DNA from: Escherichia coli
Lineage (GTDB): Bacteria > Pseudomonadota > Gammaproteobacteria > Enterobacterales > Enterobacteriaceae
NCBI RefSeq assembly: GCF_011045215.1
Contig: NZ_CP049202.1
Length of the DNA stretch: 64,000 bases
Reading direction: 5' to 3' (one strand)
The translations under genes and the position numbers were made by a program. A model generated the notes under the pieces. It was not told the DNA's origin. It was given only the letters and a program-made list of their open reading frames with translations, and made no database searches. Positions 1 through 64,000 of this stretch are shown in pieces; positions within the stretch are counted from its first letter, which is position 1, and each line of letters begins with the position of its first letter.

Positions 1-243
1 TTTTTCCTGTCCCCTTTTACCTTTCCCGATACCAGCGGAATTCAGGATAAACGTTACTTTCTGATTATTTTTTATCTCTTTGTGTCAAAAGTCATTTCGG
101 ATATCCAGGATAATACCCCTCATTTAACTTAAGAATAAACATGTGTTACTATATCGCTGCGTAACTTTGTTTGAAGTTCATAATAAAAAATCAGGGGTGA
201 ACAGGATTTCCTCCATCACGCGATGGAGGATTTTTTTACTGCT

Positions 244-804
244 CTATTTTTCTTCAAGTACAGCCCTGAGCTCTGCTTTTATCCGGTTCTGGCAACGGAT
301 TTTCTCCAGACGCGCTGCCGCATACGCTTCCTCCTCCTGAGAAATATGCTCCGTCACATACCCTTCCGTGTCATACCGGCAGGCACCGGCTTTCATCGCG
401 CCAAGATAGCTTTCTGAACGGGTGATGGCCTTCAGCGCCCTGCGCAGTTTTTTATGCGAGAGCGGGATATTCCGCTGCGCCACGTCTTCCAGTAACACGT
501 CCCGGATACCGCAGGCCAGAAGCCGGGGTGTGTCACCGTCAAATAATCCCGGCCACCAGGGCTTCAGGGTGTTCACAGCCTCATCCAGTGTGGGCAGGTT
601 CAGATAAATGGACAGCGCCTGTCTGGCCTGCGCTTTTTTTGCCGCCAGCTCTGCTTCCCGGGCCGCTTTCTCGGCCAGTTTCTGCTTTTTCACCTTCCAT
701 TTTGGTGGCGTGGTGACATTGATGATGGTTTTCCGGCTGCGGACAGGCGTCTCTCCTTCTGTTTTCCGCTTCAGTGTCAGTACCGGTCGTTTCTGCTCTG
801 TCAT
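244..804 (-). CDS. finO: FinO fertility-inhibition RNA chaperone (186 aa from internal [11 protein letters not shown]...)
   Basis: Translation matches remembered F FinO over its length; ATG at 804 gives the canonical 186 aa; last gene of the tra region. Confidence 0.9.
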
Positions 805-858
805 GCTGTGTTCTGCCTCTGACGAATCATCCTGTTGCGGCCAAAGATACCACACCCT

Positions 859-1605
859 TTACAGCGCCAGAACGCCCAGTACAACCAGATGACCAGCGTA
901 GAATACCGGGAAAAAATCCCCGGGCCAGAAACGGGGTAATGATTTCCCTGCACAGGACACCAGACCAACGGTCAGTACCGTCATCACAAGGCCGGCTACA
1001 GCCGCCGCATCACTGGCAGCAAGGTTCAGTGCCGGAATAACAACCAGCAGACATGCGACCAGCGCCAAGCGTTCCGCCCTGTCTTCCGCCCGGTACAATC
1101 GGTGACTGACCGCCAGCATCAGCAGCCCGGTAATACCGTAACTGGTGCCGGACAAAAGCAACCACACTGCCAGCAGCAACATGATTCCCACGGAACGCCA
1201 CCCACTGCGTATTTCACACCATGTCAGCACCTGTGCCGCAACTGCAAAGGCAAACAGGATATTCCCCTCATACCAGGGAAAGCCGGCCAGATAATATGCG
1301 AACTGGGCAATCACCGCCCATCCCCACAGCCGGTTAATGGTCACCTGCCGGATATGCGCATGACGGGACAGATTCAGCCCCCACACCAGGGCAAAAAGCG
1401 GAAAGGCTCCTCGACCGGCCAGAAACATCCACGTCTTATCCAGATGCAGAATGCGGTTTGCATGGTCCAGAACCATCAGCACCAGTGCCACCGTTTTGAT
1501 GATATCCCGCTGTCCGGGTGACCAGACCAGCAACGACTGCAACCAGGTATCGGTCCGGGCAGCCAGTGAATCATTACGTGTTGTGTTCGTGTTATCCGTT
1601 GTCAT
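859..1605 (-). CDS. traX: TraX F-pilin N-acetylase (248 aa, polytopic membrane)
   Basis: 248-aa hydrophobic protein directly downstream of traI; size, position and sequence as F TraX; ATG start. Confidence 0.9.
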   Translation of the reverse strand: MTTDNTNTTRNDSLAARTDTWLQSLLVWSPGQRDIIKTVALVLMVLDHANRILHLDKTWMFLAGRGAFPLFALVWGLNLSRHAHIRQVTINRLWGWAVIAQFAYYLAGFPWYEGNILFAFAVAAQVLTWCEIRSGWRSVGIMLLLAVWLLLSGTSYGITGLLMLAVSHRLYRAEDRAERLALVACLLVVIPALNLAASDAAAVAGLVMTVLTVGLVSCAGKSLPRFWPGDFFPVFYAGHLVVLGVLAL

Positions 1606-1624
1606 CAGCGTTTATCTTCCTGTG

Positions 1625-4600
1625 TCAGTCTCCGCCCAGGGTTTTCTCTTTCTGCAGGTCACGAACCATATCCCGCTCCATCTGCTGCAGTCGCTCCTGC
1701 AGCAGATTTTCCCGGGCAACCTCCCGGACCGCTTCCCGCACCCGTTGTGGTTCACGCAGTACACTCTCCGGCAGCGCGGCTTCCCGTTCAGTTATGGCAG
1801 CCCGGTCACGCTCCTGCCCGGCAATCTCCCTGACAGCCTGCTCTGTTTTGCCATCCGGCAGGTCAGGTTTGTTCTCTGCCATTTTACGGACAATTTCATC
1901 TGCGCGACGTTCCGTTTCACGGCGGATGGCCTCTTCAGCCTGCCGCTGTGCCAGTACCTCTGCCGTGACCGGTTCGCCATTTCCGGCCCCCGGCTGGACG
2001 CTGTTGTCCGGAATATCTCCCCACACGCGACCACCGGTGATGGCACCGGGATTCCACGGGCGACCTTCACCGGCAATTCTCACCACCACACCGCTGTCAG
2101 GATTATCACGAGCAATCCGGACGCCATCCTGCATGTTATCAGCCAGCAGACTCTCTCCGTTACGGCTGCCCTGCAGGGCCACGAACTGCGCATCTCCGCT
2201 GCCTTTCACCCGGCCTTCACCGCTGAATCCCCGCAGCCCGTTTCCGTCATCCGTAGTCAGTGGGTTCAGCCAGATACCGGCGGACTTGCCGTTACGGTCA
2301 AAAGCCGGCAGTGCCACATACGGCTGCGGATATTTGCGCCCCGGTGCAATAAACCGTGCAGGACTGTCTCCCCCGGCAAGTCCCGCCTGACGGAGAACGG
2401 CACGCCCTGCCGCCACGTCCCGCAGTTCCCGTGCCGTACTGAACAGTCGCTCTGCATTCATGACCTCCCGGTCAGCTTTCGGCTCCAGCACATCGTGGGC
2501 AGTCCCTTTCTGTACGGCATTGTTGATGGCATCCGTCCAGCCCTGACGGTCATCAGTGTACACCTGCACATGCTGCTTCATACGCGACAGGGCAACGTAG
2601 GCTGACTCAAAGCCGGCCATCTGTTTCCGGCCACCTTCCGTGCCTTCAAGCGCGATGGCAAAGGTTTCACTCGCCCCCTGTGCACCGTGGGCAGTGATGG
2701 CATAGGCCAGGTCAATATGTTGTTCTGCCTGCTCCTGACCGGGGCGAATCACCCGGGTCTGCAGTCCGTCAGAAAGCGTGACACTGTCACCGGAAACCGC
2801 CGTCACCGTCCAGACGCTGTTGGCCACATAGCCGCGCTCCCGGTCACTCTTCGTGAAGCGCATCCGGTCACCGGTCCCCACCCGGATGGTGTCCGGGGTG
2901 TACAGTGTGACACCTTCAGCCACCGCCTCCCGGGGCGAAATCAGCCGCGTGTTACCTTCCGCATCCTGCAGGGTTATCAGCCCGTCACCCTTACTGATAC
3001 CGGCAATCCGGTGATACACATTATCCACCAGGACAAGTGCGTCCCGATGTGTCTCCCAGGTGGAGAGACGACGCAACTCCCCGTCGCGTATATTCGCTGT
3101 GTTCAGGACAGGCACCATGACCTGCTCTTTTCCCAGCTCACCGGCCTTTTCCCGTGCATCATGAATCATGCTGTTCAGTACGCGCCGGTCCTCATTCAGA
3201 TGCGTGACAATCAGCGTCTGCTCCCGTGCTTCCGGCGTCCTGCCGGTATAATCGCGGACAATGGCTTCATACAGTGTCATGGGAATATCCGGAAAAGCCT
3301 CACCTTTCAGCATCGCCTTCTGCTGCGCTTCTGCCAGTTTCGCTTCCTGGCTGTGACTGAACTCCGTCACGGAGTGCTCCGGTACCCATGCGCCCTCCTG
3401 ACGTGGCACCTGAGACGGTTTCACACTCTCAAGCCCGGACAGTGCCCTTTCCACATCCCGGTTAATCAGGCTGTATACCGCCTCCCGCAGCTCCGGCGTC
3501 TGACGCACAATCTCCTTCATGATGGCCACATCGGCAGCACTGCGCGTCTGCTGGAGACGGAAAGGCTGACCGGGCGCGATGGCCTGCAGCTGGTCCGTGT
3601 CACCACTGGCCACGGCACGACCACCACCGGCCGCAATCAGGGCGTATGCCCGTGCCATGTCGGTATTGCCCACCATTGAGCTCTCATCGAGCAGGAACAG
3701 CGTGTTGCTGAAATCCGGCGTTTCTCCGCTGCGCTGCTGCAGCTGCGTGTCATGCAGAAAGGACGCCAGTGTCTGTGCATCCACGCCAGCGCTGCGCATC
3801 TCCCCGACCGCACGGTGCGTGGGCCCCAGCCCCACGACACGGGGACGCTCACTCTCCGGCAGCATGTTCACGGCTGACATCACCGCCCGGAACTGTGTGG
3901 TCTTACCCACACCGGCATAACCCTGCACCACCGTGAAGCGGTCAGAGGTTTCCAGTATCATGCGGGTGGCGGCACGTTGCCCCGACGTCAGTTTCTCCAT
4001 AAGTTCGCCAGGTACTCTCTCCATCAGCGGCGTGACAGCCTCCTTACCTTCGAGAATATGGCGAATAATGCTTTTTTCAGCCTCATATGACGCACGGGAA
4101 ACCAGCAGGTCTGTGCCATAACCTTTTGCCACATCCACATGCAGTAAATCACCGCGTTTTATCTGTGCATCGATTTCCCGCCCCAGGTCAGCAAAACTGG
4201 TTCCTTCTGCAGCAAACGACTTTGCCTCTGTCAGCAGGTCCACATGGCTGAAGGCCAGGTTTTTACTTTCCACCACCGGAAGGGCCAGATGAATGGCCTG
4301 CTGTGCCGGCGTGTGAAGTGCGGACTTCTGATGACTGATAGCGGTTTCCAGCGATGTCTCACCGGCCCGCGCCTTTATCTGCTCAGAAACCACCGTAAAG
4401 GAGGGATGGCGGGCAAGTTTTTCCGCAGTACGGGTTTCATCCAGTGAGGAATACAGCCGGACATCACGACCGCTGCGGGCCAGACCGTTCAGGGTGGCGT
4501 TGTCCATTGCCATCTGTGTGACGGAGGCAAAAACCTTCGCACTGTCGCTGACGGAATGCCCGGGCGTTTCCACCCAGCCGTTCTCCAGCTTCAGTGCCGT

Positions 4601-6895
4601 GAACGGTGAATCAGCCACAGGCAGGGTGGCCGGTTCAGCCCGCCCCGGCACAACAACCGTCATCGCATCTTCACTGACGGATGCCACCTGCAGGCGGTCA
4701 CCGCCGGAGACGCGGAGTCCGGGGATTTGTCCCGTCACCCTCAGACGCTCGCCGTCTGCCACCGGCATTTTTTCCGGCCGGAACAGCGACCAGCTGCTGT
4801 CCAGAGAAGAAATACGCACCACCTGCGTTTCACCCTGCGCATCCCGCAGGGTCAGGCTGTGACTCTGCGCCGTCACCCGGTCTATCACATAGCGGTCATG
4901 ACTGCGTGTCTCCGGGTTCCACTGCTCCATCACCATCCCCGGGCGGTACATATCCCGCAGATAACGGCTCCGGCTGTCCAGCCAGACCGGTGACAGGGCG
5001 GTCATGGTTACTTCCGGGTGTCCGAGCACGCCCTGTGTTTTCAGCTCACTGCGAATGGCCTGTGTCAGTATGGCCTGTTCCCGTACCCCGCTGACCTGTG
5101 CCACGCTCTCTTCTCCGGCTTTCACGCTGGCCGCAAAATCTCCTGCCAGCCGGGCATAGCGGACATTACGGTCCGGTTCACTGATGATGGTGGCCGGTCG
5201 CTGTTCTCCCCCCAGCCAGCGATATGTGTTCACCCCGGCATCCTTCATGGCCATCAGCGCACTGCCTGTACCGGTTCGCTGCCCGCTGTCGGTTATCAGG
5301 ACCTGTACGTTATGACGTGCGGCACCGTCCAGCAGGGTTAACGTCTCTTTCAGGGAGAGTTTTTCGCCCTGGTCAACGATAACAGTACTGCCCGGCGTGA
5401 AGGCCATGCCTTCCAGCAACTGACGACGTCCGGTTATCAGCTCACCGGACAGCCGTTCATCCTGCTTCAGGTTCATCTGCGAGCGACGGTCAGCAGCGAT
5501 AATCTGCACTTCCCGCCCCTGCTCCCGGGCCATCATGACCAGTTCAGCCACCCGCTCACGCTGCCCGGCTGCACCGCCCTGCCCGGACACAATGGCCAGC
5601 GACGGACGGTCCTGTGCCAGAACACTGACCGCATCGCTGTAACCAGCCGTCCGGGGGACACTTTTCTCCGGATGTACGGTCACCCGGTTCTGTTTCATGA
5701 TGTCACGACTGAGTGCCCGGACGGACAGCTCATCGAGCACATGAATTCCTGATGTGAACAGCCCCTTCTCACGGTCGAGGGGGATGAGTTGCTCACGACT
5801 GATGGCCTCATCGATACCGGCGCGTGCCCGTTCAATCACACCATTTTCCGGCGGCAGTATACCGACCGTTCTGGCCAGCACGTCCGTATACGTGAACTGC
5901 ACTTTTCGTTCACTTAATCCGGCAATGGCCTGTGTCACCGCCTGCTGCACATCCGGCCCCTCCAGTGAAACAGCCCCGGGCGCCTGCGTGCGGGTCTCTG
6001 CCCGTTGCTCCGCCGCGTCACGATACGCCCGGATATCGAACCCGGTTTCCTTCAGTGTCTGCATCCACTCGGTCATTTTGATTTCAGGATCGACGTGCTG
6101 TTTGGATTTTCGCGTATCCAGTGCTGCCACATCCCGGGATTTCAGCGAGGCGTCTTCCCCGACGGCCTCCCTGATAGCCTGCGAACGACTGGAAAAGGCC
6201 TCCACCGGTACGCCCGGCATCTCCCACATCCCGTGCTTACCGACCACTTCGGTTTCATAGCCCAGCGCCTCAACCTGCTCTTTCAGCTTTTCCCGGTAGA
6301 GTCTGCCAAAGGCAATCTGATTAGCGTACACATTCTCAATGAACCCTGTTTTTCCCACTTTGTCACTGCTCAGTGTCTTCCACTCGCCGTTATGCTGTGT
6401 AACATTGGCCACCACCGCATGCGTGTGTAACTGTGGTTCCTGATCGCGACTGGTGTCGTGATTAAAAAGCGCCATCACCAGATTACCGGTCAGCACCGTT
6501 TCTGACTGTCCGTCCGTCATAACCCGTGTGGAGGCCAGCGCCTCCACCTGACGGACAGCAAAATCCACGGCCTGGTTATGTGCATCAATAAGACGTTTAT
6601 CACCGCCTAACATGGCCATCACGGAGACACTTTTGGGGGCGGAGAAGGTCAGGTCGTAGCCGGGACGATGCTTATTACTGCCATCCTGCATGCGGCTTAA
6701 ATCCGCTCCGTCCGGCAGCCTGCCCTCCAGAAGACGGGTAAAAACATCCTTATCGACACTGCCCTGCAGCCCCAGCTGTTCAGCCCCCCTGCCGGCCCAG
6801 CGTTCTCCCATGCTGCCCAGCACATAGTAATTATCCTTGTCGGTATAATAGTTACCGGCACTTCCGGCCGATCTGACCTGCGCGATACTCATCAT
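1625..6895 (-). CDS. traI: TraI relaxase/DNA helicase I (1756 aa)
   Basis: 1756 aa as in F TraI; N-terminal relaxase domain and C-terminal helicase region with Walker A (GYAGVGKT); ATG overlaps traD stop. Confidence 0.97.
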   Translation of the reverse strand: MMSIAQVRSAGSAGNYYTDKDNYYVLGSMGERWAGRGAEQLGLQGSVDKDVFTRLLEGRLPDGADLSRMQDGSNKHRPGYDLTFSAPKSVSVMAMLGGDKRLIDAHNQAVDFAVRQVEALASTRVMTDGQSETVLTGNLVMALFNHDTSRDQEPQLHTHAVVANVTQHNGEWKTLSSDKVGKTGFIENVYANQIAFGRLYREKLKEQVEALGYETEVVGKHGMWEMPGVPVEAFSSRSQAIREAVGEDASLKSRDVAALDTRKSKQHVDPEIKMTEWMQTLKETGFDIRAYRDAAEQRAETRTQAPGAVSLEGPDVQQAVTQAIAGLSERKVQFTYTDVLARTVGILPPENGVIERARAGIDEAISREQLIPLDREKGLFTSGIHVLDELSVRALSRDIMKQNRVTVHPEKSVPRTAGYSDAVSVLAQDRPSLAIVSGQGGAAGQRERVAELVMMAREQGREVQIIAADRRSQMNLKQDERLSGELITGRRQLLEGMAFTPGSTVIVDQGEKLSLKETLTLLDGAARHNVQVLITDSGQRTGTGSALMAMKDAGVNTYRWLGGEQRPATIISEPDRNVRYARLAGDFAASVKAGEESVAQVSGVREQAILTQAIRSELKTQGVLGHPEVTMTALSPVWLDSRSRYLRDMYRPGMVMEQWNPETRSHDRYVIDRVTAQSHSLTLRDAQGETQVVRISSLDSSWSLFRPEKMPVADGERLRVTGQIPGLRVSGGDRLQVASVSEDAMTVVVPGRAEPATLPVADSPFTALKLENGWVETPGHSVSDSAKVFASVTQMAMDNATLNGLARSGRDVRLYSSLDETRTAEKLARHPSFTVVSEQIKARAGETSLETAISHQKSALHTPAQQAIHLALPVVESKNLAFSHVDLLTEAKSFAAEGTSFADLGREIDAQIKRGDLLHVDVAKGYGTDLLVSRASYEAEKSIIRHILEGKEAVTPLMERVPGELMEKLTSGQRAATRMILETSDRFTVVQGYAGVGKTTQFRAVMSAVNMLPESERPRVVGLGPTHRAVGEMRSAGVDAQTLASFLHDTQLQQRSGETPDFSNTLFLLDESSMVGNTDMARAYALIAAGGGRAVASGDTDQLQAIAPGQPFRLQQTRSAADVAIMKEIVRQTPELREAVYSLINRDVERALSGLESVKPSQVPRQEGAWVPEHSVTEFSHSQEAKLAEAQQKAMLKGEAFPDIPMTLYEAIVRDYTGRTPEAREQTLIVTHLNEDRRVLNSMIHDAREKAGELGKEQVMVPVLNTANIRDGELRRLSTWETHRDALVLVDNVYHRIAGISKGDGLITLQDAEGNTRLISPREAVAEGVTLYTPDTIRVGTGDRMRFTKSDRERGYVANSVWTVTAVSGDSVTLSDGLQTRVIRPGQEQAEQHIDLAYAITAHGAQGASETFAIALEGTEGGRKQMAGFESAYVALSRMKQHVQVYTDDRQGWTDAINNAVQKGTAHDVLEPKADREVMNAERLFSTARELRDVAAGRAVLRQAGLAGGDSPARFIAPGRKYPQPYVALPAFDRNGKSAGIWLNPLTTDDGNGLRGFSGEGRVKGSGDAQFVALQGSRNGESLLADNMQDGVRIARDNPDSGVVVRIAGEGRPWNPGAITGGRVWGDIPDNSVQPGAGNGEPVTAEVLAQRQAEEAIRRETERRADEIVRKMAENKPDLPDGKTEQAVREIAGQERDRAAITEREAALPESVLREPQRVREAVREVARENLLQERLQQMERDMVRDLQKEKTLGGD

Positions 6896-9048
6896 CAGAA
6901 ATCATCTCCCGGCTCAACATCCTCCCCGCGCTCCCGGTGCACATTAATGTTCACCTCTTCACGACGCTGCATCTGCTGCTGGATGTCCGGATGATTTTCC
7001 TGTTGCCATGCCTCATAAGCGGCCATATCCACTACTTCACCGGATTCACTGATCCCGGGTGGCAGTTGCTGTTCCATCTCTTCTTCCGGTTTCATTTTCA
7101 GCTCCTGCTCGATCCCCCCTGCCGGAACATTCACACCTGCATCTGACTTCTTATCATTGATGACAGAAGACACTGGCTGTTGTGGCTGTTCAGCCTGAAC
7201 CACGTCTTCTCCGGAAACAACCTCCGGGACATCCGGTTCGAAGAGGCTGGCCATCTGGCGACCTTCTGCTTCTCTTGCGGCAAGCACGGCACTCAGGCGA
7301 TTCTCCATTTCCGGATTGATTTCACGCGGAATAAACTCCGGAGCAACCTTCGGACGTTCCTGATATTTCAGTGAGAGTTTTACTGCCGGATACGGTCCGG
7401 GCAGGGTGACATAACAGGTCAGATCCGGCAGAGACTGAATGTCGGAATAACTGACCAGCGTCTGGCGCTCCATATCCTTACCGGTCGATACCCCGTCACG
7501 CACGGGATCAGCACCGTAGGAATACTGCTCGCTGGCTTTCAGGTGCTCTTTCTCACCAATTTCACCGGCAGCGAACTCTGCAATCTTATGGCTGGGAGAA
7601 CGGAAAAAGGCACGGGTGTTCATGACGTCAAACAGCGTGGCAGCCGCTTTCTCACCGTAGATATCTTCCAGCTGGGCATAGGACTGGATACCAAATACAT
7701 AGCAGCCACCAAACTTACGGGCTTCCGGCAGGATCTCCACCAGGTCCGGCAGTTTGTGTAACGTGGGTAACTCATCACAGAAAAACCACACACGACGGCT
7801 ACGGTTTTCTCCCATTGCCAGCAGACCACGAATGGCAATGGACAGCCACATGGAGATCACCGGCTTCAGGGAGGCATGGGTGTCGGCGTTCGACGAGATA
7901 AACAGCCAGCCGTTTTTCTGATCTTCCCGGACACCACGCATCCAGTCACGGATGGTGAAGGGCTCACCGTTATGCTCAATCCCCTGCAGGTAACGGATGG
8001 CTTTCACGTAGTTGGTCAGCACAGCACGGATGGAAATCGCCGTTTTCTCGATTTTCTCTTCCACCAGGTTGGCCGCCGGTGAATTACGCAGGAAGGTACG
8101 CAGTTTTTCGATTTTGATGGAAAGCAGTGTGTCCACCAGTTTGCTGTAACTGCGGTTGGGGTCATTACGCATCAGGTACGCCGCTTCCGCAAAAATGGTA
8201 CGTCCTGAACCCTGCCAGAACGGGTCCTCTTTTGTGCCCATCGGGATCAGCGTGTTCGCGGTATTATCAAAATCCGGCTGTGTCAGGCACTCCTTCCACA
8301 AATCCCAGGCGGCACAGCGGGCATCCAGCGGATTCAGGATTTTATCGATGGAGGGATCATAGTAACTTTTAACAAATTCCCCTGAACGGTCATAAATCAC
8401 CACCATATCTCCACGCTGACGGGCGTAGTTGGCCAGACGACGGATAACTTCCGACTTACCGGCCCCGACCGTGCCGTGCAGACAGAAGTTCTGGATTTCG
8501 GAATCCCGGATAATCGGCAGGTCGCCAATCCGTATATCGGAGTCCTTGCCGTCTTTTTTCAGCATCCGGGCAACGTCTTTCGGGTTCTCCGTCAGCTGAC
8601 GACCACCTGTGACTTCATTTTCGCTCTGTTGTTTACCCTGACGCCCCAGAATCCAGGAGACAACAAAGAAGGTAATCAGGCAAATAACCAGTGCCACAAC
8701 TGTGGCCAGAACGAATGCGGACCATAGCTGCTCTCCGCACCAGATCATATATTTATCATGCAGTACCTGAGCAGCATTCATCCGGAAGGTTTTGCCGTAA
8801 TACTGGATCTCATATACCGGCTGGGACCTGATTAAATCCCGCATGCCTTCCAGCGTGGTACACCACCAGTAAATACAGCCGTTCACAAACGTCTGCCAGC
8901 TTATTTTTACCCATAAAACCAGACCAACGAGTATCCAGAAAAAAATAAACAGGCAGTAAAGCATGATATTGGCGATCTGGCTGAACATGCGGATACGCAT
9001 GGACGCAATCTGACCGCCCTGGGTCATATCCTTTGCGTTAAAACTCAT
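6895..9048 (-). CDS. traD: TraD type IV coupling protein (717 aa)
   Basis: 717 aa; N-terminal TM segments, Walker A (GTVGAGKS), acidic C-terminal tail ending ...EPGDDF as in F TraD. Confidence 0.95.
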
Positions 9049-9098
9049 GATGAAACTCCGGGAAAATCTGGAACAGAGCAGAAAAGGATGATGTGGGA

Positions 9099-9836
9099 TT
9101 AATTCACAGAAACAGACCAGGTGTACCCTGTATGCCGGTGGTGATAACCGCCTGCAGTCCTGCCGGAAGAGACCTTCTTTGTAACAATGTCAGTCAGGCG
9201 CAATACTTCAGACCAGTCACTCCCATGCGGAAACTGGATCTGAATAAAAAGGCGTACCCGTTCACGATGATCCAGAACTGTGTCCGGTTCATAAAGCAGA
9301 CCACTATCAGGAGAAACACGGGACGTTTTATTGATGAGTTCGTATTTATCGGCATGAGACAGTGATGAAAGCGCCCAGGTAATATTTTCGCCCTGATGAC
9401 CATCAATACGACTGTTCCCCGGCGTCCAGGCAATTTCCTGCGCATTCGCCACGATGATCTGTCTCGATACTTCTGCCAGCTTTTTTGAAGTACAGAATAC
9501 CGGTGCCAGCACACACAGGGACAAAAAATTGCAGCTGACCGCTTCCGGTTTAACCGGACTGCTCCCGGATTTTTCAGGAAAAGATATTTTTGTCAGTATT
9601 TCAGTTAATTCCTTATGCCTGAGAGAGTTAATAAAGTGCATGACAAGCATCATGAGAAACAATATAACAATAAGCCCTCCGATAACCACTAAAAGGTCAG
9701 TATCAATATTATTGTTGTACAGATAGTCTTTAGTGGTCGCTGTATTATCCTGTATCACCGGGGGGTATTCAGTTACAGGCTTCTCAGTAAATTGATTATT
9801 CTCACCAACATATTCAGCGATATTGTCTGATGTCAT
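9099..9836 (-). CDS. Hypothetical single-pass membrane protein (245 aa from ATG with GGAG RBS); not part of the canonical F tra set
   Basis: ORF between traT and traD; start chosen at MTSDNIAEY (GGAG ~8 nt upstream); one strong TM helix ([22 protein letters not shown]); no recognisable domain. Confidence 0.55.
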
Positions 9837-10038
9837 AATGACTTTCTCCGGAAGCTTCCGGCTTCGCCGGCAACACTTCACGGTCGCACAAAGAATTTGC
9901 ACAACCGCTCAGTGTTTTCATATTTATTTCGGAAACGCCGGGGAGAAATAAAATTTATTTTATTTCTTTCCGGGGTTGGACAACGAGCAAAGCGAGGCGT
10001 CAGTCAGGAGGCCGGTCAGACCAGCCTCCTGAAGATAA

Positions 10039-10770
10039 TCAGAGAATATTTGCGATTGATTTGGCCAGCTGGTCTTCGAGAACAGGCTTCGCCTCTTCAA
10101 ATTTCAGGTTAACCTTGTTCGCACTGGAGACCACACGGGTCTGGTATTTATGCTGGTTACCTGTTTCAGTACTGGTCTGAATTTTCGCACCTGATGTGCC
10201 CTGACGCAGGGCGGCAACATTATCCGTTGTCACCGTTGCCTTAGTACGCTCTGCAATCTGCACATCCGTGATCATGGTATAGTTCACATCTTCCACCATC
10301 GCATCTGCAGCCATACCCACCAGACCGGCAGCAAGGCCCACACCGAGTGTGGCACCGGCAGAACTGGAATTATATCCGGTGATACCGGCACCTAACGCTG
10401 CACCAACTGCTGCGCCTTCATAACCACGGTTCAGCCATCCCTGAGACTCCCGCAGATCCATCTTATCGGCCTTCAGCACATTCGCCTGAATCCAGTAGTA
10501 GGCTTTATCCGGAGAAGTCACCACCTGATATCCTTTTGCTTTCACAGCATCAGCAATTTTGCCCTGCAGCCCACTCATGTCTTTATCAGACGTGTTTTTG
10601 ATCTGCAGAAATACCGTGCGTTCGCTGGCGGGTTCAAGCCAGATGGTCTCACTCATCTGAGTCTTCACCTCAAGGTTACGCTTCTTGATTGCTGTGCTCA
10701 TCGCACCACACCCTGAAAGGGCCAGAGTGGAACTGACCAGTGCAACCATCATTAGTTTTTTTGTTTTCAT
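10039..10770 (-). CDS. traT: TraT surface-exclusion outer-membrane lipoprotein (243 aa)
   Basis: Lipoprotein signal with lipobox LSGC; sequence matches remembered TraT; ATG start. Confidence 0.93.
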
Positions 10771-10783
10771 CCAAAATATCCTT

Positions 10784-11293
10784 TTAACTAACAGATTCTT
10801 TTTTGAACAGACCTATTACTGAGACTATTGCAGAGAGATTATAACGATTTATATCTATAGTATAAATAAAGGAAAAAATTACAAACAGAGTTATCGATAA
10901 AAAACCAAATAAGAACGTATGGGCGAAGGAAACTATTGAAAAAACAATCACAAACAACAAGATATAAGTTTTGTTCTTATCATACATAAAAGATATAACT
11001 TTCGACTCATCTCTGAATTTTTTAGGGATAGCAAGATACAACATCATTCCATTAGTAATGGCAACAAAAAGGATAAACCCCATTACGCCACTAAAACATA
11101 TATCAAATCCGGCATCTCGGATATCAACTTTATCTGCCAGCAAACGGAGAAATGTCGGCCATAATAAAATCCATAAAAATACATACCCCCCTGGCTTTAT
11201 GACTTGTAATAATGGCGGAATATTAACACCCTCTACAGAGAGTACATCCTTTAGTTTCTGTGTCTCCGTTTTTATATCATAGTGAGTAATCAT
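10784..11293 (-). CDS. traS: TraS-like entry-exclusion inner-membrane protein (169 aa)
   Basis: Very hydrophobic, AT-rich ORF between traG and traT, the position of the allele-variable traS; start ATG overlaps traG stop. Confidence 0.55.
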
Positions 11294-14136
11294 AATGGTC
11301 CCTTCAGTTGATTCTTTTTCTCATCAATCATTTTTTTCACAGTCTCTTCTGATGGCTCAGGTATTATCTTTTGACTTTCTCGCTCTTCATTATATTTATT
11401 ATTCTGAGATAATGCTTCTGTTTTATGGTGATTTTGTAGTTCAGAATACTGTTTTCTTACAATATTTTCCTCGCCTCGGATGCTGTTCTGAGTATCTCCG
11501 ATATTACCTCGATATTCTGTGACCATATTATCAACCTGATGTTTTACATCATCACGGATATTACTGTCCTGCGTTCTTTGATCAATAATGGCCTGATGCC
11601 CCTGATGGTCAGCAATAATATCCTGGCTGCCACCACCCGAAGGTACGCTCTCCATTCCTTTACCAATATCGCCACGGGATTCACGCCAGGCATTATCAAC
11701 ACCAGGCTGTATCTGTTCCTGCACAAAAGACCAGGCCATCGCCCGACGGCGTTCTGCAATCTCCGGCGAACTGGTATTTGTCAGAATAGCTTCGGCATCC
11801 TGCGGTGCGTGTTTCATCACATACTGTGCAAACTGTTGCGACAAATCTTCACTCATCTGCCCACTCATGCTTTCAGTACGGGATGCCATTTCAGCATATT
11901 CATGGCTGCGGGTCATATTCGTCGTGTACTGGTCGTAACTCTGTTTCGCTGAGTTCAGGGCTGCAGACAGCTGGTCCACACGGGAATCGGCATTATTGTC
12001 AGTATGGCTGCCGGACTCACTGACTTTGCGACTGGTAAAGTAATCGCTGGCCTCTTTAAAGTCCTTACTGGCTTTAGCATCGATATCATGTCGAGCATCA
12101 TGGGTAGCCCTGCTGCCACTACTTGCAGAATGTGAATCATCATCCGTTCGATCAAGACTTCCCTTAAATCCGCCTCTGACACCAACTCCACCACCAACCC
12201 CAAGAATTTTAGGTTTAATCCCCCATTCAGCATGAGCATCTGCATATCCGCCATACGAGAACTTAGAACCTGTTGATGCCAGTTCCTGAGTCGCCTGCTC
12301 ATTACTGATATTATGCGCTTTCGCATAGCTTTCCACTGCACTGCGCATACGGCTGGCCATCATGGAGTCCTGTGCGCTCATCGTGCTGTCAGCGCCACCG
12401 GTGACAGAATCACTGCTCCCCCGGTTAGAACCAAACTGACTGAGCGTATTCCAGGCACTGGCAATACTGCTGCTGAACCCATGCAGGGCGCTTTCTGCTC
12501 TGTTCGATGCCTCCCGGGCCATTTCCTGTTGTGCCGCCGCAATCTGACGCGTTGCATTGATACCGACCGGTAAACGGGACATCGCTCCGCTTGCATCCAT
12601 AACCATATTACCGTCACGGGTCTGTGTGGCGGTTGCGCCACTGCCGGTCTGGTACATCATCTGACCAAACGACGTGGTGCTGTTGGTGCTCCAGCTGAAG
12701 CCGTTCACGTTTTCCGTCTGCATGTTGCCGTAGGAGTAATTACCGTCAACCACACTGCCTGCTGCACTGGCCGTCGGACTGATAGATGAAGAGGCGAAGT
12801 GGCTGTACACACTGGAAAAACCTGCGCCAAGGCCTTTTACCATCATCCATGACAACGGGGGTATCATGACAGATATATATCCGGCAGTGGACGCCAGGTC
12901 GGAGTATTTCAGCTGTATCTGAGAGAGTTCAGAGAGCACGACCGGTGCACCATTCTGCTTTGCATAGAATGTCATGGCACTGTTCAGAATGGCATACAGC
13001 AACGGCCAGGTCTGGAACCACATCAGGGCAAACACATAGCCCTTCAGTACAGACAGCGTTAACCTGTTGAAGACCGCCGCCAGTACCAGGAGCGGGAAGA
13101 TACCAATGGTAATGCCCACCAGAATGGTCTGCACCATCGGCAGGTTTCGCATCAGCACATGACCAATGGAGACATGTGCCAGACGCTGTTTCTCCATCGA
13201 CGAGGTCGTGGCCAGACTGACCAGGCTGGCGGTATCACCGTTACGGGCTGCATTACTGGTGATACCCTCTTTCAGGGCATTCATGGTGACGTTCTGGCGC
13301 ATAATATGGCTGGCAGACTGGCTGGAGCCGTAGAAATAACTGTAACTGTCACTCACCAGTTGCCTGAATAACAGGTCCGGGTCCGGTCTGCCGCCAAATA
13401 TCTGCTGGACATAATAATGCCAGGTCTTGCCTCCGGTATTCGTATCAAAATTCAGCTTATCCTTCAGTCCGACGGATGCGTCCTTACAGGACACAAACGG
13501 CTCTGAACTGTGCAGAAAACTGTAATTATTATTCGGCACCTGACGTAAAGGGCTGGGCTGAGAAAAGATTATGGTGTACGGGTCAGAGGAGGCCATCAGG
13601 TCTTCCAGCGTGTATTTGTGATTCAGGTAAATATCACCCAGCACGCAGTTCTGGACGTAGTCCTGAAACAGATTGATGATTTCCGGATTCCGGGACAGAA
13701 AATCGGTGCTTTTCACAATCAGGTTCGCCCCGAACAGCATGCCTGTCTTGCTGTAGGTGGCGCTGTCAGGCTGAGCGAACACCATCTCATAGCCGGCCAC
13801 CATTGCATGCCCGATACGGGTCGTCAGTGAAAGTGGCATCGCCAGTCCGACCGGCACATTATCCACCCGATGGACTTTGACCAGGTCACTGTTATCAATA
13901 ATCTGCACCGACGTGCGGACATTAACCAGCAGGCTGATAAGCACAAACACGGCCACCCAGCCCAGCAAATCCATCACGTTGTGCCGCTGTACCCATATCA
14001 CGGCCACCGCGAGAACAGACAATGTGAGCGCAATTTTTTCAATGGAATCCCACGTCCTGGTTCCCATAAAGGCGGCAATGGCGTTCAGGTTATTCCGCAA
14101 CCATTCACCACCGGCAATCACATAAACTTCATTCAC
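11290..14136 (-). CDS. traG: TraG mating-pair stabilisation / entry-exclusion partner (948 aa)
   Basis: N-terminus MNEVYVIAGGEWL..., N-terminal membrane domain, large periplasmic C-terminal part; track start codon reads as GTG overlapping traH stop. Confidence 0.9.
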   Translation of the reverse strand: MNEVYVIAGGEWLRNNLNAIAAFMGTRTWDSIEKIALTLSVLAVAVIWVQRHNVMDLLGWVAVFVLISLLVNVRTSVQIIDNSDLVKVHRVDNVPVGLAMPLSLTTRIGHAMVAGYEMVFAQPDSATYSKTGMLFGANLIVKSTDFLSRNPEIINLFQDYVQNCVLGDIYLNHKYTLEDLMASSDPYTIIFSQPSPLRQVPNNNYSFLHSSEPFVSCKDASVGLKDKLNFDTNTGGKTWHYYVQQIFGGRPDPDLLFRQLVSDSYSYFYGSSQSASHIMRQNVTMNALKEGITSNAARNGDTASLVSLATTSSMEKQRLAHVSIGHVLMRNLPMVQTILVGITIGIFPLLVLAAVFNRLTLSVLKGYVFALMWFQTWPLLYAILNSAMTFYAKQNGAPVVLSELSQIQLKYSDLASTAGYISVMIPPLSWMMVKGLGAGFSSVYSHFASSSISPTASAAGSVVDGNYSYGNMQTENVNGFSWSTNSTTSFGQMMYQTGSGATATQTRDGNMVMDASGAMSRLPVGINATRQIAAAQQEMAREASNRAESALHGFSSSIASAWNTLSQFGSNRGSSDSVTGGADSTMSAQDSMMASRMRSAVESYAKAHNISNEQATQELASTGSKFSYGGYADAHAEWGIKPKILGVGGGVGVRGGFKGSLDRTDDDSHSASSGSRATHDARHDIDAKASKDFKEASDYFTSRKVSESGSHTDNNADSRVDQLSAALNSAKQSYDQYTTNMTRSHEYAEMASRTESMSGQMSEDLSQQFAQYVMKHAPQDAEAILTNTSSPEIAERRRAMAWSFVQEQIQPGVDNAWRESRGDIGKGMESVPSGGGSQDIIADHQGHQAIIDQRTQDSNIRDDVKHQVDNMVTEYRGNIGDTQNSIRGEENIVRKQYSELQNHHKTEALSQNNKYNEERESQKIIPEPSEETVKKMIDEKKNQLKGPL

Positions 14137-15509
14137 AGCGTGCTCCCTCCGAAGTGATAGTTGTTCTGGTAACGACTGAGCATGCGGGCGGAAAGCTGCT
14201 GACGCATATAGCTCATCTGACGATCGACAACCAGCAGCGCATCCTGCTGTACCTGCACCTGTGACTGAAACGCCGCAATCTGCCGGGTGGCATCATTCAT
14301 GTTGTCGTTAATATGCTCGATAACCGCTTCGTCATAATTTCCCGTGGCCACCATCGCCCGGGCCTGCTGTATCAGCTCCTGAATGTACTGCAGCAGGATG
14401 TCGTAACCGATATAGTCCGTCAGCTGGTAAATCATGCTGTTGGAAACACCGAGCATCTGCGGGTCAACCAGGTATTTGAAGACGGGGATGGTGGTACTGG
14501 AAATAAAGCCTTTTTCCTTGTCATCCAGAGGTGTGTCACTGACCGCCTTGTTCTGAATGCTGGCCAGAAGTTTAGTAATCTGAGACTTCAGTGCATTATC
14601 CCGGCTGATGGTCACCGGTGTGTCAGCCACCACTTTCAGGCATTTATCAGAATCGTTGCAGTGATAAATTTTTGCTGTGCCGCCTTCCATCATGGCCCGG
14701 ATAATTGAGCGGTCAGTGGTTCTGGCCGACAGCGGTGTGATTTCGCCGTTGGGACCAAACACCAGTGAGCCGGTCAGCGTCATCACAAACTCTTTCAGCT
14801 CTTTGTTGCCGTCAAACATTCTGTTTTTGGAAAGCGCATTCCACATGATGTTGATGTTTTTGGTCACCCGCTCCTTATCCTTGTCGCCGGCTTTATCCCT
14901 GACGCTGTCAGATTTCCCGCCAACGGTACATCCCTGCCGGGAAGCCGCCCAGTCAGCAAAAATATTGCTCTCACCGGCAATGTCCTGACAGACTTTCTGC
15001 TGGGACACCTGCGTCCGGGGGAAAAGCCCGCCGATAATCCCCTGTGCAGCCTGGCAGGAACTGAGGTTCATACTGTTAATGTCGCTTGCCATTTTCTGCA
15101 GGAAGTCTTTTGCAGTTTTGATTTCCGGCACCGTTGTCTGCAGGGCAAGGTCAAAAAAGTAACCGGCAGCATTGCTCATAATCTGCTTAACAAAACGCTG
15201 CAACTGCTCACCATTGATGTAACTGAACGAACCGAGATAGGCGTCAATGCCGCCACATCCGGCATTGATATCCGGCAGCGTCATGGAAATCAGCTGAACA
15301 TTTTTGACCTGAGTACGGGCATACAGGGAGCCACCGTAAGCATAGCCGGCGGCCTGCCCCTGCCAGACGCCCGGCTGTGTGGTATTGGAAGCAAACCCCA
15401 GCTTGTTAAAGAACTGATTCATGTCGCTGTTCACATCCGCTGACGCTGCGGGTGTGACCGTCAGTAAAGCGGCACAAAGAACCAGAAGAGGTTTAATGCG
15501 TGGCATCAT
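14133..15509 (-). CDS. traH: TraH pilus assembly protein (458 aa, signal peptide)
   Basis: 458 aa as in F TraH; N-terminal signal peptide; position upstream of traG. Confidence 0.9.
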   Translation of the reverse strand: MMPRIKPLLVLCAALLTVTPAASADVNSDMNQFFNKLGFASNTTQPGVWQGQAAGYAYGGSLYARTQVKNVQLISMTLPDINAGCGGIDAYLGSFSYINGEQLQRFVKQIMSNAAGYFFDLALQTTVPEIKTAKDFLQKMASDINSMNLSSCQAAQGIIGGLFPRTQVSQQKVCQDIAGESNIFADWAASRQGCTVGGKSDSVRDKAGDKDKERVTKNINIMWNALSKNRMFDGNKELKEFVMTLTGSLVFGPNGEITPLSARTTDRSIIRAMMEGGTAKIYHCNDSDKCLKVVADTPVTISRDNALKSQITKLLASIQNKAVSDTPLDDKEKGFISSTTIPVFKYLVDPQMLGVSNSMIYQLTDYIGYDILLQYIQELIQQARAMVATGNYDEAVIEHINDNMNDATRQIAAFQSQVQVQQDALLVVDRQMSYMRQQLSARMLSRYQNNYHFGGSTL

Positions 15510-15918
15510 TCTCGCCCTCCCTTAATTTGTTCTCCCGGCGCATACGGCGTTTCAGCAGGAATATCCGGACACCCCCGAATATTATTTCGCACAACGGCAA
15601 CAGAGAAGCCGCAGCAAGAAAACCAGCTGCAAGCGCATATAACATAATCGGAATGACATACATCAGGATGTTCCACATATAACGAAAATTATTTAATTCC
15701 GGGTCAGCTTTCCACGAATCAATACCGGCACTGAAAAAATCATGCATAACGTTCCTTACAATCAATCCGGCAACAAAGAAAACCACAAAAAGCCAGAAAT
15801 ATTTTTTTGCATTATCACAGCTGCGCTCAATACCCCGCTTAATTTTTCTGATTTTGAATTCCTGATTCTTTTTGTTTTCTTTCATTATAAGTTTCCTCTG
15901 ATATTTCTGATAATTCAT
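15493..15918 (-). CDS. trbF: TrbF-like small membrane protein (start ambiguous; alternative ATG ~15885 with strong RBS)
   Basis: Small hydrophobic ORF immediately upstream of traH, where trbF sits in F. Confidence 0.5.
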   Translation of the reverse strand: MNYQKYQRKLIMKENKKNQEFKIRKIKRGIERSCDNAKKYFWLFVVFFVAGLIVRNVMHDFFSAGIDSWKADPELNNFRYMWNILMYVIPIMLYALAAGFLAAASLLPLCEIIFGGVRIFLLKRRMRRENKLREGENDATH

Positions 15919-16135
15919 TCAGACCGGTCATGCGGCTGTAATATATTTCAGACACCGAAATCCATCCCACAATTGCCCCCACAAAAAACACAACAGAAAC
16001 AGAAAAGGTAAGACACAGCGAAACGACAATTTCTACAGGGCTGGCGGGATAAAAAAGCCCCTGACGGATAAAGGGGATATTCAGGCTGACGATTATTCCT
16101 GTCGCGATGCCGGATATTCCGGCAATGAGTAACAT
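15839..16135 (-). CDS. trbJ: TrbJ-like small membrane protein (98 aa from internal Met; track ORF begins with TTG)
   Basis: Small hydrophobic ORF between trbB and trbF; start taken at MLLIAGISG directly after the trbB stop. Confidence 0.4.
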   Translation of the reverse strand: MLLIAGISGIATGIIVSLNIPFIRQGLFYPASPVEIVVSLCLTFSVSVVFFVGAIVGWISVSEIYYSRMTGLNELSEISEETYNERKQKESGIQNQKN

Positions 16136-16142
16136 CACCTGC

Positions 16143-16688
16143 TTATTTCGCACCTTTTTTCCCTCCGTACATCTGCAGAACGGTATCCATCCGCGCCATA
16201 AAACCAGCGGCATCCGTTGCCCCCTGTAAAAGCGGTAATGCCTCAAGCGTGTTGACGTTGACCAGGAAGGTGGTCGGTGTGGCCACCGGGATATTCGGGA
16301 AGAAGGTCTGCATTACGTCAGGTGGTGCCGGTAATGCCTCCGGAAAAGCCGAATCCCCCTGACCATCCAGGGTGTAGGGAAAAACGGAAAAACCGTACTG
16401 TTGTGCCAGCTGTTTCAGCACCGGGTCAAACTGGTGACAGTAAGGGCAATGTCCCTGCATAAACAGCACCACCTTCCAGTCGGCCAGGTTAACCTGCCTG
16501 CCGTTGCTGAGGCGGAACCAGCGGGGAGCCGTTTTTTCTGTTCTGGCTGACGTACCTGCTGCTGGTTGTGCTGGCTGCGCGGCCATACCCTGCGGATTCC
16601 AGAGTCGTTCAATTTCATCCCGGGTGGAGGCCCGCACACCTGTGGCCATTATCAACAGAATGACCGGCAGTAATTTAGTGAGAGACAT
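16143..16688 (-). CDS. trbB: TrbB periplasmic thioredoxin-like disulfide isomerase (181 aa)
   Basis: Signal peptide plus CPYC thioredoxin-type active-site motif; size and position as F TrbB. Confidence 0.75.
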   Translation of the reverse strand: MSLTKLLPVILLIMATGVRASTRDEIERLWNPQGMAAQPAQPAAGTSARTEKTAPRWFRLSNGRQVNLADWKVVLFMQGHCPYCHQFDPVLKQLAQQYGFSVFPYTLDGQGDSAFPEALPAPPDVMQTFFPNIPVATPTTFLVNVNTLEALPLLQGATDAAGFMARMDTVLQMYGGKKGAK

Positions 16689-16959
16689 GTCCGCCCTCCT
16701 GCTGCCCTTCCATCATGGCCTGTTGCCTGGCTTCCAGTGCCTCACGCTCTTCCCGGCTGACACGTGCAATCCATGCATCCAGCACCTGGTATGCGCCGAA
16801 CAACACAAGGATGGCCGCAATCAACTCCGCCAGAAAAAAAGCCATCCAGGGTTTGCTGTAAACAAGACGGGCGACGATATGAAACCAGACACCCAGGGAA
16901 AATACCCACATTCCCGTAATATCAAGCCGGGGTAAAGAGAATCTGCGTTTACCTATCAT
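16675..16959 (-). CDS. traQ: TraQ pilin chaperone (94 aa)
   Basis: 94-aa membrane protein matching remembered F TraQ. Confidence 0.75.
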   Translation of the reverse strand: MIGKRRFSLPRLDITGMWVFSLGVWFHIVARLVYSKPWMAFFLAELIAAILVLFGAYQVLDAWIARVSREEREALEARQQAMMEGQQEGGHVSH

Positions 16960-17039
16960 GTTAAACTCCGGTTATTATTTACATGAGAGTATTTATGTCT
17001 GTAATATTCGCGTTTGTGTGATATTAATCAGAGGTACAA

Positions 17040-17354
17040 ATGGAAAAGCGATCTTTTAAAGAAAAACTGGAAATAATCAGAAACATAATAAGAGAGTCGT
17101 TACTGGGAAATGCGGCAATTATTGCGCTGATATATGCAGCATCACATTCATTACCGGTCAATGCCTTCCCTGACTATCTTGTAATAAGTTTATTAAGTAT
17201 CGCAGCAGGCATCGTTGTATTATGGTTATTTTCAATTATCTATATTTATTTTTGTGAGCTATTCAGAAGCCACTGGATTGCGGTATGGTTTATCATATGG
17301 TCTTCAGTAATCAACCTCATTATTTTGTATGGTTTTTATGACCGTTTTATATGA
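17040..17354 (+). CDS. artA: ArtA, anti-tra strand small hydrophobic protein (104 aa)
   Basis: 104-aa ORF on the strand opposite the tra operon between traQ and trbA, as for F artA. Confidence 0.55.
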   Translation: MEKRSFKEKLEIIRNIIRESLLGNAAIIALIYAASHSLPVNAFPDYLVISLLSIAAGIVVLWLFSIIYIYFCELFRSHWIAVWFIIWSSVINLIILYGFYDRFI

Positions 17355-17355
17355 C

Positions 17356-17703
17356 TTAGCCTGTCATAAGCCCCCTTATAAAAAACCACATCACTCCGGA
17401 CCATACCGATGACAACATAATACAGATAAATATTCTTCTGAACCTGTCGAAGCTCGTAACGTCCGGTAATGCGGCCGCAACTATTGAAACAACCATTGCT
17501 GCGCCCTGATTCATAATTGCACCACACAGAAACCAGAGACTGGCGGTAAGCACATATAAACACGCAATATTAATAACAAGGAAAACCAGTGAGCTCAGGA
17601 GAAACATTTTCCTGTCATTACGCTCAGAAAAGAAATAACCGGCAATAATGACAAATATTAACAGAACAACACCTGTAAACATTTTCAAATAATCTTCACT
17701 CAT
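17356..17703 (-). CDS. trbA: TrbA small inner-membrane protein (115 aa)
   Basis: 115-aa hydrophobic ORF between traF and traQ, as F trbA. Confidence 0.55.
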   Translation of the reverse strand: MSEDYLKMFTGVVLLIFVIIAGYFFSERNDRKMFLLSSLVFLVINIACLYVLTASLWFLCGAIMNQGAAMVVSIVAAALPDVTSFDRFRRIFICIMLSSVWSGVMWFFIRGLMTG

Positions 17704-17718
17704 AAATCAAATCCGCGA

Positions 17719-18462
17719 TTAAAAATTGGGTTTAAAATCTTCAGAAACGTTCAGGAACTGTTTTGCCAGGTCGTCCTGCGAAATAAAGCCGTATGATAAC
17801 GGGCGAACACTGCCCTGTTTCGGGTCAACCAGCATCATGGCCGGGAAATATTTCACGCCGAGGCGCTGCGCCTGCCCCTGGTCAGTCCGGGAATCCGGCA
17901 ACAGCGGATTAATCACGCCATCCACGGAAACGGGAATAACACTCAGACCATACGTATCCCGGAAGCCATTAATGACCTGCGCCAGCTGCCCGTCGATAGG
18001 GTCCTGACCCCGGTAAAAAAACATGATGCCGTAATGCTCTGCCAGTCTGGCAATAGCCTGTCGCTGCTGCGCCTGGTCTGCCGCCAGCTGGTTCCGGACC
18101 GTGCCGTTGTAATGGCTGTACTGCAGGTTATAGTCCAGTTCGGGATGCGCCAGCATGGCCTTTCTGGCGCTCATGGTGAAAAGCCCGGCCTGCTGAGTCC
18201 AGTAATTCTGCAGCCGGAAATATTTCACAAAATTATCCACGCCGGGATACAGAATGGCTTCGTACAGCGCCCGCTTTGTTGCCGTCTGCAGCGCGGCCAG
18301 TTTCTGCATAATATCCGGCTCCTGACGGGGGGCTGCAGGTACAGGTTTATTTTCTTTTTCCTTTGGACTTATTTTCTCGTTATACCACTGCCAGCCTGCA
18401 TCTTTCCCTGACGCCGGAAAAATAAAGCAGCAGAGTAACAGTGGCAGTAATGCTTTATTCAT
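17719..18462 (-). CDS. traF: TraF periplasmic thioredoxin-fold pilus assembly protein (247 aa from MNKALLPL)
   Basis: Signal peptide; size and position as F TraF; track ORF has a 10-residue in-frame extension. Confidence 0.8.
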   Translation of the reverse strand: MNKALLPLLLCCFIFPASGKDAGWQWYNEKISPKEKENKPVPAAPRQEPDIMQKLAALQTATKRALYEAILYPGVDNFVKYFRLQNYWTQQAGLFTMSARKAMLAHPELDYNLQYSHYNGTVRNQLAADQAQQRQAIARLAEHYGIMFFYRGQDPIDGQLAQVINGFRDTYGLSVIPVSVDGVINPLLPDSRTDQGQAQRLGVKYFPAMMLVDPKQGSVRPLSYGFISQDDLAKQFLNVSEDFKPNF

Positions 18463-18715
18463 CTTCATTCCTTTCATCATTTTTTCTTTCATCAGCTTTC
18501 TGCAGGCCAGTCAGGGCAGAAAAACAAAAATACAGAATAAACAGGAGCACACCGGAGTAAAGGATAACGAAAGCAGCGGCAAGCATCCCGTCTGCCGTGG
18601 TTTCTTTTACCGTATCCCACGACCAGATAATTACCGGGGAAATGACAATCGCTGTAATCAAAAGCCGGATAAGAAAATCAATAAAACGGTTCGACGTGAA
18701 TATGACTTTCATCAT
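18455..18715 (-). CDS. trbE: TrbE small membrane protein (86 aa)
   Basis: 86-aa hydrophobic ORF between traN and traF, as F trbE. Confidence 0.5.
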   Translation of the reverse strand: MMKVIFTSNRFIDFLIRLLITAIVISPVIIWSWDTVKETTADGMLAAAFVILYSGVLLFILYFCFSALTGLQKADERKNDERNEDE

Positions 18716-18738
18716 TTTCCCCGGTTATTTTCCATACC

Positions 18739-20613
18739 TTACAGTCCTGCCTGTTTCAGCTGGTCAGCAATCTGCTCTTTCACTTTCTGCGTCAGAACAC
18801 CACTGTCCGGGATTTTCTGGTTATTCATCAGGTCTTCGTAGAAGTTAGTGAAATCCAGTCTGTCGAACTGAATTTTCTGCAGCTCATCAACCGTAATCCC
18901 CCGACAGTCAGGATGCTTCGCACTGCCAAAACTGATACGCAACTGACCGTTGCGCCCCTGCTGCTGGACTATCTGCGCCAGCTTCGAATCAAACTGACAG
19001 TAGCTGCGTTTTTTCTCCAGACAGACGCCCAGCACTTTCTTCGAACAGAACTCCCCGACGCTGACGGTCAGTTTGTTTGATTTTTCTTTAGCCAGGGCTT
19101 TTTCATCACTGCTGCATTTGGCCAGCCCGATATCCTGTCCCCAGCCGCTGTCCTTACAGCAGTTGCTGTATCCGGCTGCTGCCTTCTTACAAAATTTCGC
19201 CTGACCGGTGAAAGCACGGACATCCACCCCGTTCAGCGCCGCAATATCCTTACCTGCAGCGGCCAGTGCCGCCAGCTGAGAAACAGCTTCGGCAAAATCA
19301 TTACTCTGCCCGCTCTGAGCCTTATCGCATTCGCCATCGAGACAGAAGACGTCTCCCCCACAGAGCATCACTTTCCCGGATGTTTTTGACTCACAGGAGT
19401 ACGTGGCATATTCATGCAGACAGGCACCTTCTTCGGAGTAAAAGGCGCACTGGTGTGACACCAGGGTACAGGCTGGATTGTCGGTGTAGGTCTGACAGGT
19501 TCCCTTGTCTGCTGACTGTGTGACATACGTGTCCCGGTATGCCCAGCAGCTCTGGTACATGCTGTATGACTGACCGTCTTTCACCAGCGTCCTGTTCCCG
19601 CCAGCCTCCGTACATTCTGTTTTTGTCAGTTTCCCCAGCTCCTTGCTGAACGGGCAGCTTTCAGACCAGACAACATACGGGGTGTACGAGGCTTTTTTTA
19701 CCCTGACAACCAGACGCAGCTTCATTGCCGTATGACGTTTGAATTTTGTATTCCCGACCCGGACGGGGTGAGATGACGTAAAAGCCACACCGGCAGTCAG
19801 TGTTTTCTGTACTGGTGTAAATGAGGCATCTGCTGAGTATTTGGCATTCCAGCTCAGTGGGGTTCCCAGTACTGTAATTGTCATAGGTACACTCTTCTGC
19901 AGGTAAGTACGACTCCAGCTGTAATGCGCATCGACAATTTCACCGGTAACGGGAGAGGTAATGGAGACAACATACTGACCATTCACTTCACGTGCAGGTA
20001 GCTGACTCATTTCATACTCCAGCGTCCGGGTTTCCCATGTGGTACTCCCCTGCAGCTCCATACGGGCAGTTCGTGTGCAGTACTGCTCCACCTGTAAATC
20101 CCTCTCACAGGTATAATTCGTGTATTCACTCCGGCTAATCTCCTGCGCACTGCACTGCTGCCCGGTGTTTCCCACAATGCTGTCAGCCCGGTTCACCACA
20201 TCCCTGTCGGTCTGGATAAACGGTGCATCCGGTGAAAGAATGTCTTTCGGCTTGTTCATGAATGACTCTGTGATGGTTTTTCCGGTTTCACCGGTCGCCC
20301 ATTCCGTGGTGCCGTCATTTTTCAGGCCGCCATCCCCGCCGGCAGTCACGCCACCGTAATATTTTGTCTCGTCCGGATTCGCGTTATAGCCGGGGATACT
20401 CTCCTGTGGCTTAAAGCCCTGAATACTGCTGCTTCCCTGTCCTTTGATCTGGTGAGCAAAATCAGAGCCGGCCCGGTAATCACTGTTGCTGTCAGCAAAC
20501 ACAGAAAAGCTCAGGAAAAAAACAATTGCACAAAGATTGCACGGCTTTACGGAATAATTAAAATTCAGAGATCTGAAAAAGGTATTTATCTTTTCTTTCA
20601 TAACCTGAACCAT
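18739..20613 (-). CDS. traN: TraN outer-membrane mating-pair stabilisation protein (Cys-rich; start ambiguous between ATG 20613 and ATG 20601)
   Basis: Signal peptide then mature N-terminus ADSNSDYRAGSDFAHQIKGQG; many conserved Cys residues typical of TraN. Confidence 0.9.
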   Translation of the reverse strand: MVQVMKEKINTFFRSLNFNYSVKPCNLCAIVFFLSFSVFADSNSDYRAGSDFAHQIKGQGSSSIQGFKPQESIPGYNANPDETKYYGGVTAGGDGGLKNDGTTEWATGETGKTITESFMNKPKDILSPDAPFIQTDRDVVNRADSIVGNTGQQCSAQEISRSEYTNYTCERDLQVEQYCTRTARMELQGSTTWETRTLEYEMSQLPAREVNGQYVVSITSPVTGEIVDAHYSWSRTYLQKSVPMTITVLGTPLSWNAKYSADASFTPVQKTLTAGVAFTSSHPVRVGNTKFKRHTAMKLRLVVRVKKASYTPYVVWSESCPFSKELGKLTKTECTEAGGNRTLVKDGQSYSMYQSCWAYRDTYVTQSADKGTCQTYTDNPACTLVSHQCAFYSEEGACLHEYATYSCESKTSGKVMLCGGDVFCLDGECDKAQSGQSNDFAEAVSQLAALAAAGKDIAALNGVDVRAFTGQAKFCKKAAAGYSNCCKDSGWGQDIGLAKCSSDEKALAKEKSNKLTVSVGEFCSKKVLGVCLEKKRSYCQFDSKLAQIVQQQGRNGQLRISFGSAKHPDCRGITVDELQKIQFDRLDFTNFYEDLMNNQKIPDSGVLTQKVKEQIADQLKQAGL

Positions 20614-20629
20614 ACTGGAGAATGAAGTG

Positions 20630-20848
20630 ATGTCATCTCAACTTCAGAACTGTGTTGATTGTGGTAAAGCATTAAGTCGAACAGCCACAACGTGCGGGAA
20701 TTGCAGCTCAACGGACCCTTTTGGAAAAAAACGGCGCAGTGATCGCTTTTACCAGTGGTTTGTAGGGCTGTTTATTACGGCTATTATTATTGCTGGCGGA
20801 TTATGGTACATGGGGCTTCTTGACGTACCGGGATTACTACTCAGATAA
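20630..20848 (+). CDS. Hypothetical small zinc-ribbon protein with C-terminal TM helix (72 aa), antisense to the tra operon
   Basis: ATG at 20630 with GGAG ~10 nt upstream; CxxC...CxxC motif (CVDCGKAL...CGNCSS) and hydrophobic C-terminus; could be a non-coding antisense frame. Confidence 0.35.
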   Translation: MSSQLQNCVDCGKALSRTATTCGNCSSTDPFGKKRRSDRFYQWFVGLFITAIIIAGGLWYMGLLDVPGLLLR

Positions 20849-21217
20849 CGACTTCAGTAACGATATCAGTGTTCTGAAATCGGCACATAACGAGTGACGA
20901 CAATACCGGTTATACCAGTAATGAGGGGTGTCGGGCTGAAGCCTGAAACAGAGCTGAAACTCACTGTTAAAAGCCCCCTTCACCGACCATCCCCATGCCA
21001 GACGTGGTATTGCTGATTCAGCATCCTGCCGCAGTCGCTGCTCAAGAAGGGCAGCCATTTTTACCGGACAGGCAAAGGCAATATAAGGAGGCAGCTTTGT
21101 AACAGGGAAACCATGTCCCTGACAGGAAGCATATGTGCGGAAGCCGTGAATGTTCATCGCGGCCACCAGGGCACGGATCTCCGGATCAATCTGATAATAC
21201 CCGGCAGGTAAAGTCAT
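20837..21217 (-). CDS. Hypothetical protein (126 aa), translationally coupled to trbC; not in canonical F
   Basis: ATG overlaps the trbC stop (ATGA); no recognisable motif. Confidence 0.55.
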   Translation of the reverse strand: MTLPAGYYQIDPEIRALVAAMNIHGFRTYASCQGHGFPVTKLPPYIAFACPVKMAALLEQRLRQDAESAIPRLAWGWSVKGAFNSEFQLCFRLQPDTPHYWYNRYCRHSLCADFRTLISLLKSLSE

Positions 21218-30911: not shown

Positions 30912-31427
30912 TTAATTAATACGTGGTTTTCCCCACGCAGACGGTTTAATAACAAAAAACACACTGGATGGCTGATGATAAACATCCTGATTATCAATAT
31001 AAGGCGCTATCCATAATGCTGCCGTCTGCTCACCCGTTCTTAGCGGACGGGGAGGCGTTACCGGCACAACTGAACTGACCGGAACAACCGTTTTCACTTC
31101 CCGGGCAGCGGTAAACAGCGGGCGTGGCGCCAGCAGTTTCTGCTCCGGAAGTGCCGTCACCGCAGGTCTGCTGCCGGACGGAGTGGTCGCGGTGACGGTC
31201 TGCACCGGCATTGTCCGGAAGTTCCCTTCAGCCAGGCGCGGCAGTGATGCCGCAACCGGCTTTGCTTCTGAGGACTGCTCCAGTTTTTTGGCCTTATCAT
31301 TGGCCTGCTCCATCGTCATACAGGTATCGGATGTGGTGGCGTTACACTCAAATTCCGTACTGGTTCCGGCACAGCCGGAAAGTAATAAGGTCCCCAGCAG
31401 AGGAATAAATAAAGAAATCTGTTTCAT
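30912..31427 (-). CDS. traV: TraV outer-membrane lipoprotein (171 aa)
   Basis: Lipobox LLSGCAG; size and position as F TraV. Confidence 0.85.
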   Translation of the reverse strand: MKQISLFIPLLGTLLLSGCAGTSTEFECNATTSDTCMTMEQANDKAKKLEQSSEAKPVAASLPRLAEGNFRTMPVQTVTATTPSGSRPAVTALPEQKLLAPRPLFTAAREVKTVVPVSSVVPVTPPRPLRTGEQTAALWIAPYIDNQDVYHQPSSVFFVIKPSAWGKPRIN

Positions 31428-31675
31428 TGTCCCTCACCTTTCTCATCGCAGTTCACAAAATCATTCTTCAAATCCCTGACCGTACAGGTTTTTACAATGT
31501 CAGGATTTTCAAAAACCGTACTCCGTGATGATTTATAAACATATGCCACAATGCGTTTCCCACCCGCATCAGGTTCTGGTGCACTGACTTCACATAACGG
31601 AGGTGTTATTCCGGACTCATACAGCACCGGATAATTTATTTTTTTGACGCTGCCATCAGAAACCAGCTTATTCAT
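31424..31675 (-). CDS. trbG: TrbG-like small protein (83 aa)
   Basis: 83-aa ORF immediately upstream of traV, matching F trbG size and position. Confidence 0.45.
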   Translation of the reverse strand: MNKLVSDGSVKKINYPVLYESGITPPLCEVSAPEPDAGGKRIVAYVYKSSRSTVFENPDIVKTCTVRDLKNDFVNCDEKGEGQ

Positions 31676-32078
31676 CGAAGGGGTCCTTATATTTCTGAAT
31701 AATTCTGTCGATTAGTTCTTTCACCGGAACAGATTTTCCGCCACCGGATTGTCCGGCAACCACAATATGCCCCGGAGAAGAAAATAAACTCATCGACATA
31801 CCCTTCTTCATCACACCGACAGCAGCCATATTAAAATTGTCCGGCAATGACTCAGAACCGAATTTCTCCGGTGCAGGAAGGACGATTCTTGTGGCGCAGT
31901 TACTGAGAACAGCATGAATAAAATCATCTGACACGGTTTTACCCGGCACAGAGAGGGCTGTAATAACATTAATATTACGCATGTTCATTTTTATCTCCGT
32001 TGTTTCTGATTGTTCTGTCATCAGGGAAATAAACATGGCATTCCCTGATTTTTCCCGGCAGGGAAGTGTCTTCTGCAA
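31668..32078 (-). CDS. Hypothetical ORF with a P-loop-like GQSGGGKS motif (true start unclear)
   Basis: Walker A-like string in a small ORF between the traP-like gene and trbG; could be a trbD-region frame. Confidence 0.3.
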   Translation of the reverse strand: MQKTLPCREKSGNAMFISLMTEQSETTEIKMNMRNINVITALSVPGKTVSDDFIHAVLSNCATRIVLPAPEKFGSESLPDNFNMAAVGVMKKGMSMSLFSSPGHIVVAGQSGGGKSVPVKELIDRIIQKYKDPFDE

Positions 32079-32220
32079 GAACTTCCTTCAGACGCTCATC
32101 TGCAGTTGCCACCCGGACACATTTCATTTTTCCGGGTCGCATCGGATATTTTCCGGAGATCACCGCCAGCGAGACATACATCAGTGCCAGCGTTGCCCAT
32201 AATGCGGTGAACAGTTGCAT
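31975..32220 (-). CDS. trbD: TrbD-like small hydrophobic protein (candidate)
   Basis: Small hydrophobic ORF between the traP-like gene and trbG; assignment by position only. Confidence 0.3.
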   Translation of the reverse strand: MQLFTALWATLALMYVSLAVISGKYPMRPGKMKCVRVATADERLKEVLAEDTSLPGKIRECHVYFPDDRTIRNNGDKNEHA

Positions 32221-32226
32221 CAGAGA

Positions 32227-32565
32227 CTAGTCAGTCTCCCTGGCATATTCTGCAGCATCCCCCCGGCGAAAACCGCACGTTACAGACGGAGGCATCGCTA
32301 AATCGGAACCAAAACTGTTCGAGCAGTATCGGACCGGATACAGCCCGGCTGGCGTTCTGCCCCTTACAAACTCGATCTCCTGAACCAGCAATTTCCCCGG
32401 TGTGGTGTTGTCCTTCCATAAAACAAACAGAGCCATCAGGGCCATTGTGGCCAGTGGCAGAATGACGGCGTATTTCAGACACCAGAACAGTCCTCGCAGA
32501 ACCCGGGCGACAACATACCGGGCGGCATGGCCCGCCTGACGGGACGACGTATTATTTGCCATCAT
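32227..32565 (-). CDS. traP: TraP-like inner-membrane protein (112 aa)
   Basis: N-terminal TM; immediately downstream of traB, overlapping its stop; shorter than F TraP. Confidence 0.4.
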   Translation of the reverse strand: MMANNTSSRQAGHAARYVVARVLRGLFWCLKYAVILPLATMALMALFVLWKDNTTPGKLLVQEIEFVRGRTPAGLYPVRYCSNSFGSDLAMPPSVTCGFRRGDAAEYARETD

Positions 32566-33979
32566 TGCCCCCTCCCTGACTGCCGGACATAAACTGCTGC
32601 GGATTCAGGTTGCCCAGTTGCTTCAGCATCTGGTCAGTATTAAAGCCGTTAAGATGACTTTCAGCTGATGGCGGAACAGGAACCGGACTTTCCGGATTGT
32701 CTTCTTCCGCTCTGCTCTGCGTGCGTTCCAGCGCCATCTCTTCCACGGTTTTCAGCTGGAAGCCGTCCTGGAACACCACGGTCACTTCGTTGCCCGCACC
32801 AATCGGTATCACCGGGTGATACTGTTCGGCACGTTTGATGTAGTAGTCACTTAGCGTCTGTGCGGCTTTCGATGCGCCGCCACCGATACCCATTTTAAGG
32901 ACATCGCCGACCCCGTAAGCAGCAGTGGCACCCAGCCCGACAGCCGGCTGGGAGGCGCGCTCCATTCCCTGACCGATACCGTCAACAAATCCCGCGCCCC
33001 ATGCCCAGCCGAGGATTTTGCCGTTACGCATCACCACTTCGCCCTTGATACCGTTTTTACCCCGGAAGCTGACATGCCCCTTAATCGGCATATCAATGGT
33101 TTTGCCGTCCTTCAGGCAGCTGATATTGCGGGTGCGTACAATGGCACGCTCACTGGACACATCCCCCCAGGCTTCCAGACCCACAAAACATCCCGTTGCG
33201 TCATACGTCTTGCTGTTCGGCATTTCCACCAGGCCGGTGATACGCAGCTGCATCGGCACCGTGGATTCATTACCGGTGACAGAGGCATTGGCATCAGCCC
33301 CTTCAATCAGCATGGCTTTCGCAAAACTTCCTGACGGAATGTACGGCAGTGATGGTCCCTGTTTTCCCTCATTACGGGTAAACACCTTACGCTGTATCCG
33401 GTTAGGTACCGGCACAGACTGGTACGTCACCTGTGGTGGTGGCGTGACACCATTCCCGGGATAAAACGCCGTCGGCGGTGGAACAGCAACGCTGCCCTGC
33501 GGCGGGAAGGATACGGGGGTGTTTCCTGGCTGTGGTTCGCCTTCCGGGCCGGGCGGTGAGGCAGGCATCTGCGGTACAGGCTCACCGGTCGCCGTGACGG
33601 GATTAGCACCCAGGGCTTTTACCTGCTCTGCCAGGGCGGCATTGTCCTGTCCCAGCTTTTCAATACGACGCTGGTCATCACCGCGCTGTTTGTTCAGAAC
33701 ATCCAGCTCACGACGGATTTCCTCATACTGCTTCTGCATCTGCGCTGCCGTCACCTGCATCTCGGTGGTGGCATGCTGACGCACCTTGTCATCAAAGGTC
33801 GTATCCACCACACCGGTCATATCCGGCACAGGCTCCTGTTCAGCCACGGTTTCACCGTTACCGGACATGTCCACATCAGACAGATACAGTGCCCCACCAA
33901 TCGCGGAGGCTGTACCGACAACCACAATCCCCAGCCACAGGTACTGCTTGCGTTTCACAATGGTATTGATACTGGCCAT
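32552..33979 (-). CDS. traB: TraB (VirB10-like), 475 aa
   Basis: 475 aa as in F; N-terminal TM, coiled coil, Pro-rich linker, conserved C-terminal domain. Confidence 0.9.
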   Translation of the reverse strand: MASINTIVKRKQYLWLGIVVVGTASAIGGALYLSDVDMSGNGETVAEQEPVPDMTGVVDTTFDDKVRQHATTEMQVTAAQMQKQYEEIRRELDVLNKQRGDDQRRIEKLGQDNAALAEQVKALGANPVTATGEPVPQMPASPPGPEGEPQPGNTPVSFPPQGSVAVPPPTAFYPGNGVTPPPQVTYQSVPVPNRIQRKVFTRNEGKQGPSLPYIPSGSFAKAMLIEGADANASVTGNESTVPMQLRITGLVEMPNSKTYDATGCFVGLEAWGDVSSERAIVRTRNISCLKDGKTIDMPIKGHVSFRGKNGIKGEVVMRNGKILGWAWGAGFVDGIGQGMERASQPAVGLGATAAYGVGDVLKMGIGGGASKAAQTLSDYYIKRAEQYHPVIPIGAGNEVTVVFQDGFQLKTVEEMALERTQSRAEEDNPESPVPVPPSAESHLNGFNTDQMLKQLGNLNPQQFMSGSQGGGNDGK

Positions 33980-34707
33980 CAGTTGCCCTCCCCGTCACGG
34001 ATGACATACACATCCATGCGCGCACCTGCCAGTAACTGGCTGGCAGGCTGGCTGAACATCACGGCACGGGTTCCCGGCTGCCAGAAGTCACTTTCCCGGA
34101 TATTCAGGGCAGACAGCGTTTTATTTTCCACGGCAAAGCGGACCATCTTCAGGTGATTCCCCGTCCATACGGCATCTGCCACTGAAGACAGCCCCGCCGG
34201 GGCCTGCAGGGTTTCCTTTGTCACCGGGACCTGATACCAGCCTGCGGGTAATTTTCCGCCACGGACGGCCTGGCTGATGGTCACAAGCAGGGATTCGTAA
34301 GGCGTGGACGTTTCCCACGCACCGGCTTCTTCTCCGGTTCCGCGCAGGTCACTGACCAGCTGAATGGTACGCCCCGCGCCTTCACGGGGAACGGCCTGAA
34401 TGGAAAGATTCAGACCACGTTCTGTTTCCAGAATGAACGTAAAGGGCTTTTTGTTGACGGTGGCAACCACCACACCGCCGGAGGCGGTCTGCTCATTATT
34501 GGTCAGGGCACCATCCAGACTGTTCACGGCGATAATCCGGTCACCGGGAACGGTAAACAGATTCGGGCTGGTATTGCTGATGGCAATACTGGCCTGACCA
34601 CCGTTCACCATTGGCACCACGGTGGGGGCCAGCGTACCGTTTGCGGCCATCACGCTGCAGGAAAAAAACAGGCTGCCGAATATTATTGCCGTATTATTTT
34701 TTCTCAT
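33979..34707 (-). CDS. traK: TraK (VirB9-like secretin-associated), 242 aa
   Basis: 242 aa with signal peptide; stop overlaps traB start. Confidence 0.85.
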
Positions 34708-35260
34708 CGTCTGTTTCCCCGAAATTATCCAGCCAGGTCACCCCGTTTTCCCGCTTCAGAATAAGGATGTAATGTTTGATATCAGTGAAAGGTTTTGAAT
34801 CACCAATCCAGGTTTTAAGCACACCACGAATTTCCACACGGCCATACTGAGGCCAGACACGAACACTGGTCTGGAAAAAGGCTGAGTTCACGTTATCGTT
34901 TTTAATACGCTTCGCTTCTTCAGCCAGAATAACTTTCATCTGGTTCTGTGCGCCCGGACGGATATATTGCAGAAGCGCCTGATGTGAGGCATCGACGGTT
35001 TCTGATGAAACATTCAGGCGGAGGGCAATAAATGACAGCGCCATCTGCTGTAAATAAGAGGCATCTGCACTATTCTGCGACACGGCAAAGGGGGCATTAA
35101 ATGCCATTGGCGTCACGGCAGTGCGTTGCTCATTCTGAAGACGGTAGTTATTCACCCCCTGAATGACGTTAACAGAGAGGCTGAGAACAATAAGCACTGA
35201 CATAAATATAAAGGCGATGGCCATTACACGACTGGTACTTAAACGGGCACCGTGTTCCAT
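34694..35260 (-). CDS. traE: TraE (VirB5/VirB8-like), 188 aa
   Basis: 188 aa with N-terminal TM; position between traL and traK. Confidence 0.85.
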
Positions 35261-35281
35261 ATAACAATCCTGGTATCAGTT

Positions 35282-35593
35282 CTATTTAATCCACTGCCGG
35301 AAACACGAATCGGGAATATTATGAAAAATACCGCGCAGCAGGGCTGTTGGCATATACCAGTAAATCAGGTCACGTAACCAGGAACTGCCCCGCCCCTTTT
35401 TCAGTTTTTTAATCCCGAAATAAACCAGAACCGCTGCACCAATACCGAACAGATATTTCGATGTTGTGATACCCCAGCCAGTACAGATTGCTGCGGGTAT
35501 CAGTTCATCCAGTGGCAGGCCAAAGTAGCGGCTCTGGTTGGTCAGTGTTTCCGGGAAACGATATTTCTTAAGTTTATTCTCGTCTCCCGACAT
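35282..35593 (-). CDS. traL: TraL (VirB3-like), small membrane protein
   Basis: Small hydrophobic ORF directly after traA. Confidence 0.75.
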
Positions 35594-35607
35594 CGTTTTA
35601 TTTCCTG

Positions 35608-35967
35608 TCAGAGGCCAACGACGGCCATACCCACAGCAATAAATACAGAAATGATGGCAAAACCGGCCAGGAACTTGACGTTTTTGGTCATCATGTACAT
35701 GACCGCACCGACCAGAACTTCAGCCAGAACAACCCATTTAACAACACTGGAGTCCTTACCGAAGGTCGCCTTAACCGTGGTGTTACCGCTTGCCATCAGG
35801 TCCTGGCCCTGTGCTGCCATTGCCAGCTGCGGGAAGAACATCATCAGAACAGCAGCCGGGATCACAGCGCGAACCAGGCGAAGCATATTCAGACGAGTGA
35901 ATTTAGAAAAAAACGACTTCTTTTTGACGGGCGCAGAAGCACCCTGAACACTTAAAACGGCGTCCAT
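35608..35967 (-). CDS. traA: TraA propilin (119 aa); predicted mature N-terminus [10 protein letters not shown]...
   Basis: Leader ...FFPQLAMA followed by a mature pilin nearly identical to F pilin apart from the N-terminal residues. Confidence 0.93.
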
Positions 35968-36009
35968 ATGATTCCTCTGTTTAATATTGATAGTAAAAAA
36001 TAAAACTCT

Positions 36010-36225
36010 TTATATATCGTCTATGTCTTCAGCTTCCTCCTTTACTAAAGATGCATTATAAAAGTCGGGAAAACGATTGAGATGATCTTTTAGTCTAATG
36101 AACACCTCATTAGTTTTTGTTCTTCCGCTACGATCCCTGGCTGCTAAAAGTTTCTGATTAGTTGTCTCATCCAGTATTAATAAGACTTTGTTACCTGGTG
36201 CGGCTCTGGTTCTCCCTCTGCTCAC
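36010..36225 (-). CDS. traY: TraY ribbon-helix-helix oriT-binding / PY activator (short, about 71 aa form)
   Basis: Small basic ORF between traJ and traA; RHH-like segment; short form as in R100-type plasmids. Confidence 0.6.
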   Translation of the reverse strand: MSRGRTRAAPGNKVLLILDETTNQKLLAARDRSGRTKTNEVFIRLKDHLNRFPDFYNASLVKEEAEDIDDI

Positions 36226-36360
36226 GTTCCCTCCGCATAATTACTTGAGATAATAAAATATAATCATATAAATCATCTTTAATGAAAACAAAAATAGAGT
36301 AAATTATATTAACAAAAACGGGAACCAATGGTTCCCGCAAAATAACAAAAAGTTAACAGC

Positions 36361-37008
36361 TTATCTTCCCAATATTTCTTTTACTTTAGCATATAAAGGA
36401 AGTATCTTTTCCGTTCTAATCATTTCATCCAACCAGAGATCTCTAGAACTAAATCCATATCGTTTAAATAATTTCATGGTTTTCTTCTTTGATTTAGACA
36501 CAGTGATGTTCATCTTTGCTGATGAATAATGATGGCTAAACCCTATCAGATATGGCTCAATGCCTACATATTCATCAGAGGGTACAATTAATTCATTGGA
36601 GTATTTAGACACAACAAACGATGACAGATTATCATTTGCTACCCAAATAAACCTCCAGATGAAGAAATAGCCGCATGGTGTTATAACACTTTCTATGATC
36701 ACACTCCATAACGTATTATTAAGTAATATGTCATTATTACAATTTACACCATAAATAGAAGAGCATGATTCAATCTCTGCTCTGGATAACTGTAATTTAC
36801 ATTCCAACGTTAAACTATCAAACCATTCATCACATGAATTAAAGGACGATCTGATAAGTTTTTCAAAGCAGTTATTTTCCTTAATAAAAGAACCATCCTC
36901 GAAGCGGATACATACAGGATATTTTAAAAACGAAATAGCCTCTCCAAGACTATGAGGGAAATGCAATTGACTGATGAGTGCTCTTTCTCTACGATCCATC
37001 GCACACAT
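36361..37008 (-). CDS. traJ: TraJ-type activator of the tra operon (about 215 aa from ATG with GGAGG RBS)
   Basis: AT-rich ORF between traM and traY; strong RBS at the chosen ATG; the upstream in-frame extension contains the FinP-target hairpin; identity by position, sequence is divergent. Confidence 0.6.
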
Positions 37009-37085
37009 AGGAACCTCCGTTAAGGATTCTATGGACAGTCGATGCAGGGAGTGGCTGCTCCCTGCATCGGCGATTTTCAGTTTCA
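37005..37085 (+). ncRNA. finP: FinP antisense RNA (approximate), complementary to the traJ leader
   Basis: Perfect 12-bp stem / 6-nt loop hairpin (~37040..37069) immediately upstream of the traJ RBS, where FinP is encoded in F-like plasmids. Confidence 0.4.
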
Positions 37086-37198
37086 ATTTTTAACGTGGCA
37101 TTAACCACGTAATCAATATACTAATTATTCTGATTATTGTCATCAGTTCGAACCATAAAAAACTCTGATATTTGAACAAAGTCAAAATTTATTTCCCT

Positions 37199-37582
37199 TT
37201 ATTCATCATCATTTTTTGGAAAGAACCTTTCCATCTCAACCGACACCTTCTCTCTGATATCTTCAACCATATTGGCATATTCAAACTTCGGGTTTCCGGA
37301 AACATGAGGGCTAAGAGACTCAATACCTAAAATCTTTGCCACTGTTGACTGCGTTTTTACAACACATTCAAGAAGAAGTTTATTAAACTCTGCCTGATTA
37401 AATGCTGATTCTTTTCGTTCCATCTGCGCTTCATAAACTCGCAATCCTAACTCAAGCAACATAGAGGCAATACTTGAATAACTAACATCTTTCTCTTTTG
37501 CTCCCTCTGCTCGCCTCTGCACAGCAATAGCATTTATTTTTTCAGACACATGGTCATTAACATAAACCTGAATTTTGGCCAT
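37199..37582 (-). CDS. traM: TraM relaxosome accessory protein (127 aa)
   Basis: Translation matches remembered TraM (MAKIQVYVNDHV...), 127 aa. Confidence 0.92.
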   Translation of the reverse strand: MAKIQVYVNDHVSEKINAIAVQRRAEGAKEKDVSYSSIASMLLELGLRVYEAQMERKESAFNQAEFNKLLLECVVKTQSTVAKILGIESLSPHVSGNPKFEYANMVEDIREKVSVEMERFFPKNDDE

Positions 37583-37900
37583 AACACACCTTATTTATCT
37601 TCCTAAACAAACAATATGTTTTCGTGCTCTCTATTCTTCACCTTACGACGAATCGCCATTAGATTCATCATACTAAAATTACGATTCACTATACGAATCA
37701 GCAATCATCAAATGACGAATCTAATATAGATTCACGCGCCAAGTAAATAGATGTTTTCAAAAAAATAGTCATTACTGAATCATTGACAATTCGTGATAGA
37801 TTCACTATCGAATCTATCACGAATCCCTGCAATATAATTCAAAATTATATAATATAAATACACTTCATTAATTACATGATTTAAAACACAAATCAGCAAA
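37583..37900. promoter_or_regulatory. traM promoter region with TraM binding-site-like (sbm) inverted repeats
   Basis: AT-rich region with repeated GATTCACTAT / CGAATC motifs in inverted orientation between traM and the nic site. Confidence 0.5.
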
Positions 37901-38000
37901 AACTTGTTTTTGCGTGGGGTGTGGTGCTTTTGGTGGTGAGAACCACCAACCTGTTGAGCCTTTTTGTGGAGTGGGTTAAATTATTTACGGATAAAGTCAC
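37900..38000 (+). other. oriT core; F-type nic site in GCGTGGGGTGT/GGTGCT (nick at about 37922/37923), plus-strand is the transferred strand
   Basis: Sequence TTTTTGCGTGGGGTGTGGTGCTTTTGGTGGTGAGAACCACCAACCTGTTGAGCC matches the F oriT nic region as remembered, including the GGTGGTGAGAACCACC inverted repeat. Confidence 0.8.
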
Positions 38001-38013
38001 CAGAGGTGGAAAA

Positions 38014-38523
38014 ATGAAAAAATGGATGTTAGCCATCTGCCTGATGTTTATAAATGAGATCTGCCATGCCAATGATTGCTTTGATCTTTCAGGCCGGGAT
38101 TACAAAATAGATCCTGATTTACTGAGAGCAATATCATGGAAAGAATCCCGTTACCGGGTTAATGCCATCGGTATTAATCCGGTAACGGGATATGGCAGCG
38201 GACTGATGCAGGTAGATTCCCAGCATTTTAACGAACTGGCCCGCTATGGAATTAATCCGGAACATCTGACAACAGATCCCTGCATGAACATTTATACCGG
38301 TGCTTATTATCTGGCAATAGCCTTTAAAAAATGGGGCGTCTCCTGGGAGGCCGTTGGTGCATACAATGCCGGATTCAGGAAGACCGAACGCCAGAACCAG
38401 AGACGTCTTGCCTACGCATCAGATGTTTACCGGATTTATACCGGGATAAAAAGCAGTAAAGGTATCCGGATTCCGGCCACGAAGAAATCACTTCCGGAAA
38501 TTAACAGCGTGCAGAACAATTAA
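38014..38523 (+). CDS. orf169 / gene X-type lytic transglycosylase (169 aa, signal peptide)
   Basis: Signal peptide and lytic-transglycosylase-like core; first leading-region gene beside oriT as in F; ATG with GAGGTGG RBS. Confidence 0.85.
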
Positions 38524-38768
38524 TCTTACAGACATTGTCAGATACCGGTTATGCCGCAAAAGCGGCATGGAAGGCCACACACAAAAATATCATATGAGTG
38601 ACAATACTGACTGGCCGAAGCCCCGCGAAGCGGGAACCCATCTTATATATACCCGGTAACTGCGCAGCCTCCTGCCAGACCATTTTTCGCGGGCACAATA
38701 TTTACAGACAACCGGAAAGCCAGTTGATGAAATTGAGGTATATCAGACGACACAGCGATGCCGAAGAA

Positions 38769-38821
38769 TGATAATATAAGTAAAGCCCCGAAAATTTTTC
38801 GGGGCTTTACTTATATTATCA
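38769..38821. terminator. Perfect 26-bp inverted repeat with 1-nt spacer; GC stem flanked by A/T runs, probable bidirectional terminator between convergent genes
   Basis: TGATAATATAAGTAAAGCCCCGAAAA-T-TTTTCGGGGCTTTACTTATATTATCA read directly from the sequence. Confidence 0.6.
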
Positions 38822-38941
38822 TGACTTCCACTTTCTGAACTGTTCGGCAATCACCCATAACGCCTTGTTGATTCTTATATCACCATCAATACCTGTAATG
38901 GCTCTTGTCCTAGTATTTTTCCCGGAGGCACTTTGCCCCGA

Positions 38942-39640
38942 TCATCCACCTTTTATCATATTCTCCTGAACCCGCTGCCAGGTTGTCCAGAGATCGTTCT
39001 GTTTATCCTCCCAACGATGGGGAGTAATTATCTGTTCAGGCGTCACTGGCGTTTTATTTTCATCTTCATACCTGACCATCAGTGCAGCTCTGCTAAATAA
39101 ATGTTGCTCGTCACTGTTAAGATGAATTTCTTTCATCGCCTCCATATTATCAGTGACCTTATCAAAGATACCGAGTACTTCATACGCTCCCTCGATAACC
39201 TGCTCGACAATATCACCTTTATGTGGAACGCGGATTTCGCCAAAATTATTTCCGCACACCAGGCCATTTGTGCAGACAAAACGAAAAATTCCGGGGATCA
39301 TCTGATAACTGGATGAACCATCATGTGAATTAAGCAGGATAATTTCAGGAACTTCCTGCCCGTTAATATGCCCTTCCCTGCGAAGACGTAACATATGTTT
39401 ACTGTATTCGCGACGTCCCAAATCACGAACCCGACTCTGACAGGCAAAGAATGGCTGGAAACCTTCATCACGTAACTTATTGATGATATTGATTGTTGGA
39501 ATATACGTATAACGTTCACTCCGGGACTCATGTTTATCACCGGAAAATACCGAAGGCACGAACTGCATTAATTCATCATCCGTTAAAGGACGTTCACGGC
39601 GGATGGAATTATACCGACCAAAACGGGAAGCTAATCGCAT
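38942..39640 (-). CDS. DUF932-family leading-region protein (orf273-like), possibly C-terminally truncated
   Basis: MRLASRFGRYNSIRRERPLTDDELMQF... resembles the conserved DUF932 protein next to orf169 in F-like leading regions; ATG at 39640 with AGGAG RBS; appears shorter than remembered homologues. Confidence 0.5.
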   Translation of the reverse strand: MRLASRFGRYNSIRRERPLTDDELMQFVPSVFSGDKHESRSERYTYIPTINIINKLRDEGFQPFFACQSRVRDLGRREYSKHMLRLRREGHINGQEVPEIILLNSHDGSSSYQMIPGIFRFVCTNGLVCGNNFGEIRVPHKGDIVEQVIEGAYEVLGIFDKVTDNMEAMKEIHLNSDEQHLFSRAALMVRYEDENKTPVTPEQIITPHRWEDKQNDLWTTWQRVQENMIKGG

Positions 39641-39758
39641 AACAGCTACTCCTTTATGAAAGAATAAATTTAATAAAAAATTTTTCCGCTTAATATCATC
39701 CCTCCTGGTCACCATTAACAAGATTGCAACAATCAGGAGGAATATTCATCACATCCAG

Positions 39759-40045
39759 TCAGCAGATCGCCCGGATATCGAGGCCGGCACGCTTAATCTG
39801 ACGCAGGAACTGTTTGAAGTGATCGGCTTCCGCAATGTTGATATGGCGGAACTGCGTATCCACACCCCGGCTGAGCGCGTAGCTATAGCTGAAGGCCATC
39901 TTTTCCGGGTGGCTTTTGCGATATTTTTTCAGCTCAGTCAGGCTGCTGAATTCTAGGACGTCCCACTCTTCCCCGGTGTTTTTTTCTTCCCGGCAACAAG
40001 AAGCGTGTACGACGCGGTGTTAACGTGGATATTTCGGGTACTCAT
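39759..40045 (-). pseudogene. Hypothetical leading-region gene (about 95 aa) interrupted by a frameshift at an A7 homopolymer
   Basis: ATG at 40045 with AGAGGAG RBS; reading frame breaks at GGGAAGAAAAAAACACC and resumes in another frame through to a stop; span is not a multiple of three. Confidence 0.4.
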
Positions 40046-40057
40046 CCTGCTTTCTCC

Positions 40058-40620
40058 TCTCTCTGGTTTTCAGCCCCCATCATCTTTTGAGTTTCGGGAG
40101 CCGCGGTTTTGACGTTTTGCGGGGACCTGCCTTTTGTTCCCTCCGGTATTCACCATCATCTTTTTGAGAACCTTCGCCGCAAGGGGCATCACTGCCACGG
40201 CCGGAAACGACTGTCCGGGGGCAGACCGCAAAAGTTTTTGCCTGCTTCTGGGCAAAAACTTTTGCGGGATGTGCATTTCACCCCTGGACTGGCGGAGACG
40301 GTTGTGGCTGTATCAGCCCCCGGCGACAGGGGATTAAACAGGTGAATGGCACCGGACAGAACAACGGGCAGGGACCCGCCGCAGCGACGTGAAGCGCGGT
40401 TTGCGAAACGGCGTTGCCCCTTACATCCCGGCGGCCTTTTGCCGGGATGCCGGGAGCGCAGGCCACGGCGCGACAGAGGCGGCGCGACCGGAACGGTCGC
40501 TGCAAGCCCGGGGTTTCGCGTCAGGGATGGAAGCCCGCCAGGGCGGAGACAGCTTCGCTGGCTCCGTTCACGACAGCCCGCCCCGCCAGGGGGACGCCCG
40601 GAAAAGGCATAAGCAGGAGA
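40058..40620. repeat. Frpo/ssi-like GC-rich structured element, copy 1 of a roughly 0.55-kb direct repeat
   Basis: Near-identical sequence recurs at ~45456..46000; contains internal inverted repeats (CCGCAAAAGTTTTTGCC...GGCAAAAACTTTTGCGG); lies upstream of a minus-strand leading gene. Confidence 0.55.
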
Positions 40621-40943
40621 ACAACAAAACAGACAATAATCAGGGCAGCAGTAATCAGAGTCAGAACAGGAGGAAAAAGAGAATAATCAAAGGGAAGGTG
40701 ATGTGATTTCTGACAGGTCATAAACAGAGAAGGCGGGGGAAAAGAACGGGCGCCGCAGGCGCACGTTCATCCCCGTTCCCGGAGGGAAACGGCCTTCCTG
40801 GCAGTCTGGTTGTTCATGCCCGTACAATGCCAGCAAGGAGAAAGGGGCCACCGGCGAACCAGCAGCCCCTTTATAAAGGCGCTTCAGTGCAGTCAGACCA
40901 GCATCAGCCCTGAAAAGGCGGGCCTGCGCCCGCCTCCAGGTTG

Positions 40944-41102
40944 CTACTTACCGGATTCGTAAGCCATGAAAGCCGCCACCTCCCTGTATCCGTCTCTGTA
41001 ACGAATCTCGCACAGCGATTTTCGTGTCAGATAAGTGAATATCAACAGTGTGAGACACACGATCAACACACACCAGACAAGAGAGCTGCGTGGTAGTTTC
41101 AT
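40944..41102 (-). CDS. hok: Hok-family membrane toxin (52 aa), flmA/hok type
   Basis: [52 protein letters not shown] is near-identical to Hok. Confidence 0.9.
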
Positions 41103-41160
41103 GGCCTTCTTCTCCTTGCGCAAAGCGCGGTAAGAGGCTATCCTGATGTTGTCTAAGCAT
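40948..41160 (-). CDS. mok: Mok-type overlapping reading frame (modulator of killing)
   Basis: 70-aa ORF overlapping hok in a different frame, as in hok/mok/sok loci. Confidence 0.5.
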
Positions 41161-41210
41161 GCAGGGGCCTCGTGGGTTAATGAAAAATTAACTACGGGGC
41201 TTTTGTCCTT
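41130..41210 (+). ncRNA. sok: Sok-type antisense RNA (approximate placement only)
   Basis: Inferred from the conserved hok/sok architecture; not resolved directly from sequence. Confidence 0.3.
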
Positions 41211-41376
41211 CTGCCACACAACACGGCAACAAACCACCTTCACGTCATGAGGCAGAAAGCCTCAAGCGCCGGGCACATCATAGCCCATATCCCTGCACGC
41301 TGACCACACTCACTTTTCCTGAAAATAATCCGCTCATTCAGGCTGTTTACGGGTAATCTGTGTGATTGTTGCCGCA

Positions 41377-42096
41377 TCACGCTGCCTCCCGGAGTTTGTT
41401 CGGCACCATCCACCGCTCCATCTCACGGACAGCGTGACCGGCCTCTCTTGCTGCAAGACTGGCTTCCGCAATAACCTGCCAGAACGGCATATCCTGCCAC
41501 TGCCAGCGTTCCATTCCGGACAGTGACGGAAAACGCTCGCCCCACTGCCAGAACAGGGTTTCCAGGTCATGCTCTGCCACCCGGTCACTCCAGCGTGCAT
41601 GCCAGCTTCCGACTGTTTCCGGCGAATGGAATGCCAGTTCGATTTCAGCCTGAGCGACCAGCTCCTGGTACGCACGGGCTTTCTGCTCTGCCTCCCGTGC
41701 CTGCTGGCGGCTGTACTTCTGCATGACCAGCGCGGATTTATGGCGACTGCGCTCCCTGACACGAAACCGCACCGACGGAAACAACCGCTCTGCTGCATCA
41801 CCGGGAAGGGGAAGGAGGCAGACCTCGCCCTGTATTTCAATCAGCACATCGATGACATACAGCCACTGAAGACGGTTGCCGTGCAGTTCTTCTGCGGTCA
41901 GGGACGGCATGAAAAATCGCAGGTCAGACAGCGATATCCTGCGGCTTCCGTTCAGACAGCGGAAAAACGCCCCCGCATACGGATATTCCGCCAGCGTGTT
42001 ACCCTGATGGCGGCGTTTTTCTGTCTCCGCCACCGCCCGCCATGCGGCCTGTTGCTCTGTGCTGAGCGGAACCAGTGCCTGTGAACGTACGCTCAT
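41377..42096 (-). CDS. psiA: PsiA (239 aa)
   Basis: 239 aa directly downstream of psiB; sequence as remembered for F PsiA. Confidence 0.9.
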
Positions 42097-42530
42097 ACCT
42101 GACCTCCTTCCGCCATCAGGATATGGATGATGTCGTTAACGCTGTACCCTTGCGTATCCAGTGACGCCGCCAGTGCCAGTGAATGGCTGACGGCTTCCGG
42201 TGCAAACCGCCGCTGTACCTGAACCACCGCAAACGGCTCACCACCGGCATTCACCAGAACCAGCACCCAGACCTGAGAGACATCGCCCGGTGAACATAAC
42301 GCCAGGTGAAAACGTTCGTGGGCAGGCGTGAAACGGACCTGGACGGGGAAAAAGCCGCCAAACTCGCTGCCGTACTCGCCGTTCATCGTCCAGTTATCCG
42401 GCGCATCCAGCTCCCGCATCACGGCGTGAGTCAGCTCACGGCGTTCATCACTTCCGGCAGCCCGGATATCTTCATATTCCTGTGCGTTCATGGTCTGTAA
42501 TACATTCAGGGTCAGTTCAGTTTTCATCAC
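42093..42530 (-). CDS. psiB: PsiB, plasmid SOS inhibition protein (145 aa)
   Basis: [33 protein letters not shown]... matches PsiB. Confidence 0.9.
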
Positions 42531-42581
42531 GGTATCTCCCTTGCTGCCGCCCCGTCTCCGGCGGGGCGGTGTGGTTGTTCA

Positions 42582-44540
42582 TCAGGCGGCATCAGCCAGG
42601 TTATCGGTGCGTTCAGTGGCATCCGTCTGTGGGCGTGGTGCACACATCCAGCCAGGCACCCAGCGGTTGTCTTTCATGTGGAACTCTGCATGTTCAGCCG
42701 CATCGCCTTTCTTCATCTTCTCCGCGTCCCGTGCAGCACCGGACAGTCCTGCCTCATTCAGGGCTGCGATAATCTGCGGCTTTTTCAGGTGTCCGAAGAA
42801 GTTTGCTTTTGTCGGCTGCCACCAGTCGCGCATGTGAAAGCCGATGGCGCTTTCCAGCGAATCCAGCGGACTGCGTGACGTGTGACCATACTCACGGGTC
42901 TGAACACCGTGGATGCTGCACGCAGTGCAGAAACTGAGCAGGGACAACAGCACCTCCTGACTGAGTGACAGGAACGTCGCCATGTCCCGTGACCATCCCT
43001 CCGGTAACAGGGCCGCAAGACGGGCTTTTTCTGCCATCATCGCCATGAACGCGGCACCTTCCTTCCCTGACGGCGCATCGCTGGTCAGCGAATAATGTTT
43101 ACATTCCAGGCTGATTTGTGCTGGTTTACTGTACGCTCCGCTGCCAAACACATTCAGGCAGAGCGTCCATGCCAGCAGTGCCAGAGATTTGTCCGGTTGC
43201 TGCATGAGTGCTGTCTGGACTGCCAGCGTGCGTTCGGAAGACATTTTCGTCAGCAGTGGCAGACTGATTTCCTCCACTGATGCTTTCTCCTGCACCTGTT
43301 CCGTGCGGTCAGCGTCATCAGTCGCGTCATCTTCACTGCGCAACTGCACACCACGCTGGACACATACGTTTCCATAACGCCAGGACACCACCACGCCACT
43401 TCCGGCACGCATCTCCGGCGTCCACGCCCTGACCTTCGCCATGCAGTCAATCAGCTTCATTTCTGCTTCCAGCAGGTCGGATTCCTCACACTGATTTTCC
43501 AGCGCGTCGTAACGTGCCATCAGTTCGTTCAGGCGTTCTTCTTCCGCCTCCGTCAGCACAGCTTCCGGCTCCGGCAGACTGCGGTATGTTCCGGCATCCT
43601 CACGGCAGAAACCGACAGGCTCCATACGTCCAGCACACCATTCCCAGCCTTCGGCTTCCCGAAGGTGTTCAGCAACAGCCTGGAGTTTTTCCAGCAGGGC
43701 GGCATCGAGCGCCACGCAGTCCACATAGCCACCCTCGTTGTCGCTGAACAAATCGGTGCGCAGTTCATCTGGCGAGAAGGCATCAGCCCCCACGAAGCGG
43801 AATTTACTGTTCCCCGCCACCACCACTTCACTTTCGGTCACCAGACGACGAATGGTCTGTACTTCCGGTTTTCCGCCCCATCCCGACTGACAGGCAGCTT
43901 CAAACACCTGTACCTGACGTGCGGTGTCGTTCTCCAGCGCCAGCGCCTGACAGTGCTCTGTGGTGATGCGGTCTTCTGCCAGCGCATCGAGGATGACAGG
44001 CGCAAGGTCAGCCAGTTTCAGCATTCGCTGAACGTGGCGGGGTGAATAGCCCAGCAAATCACCGATTTGTGCAGGTGTTTTGCCTTCCTGCGCCATTGCG
44101 CGGAATCCGGCAATCTGTTCGGCAGGGTGCATATCCCGACGATGACCGTTTTCAGTCATTGATGCGGCAGTCGCCAGTTCCTGCGGAATGACCTTCACAC
44201 GGACAGGCCAGTCAGCCGGAATGATGCCACGCTCTGCCAGCATGTTGAGTGCTGCCAGTCGGCGACCACCTGCGGCGACACCGTGGCGGTCACCTGGCAG
44301 GGCATGAACAACCAGATTCTGTAACAGGCCGACACCTTTAATGGAGTCCGCCAGTTCGCTGACGGACTCCGCAGAATACGGCACCGTGCGCACATTCAGC
44401 GGTGACTTAATCAGTGAGGACAGCGGCACGCTCACTTCCTCCGTCTGCGCCAGCAGGGCAGACAGGGCAGTCTCCTGCTCTTTTGACGGTTTACGGCTGG
44501 ATTTACGCTCCGTTTTTGTCTTAGACTCTGTAACTGACAT
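42582..44540 (-). CDS. ParB/Srx-like nuclease-domain protein (652 aa), conserved leading-region protein
   Basis: N-terminal ParB-like motif region (LNVRTVPYSAESVSELADSIKGVGLLQNLVV...GGRRLAAL); large C-terminal domain. Confidence 0.8.
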   Translation of the reverse strand: MSVTESKTKTERKSSRKPSKEQETALSALLAQTEEVSVPLSSLIKSPLNVRTVPYSAESVSELADSIKGVGLLQNLVVHALPGDRHGVAAGGRRLAALNMLAERGIIPADWPVRVKVIPQELATAASMTENGHRRDMHPAEQIAGFRAMAQEGKTPAQIGDLLGYSPRHVQRMLKLADLAPVILDALAEDRITTEHCQALALENDTARQVQVFEAACQSGWGGKPEVQTIRRLVTESEVVVAGNSKFRFVGADAFSPDELRTDLFSDNEGGYVDCVALDAALLEKLQAVAEHLREAEGWEWCAGRMEPVGFCREDAGTYRSLPEPEAVLTEAEEERLNELMARYDALENQCEESDLLEAEMKLIDCMAKVRAWTPEMRAGSGVVVSWRYGNVCVQRGVQLRSEDDATDDADRTEQVQEKASVEEISLPLLTKMSSERTLAVQTALMQQPDKSLALLAWTLCLNVFGSGAYSKPAQISLECKHYSLTSDAPSGKEGAAFMAMMAEKARLAALLPEGWSRDMATFLSLSQEVLLSLLSFCTACSIHGVQTREYGHTSRSPLDSLESAIGFHMRDWWQPTKANFFGHLKKPQIIAALNEAGLSGAARDAEKMKKGDAAEHAEFHMKDNRWVPGWMCAPRPQTDATERTDNLADAA

Positions 44541-44603
44541 ATATTTCTCCTTTGACCGGGATGGTTGTATGTCTGCCGGACGCGTTCCCGTCCGGCACCT
44601 CTC

Positions 44604-45439
<836 letters not shown>

Positions 45440-45455
45440 GATGTGTCTCCTTCTG

Positions 45456-46000
45456 TTGATGTTTTCAGCCCCCATCATCTTTTGAGTTTCAGGAGCCGCG
45501 GTTTGACGTTTTGCGGGGACCTGCCTTTTGTTCCCTCCGGTATTCACCATCACCTTTTTGAGAACCTTCGCCGCAAGGGGCATCACTGCCACGGCCGGAA
45601 ACGACTGTCCGGGGGCAGACCGCAAAAGTTTTTGCCTGCTTCTGGGCAAAAACTTTTGCGGGATGTGCATTTCACCCCTGGACTGGCGGAGACGGTTGTG
45701 GCTGTATCAGCCCCCGGCGACAGGGGATTAAACAGGTGAATGGCACCGGACAGAACAACGGGCAGGGCCCCGCCGCAACGACGGAGAGCGCGTGCGCGAA
45801 ACGGCGTTGCCCCTTACATCCCGGCGGCCTTTTGTCGGGATGCCGGGAGCGCAGGCCACGGCGCGACAGAGGCGGCGCGACCGGAACGGTCGCTGCAAGC
45901 CAGGGTTTCGCGTCAGGGATAGAAGCCCGCCAGGGCGGAGACAGCTCCGCTGGCTCCGTTCACGACAGCCCGCCCCGCCCCGCCAGGGGGACGCCCGGAA
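45456..46000. repeat. Frpo/ssi-like GC-rich structured element, copy 2 (direct repeat of ~40058..40620), immediately upstream of ssb
   Basis: Near-identical to copy 1 by eye with scattered substitutions and small indels. Confidence 0.55.
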
Positions 46001-46019
46001 AAGCCATAAACAGGAGAGG

Positions 46020-46075
46020 AACGGAAAGAAGAGGAAGAGGAAAAAGAAAAAGAAGAAGAAGAAGAAGAAGAAGAA
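46020..46075. repeat. Purine-rich microsatellite (GAA/AGA)n adjoining repeat copy 2
   Basis: GGAAGAGGAAAAAGAAAAAGAAGAAGAAGAAGAAGAAGAACAA read directly; absent from copy 1. Confidence 0.7.
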
Positions 46076-46252
46076 CAATAACAAGCACGGTAACCACAGA
46101 AAAATAACATCAGAAAAAAACATTCCGGACACATCACAAACAGGAAGGGTAACGGGCGACGCGTCAGCGTGGCCCGCTTCCCTTCCGGCAGGCGTCAGCC
46201 TGCCAGGGGTTTTCGCGCGGGCTGACAGGCGGCCTCCACCGCCTGCCCTGTA

Positions 46253-46444
46253 TCACCTGTTTCTGCTGCCCTGAAGGATGTACTGACCGCCGAGGAATAC
46301 AGCCTGCTGATTCGCCACAAAATCGCAGATTTCATCAACAATCTGCGCCGTGGTGAGCGGTTTCTGCCCCATTTCACGACGTCGTGCATTAATCACAGCT
46401 TTGTAATTACGCAGAATTTCGCGGGTTTCCGTGCTGATATTCAT
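46253..46444 (-). CDS. Hypothetical small leading-region protein (63 aa)
   Basis: ATG with GGGGAG RBS; start overlaps the stop of the upstream 139-aa ORF. Confidence 0.4.
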   Translation of the reverse strand: MNISTETREILRNYKAVINARRREMGQKPLTTAQIVDEICDFVANQQAVFLGGQYILQGSRNR

Positions 46445-46863
46445 TACCCGTTCTCCCCGTCCAGCGCCTGACGCATCACCCGCATAATCTCACGTTCTTC
46501 CCTGACAAATGCGTCACCGTCGCCCCCGTTCTCGCTCCCGACAGCATGGAGGCGATAAATTTCACTACCAGCCATCACCATCACTTTTTCCAGCAGCACC
46601 GCAGGGACTGTTACAAGACGGTTTACGCGCTTTTCCTCCATCAGTTCATTGACAATATCGGAAACAACTCTGTCACATGCGCCATATACAAAAGCATCGT
46701 CCAGCCGCTGCATGACGGTTTCCAGCTCATCGTCTGTCAGACTCCAGTCCTGGGCTATGTGACGCACATCCCCACGGGTCAGCACCACGGCAAAAACGCA
46801 TTCACTGTCCGGCACGTCTGTATCCAGTACATCGCGAATGATTTCTTTAACAGTACAGTACAT
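46444..46863 (-). CDS. Hypothetical leading-region protein (139 aa), apparent paralogue of the ORF at 48567..49034
   Basis: Acidic protein; shares a ...RxVTVPAxLLxxV... segment with the 155-aa ORF. Confidence 0.5.
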   Translation of the reverse strand: MYCTVKEIIRDVLDTDVPDSECVFAVVLTRGDVRHIAQDWSLTDDELETVMQRLDDAFVYGACDRVVSDIVNELMEEKRVNRLVTVPAVLLEKVMVMAGSEIYRLHAVGSENGGDGDAFVREEREIMRVMRQALDGENG

Positions 46864-46909
46864 GTTCTCGTCTCCTTTACAGGGGCGGCATTGCCGCCCC
46901 GTCCGTTAA

Positions 46910-47335
46910 TCAGTCCAGTGCCGCGTAAATCGCGTTGCATTCAGGGTGAAATTCGATGTGACGCCACAACTGCGCATCACGCATCCGGTAAAGCTGAGTC
47001 AGCCCCGCATCACCGCTGTCGTGGTACAGCCACAACTGACGGTTAATCACAAGGGAAGTCAGAATGACACCTGCGGCATCAGCACTCACAGTACGGTCAA
47101 ACCAGTTTGCACCGTTCACCATGTGGAAACGGTCGCCATCCGGCATCATGTAACCGCCACCGTCCGGCAGGCGGATGAAGTGCCAGAATCCGCCTTCATA
47201 TTCCGGCATCATTTTTTTCGCCAGCGCGTATACAGACGCTTCGGCATACAGAAAATCCTGGCCAAACAGGTAAGGCAGAAAAGACAGACGGTCGCACTCT
47301 TCAACGTTCAGAGTGACAGATTTCGCATATTGCAT
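46910..47335 (-). CDS. klcA: KlcA/ArdB-family antirestriction protein (141 aa)
   Basis: Size and conserved-looking segments ([13 protein letters not shown]...[20 protein letters not shown]...[15 protein letters not shown]) recalled from ArdB/KlcA-type proteins. Confidence 0.65.
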
Positions 47336-47751
47336 GATGTTTTCCTCCGTTGTTCACATATTCCGCGACACCGGGCGGTGCCGTGCCTCCATAAAAGCCG
47401 GGCGATAAGGCGGGGATGCAGGGGCGCAAGGGAAGCCGCAGCCTGACGCACACGGCTGACGGGAGTTGGAGGGTGAGACCGCGAAATCTGAGCGGGTGAA
47501 CGACCGGAAAATCACGGCAGACGGGAAGAAAGGACCGGGTGACCGCAGCGGCAAAGCGTACCCTTGCATCCCTGCCAGCCCGGCTAAGATGGAGGCACGG
47601 CACAGCCCGCACACGACGCTGAGGCCACATAACTGAAAAACCACAAGGCCATGCCCTGCATGGCCGGGTAAAGCGGAGCCGGCGGCGACTTCCTTTGTGC
47701 TCTGTCCGGGGACCGGCAGGAAAAAGGCGGGGATTTACCCCGCCAACGTCA

Positions 47752-48522
47752 TCATTTCCGGATTTTTGCCAGGGCATCCGCCATGCTGCGGATTTCGGCC
47801 CGGGCTTCCCGGACCACCTCCCGCAGAACACCACGGTCAAACCAGCGGCGGGGCGGTTCATCCGGTATACGCAGCACATCGCAGGCCAGCCCACTGGACA
47901 GGATATGCTCAATACAATCGCTGACCAGGTACATTTCCACCGACGAAAAACGTGCTCCCCGGTTCACGATGGCATCGAGCACCACGGGCAGGTTTTCGTC
48001 ATCTTCATCGAGCCAGCAGGGGTGATCGCTTTCCTTCACAACCAGACGAAAGCGGCGCGTCTGGCGGGTCAGCAACGTCTGACCGGTGGTGGTCAGCGCC
48101 GCCCGGATACGCCGCGCATCGTCTGCCACCTGGTAACAGATGCTTCGTATTGCATCGCGCACCGCCGCAAGTACAGCCCTGATTTCGTCTTCTGCCAGCC
48201 ACTCACCGGCATACGGGAAAGACACCTGCGTTCCGTCTGCCGGAAGTACCGGCAGCGACTGCCACTGACTGCCGGACAGAACAAGTTCCGCCCCGGTTCC
48301 GGTCAGTTTCTGAATGGCAGAGGCCAGGTGCGGCGGCAGTACGCCGCCGTGACGGTTGATAAGTAACGTCGCCAGCCGGGGCGTATCCAGCCGCACGTAA
48401 ATGCTGATCCAGCCCGGATGGTTCGGATTTCGCTGGTCAACATCCGTCTCTTCCGGCCAGCCCTGCGCCAGCAGCAGGTTACGGGCGTGGCGACAAATCA
48501 GTGCATTCAGCGTTTCGTTCAT
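47752..48522 (-). CDS. Hypothetical leading-region protein (256 aa)
   Basis: Long ORF with plausible coding character; no recognised motif. Confidence 0.5.
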
Positions 48523-48566
48523 GATTCATGGTCTCCCTGAATCGCCGCCCGCAGGCGGCGATAACA

Positions 48567-49034
48567 TCAGTCGTTTTCGCGTGTGTTGTTTTTCAGCAGG
48601 GCGCGGGCCTGATTAACCACCGCCAGTCGGCGGGTGACGCATTCCGGGACGACGAGGCCGTTATCACGGGCGGCCCACTCACGTTTCCACAGTGCCTGTT
48701 CAGCGGTCTGAATCAGGGACGCCAGCAGTTCAGCAGGGACGGTCACCTGGCGGTTTTCGCTCACGTTGCTGATAATCTCCATCACCGCGGCGGAAGAAAT
48801 ACCGGATTCAGTCCTCTGGTCTTCCGGGATGTCCTCCATGCGCGCCAGGACGGTCCTGATTTCATGATCGGTCAGAGAAATTTCCATACCGTCAGCCAGT
48901 GCCTGAATCTCTTCCGGAGACCAGATAACCAGCATCAGCGGCGTGTCTCCCGGATACTTTGCTGCCAGCTCCCGGCAGAGCGTTTCGCATGTTCCGTACA
49001 TTCTCGTCTCCTTCTCAATCTTTAAAGCACGCAT
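48567..49034 (-). CDS. Hypothetical leading-region protein (155 aa), paralogue-like to 46444..46863
   Basis: See the 139-aa ORF; acidic. Confidence 0.5.
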   Translation of the reverse strand: MRALKIEKETRMYGTCETLCRELAAKYPGDTPLMLVIWSPEEIQALADGMEISLTDHEIRTVLARMEDIPEDQRTESGISSAAVMEIISNVSENRQVTVPAELLASLIQTAEQALWKREWAARDNGLVVPECVTRRLAVVNQARALLKNNTREND

Positions 49035-49236
49035 CCAGTTCCAGAATTTCGGTATATGCCTCCATCAGGAGGCGGTTTGCGCGAAACAACGTCTGACGCA
49101 CCAGACGTTCCGGCAGGGTGTCAGCATTAAAGCTGTACCGCCGCTCCATCTCATTCATGGTTGTACGCAGGTCGCACATGGCATTGGCCACCTCCGCCAC
49201 TTCGGCGCGAAGTTTTTCGTGTCCGGCATAGTTCAT
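49015..49236 (-). CDS. Hypothetical small protein (73 aa)
   Basis: ORF directly downstream of the methyltransferase gene. Confidence 0.4.
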   Translation of the reverse strand: MNYAGHEKLRAEVAEVANAMCDLRTTMNEMERRYSFNADTLPERLVRQTLFRANRLLMEAYTEILELDACFKD

Positions 49237-49920
49237 TTACGCAGCCTCCGGCATAAACCAGTCATCATTCGCGGCCCCCTGCTGCATGGCCCGTTGCACG
49301 GCGGCAAGGCGTTGCTGCCCGGCACGGTGATACTGCTCAAGCAGCTCGATACCGATATACCGGCGTCCGGACTGGAGGGCGGCGACGCAGGTTGAGCCGC
49401 TGCCTGCAAACGGGTCCAGCACAATTGCGTTCGGGTGTGTGAAGCTCTCAATCAGCGGTTGCAGGCTGGTAACGGGCTTTTCCGTCGGGTGATGGCGATT
49501 GCCCGAATATTTCCAGCCCAGCACGTCCGGCGGCGGGTTTTGTGGCAGACGTGGACGGCCTTTTGCCAGGATGTAGGCGCATTCGTGGCGATAGCCCACA
49601 TATGCGGCCTTCGATGTGTAGTTTTTGGTGAAGACCAGGTGACCAACAACGCTGAATCCCGCATTTTTCCAGGCGGCAATAAAGCGATCGACGCGGTTCC
49701 AGCCATAGAAGCTCACCATTAACGCGTCTTTTTTCAGCACGCGGTACATCTCATTACAGGCCGGTTGCAGCCATTCATCGGTTTTATCTCCGGCGATGGT
49801 GCGCCCGGAACGGTCACGAAAACCGACGAGATATGGCGGGTCAGTTAATATGAAATCAATGGCGTTATCAGGGATACGCGTCATAACATCGATGCAGTTA
49901 CCAAGAACAAAACGGGACAT
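49237..49920 (-). CDS. Orphan N6-adenine (DPPY-motif) DNA methyltransferase (227 aa)
   Basis: DPPY motif (ILTDPPYLVGF), ParB-N/MTase-like layout; no adjacent restriction endonuclease gene recognised. Confidence 0.85.
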   Translation of the reverse strand: MSRFVLGNCIDVMTRIPDNAIDFILTDPPYLVGFRDRSGRTIAGDKTDEWLQPACNEMYRVLKKDALMVSFYGWNRVDRFIAAWKNAGFSVVGHLVFTKNYTSKAAYVGYRHECAYILAKGRPRLPQNPPPDVLGWKYSGNRHHPTEKPVTSLQPLIESFTHPNAIVLDPFAGSGSTCVAALQSGRRYIGIELLEQYHRAGQQRLAAVQRAMQQGAANDDWFMPEAA

Positions 49921-50267
49921 AATAACGCTCCTTCTCTTACAGAGGGCACCGGGAGGGCACCCCTGTGGTGCCCGTTCCCCGCTGCCTGTGGGCTGTTCAC
50001 CGCGTCCGGTAACGGGTCAGGCCGACCGTGGAATATCGCAGCCGTCGTCTTTTTGACGGCGAGAATATGCCGCGAAAGCGGCTTGAAGGGCGTTCATCAG
50101 AAAAGGGCGACAGGCTGGCGTACACTGTCACCGGTACCAGCCGGGAGCAGTAAAAGCGCCCGTCCCGTGCCCGCCGGACGCGGGACACTGACCACAGGCA
50201 GCGTTCCTGCCGCGCCGCGTCAGCCGGCGCAGTAAAAAGAGGAGCACGGCGACATCCTTTGTCGGAA

Positions 50268-50300
50268 AAGAAACGGGCGGTTGCCCGCCCGTCTCCGTCA
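50268..50300 (-). terminator. Rho-independent terminator-like hairpin after the 308-aa gene
   Basis: On the minus strand, GGGCGGGCAACCGCCCG stem-loop followed by a T-rich run. Confidence 0.5.
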
Positions 50301-50304
50301 TACT

Positions 50305-51231
50305 TCATCCGCCATAATGCGCCACATTGTCGACTATCCACGCAGGTCCGGTGACTTCCGGCAGCTCATCGTCATCTGTCGGGGAAGAGCATTCCAGTTC
50401 CCCCCACAGCACATCAACGAGCTCTCCGCGCTCATACAACTGCCAGCCACAGAAATTGCAGCCCTGTTCGGCGTACCAGTGCTCCAGCGTGCAGCCGAAA
50501 CGGCGGCTTAATTCTGCAACAACGTTGCTTTCCGGCTGACACCACGGCGTGTCGAAATCCACCTGAATGAAGTTGTCTCCCTGACGGCTGATATTCACCT
50601 CATACCTCACAGGCCACTTCACGCCATACTGTTCCGTATACCAGTGATACGCAGAAGGAACACCGTTCAGAACACCACCGTTAAAGCCATTCACTTCAAC
50701 ATCCAGGCGGGTGGGCAGAACCGTCAGCAGGTCAAACGGCATGGTTTTTTCCGGCAGTACATTGTCACACAGACGGTTCCACCACACCGATACATCCTCG
50801 TTACTCCAGAAGCCACACCAGTCACCTCTTTTGGCGGTGAAATGCACGGTGATGGTTTCTCTGACCTCATCCGGTAATCCTTCCCAGCGACGCTGGCCAG
50901 TACCACTCTGCAGCCAGAGTTCATGCAGCATCAGGCAGTTTTGCTCATCCAGCAGTACACCGTCCTGCAGGTATGTCAGCCAGCGGGTGAACGCGATATT
51001 CTCCGGCGATACAACACCACGTCCGGCAGCCGTCAGTCCGGGGCACGGTTCAAACTGCACATCTTCAGTGGTCTGCAGAAGTCCGGCACTTCCGGCCAGA
51101 AATAGCTGAATACCTTCATTTGTGGCGCGGCGATAAAGCGGTATGACTGCACCGCTGGCCAGTCGTTTAATCTCAGCGATCTGTGCCGGTTCACCAGAAA
51201 AATACATACGATTCGAGCACCAGTTTAGCAT
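50305..51231 (-). CDS. Hypothetical conserved leading-region protein (308 aa from ATG with AGGAG RBS)
   Basis: Long ORF; the track start is GTG but the internal ATG at 51231 has a strong RBS. Confidence 0.55.
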   Translation of the reverse strand: MLNWCSNRMYFSGEPAQIAEIKRLASGAVIPLYRRATNEGIQLFLAGSAGLLQTTEDVQFEPCPGLTAAGRGVVSPENIAFTRWLTYLQDGVLLDEQNCLMLHELWLQSGTGQRRWEGLPDEVRETITVHFTAKRGDWCGFWSNEDVSVWWNRLCDNVLPEKTMPFDLLTVLPTRLDVEVNGFNGGVLNGVPSAYHWYTEQYGVKWPVRYEVNISRQGDNFIQVDFDTPWCQPESNVVAELSRRFGCTLEHWYAEQGCNFCGWQLYERGELVDVLWGELECSSPTDDDELPEVTGPAWIVDNVAHYGG

Positions 51232-51583
51232 GGGAATTCTCCTCTCACATGCGGCCTCCATCAGGCCGTGCCGCACCTGTAACCGGGCGACCGCATACGA
51301 ATGCAGGTGCGGCCCCGAAGCCGCAGCGCGTGGAGGAGGAACGACGAAACGTGACCGGGTGAGGAGGCCTGCGACAGCGACACACTTGCATCGGATGCAG
51401 CCCGGTTAACGTGCCGGCACGGCCTGGGTAACCAGGTATTTTGTCCACAGAACCGTGCACAAAATGCTGTGGATAAGCTGGACACAACAGTCCACAGCAG
51501 GCATACAGCCACACTCTCAGAGAATTGAGCGTTTTTTAGTCACAATAATGACATTTGACTGTGTGTGGATTCAGTTATTAGAA

Positions 51584-51603
51584 TACTGTATATACATACA
51601 GCA
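51584..51603. promoter_or_regulatory. LexA (SOS) box upstream of impC
   Basis: TACTGTATATACATACAGCA fits the CTGT-N8-ACAG LexA consensus; about 20 nt upstream of the impC start. Confidence 0.65.
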
Positions 51604-51624
51604 AAAGAAAAGGGAGATGAGAAC

Positions 51625-51873
51625 ATGATCCGCATTGAAATTCTTTTCGACCACCAGAGCACAAAAAACCTCAAATCAGGCACACTTCAGGCGCTACAGA
51701 ATGAAATCGAACAACGTCTGAAACCACACTACCCGGAAATCTGGCTACGTATAGACCAGGGCAGCGCCCCGTCTGTATCTGTCACTGGAGCCCGCAACGA
51801 CAAGGATAAAGAACGTATCCAGTCTCTGCTGGAAGAAATCTGGCAGGACGACAGCTGGCTGCCCGCAGCATGA
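51625..51873 (+). CDS. impC: ImpC-like small protein (82 aa), first gene of an impCAB-type operon
   Basis: 82-aa ORF with GGGAG RBS preceding a umuD-like gene, as in plasmid impCAB operons. Confidence 0.65.
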   Translation: MIRIEILFDHQSTKNLKSGTLQALQNEIEQRLKPHYPEIWLRIDQGSAPSVSVTGARNDKDKERIQSLLEEIWQDDSWLPAA

Positions 51874-52307
51874 GTACCGTTTATCACCGTCCGGCTGACC
51901 CTTCAGGCGATGACAGTTACGTGCGACCGTTGTTTGCCGATCGTTGCCAGGCCGGTTTTCCTTCGCCTGCCACTGATTATGCTGAGCAGGAACTGGATCT
52001 GAACAGCTATTGCATCAGCAGACCTGCAGCCACCTTCTTTCTGCGCGCCAGCGGTGAATCGATGAACCAGTCTGGCGTGCAGAATGGTGATCTGCTGGTA
52101 GTGGACAGGGCCGAAAAACCACAACACGGGGACATCGTTATCGCTGAGATCGACGGTGAGTTCACCGTCAAACGACTGCTGTTGCGCCCACGCCCGGCAC
52201 TGGAGCCGGTTTCAGACAGCCCGGAGTTCCGCACACTGTATCCGGAAAACATCTGTATTTTTGGTATTGTCACTCACGTGATACACAGGACGCGGGAGTT
52301 ACGCTGA
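51870..52307 (+). CDS. impA: ImpA/UmuD/MucA-like LexA-type S24 peptidase (145 aa)
   Basis: Ser/Lys dyad context (SGESM...KRLLL), 145 aa; start overlaps the impC stop. Confidence 0.85.
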   Translation: MSTVYHRPADPSGDDSYVRPLFADRCQAGFPSPATDYAEQELDLNSYCISRPAATFFLRASGESMNQSGVQNGDLLVVDRAEKPQHGDIVIAEIDGEFTVKRLLLRPRPALEPVSDSPEFRTLYPENICIFGIVTHVIHRTRELR

Positions 52308-53577
52308 TGTTTGCACTGGCTGATATCAACAGTTTCTACGCCTCATGTGAAAAAGTTTTCCGCCCGAACCTTCGCAACGAACCGGTCATCGTACTCAGCA
52401 ATAACGATGGCTGTGTGATCGCGCGCAGCCCGGAGGCAAAAGCCCTTGGCATCAGAATGGGGCAGCTCTGGTTTCAGGTGAGACAAATGCGCCTGGAGAA
52501 GAAAATACATGTATTTTCCAGCAATTATGCGCTGTACCACAGCATGAGCCAACGGGTTATGGCTGTTCTGGAGTCGCTTTCTCCCGCAGTTGAGCCCTAC
52601 TCAATTGATGAAATGTTCATTGATTTGCGGGGGATAAATCATTGCATCTCTCCGGAGGTTTTTGGTCATCAGCTCAGGGAACAGGTAAAGAGCTGGACAG
52701 GACTCACCATGGGGGTGGGCATTGCGCCTACAAAAACGCTGGCTAAAAGTGCACAGTGGGCAACAAAGCAATGGCCACAGTTTTCCGGTGTGGTCGCGCT
52801 GACGGCAGAAAACCGTAATCGGAGCTTGAAGCTACTGGGGCTGCAGCCAGTTGGTGAGGTCTGGGGAGTAGGACGCAAACTGACGGAAAAGCTGAATGCG
52901 CTGGGTATTAACACAGCACTGCAACTGGCGCAGGCTAACACGGCATTCATCCGGAAAAACTTCAGCGTCATTCTTGAGCGTACGGTACGCGAACTCAACG
53001 GCGAGTCCAGCATATCCCTGGAAGAAGCACCACCGGCAAAACAGCAGATTGTCTGTAGTCGCAGTTTTGGTGAACGAATCACAGACAAAGATGCCATGCA
53101 CCAGGCTGTTGTTCAGTATGCAGAGCGGGCCGCAGAGAAACTACGTGGGGAGCGTCAGTATTGTCGGCAGGTGACGACATTTGTACGGACATCCCCCTTT
53201 GCAGTAAAAGAACCCTGTTACAGCAATGCCGCTGTGGAAAAGCTTTCATTGCCACACAGGACAGCCGGGACATTATTGCCGCCGCATGCAGAGCCTTAAA
53301 CCATGTCTGGCGTGAAGGGTACCGCTATATGAAGGCAGGAGTCATGCTGGCTGATTTCACACCATCGGGTATAGCGCAGCCGGGATTATTTGATGAAATC
53401 CAGCCCCGTAAAAACAGTGAAAAGTTAATGAAAACACTCGATGAACTGAACCAGTCGGGAAAAGGGAAAGTGTGGTTTGCGGGGCGAGGAACCGCCCCTG
53501 AATGGCAAATGAAACGGGAAATGCTATCGCCTTCGTATACAACACAATGGACTGAGATCCCCATTGCTTCATTCTGA
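52307..53577 (+). pseudogene. impB: ImpB/UmuC/MucB-like Y-family polymerase, disrupted by an apparent 1-nt frameshift near 53253..53257
   Basis: N-terminal part (MFALADINSFYASCEKVFRP...) is in one frame to 53299; the conserved C-terminal part (...TQDSRDIIAAA...YTTQWTEIP) is in another frame to 53577; together about 423 codons. Confidence 0.8.
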
Positions 53578-53581
53578 TATA

Positions 53582-54010
53582 TCAGAATAATTTTTTCATT
53601 TTAAGACGCACATCATTCATTGCCTCCTGCACCGAATCAGTAGCAGAAGGAGGCATTTTTTCAACAGATTGCGAAGCACCGAGTTCAGTCAACACAGCTC
53701 TGATATCGGCCTGAGAAGGCTTCCATCCAGTCGTCTGACTGAGTAAGGTTACAACCTGATCTGCTGAAAACTCCTCGCTCAAAATGGCTGTCAGCAATAC
53801 AGGCAGGCGAGGATCAAGTTGGTGTAACGCCATTCCAGAAATAAATGCATTCCGGAACAGCTCACCACGCTCAGAACGCGGAACGGACTCTATCGCTTCC
53901 AAAGTTTGAAAGTCTGCAGCTTTTTCCGGATGCAGATAAAGTGTGTATTTTTTCCTTTTCCGTTCATCGTCCACAATATTACTCCTCTTTGAAAGCCGCG
54001 ATAGCTTCAA
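53582..54010 (-). CDS. parR: ParR/StbB-like centromere-binding protein (start codon reads as TTG in the track; true start uncertain)
   Basis: Small protein downstream of the parM-like gene with similarity to R1 ParR (...LDSIPRSERGELFRNAFISGMALHQ...). Confidence 0.65.
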   Translation of the reverse strand: MKLSRLSKRSNIVDDERKRKKYTLYLHPEKAADFQTLEAIESVPRSERGELFRNAFISGMALHQLDPRLPVLLTAILSEEFSADQVVTLLSQTTGWKPSQADIRAVLTELGASQSVEKMPPSATDSVQEAMNDVRLKMKKLF

Positions 54011-54950
54011 CCAGTGCTGTCTGTGGCGACTCCATCATCACTACTTTTTGCCCAAGATGGTGCCATGCCGTTTTTATCGAATCATAGATCAACGGGGCCC
54101 CACCACCGACAACATAAACACGATTCACATGATGGAAATCACCGAGCTCATTGACTACTTGCTCCCCCAAACTGGCAATAGCCCCCTCAATGGTATTAAG
54201 GACCAGATCAGTTTTTGTTTCGTCATTTATAACCTGCCGAACAAAGTCCGGGTCATTACGACGTTTAATCAATTCATCTGCAACGAGGAAACTGGTATCA
54301 CTGGATGCCATGCGCAATGCACTCATTGCAGCTTTCGTAACTGAAGACACACCAATGCCAGAATTACCATGAATGGCACTTACAGAGTCAAATTGACCAA
54401 CGATAACACCAACATCAAGCGTAGTGCCGCCAATATCAACTACCAGCGATTTTTCGAACTGACCAACTTTATCCACGACCAGACGAGAAAACACAGCTGG
54501 CAATGATTCAGGCATCACATCAACGTGTTCAATGGTGAAAACATCGCCTTTATTAAGACGAATCGGCCTCATTAAATTCTCAATTTTACGCTGAATGTTG
54601 AGTTCATTTTTTTGACACTCTTTCGTATAGAACTCACTGATAGGCAAAGTCACAGTCAATGATACAGGCTGAGGCGCTAATCCACTATTCAGTAAAGCGT
54701 GATGCACAGCTAACAGGTTAACATCCGTATATTGATACTCAATATGAGTCGTAAGAATAGATTGGTTGCTAACTTCATCATACGTGTATTTTTTACCATC
54801 CAGTTCATAGTTAAATGTCTGGCGAATTCCTAACCCGTCAACCTTCCATCCATGACGAAATGAGTTTTGCGACAACGACTTACAGATTTTTCCATTATCA
54901 TTCCATGCCAACTTGATTGTTGTTGAACCATCATCGCAGTATACGTTCAT
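53979..54950 (-). CDS. parM: ParM/StbA actin-like segregation ATPase (323 aa)
   Basis: Actin-fold phosphate motifs (DDGSTTIKL ... VDIGGTTLD ... VVGGGA) and R1 ParM-like sequence. Confidence 0.85.
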   Translation of the reverse strand: MNVYCDDGSTTIKLAWNDNGKICKSLSQNSFRHGWKVDGLGIRQTFNYELDGKKYTYDEVSNQSILTTHIEYQYTDVNLLAVHHALLNSGLAPQPVSLTVTLPISEFYTKECQKNELNIQRKIENLMRPIRLNKGDVFTIEHVDVMPESLPAVFSRLVVDKVGQFEKSLVVDIGGTTLDVGVIVGQFDSVSAIHGNSGIGVSSVTKAAMSALRMASSDTSFLVADELIKRRNDPDFVRQVINDETKTDLVLNTIEGAIASLGEQVVNELGDFHHVNRVYVVGGGAPLIYDSIKTAWHHLGQKVVMMESPQTALVEAIAAFKEE

Positions 54951-55178
54951 CTATAGCCCCTTAAATACTCAATCTGAGTAAATCATTGTTTCTAGTTGCA
55001 AGGTAATACTCAATTTGAGCACTATCATAGTTATGAAATCACAAAACACAAGTATTATTTATTACATCACATAACGCACTTCATATTTCACACTTCATAA
55101 ATATGAACACATATTGACACCTCAGGTTACCGTGTCAAAATATCATCATACTTCACATATCACATTTATGAGGTTGCA
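54951..55178. promoter_or_regulatory. parC-like centromere/promoter region with short iterated repeats between divergent partition operons
   Basis: AT-rich; repeated ATACTCAAT(C/T)TGAG and TTCACA(C/T)TTCATA-like motifs. Confidence 0.45.
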
Positions 55179-55823
55179 ATGATTACTGTAGTTGGTGGGA
55201 ACAAAGGTGGTTCAGGGAAAACTACCATTGCATCAAACCTGGCTATTGCTCTCGCAAATAAAGGAAGGGAAGTCTGCCTGTTAAACGGAGATCTACAACG
55301 AACAGCCGCAAAACATCATGCGGAACGAGAAGCTGCAGGACTGTTACCAGCAATAACCCTTGTTGAGAAATTTGATAACCTGACACAAACACTACAGGCT
55401 CTGAATGAAAAGTTCGATGATGTAATAGTGGATGTCGCAGGAAGAAACTCAAAGGAATTCATAACGAGTGGAGTTGTCGCACATCAAATAATTGCGCCAC
55501 TACAGTGTTCTCAACCAGATCTGGATACTCTTACAGAACTAGAACAACAGATAGACGCAATGCGTAACCTTAACCCGGAACTTAAGGTTTATTGTTTACA
55601 AAGTATGGCAACAACCAATCCGGTTTTGAGGGGAAATGAGAGAAAAGAATTCCTTGAATATCTTGAAGAATTCCCAACAATTCAAGTCCTTGATTCAGTT
55701 ATTTGTTTCAGAAAAGTCTATCGCGATTGCATGAGCAACGGCACCGGTGTAGTAGAAACGAACAATACAGCAGCCAAAGCAGAAATTGAACATTTAATGA
55801 ATGAGGTATTTGGCCCATGGTGA
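55179..55823 (+). CDS. parA: Small ParA/ParF-type Walker ATPase (214 aa)
   Basis: Deviant Walker A GGNKGGSGKTT at the N-terminus; 214 aa. Confidence 0.85.
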   Translation: MITVVGGNKGGSGKTTIASNLAIALANKGREVCLLNGDLQRTAAKHHAEREAAGLLPAITLVEKFDNLTQTLQALNEKFDDVIVDVAGRNSKEFITSGVVAHQIIAPLQCSQPDLDTLTELEQQIDAMRNLNPELKVYCLQSMATTNPVLRGNERKEFLEYLEEFPTIQVLDSVICFRKVYRDCMSNGTGVVETNNTAAKAEIEHLMNEVFGPW

Positions 55824-56092
55824 AGAAACCCAGCCAGCAAGCATTAAACAGAGCTGCAGTTACGGTAGAACAAGCAGAGGCTCTGGCTCAGCGCCTTGCG
55901 GATAAACCATACGGCGCGCCGGAAAAACCCGAACCAGAAAAACAATGTCGGACGACAATCTCTCTTGGTGAAAGCATGCTTGTCACAATAGAAGATCTGG
56001 CATTGAGGAATAAACGCAATGGTAAAGATCCAAAAAATGTAAGTGCCATCGTCAGAGTAGCCCTTGAGCAATACTTAAAAACACTAACGTAA
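55817..56092 (+). CDS. Small ParG/ParB-like RHH centromere-binding partner (91 aa)
   Basis: Small protein overlapping the parA stop; C-terminal RHH-like segment. Confidence 0.55.
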   Translation: MVKKPSQQALNRAAVTVEQAEALAQRLADKPYGAPEKPEPEKQCRTTISLGESMLVTIEDLALRNKRNGKDPKNVSAIVRVALEQYLKTLT

Positions 56093-56229
56093 TAATCAAT
56101 AAGTTATTACTTATGAAATCACACTTGTGAATTCATACTTTTTAAGCACCCTTGCATACAAGAGATCACATATTGCAGTGGTCTCTTTTTTTACAGAATA
56201 AATCACAATTCATAATTATGATTTATGAA

Positions 56230-57039
56230 TTATGCGTGTCTGTTTTTCAGCATTGTGACCGCATCGGACTCAGGCATCGAAAACTGCACCCGGTGCCGTG
56301 CAGCCACATCCAGCGCAAACACCTTCGTGTAGACCTCCGTTGAGCTGATGGACTTATGCCCCATCAGGCTCTGCAGGACCTTCAGTGGTATACCGGCATA
56401 CAGCATGTGCATCGCATGGGAATGGCGGAACGTATGTGGCGTGACCGGGACAGAGAACGTCACACCGTCAGTAGCAGCGGCGGCAACCGCCTCCCCAATC
56501 CAGGTCCTGACCGTTCTGTCCGTCACTTCCCAGATCCGCACTTTCTCTGTCCTGCCTGTTCGTTTATTACGCCGTTCCAGAGGAATTTTCAGTGTTGCCA
56601 CCATCGTCTGCAGCTGACTGACGTACCAGGAGTCGGAGAGCGGAACCAGCCGGTGAGTCTGCTGTCCGGCAGGCGTTCTTCCTGCCGTCCTGGCGGCTTT
56701 TTCGGTCCGCTGCTTCAGAGTGGCCAGCTGCACAAACGGATACGGAGGCGCAAGCGAAAAATCCCCCCGCGTCAGCGCCAGTGCTTCATTAATGCGCGCA
56801 CCGGTGTTCCACAGTGTGGCCAGCAGCATCTTGCGGCGCAGATCCGGGACGTAATGGAGCAGGGCACTCACTTCCGGAGCCAGCAGATATTTCGGCAGTT
56901 CATCATGAACCATCGACATCTGGCGAAGTGCCAGAGCTGCCGGATAATCAATGACAACAGGAAGTTGTGGAGACTGTCCGGCAGAATACACTGCCGGTAC
57001 CCTGGCTGCAGACTGGCTGTGTATAACGGAGCCTGACAT
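56230..57039 (-). CDS. resD: ResD-type tyrosine site-specific recombinase (269 aa)
   Basis: C-terminal tyrosine-recombinase motifs (HTFRHSHA...LMGHKSISSTEVYT); directly downstream of ccdB as in F. Confidence 0.85.
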   Translation of the reverse strand: MSGSVIHSQSAARVPAVYSAGQSPQLPVVIDYPAALALRQMSMVHDELPKYLLAPEVSALLHYVPDLRRKMLLATLWNTGARINEALALTRGDFSLAPPYPFVQLATLKQRTEKAARTAGRTPAGQQTHRLVPLSDSWYVSQLQTMVATLKIPLERRNKRTGRTEKVRIWEVTDRTVRTWIGEAVAAAATDGVTFSVPVTPHTFRHSHAMHMLYAGIPLKVLQSLMGHKSISSTEVYTKVFALDVAARHRVQFSMPESDAVTMLKNRHA

Positions 57040-57565
<526 letters not shown>

Positions 57566-58118
57566 AGCACACCTCTTTTTGACATACTTCGGGTATGCAT
57601 ATAAGTATATATTATTATGATGCAAAAATCAGCGCGTAAATACACATACTGTTATCTTATTTTTAGTAAACCTTATTTATTTTACCTTGCGTTATGTTAA
57701 CCAATAAAAATCAAAATCTGACTTATAAAAACAAACCGTAATTATCGCATTCCCGTTTCTGTCAGATCCGACTTTCATGAATATCACAACTTTCCGGAAG
57801 TGTACCACGCTGAGAAAATCATCATATCACTGTTTTCCGCCCCTGCGCGGCGCATCACAGGTCAGGGAGATGACACAACATATAGTGTCATTAGCAGCTG
57901 AATTCAGAACTACATGTTGTGCTGATGGGAAGATGGCGCTGTGCGGCGGGAGAGGAAGATCCGTGACCAGGAGTTTTCGGATCTTCCTGAAGAAAAAGAA
58001 AGATTAATGCCTCTATGTCATCAATTAAAATAGATTACTGTCCAAAATGCATTAATGCTTTTTTTTGATTACAATATCTTGGCACTGTTGCATAAAAGAC
58101 AGAAATCACTCACGGCAC

Positions 58119-61100
58119 TCAGACGTGATTAAACATAGCTATGACAGGATCTGTCATCTCTGCATCCAGCTCCCAGAGATGGGTCATAATACTTTTAAGC
58201 GGATCATCTGCATCTTCCCGGCAGAACGTGCAGAACATCGTATCATCAGGATAACGGAACAGACGTAAACGGCCAAAAGATGAATTCCGTACCAGTAATG
58301 AGTAATTATCCTGACAGTCCGGAACGAAATATATTGTACAGTTGCCAATCATATATTGAAGAACATGTGGCTGATATCCCTTTTCTGGTTTACTTACTCT
58401 TTTTATGCCAAGTTCATTATGTTTATCAGTGCAATATTCAAGTTCGTATAATTTCCTGGAAAAACAATCACCATACACAATGAGAGTGCAATCTTCTTCT
58501 TTTTTCATAAAAATTTTTACTTTATGAAAAAGTTCATCCAGATTGCCTATATCCTCACTCAACTGACCGCGATTAATAAAGAGTTTCCGGTGAACTGTAT
58601 TAAGTATGTTGTCTGCAATTGTTGTTGAGGGAAAAAATGTCGGATCAATTGTGCGTCCAAGTTTCTTTGCCACACTTTCCTTATCAATGCCAATATTAAT
58701 CCATTGTTTTTCCCAGCGTTCTGAAATTCCAGTATCAGGTGTAAACTCAAACAGAGAAAGAAGATGATCTTTCTTAATATCATCAACAACATTCTGAGAG
58801 ATGTTCATATCAATTCTTCTGAAAAGATCGATGTCTGCTTCTGCCTTTATAATATCTGACTTAATACTTTCTTCAAAAGCGGATATGTACATGTCCAGCG
58901 TTCTGTTAAAGAATACAACTCGCGTAGCATACTCCTCCGATGTCTTCAGAAAGTTTTCTGCTACTTCTGTTGTGCTTTTTGTCAGAGATTTCAGCGTATA
59001 AACAATATTTTTTTTATCAGAAAATGAAAAAATCCCTTCACCGATTGCAGTAACCACTTTCTGGCTGATACGTTGTTCAGATACAGACAGCATTACCGCT
59101 ATATCAGCAAATGCAGGGTATAGTGTGTTTAAATCATCAACACTACTCATATAAATCCGCCCGGAAATAACCGGGCCTTTGTTGTTTCTGGTGAGCCTCT
59201 CCACCATATGAGACAAACGTGAAAACCAGTTACTGTGCTCGTCTGCATGGCAGAAAGTGAGACGTAATATAACATCAATAATATCAGTCTGACCTACTAT
59301 TGCCGAAGGTAGTGTATTATATGCACCAGTTGGGGCGACCAGTGAAGGAGACAGTAACCGTTTGATGACAGTGAGCAAATTGACATTTTTTTGTTGTCCC
59401 AGATACCTCACCATATAAGCTGACAGGAACAGGCGGAGATCAGTCATCACATTACGCATTGTCAGGGATAATGCGGCTTTTTCGTTATACGATGCCCCCC
59501 TCAATATGCAGGACTGACAGTTGTCTGAAACAGAGTGCAATAAAAAATCTGGCGTAAGAAAAAGGCTGTGCCACAGATATTCTTCGTGATAATGATTATG
59601 AAACTGCCCCTGATTAAGCCACAGCATAAACATATCAGTACTCAGATCAGTGGCATCAATATCATCAGATGTTATTGCCGTAATAAGCATTTCCATAGAG
59701 CGAAACAAATGTGATACAAGGGCCTCAGTATAGCCAGCAGTATCAACATTATTCTTAAACGTCAGACGCAACCACATATGCCAGCTTTCCCACTCGCCGA
59801 TAAAATGTTGCAGCATTGCAACATAACGTTGCTTCTGGTTCACTGATAACGCCTTGTTTCCAACATTCCAGTCAATCAGTATCTGCCAGATATCACACTG
59901 GGACTGAAGAGCCTGTTGCAACTCTCCGGTTCTGTCTTCTCCCCGATACCGGTAAAAAGACTGAGGAAGATGTATGATCTTTCGAAAATACGTAGATGTG
60001 GTATCCAGTGTTTTCACCACTTCTTCTGCAAGACGGTAGAAATCATTATGAAAAGACTGGCTTAAACTTTGTGGAAAAAATGAAATGGATACATCATCAA
60101 TATAATTTTTATCACCATACTGGAAACATCTTTTCAGTGTAATAAAGGTCGAAACAAGTCTGTCTGCAGCTTCCTCAAACGCCCCCAGATTTCGTTCATC
60201 CAGAGCATCATAAATTTCCCCATAAAAACCTCTGGTGAAATTTAAAAAATTTGTTTTTTCCCATTTGCTTCCACGGATAAAACAGAGCTTAAACAGCTTC
60301 TCCCAGATAGCATTATATCTGATACCGGTTGTAGCCAGAATAACCACTTCGCTGTTATGTATCCCCCACCCAGGTAAGACTCTGATTCTTGCAGGTCCCG
60401 TTCCGACAGGTTTTAATCTCCTGAGGAGAAACAATAATGGAAGTGTATAGATATCTCTCACACATTCATCCATTTTAAGTTTTAACTTCAGAAGATCAGA
60501 CTTTTCCTTCTCCGGAGAATCATAAACATCAACAGAGACATTCAGCCGTCCCATTTGGTTAATATATCTCCCAGGAAGAGCCAACCAGTTTTTTACCATT
60601 GCTGTTCTGATATGTTGCGCCACGACTTTTGAAATAAAATACTTAAGCATAATTCGATCACGCCGGCGATCATCCAGAACATTCAGGCTCTGAATAAAAA
60701 ACCAGATAGACAAACCAATATTCATGATCATCCAGATTATTGCCACTACAACAAGGCAAATATCAAGGTATTTATCCCCCCGGGCAGACAAAAGTTCACT
60801 CACCAGAATAAATGCAGCAAGGGAAAGACCGCTCAGACCTGCAAACATGTATCCTGAGTAAAGCTGATAGGCCGACTGGATATGCTCACGTGTCGATTTT
60901 TTCTGAAAAAGGACGCTGATCAGACCGACAACTAATGGAAATACAATACCAATGATGGTTAATTGTCCACCCAGCAGATCTGAGAGTCCATCTGGAAGCT
61001 TTTCAATCCCCTTAAAATACTGCCTGCCAAATGGAGCCAAGACCGGCCTCAGATACAAACCAGCAAGTACAATCATTATTGCACCAACCCAGAGAATCAA

Positions 61101-61250
61101 CATAGCCCGCCCATAGTATGTCGAGCACCAGGCCAGCAGGCGCTCAAAAACATTCCAGCGGTATTTTCGATATTCAGAATTCATACGTAAATTATGTCTG
61201 AGCTCACGATCAACAAGACTGTTCACGCTTTTAAACAGTTTACTCAACAT
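58119..61250 (-). CDS. Hypothetical large protein (1043 aa): four N-terminal TM helices plus a ~850-aa soluble region with Cys-rich C-terminus; function unknown
   Basis: Single long ORF, AT-rich by eye; hydrophobic helices at about residues 50-190; no Walker A or other motif I recognise. Confidence 0.7.
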   Translation of the reverse strand: MLSKLFKSVNSLVDRELRHNLRMNSEYRKYRWNVFERLLAWCSTYYGRAMLILWVGAIMIVLAGLYLRPVLAPFGRQYFKGIEKLPDGLSDLLGGQLTIIGIVFPLVVGLISVLFQKKSTREHIQSAYQLYSGYMFAGLSGLSLAAFILVSELLSARGDKYLDICLVVVAIIWMIMNIGLSIWFFIQSLNVLDDRRRDRIMLKYFISKVVAQHIRTAMVKNWLALPGRYINQMGRLNVSVDVYDSPEKEKSDLLKLKLKMDECVRDIYTLPLLFLLRRLKPVGTGPARIRVLPGWGIHNSEVVILATTGIRYNAIWEKLFKLCFIRGSKWEKTNFLNFTRGFYGEIYDALDERNLGAFEEAADRLVSTFITLKRCFQYGDKNYIDDVSISFFPQSLSQSFHNDFYRLAEEVVKTLDTTSTYFRKIIHLPQSFYRYRGEDRTGELQQALQSQCDIWQILIDWNVGNKALSVNQKQRYVAMLQHFIGEWESWHMWLRLTFKNNVDTAGYTEALVSHLFRSMEMLITAITSDDIDATDLSTDMFMLWLNQGQFHNHYHEEYLWHSLFLTPDFLLHSVSDNCQSCILRGASYNEKAALSLTMRNVMTDLRLFLSAYMVRYLGQQKNVNLLTVIKRLLSPSLVAPTGAYNTLPSAIVGQTDIIDVILRLTFCHADEHSNWFSRLSHMVERLTRNNKGPVISGRIYMSSVDDLNTLYPAFADIAVMLSVSEQRISQKVVTAIGEGIFSFSDKKNIVYTLKSLTKSTTEVAENFLKTSEEYATRVVFFNRTLDMYISAFEESIKSDIIKAEADIDLFRRIDMNISQNVVDDIKKDHLLSLFEFTPDTGISERWEKQWINIGIDKESVAKKLGRTIDPTFFPSTTIADNILNTVHRKLFINRGQLSEDIGNLDELFHKVKIFMKKEEDCTLIVYGDCFSRKLYELEYCTDKHNELGIKRVSKPEKGYQPHVLQYMIGNCTIYFVPDCQDNYSLLVRNSSFGRLRLFRYPDDTMFCTFCREDADDPLKSIMTHLWELDAEMTDPVIAMFNHV

Positions 61251-61929
61251 AAGTAACCTTCATAACCGGATTTATCCTCTGATTTCACTGCCAGAATGAT
61301 ACGTTGATTTACCTATTTTTATAACTGTGAATCAAGCTCAGCTCAGTTCCAGACTCCGACAAGCCAGACAGATATTGATTCCAGACTTTGTTATAAGATA
61401 TTGACTAGCTCACTCTTAAGAACTAATTTTAAAATTTTGTTGATAACATCTTTCAGCCTCTCTGGTTTTCTAGGCCCAAGCCAGCAACGTCAGCCCCCAC
61501 AGCTCCTAAGCTCCTATAGTTGGATTAATATGAGCGAAGCTGTCGAACTAGCGTTACCGGACGAAGAAGTTCTTCTGTTCAGGACCGCAAAGACATGGAA
61601 ACGATGTTAGGCTCTTATTGTGTTAACCACGAAATTAATCCAGCATCGTTGTCCGGCAACCTCTGTTCCAACTTTTCCCTGTCATGCTGGATCAGGTGTC
61701 TTAGCTGAGCCACTGTTACTGGTACTGTCCACCTCCACCGCATAACAGGCCGAAGCCACAACATTCATAGAAAATGTTGTTTTTTATCTCCCTTCTCGCC
61801 GCCTCTGTCAAAGCCAAGGGTCATGTACAGGCAATAAAGAACCTTTAGGGGAATGTCACGAACGGTGCAAAAATGGTTCTTCCGCAACTTGGGGGAAGGA
61901 AAGAAAAAGGATCTAAGCTGTTTTAAGTT

Positions 61930-63050
61930 ATGGGTAACGCAATGCACTCTCTTAAGACACTTCTACAGTTACCTTGCAGATGGCAATGCAGTCGACAAAT
62001 AATTAGCTCTGACGGTATAACCCTCCATCTCCGCGGAAAACGCAAAACAGCACAATGCCCTGAATGCTTTAAGCGTAGCGATTCTGTTCATAGTTGTCGC
62101 CGGCTGGATACAGCATCTACCCTGTGCAGGCCAGACGCTATGGCTTGTATTTTCCGTCCGCCACTAGTACTGCCGTAACCCAGCTTGTTCACGTAAAATT
62201 TTTGCCGAGTCGCTTGCTCCCTTCGCCGGTTCACACCAGCAGTCTTCACTGGCATTACAAAATTTGCAACGTCAACTGGGATTAATAGCCGGAGGTGAGG
62301 CCGGAAAACGAGCAGCAACGGCAGTGGGTCTCCGTTGCAGTGCAGATACTCTTCTTCGCAGGGTTATCAATACCCCGGAGACGAGACTGTCAGGCGCGCT
62401 CCATGTCAGTATTAATGAGTGGAGGTGGCCATCGGGGCCACCGTTACGGTACGTTAATTGTCAATCTTGATACTCACCGTCCCCTCGCCCTGCTTCCCGG
62501 CCGTGAGCAGTGTACACTGGCCACCAGGTTCAGAAAATATCCGGAAATACAGGTTGTCTCGCGTGATCGTAGTGGAGTCTATGCGACAGCAGCATGTGAG
62601 GGTGCACCTCAGGCCAGGCAGGTGGCTGATCGATGGCATCTGCTAAATAATATTGACGATGCGCCTGAACGAATGATGTACAGACATATACCTCTGATAC
62701 TCTTGTTGCCCCAAAGAAATCACCTGAGCCATAACTGCCTGTGCCTGCAGCATCGCTCCGTTGTCCGGAATGCCTTAAACAGCAAACCAGCAAAAAACGG
62801 CATCAGCGTTGGACAAAGGTTATGGCCCTGCATAACAAGGGATGTAGTTTCAGGGAAATATCCCGTATTACAAGCCTGCCGCGTGTGACAGTCAGTCGCT
62901 GGGTGCGTTCAGGAACATTCCCTGAAATGTCAACCATGCCTCCAAAGCGAGGGCTTCTGGCCTCATTTAGAGAGTGGTTAAAAGAGCAACGAGAAAGTGG
63001 TAATTATAACGCCAGCCGGATATGGCGGCCCGGGGTTTACAGGCAGTGAA
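61930..63050 (+). mobile_element. Decayed ISL3-family-like transposase gene (multiple frameshifts), IS remnant
   Basis: Fragments in three frames: N-terminal zinc-finger-like CPECFKRSDSVHSCRRLD, central ...VSINEW... and DRWHLL (cf. ISL3 DRFH motif), then an HTH-like segment. Confidence 0.45.

Positions 63051-64000: not shown

Follow-up and report, generated by a model that had tools for sequence, protein, structure and literature searches.

A plasmid-borne membrane protein with a predicted HK97-fold domain as a candidate single-gene anti-phage system in the pif slot of F-like plasmids

The analysis of a 64,000-nucleotide stretch of Escherichia coli DNA (contig NZ_CP049202.1, hereafter the window) reveals a gene whose 1,043-residue product sits in the inner membrane and belongs to a large family that is uncharacterised and lacks Pfam coverage; an HK97 capsid fold is predicted for the last ~280 residues of this product. 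Our leading interpretation, to which we give about an even chance, is that this open reading frame (ORF) by itself encodes a horizontally mobile, membrane-acting abortive-infection system against phages with a capsid-mimic sensor; the defence function itself is a candidate one, drawn from genomic context. The predicted topology runs from a cytoplasmic N-terminus through a four-helix transmembrane (TM) module to a large cytoplasmic region, in which a small beta domain and a domain of alpha-helical repeats would precede the C-terminal HK97-fold domain. In the proposed mechanism, sensing would fall to the fast-evolving cytoplasmic part, whose capsid-like domain, shaped like a capsomer subunit, would interact with phage head-assembly proteins or with nascent capsomers; the conserved four-TM module, probably once oligomerised, would be the effector and render the membrane leaky. 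A bolder version, in which bacteria have domesticated a capsid protein for immune sensing, such that a membrane-tethered capsomer mimic recognises or co-assembles with the head proteins of infecting tailed phages and thereby switches on the four-TM module to collapse the membrane, strikes us as rather doubtful.

The ORF occupies window positions 58119..61250 on the minus strand, begins with ATG and is complete with its stop codon, which bears out the coordinates, strand and 1,043-aa length given in an earlier, sequence-only reading of this DNA. Its product is identical to WP_012775851.1, annotated as "hypothetical protein". A putative Shine-Dalgarno sequence (AAGG) lies 8-9 nt 5' of the start; a sigma-70-like site was not found 5' of the start, and promoter-like sites across the region were fewer than the shuffled expectation, a result that is uninformative for either view. 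The AT-richness relative to the flanks that had been judged by eye was confirmed by a GC content of 0.402 and a GC3 of 0.38 in the ORF, against 0.549 for the GC of ccdA-ccdB-resD, 0.63 for the GC3 of resD and 0.503 for the GC of the whole window. The features of the locus are listed below by window position.

61930..63134, plus strand: ISL3-family transposase pseudogene, truncated and frameshifted, at the upstream limit of the cargo segment
61113..61250, minus strand: residues 1-46, N-terminal helical segment of basic character (9 K+R), cytoplasmic by prediction
60675..61112, minus strand: residues 47-192, four-TM module (hydropathy, AlphaFold, conservation)
60249..60674, minus strand: residues 193-334, long juxtamembrane helix and small beta-rich domain
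58959..60248, minus strand: residues 335-764, all-alpha, helical-repeat-like domain, predicted cytoplasmic
58122..58958, minus strand: residues 765-1043, predicted HK97-fold (capsid/encapsulin-like) domain
57989..58118, minus strand: 3' flank unique to the lineage of the ORF
57347-57565, minus strand: ccdA, downstream backbone, context and not part of the system
57040-57345, minus strand: ccdB, downstream backbone, context and not part of the system
56230-57039, minus strand: resD-type tyrosine recombinase, downstream backbone, context and not part of the system

The flanks described earlier were recovered, with ccdA-ccdB-resD downstream on the same strand and the frameshifted ISL3 transposase pseudogene upstream, and the description of the ORF as a stand-alone cargo gene held as well. 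Similarity to the F-plasmid backbone begins at ~57988, past which F carries pifC-pifA in place of the ORF; the slot is the pifCA position of F, upstream of ccdAB.

Within the protein, four hydrophobic segments were delineated by Kyte-Doolittle hydropathy (residues ~47-70, 92-115, 133-155 and 163-188), and the AlphaFold helices are concordant, in agreement with the four N-terminal TM helices first predicted from the sequence. The region that follows, residues 193-334, is shorter or unaligned in some distant family members. A motif search of the ORF product found neither a Walker A motif ([AG]xxxxGK[ST]), whose absence had already been reported, nor HExxH. The Cys-rich tail that had also been pointed out is present in the ORF product, but it is not conserved in homologues: C971 alone is invariant, and the remaining tail cysteines occur in 2-8% of 40 homologues. 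A conserved zinc- or metal-binding motif was therefore rejected for this tail.

The prediction of an HK97 fold, which the sequence-only reading had missed, comes from the structure model, in which residues 765-1043 match the A-/P-domain core of solved HK97-fold proteins in 3D similarity. The modelled domain opens with a long "spine" helix (residues 771-802), followed by alpha/beta and beta-sheet subdomains; in the DSSP string of the full-length model, residues 756-770 are coil with helices before them, and no hairpin corresponding to an E-loop precedes the spine helix. Sequence identity to HK97-fold capsid proteins is 5-13%. Residues 765-1043 matched 0 PHROGs families at E<=10, PDB sequences, queried with the ORF product and with family profiles A1 and A3, yielded nothing beyond chance matches, with no capsid match for profile A3, and the capsid-family Pfam profiles (Phage_capsid and relatives) as well as encapsulin/Linocin_M18 gave no match to the ORF product. 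When 5.8 billion proteins were searched with a profile of the C-terminal domain, all matches were fragments belonging to the ORF's own family. Outside virus capsids, gene transfer agents, satellites and encapsulins, the HK97 fold is, to our knowledge, almost unrecorded, and our literature search found no account of a membrane protein or an anti-phage protein with an HK97-like domain. A phage origin of the family was considered and rejected, as a tblastn search of 50,697 phage genomes found no member of the family.

Further searches with the full-length product support the earlier statement that no family could be assigned. Pfam yielded no usable match (best only SLAC1 at E 0.08 and DUF1664 at E 0.24), NCBIfam yielded no match, and PADLOC-DB v2.0.0 had no family that matched the ORF product at E<=1 or a distant homologue at E<=1e-5. 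PHROGs gave only phrog_6981 (E 0.002, function unknown) in the TM region, which we do not consider meaningful. No paper was found that carries the accessions of the ORF product or of its common homologues, and a preprint on Avs8 and PD-T2-1 proved unrelated to this family.

Conservation along the protein peaks in the four-TM module (mean identity 0.42), with near-invariant positions Q96, T98, P105, Q116, Y128, S132, G138, S140, W173, N177 and F184; residues 335-764 retain a set of conserved polar and aromatic positions (N382, W461, W487, E488, H514, D539, W544, N600, D604, R663, G697, R698 and Y700); and the soluble C-terminus is the least conserved (0.21). A conserved effector paired with a fast-evolving sensor is the usual pattern. 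Because the TM module is most conserved, with near-invariant polar residues, and the C-terminus most variable, the polarity of "membrane anchor plus soluble effector" suggested by the sequence-only reading is probably inverted: judged by sequence conservation, the variable cytoplasmic part would be the sensor and the conserved four-TM module the effector.

This polarity also bears on a direct, non-abortive form of interference, in which the membrane-tethered HK97-fold domain would co-assemble with the phage major capsid protein and sequester or poison capsomers at the membrane, with little more than an anchoring role for the TM module. We consider it unlikely, since a mere anchor would not be expected to be the most conserved part of the protein with invariant polar intramembrane residues, and since a stoichiometric poison needs high expression. 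Moreover, the N-arm and E-loop mediate inter-subunit contacts in capsids, and the HK97-like domain seems to be without both.

A comparably improbable explanation retains the fold and gives it a role outside phage defence: the HK97-fold domain would be a self-assembly scaffold that brings the four-TM modules together into a channel, with a function in ion or stress homeostasis or another accessory process. HK97-fold proteins such as capsids and encapsulins typically assemble as pentamers and hexamers, conservation of the TM module is high, the weak Pfam matches to the SLAC1 anion channel (E 0.08 for the query) reach E 6e-4 among the members at best, and some chromosomal contexts hold no defence or mobile-element genes at all, all of which is consistent with such a channel. 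The spread of the family, however, is patchy and mobile. The family comprises 749 clusters at 50% identity, nearly all of 1030-1150 aa and with a fixed architecture, and is common in Enterobacterales and other Proteobacteria. Among complete E. coli genomes, 17 of 5426 contain the locus, counted as the ORF with its flanks, while family members occur in 420 of 72,556 plasmids; carriers of the gene include conjugative IncF plasmids from clinical and livestock isolates of E. coli, Klebsiella and Enterobacter.

The neighbourhoods of homologues add to this picture. Known or candidate defence genes lie two genes away or closer in ~10 of 17 independent contexts, a raw count from a small sample, and the accessory or defence setting proposed earlier is supported by neighbourhoods that anti-phage genes dominate. 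Homologues are embedded in defence operons twice: a distant one sits between hsdS and hsdR of a type I restriction-modification (R-M) system with overlapping stop and start codons, and another follows DrmMI in a DISARM-like operon. Others lie directly beside true PifA genes, at prophages including prophage ends, or in an island shared with a true CBASS 4TM effector. The window's own copy has no link to an R-M system. Because of the patchy, mobile spread, the atypical composition of the ORF, these defence contexts and the fast evolution of the cytoplasmic domains, we favour a conflict gene over a housekeeping channel.

No conserved neighbour or partner gene emerged across the ~17 contexts. A 200-aa tyrosine-recombinase ORF was considered as a partner and rejected; it occurs at the same upstream offsets in two members of the 27% clade only and is absent from the other clades examined.

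A further explanation, which we rate as clearly unlikely, assigns the gene to competition between mobile elements or to plasmid biology, with a role in entry exclusion, anti-plasmid or anti-conjugation activity, or maintenance in place of phage defence. The ORF does reside on conjugative IncF-type plasmids beside ccdAB, resD and partition genes, one homologue lies within the transfer region of an integrative and conjugative element (ICE), and exclusion proteins are likewise membrane proteins. Against this, the family also occurs in prophages, in chromosomal islands and at plain chromosomal sites without conjugation genes, it shows no tie to a particular replicon or transfer system, and it is not obvious what a domain with a capsid fold would do in conjugation.

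The names attached to members by their sources are almost all "hypothetical" or "uncharacterized" where given, with a few exceptions ("MFS transporter", "chromate transporter", "O-antigen polymerase" and "DUF2254", the last on only two AFDB entries). An ordinary transporter or envelope enzyme, as these few names would have it, is hardly credible, because none of the 90 members scanned individually against Pfam (40 alignment members and 50 distant ones) has a family match, including to MFS, chromate-transporter, Wzy or DUF2254 (PF10011) profiles, NCBIfam is empty for the ORF product, and only four TM helices, against the 10 or more expected, precede ~850 cytoplasmic residues; the profile scans effectively refute the names. 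The DUF2254 literature was uninformative for the ORF.

The bolder reading, with a domesticated capsid protein as immune sensor, would, if true, make capsid-mimic sensing a previously unknown defence mechanism and give the HK97 fold a third role in cells, after capsids and encapsulins, with the sensor widespread in Proteobacteria and present in the pif slot of F-like plasmids. As a defence system, the gene would extend bacterial immunity by a new family that needs only one gene and would provide a tractable test of whether capsid mimicry is used to sense or sabotage phage head assembly. Since the family is carried on IncF plasmids of clinical and livestock strains, it may affect phage susceptibility and phage therapy. 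The family combines the lack of any Pfam or defence-database entry with a predicted HK97 fold at the end of an integral membrane protein, and even if its function is not defence, a capsomer-like scaffold beneath the membrane would represent a new structural principle for a membrane protein.

Among known systems, the F-plasmid protein PifA offers a positional comparison. PifA is membrane-associated and causes abortive infection of T7 with membrane leakage, triggered by the products of T7 gene 10 (capsid) and gene 1.2. The ORF holds PifA's slot upstream of ccdAB, and both are large stand-alone cargo genes of plasmids; PifA, however, is a KAP P-loop NTPase, whereas the ORF has no KAP_NTPase or PifA profile match, no Walker A motif and another architecture. 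Identity with PifA, which the sequence-only reading had named as a possibility to be checked, was rejected: BLASTP against F PifA gave E=0.97, and the PADLOC PifA model was silent on the ORF. The model itself is functional, because it scores 1.7e-263 on the PifA gene adjoining one homologue.

Compared with the HK97 major capsid proteins of Duplodnaviria, the ORF carries its domain fused behind ~760 residues that include four TM helices, lacks a PHROG, Pfam or PDB sequence match and has no N-arm or E-loop evident in the model. SaPIbov5 Ccm and the cf-PICI capsid proteins are soluble, capsid-forming and encoded in satellite packaging modules; unlike such capsid-redirecting satellite proteins, the ORF product is a lone membrane protein of defence islands. 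Encapsulins are soluble shell proteins of ~260-400 aa with genes beside those of cargo enzymes (PMC8346489), whereas the ORF product is membrane-embedded, ~1040 aa long and without a conserved neighbour or Linocin_M18 match. Nothing suggests shell formation by the ORF product.

In the prr locus, the PrrC gene is embedded in a type I R-M operon, an arrangement that the distant homologue inside hsdS-hsdR resembles, although the ORF product has no anticodon-nuclease or ABC-ATPase domain. Finally, although the ORF product has no PADLOC effector match and would unite sensor and putative effector in one chain with no cyclase or partner, it resembles the S-4TM effectors of CBASS and RexB-type Abi proteins in its conserved four-helix TM module, presumably the executing part.

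The product of the ORF, judged by sequence searches, lies outside every catalogued family and belongs to a large undescribed one. Profile scans with PADLOC, NCBIfam and Pfam returned no match, PDB sequence searches gave chance matches only, and PHROGs yielded one weak match, of unknown function, to the TM region. An identical protein, WP_012775851.1, annotated as "hypothetical protein", is carried by pVir68 and dozens of E. coli IncF-type conjugative plasmids, and 17 of 5426 complete E. coli genomes contain the ORF with its flanks. Protein searches recovered 101 related clusters at 90% identity, and a profile search of 1.84 billion representatives at E<=1e-3 gave 749 clusters (50% identity), 299 of which reach E<=1e-30; nearly all are 1030-1150 aa long and aligned end to end. 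Hosts include Enterobacterales, Vibrio, Pseudoalteromonas, Acinetobacter, Marinobacter, Burkholderiales and Arcobacter. A tblastn search placed the family on 420 of 72,556 plasmids and in no record among 50,697 phage genomes. Since none of 90 members, each scanned singly, matched any Pfam family, the names that a few database records carry (MFS transporter, chromate transporter, O-antigen polymerase, DUF2254) lack support. No mention of the accessions of this protein or its common homologues was found in the literature that could be searched. Several plasmid copies of the gene or of homologues (among H1, H20, H21, H38, H59 and H74-H77) are interrupted by IS2/IS3 or are fragments only, which suggests that some hosts can do without it or pay a cost for it.

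The local features are as follows.

58119-61250, minus strand, the ORF, ATG start, 1043 aa
61930-63134, upstream of the ORF, frameshifted ISL3 transposase pseudogene
53979-54950, minus strand, ParM/StbA-type actin-like ATPase with its partner
55179-56092, plus strand, MipZ/ParA-type ATPase with a small 91-aa protein

A plausible ribosome-binding site (AAGG) lies 8-9 nt 5' of the ORF start, and ccdA, ccdB and a resD-type recombinase follow downstream on the same strand. The sequence-only reading had given the exact coordinates of the ORF and had described both flanks, and its observations were confirmed except for the Cys-rich tail. The AT-richness it saw by eye was borne out by a clearly atypical composition (GC 0.402 and GC3 0.38, against GC 0.503 for the whole window, 0.549 for ccdA-ccdB-resD and a resD GC3 of 0.63), and a motif search of the product found neither Walker A, which had been reported absent, nor HExxH. 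The tail is lineage-specific, C971 being its only cysteine conserved among 40 homologues. About 680 nt of non-coding sequence (61251-61930) separate the ORF start from the ISL3 pseudogene, and a consensus scan of this interval found no sigma-70-like promoter. The two partition-type modules, which differ from one another, adjoin at 53979-56092 downstream of resD; the same backbone, with integrase, ParA, ParM and umuDC, recurs beside homologues on Enterobacter (L019) and Edwardsiella (L014) plasmids. Alignment with the F plasmid showed near-identity from ccdA up to ~57988, past which F carries pifC-pifA and the window plasmid carries the ORF. Because pifC-pifA sits where the ORF does, the segment upstream of ccdAB (57989-63134) acts as an exchangeable defence slot in F-like plasmids.

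A full-length AlphaFold2 model was built from a 40-sequence alignment (mean pLDDT 83.7, pTM 0.67).

Predicted domains (AlphaFold2), with mean identity to the query across 194 full-length homologues
Residues 1-46, N-terminal cytoplasmic helices, 0.32
Residues ~47-192, membrane module of four helices, its TM2-TM3 loop carrying a short amphipathic helix, 0.42
Residues 194-233, long juxtamembrane helix
Residues ~240-330, small beta-rich domain, 0.23
Residues 335-~760, all-alpha region, 0.27
Residues ~765-1043, mixed alpha/beta C-terminal (HK97-like) region, 0.21

Hydropathy places four segments at ~47-70, 92-115, 133-155 and 163-188, in agreement with the AlphaFold helices and with the four N-terminal TM helices proposed earlier. 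Under the positive-inside rule, the K/R distribution puts three segments on the cytoplasmic side: the N-terminus, whose residues 1-46 hold 9 K+R, the loop between TM2 and TM3, and the post-TM4 stretch (RRRDR). The ~850 residues after the module are therefore assigned to the cytoplasm. Foldseek against AFDB50 returned family members only, almost all listed as uncharacterized, with full-length TM-scores of 0.7-0.9 down to 13-14% identity; the architecture has thus been predicted independently many times. The 40-sequence alignment shows a column majority of 82% over residues 101-150, compared with 36-58% in the rest of the protein. The near-invariant residues of the module (Q96, T98, P105, Q116, Y128, S132, G138, S140, W173 and N177, the last 100% conserved) are largely polar or helix-shaping, and a second conserved set lies in the helical region (N382, W461, W487, E488, H514, D539, W544, N600, D604, R663, G697, R698 and Y700, with W544 100% conserved). 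With its membrane module conserved and the attached cytoplasmic domains evolving fast, the protein shows what would be expected if a conserved effector were paired with a sensor that diversifies, and the gradient therefore points the opposite way from the membrane anchor with a soluble effector that had been proposed. In five proteins (P0170, P0179, P0196, P0200 and P0238) the family profile matched in two or three stretches, with the TM motif kept and profile positions ~200-330 (juxtamembrane helix and small beta domain) unaligned. P0170 (981 aa) and P0179 (989 aa) are full-size, and in the other, shorter three (734-833 aa) the matches run no further than about profile position 790-800 and leave out most of the C-terminal domain; the ~200-330 region appears optional or divergent.

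Residues 765-1043 were also modelled alone from a new 37-sequence alignment of the region (identities 9-40%), giving pLDDT 90.5 and pTM 0.83.

Structural comparison of the isolated 765-1043 model
T4 gp24, 11.7 (205 / 3.4 A)
Family 2B encapsulin, 11.1 (193 / 3.7 A)
P. furiosus encapsulin-like particle, 11.1 (192 / 4.1 A)
lambda gpE, 10.9 (214 / 4.4 A)
HK97 prohead, 10.6 (183 / 3.2 A)
80alpha, 10.3 (205 / 3.6 A)
Herpesvirus capsid floor, 10.2 (200 / 3.8 A)
SaPIbov5 Ccm, 9.8 (190 / 4.3 A)
Gene transfer agent, 9.1 (186 / 5.8 A)

A 32-residue helix (771-802) opens the domain at the place of the spine helix and is followed by alpha/beta parts and long-stranded beta-sheet parts; neither an E-loop beta-hairpin nor an N-arm is evident before it in the predicted model. 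By structure, the region is predicted to adopt the HK97 fold. Sequence-family tests rejected membership in a capsid family: identity to capsid proteins is 5-13%, searches with the domain found no PHROGs family and no PDB sequence, and a search of 5.8 billion proteins returned same-family fragments only. As no sequence-level link was found, our claim is a predicted HK97 fold and not capsid-family membership. No description of such a domain in any membrane or defence protein was found in the literature, whose coverage was incomplete, and the predicted architecture appears unprecedented.

The gene always stands alone, with no neighbour common to all clades. Neighbour identities were checked by PADLOC profiles or precomputed Pfam matches.

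L002, Salmonella ICE: McrB-McrC directly upstream of the homologue
L003, Pantoea stewartii: OLD/AriAB-like ATPase beside a P4-alpha-like primase
L006, Pantoea allii plasmid: true PifA (E 1.7e-263) and a pifC-sized gene directly downstream
L007, Pectobacterium: PifA-like protein (5e-65)
L008, Providencia island: type I R-M and PDC-S11
L014, Edwardsiella plasmid: Ppl (2.6e-35)
L018, E. coli IncF plasmid NZ_OW967803: the slot holds hsdR, CBASS cyclase and 4TM effector, PDC-S06 and vapBC, then the 39% homologue, DUF3800 and ccdAB
L020, Klebsiella variicola plasmid: Ppl-like ATPase and PD-T4-5/Abi

By raw count in this small sample of ~17 loci, the neighbours are strikingly often anti-phage genes, and ~6 contexts held nothing defence-related around the homologue. 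In L022, a distant homologue (8001-11444) starts at the very next base after the DrmMI stop (2.5e-214), as X in a DISARM-like array DrmA/B - SNF2 - DrmMI - X - PLD; an unannotated 548-aa ORF (11482-13128) lies between it and the PLD gene. In L030, another (7986-11201) is flanked by hsdS and hsdR within a type I R-M operon, with stop/start overlap, the position held by PrrC in the prr locus. By analogy with PrrC, this embedding hints at functional coupling to restriction systems. In six IMG/VR contigs, a 23% homologue closely follows myovirus tail genes at the prophage end. In the 27% clade (L003 and L007, the latter Pectobacterium brasiliense), a 200-aa Phage_integrase-domain ORF, without a PADLOC match, lies directly upstream at identical offsets (7122-7724), and the next neighbours differ; the pair may be a two-gene mobile unit, or the ORF may be a regulatory invertase.

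On the best-supported reading, the ORF is an anti-phage gene that stands alone, is mobile and represents a new family; we give its defence function about an even chance. The earlier interpretation as a single-gene defence candidate is partly supported and considerably sharpened. From the observed anatomy, conservation gradient and context, we infer each functional step. The variable cytoplasmic domains would sense infection. Among them, the capsid-fold domain suggests itself as the part that would engage proteins of phage head assembly, since subunits with the HK97 fold are made for mutual binding. The response, permeabilisation of the membrane, would fall to the conserved four-helix module, probably following oligomerisation. 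The same fold could instead poison capsid assembly directly, without abortive infection, or serve only as a pentamer/hexamer scaffold for a channel whose role is not defence; both seem unlikely, and to the same degree. An inter-MGE or conjugation-related role, considered for a gene carried by conjugative plasmids, is rather less probable again. An ordinary transporter or envelope enzyme is scarcely credible, being already contradicted by the profile scans.

Among known systems, encapsulins are soluble shells with a cargo neighbour, a definition outside which the ORF product falls. PifA, homology to which the sequence-only reading had named as a finding against itself, is ruled out as its identity (BLASTP against F PifA, E = 0.97), and the product occupies the same place as PifA but differs from it on every membership test. 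Our best guess is that this putative defence protein works like PifA or the RexB-type membrane abortive-infection proteins.
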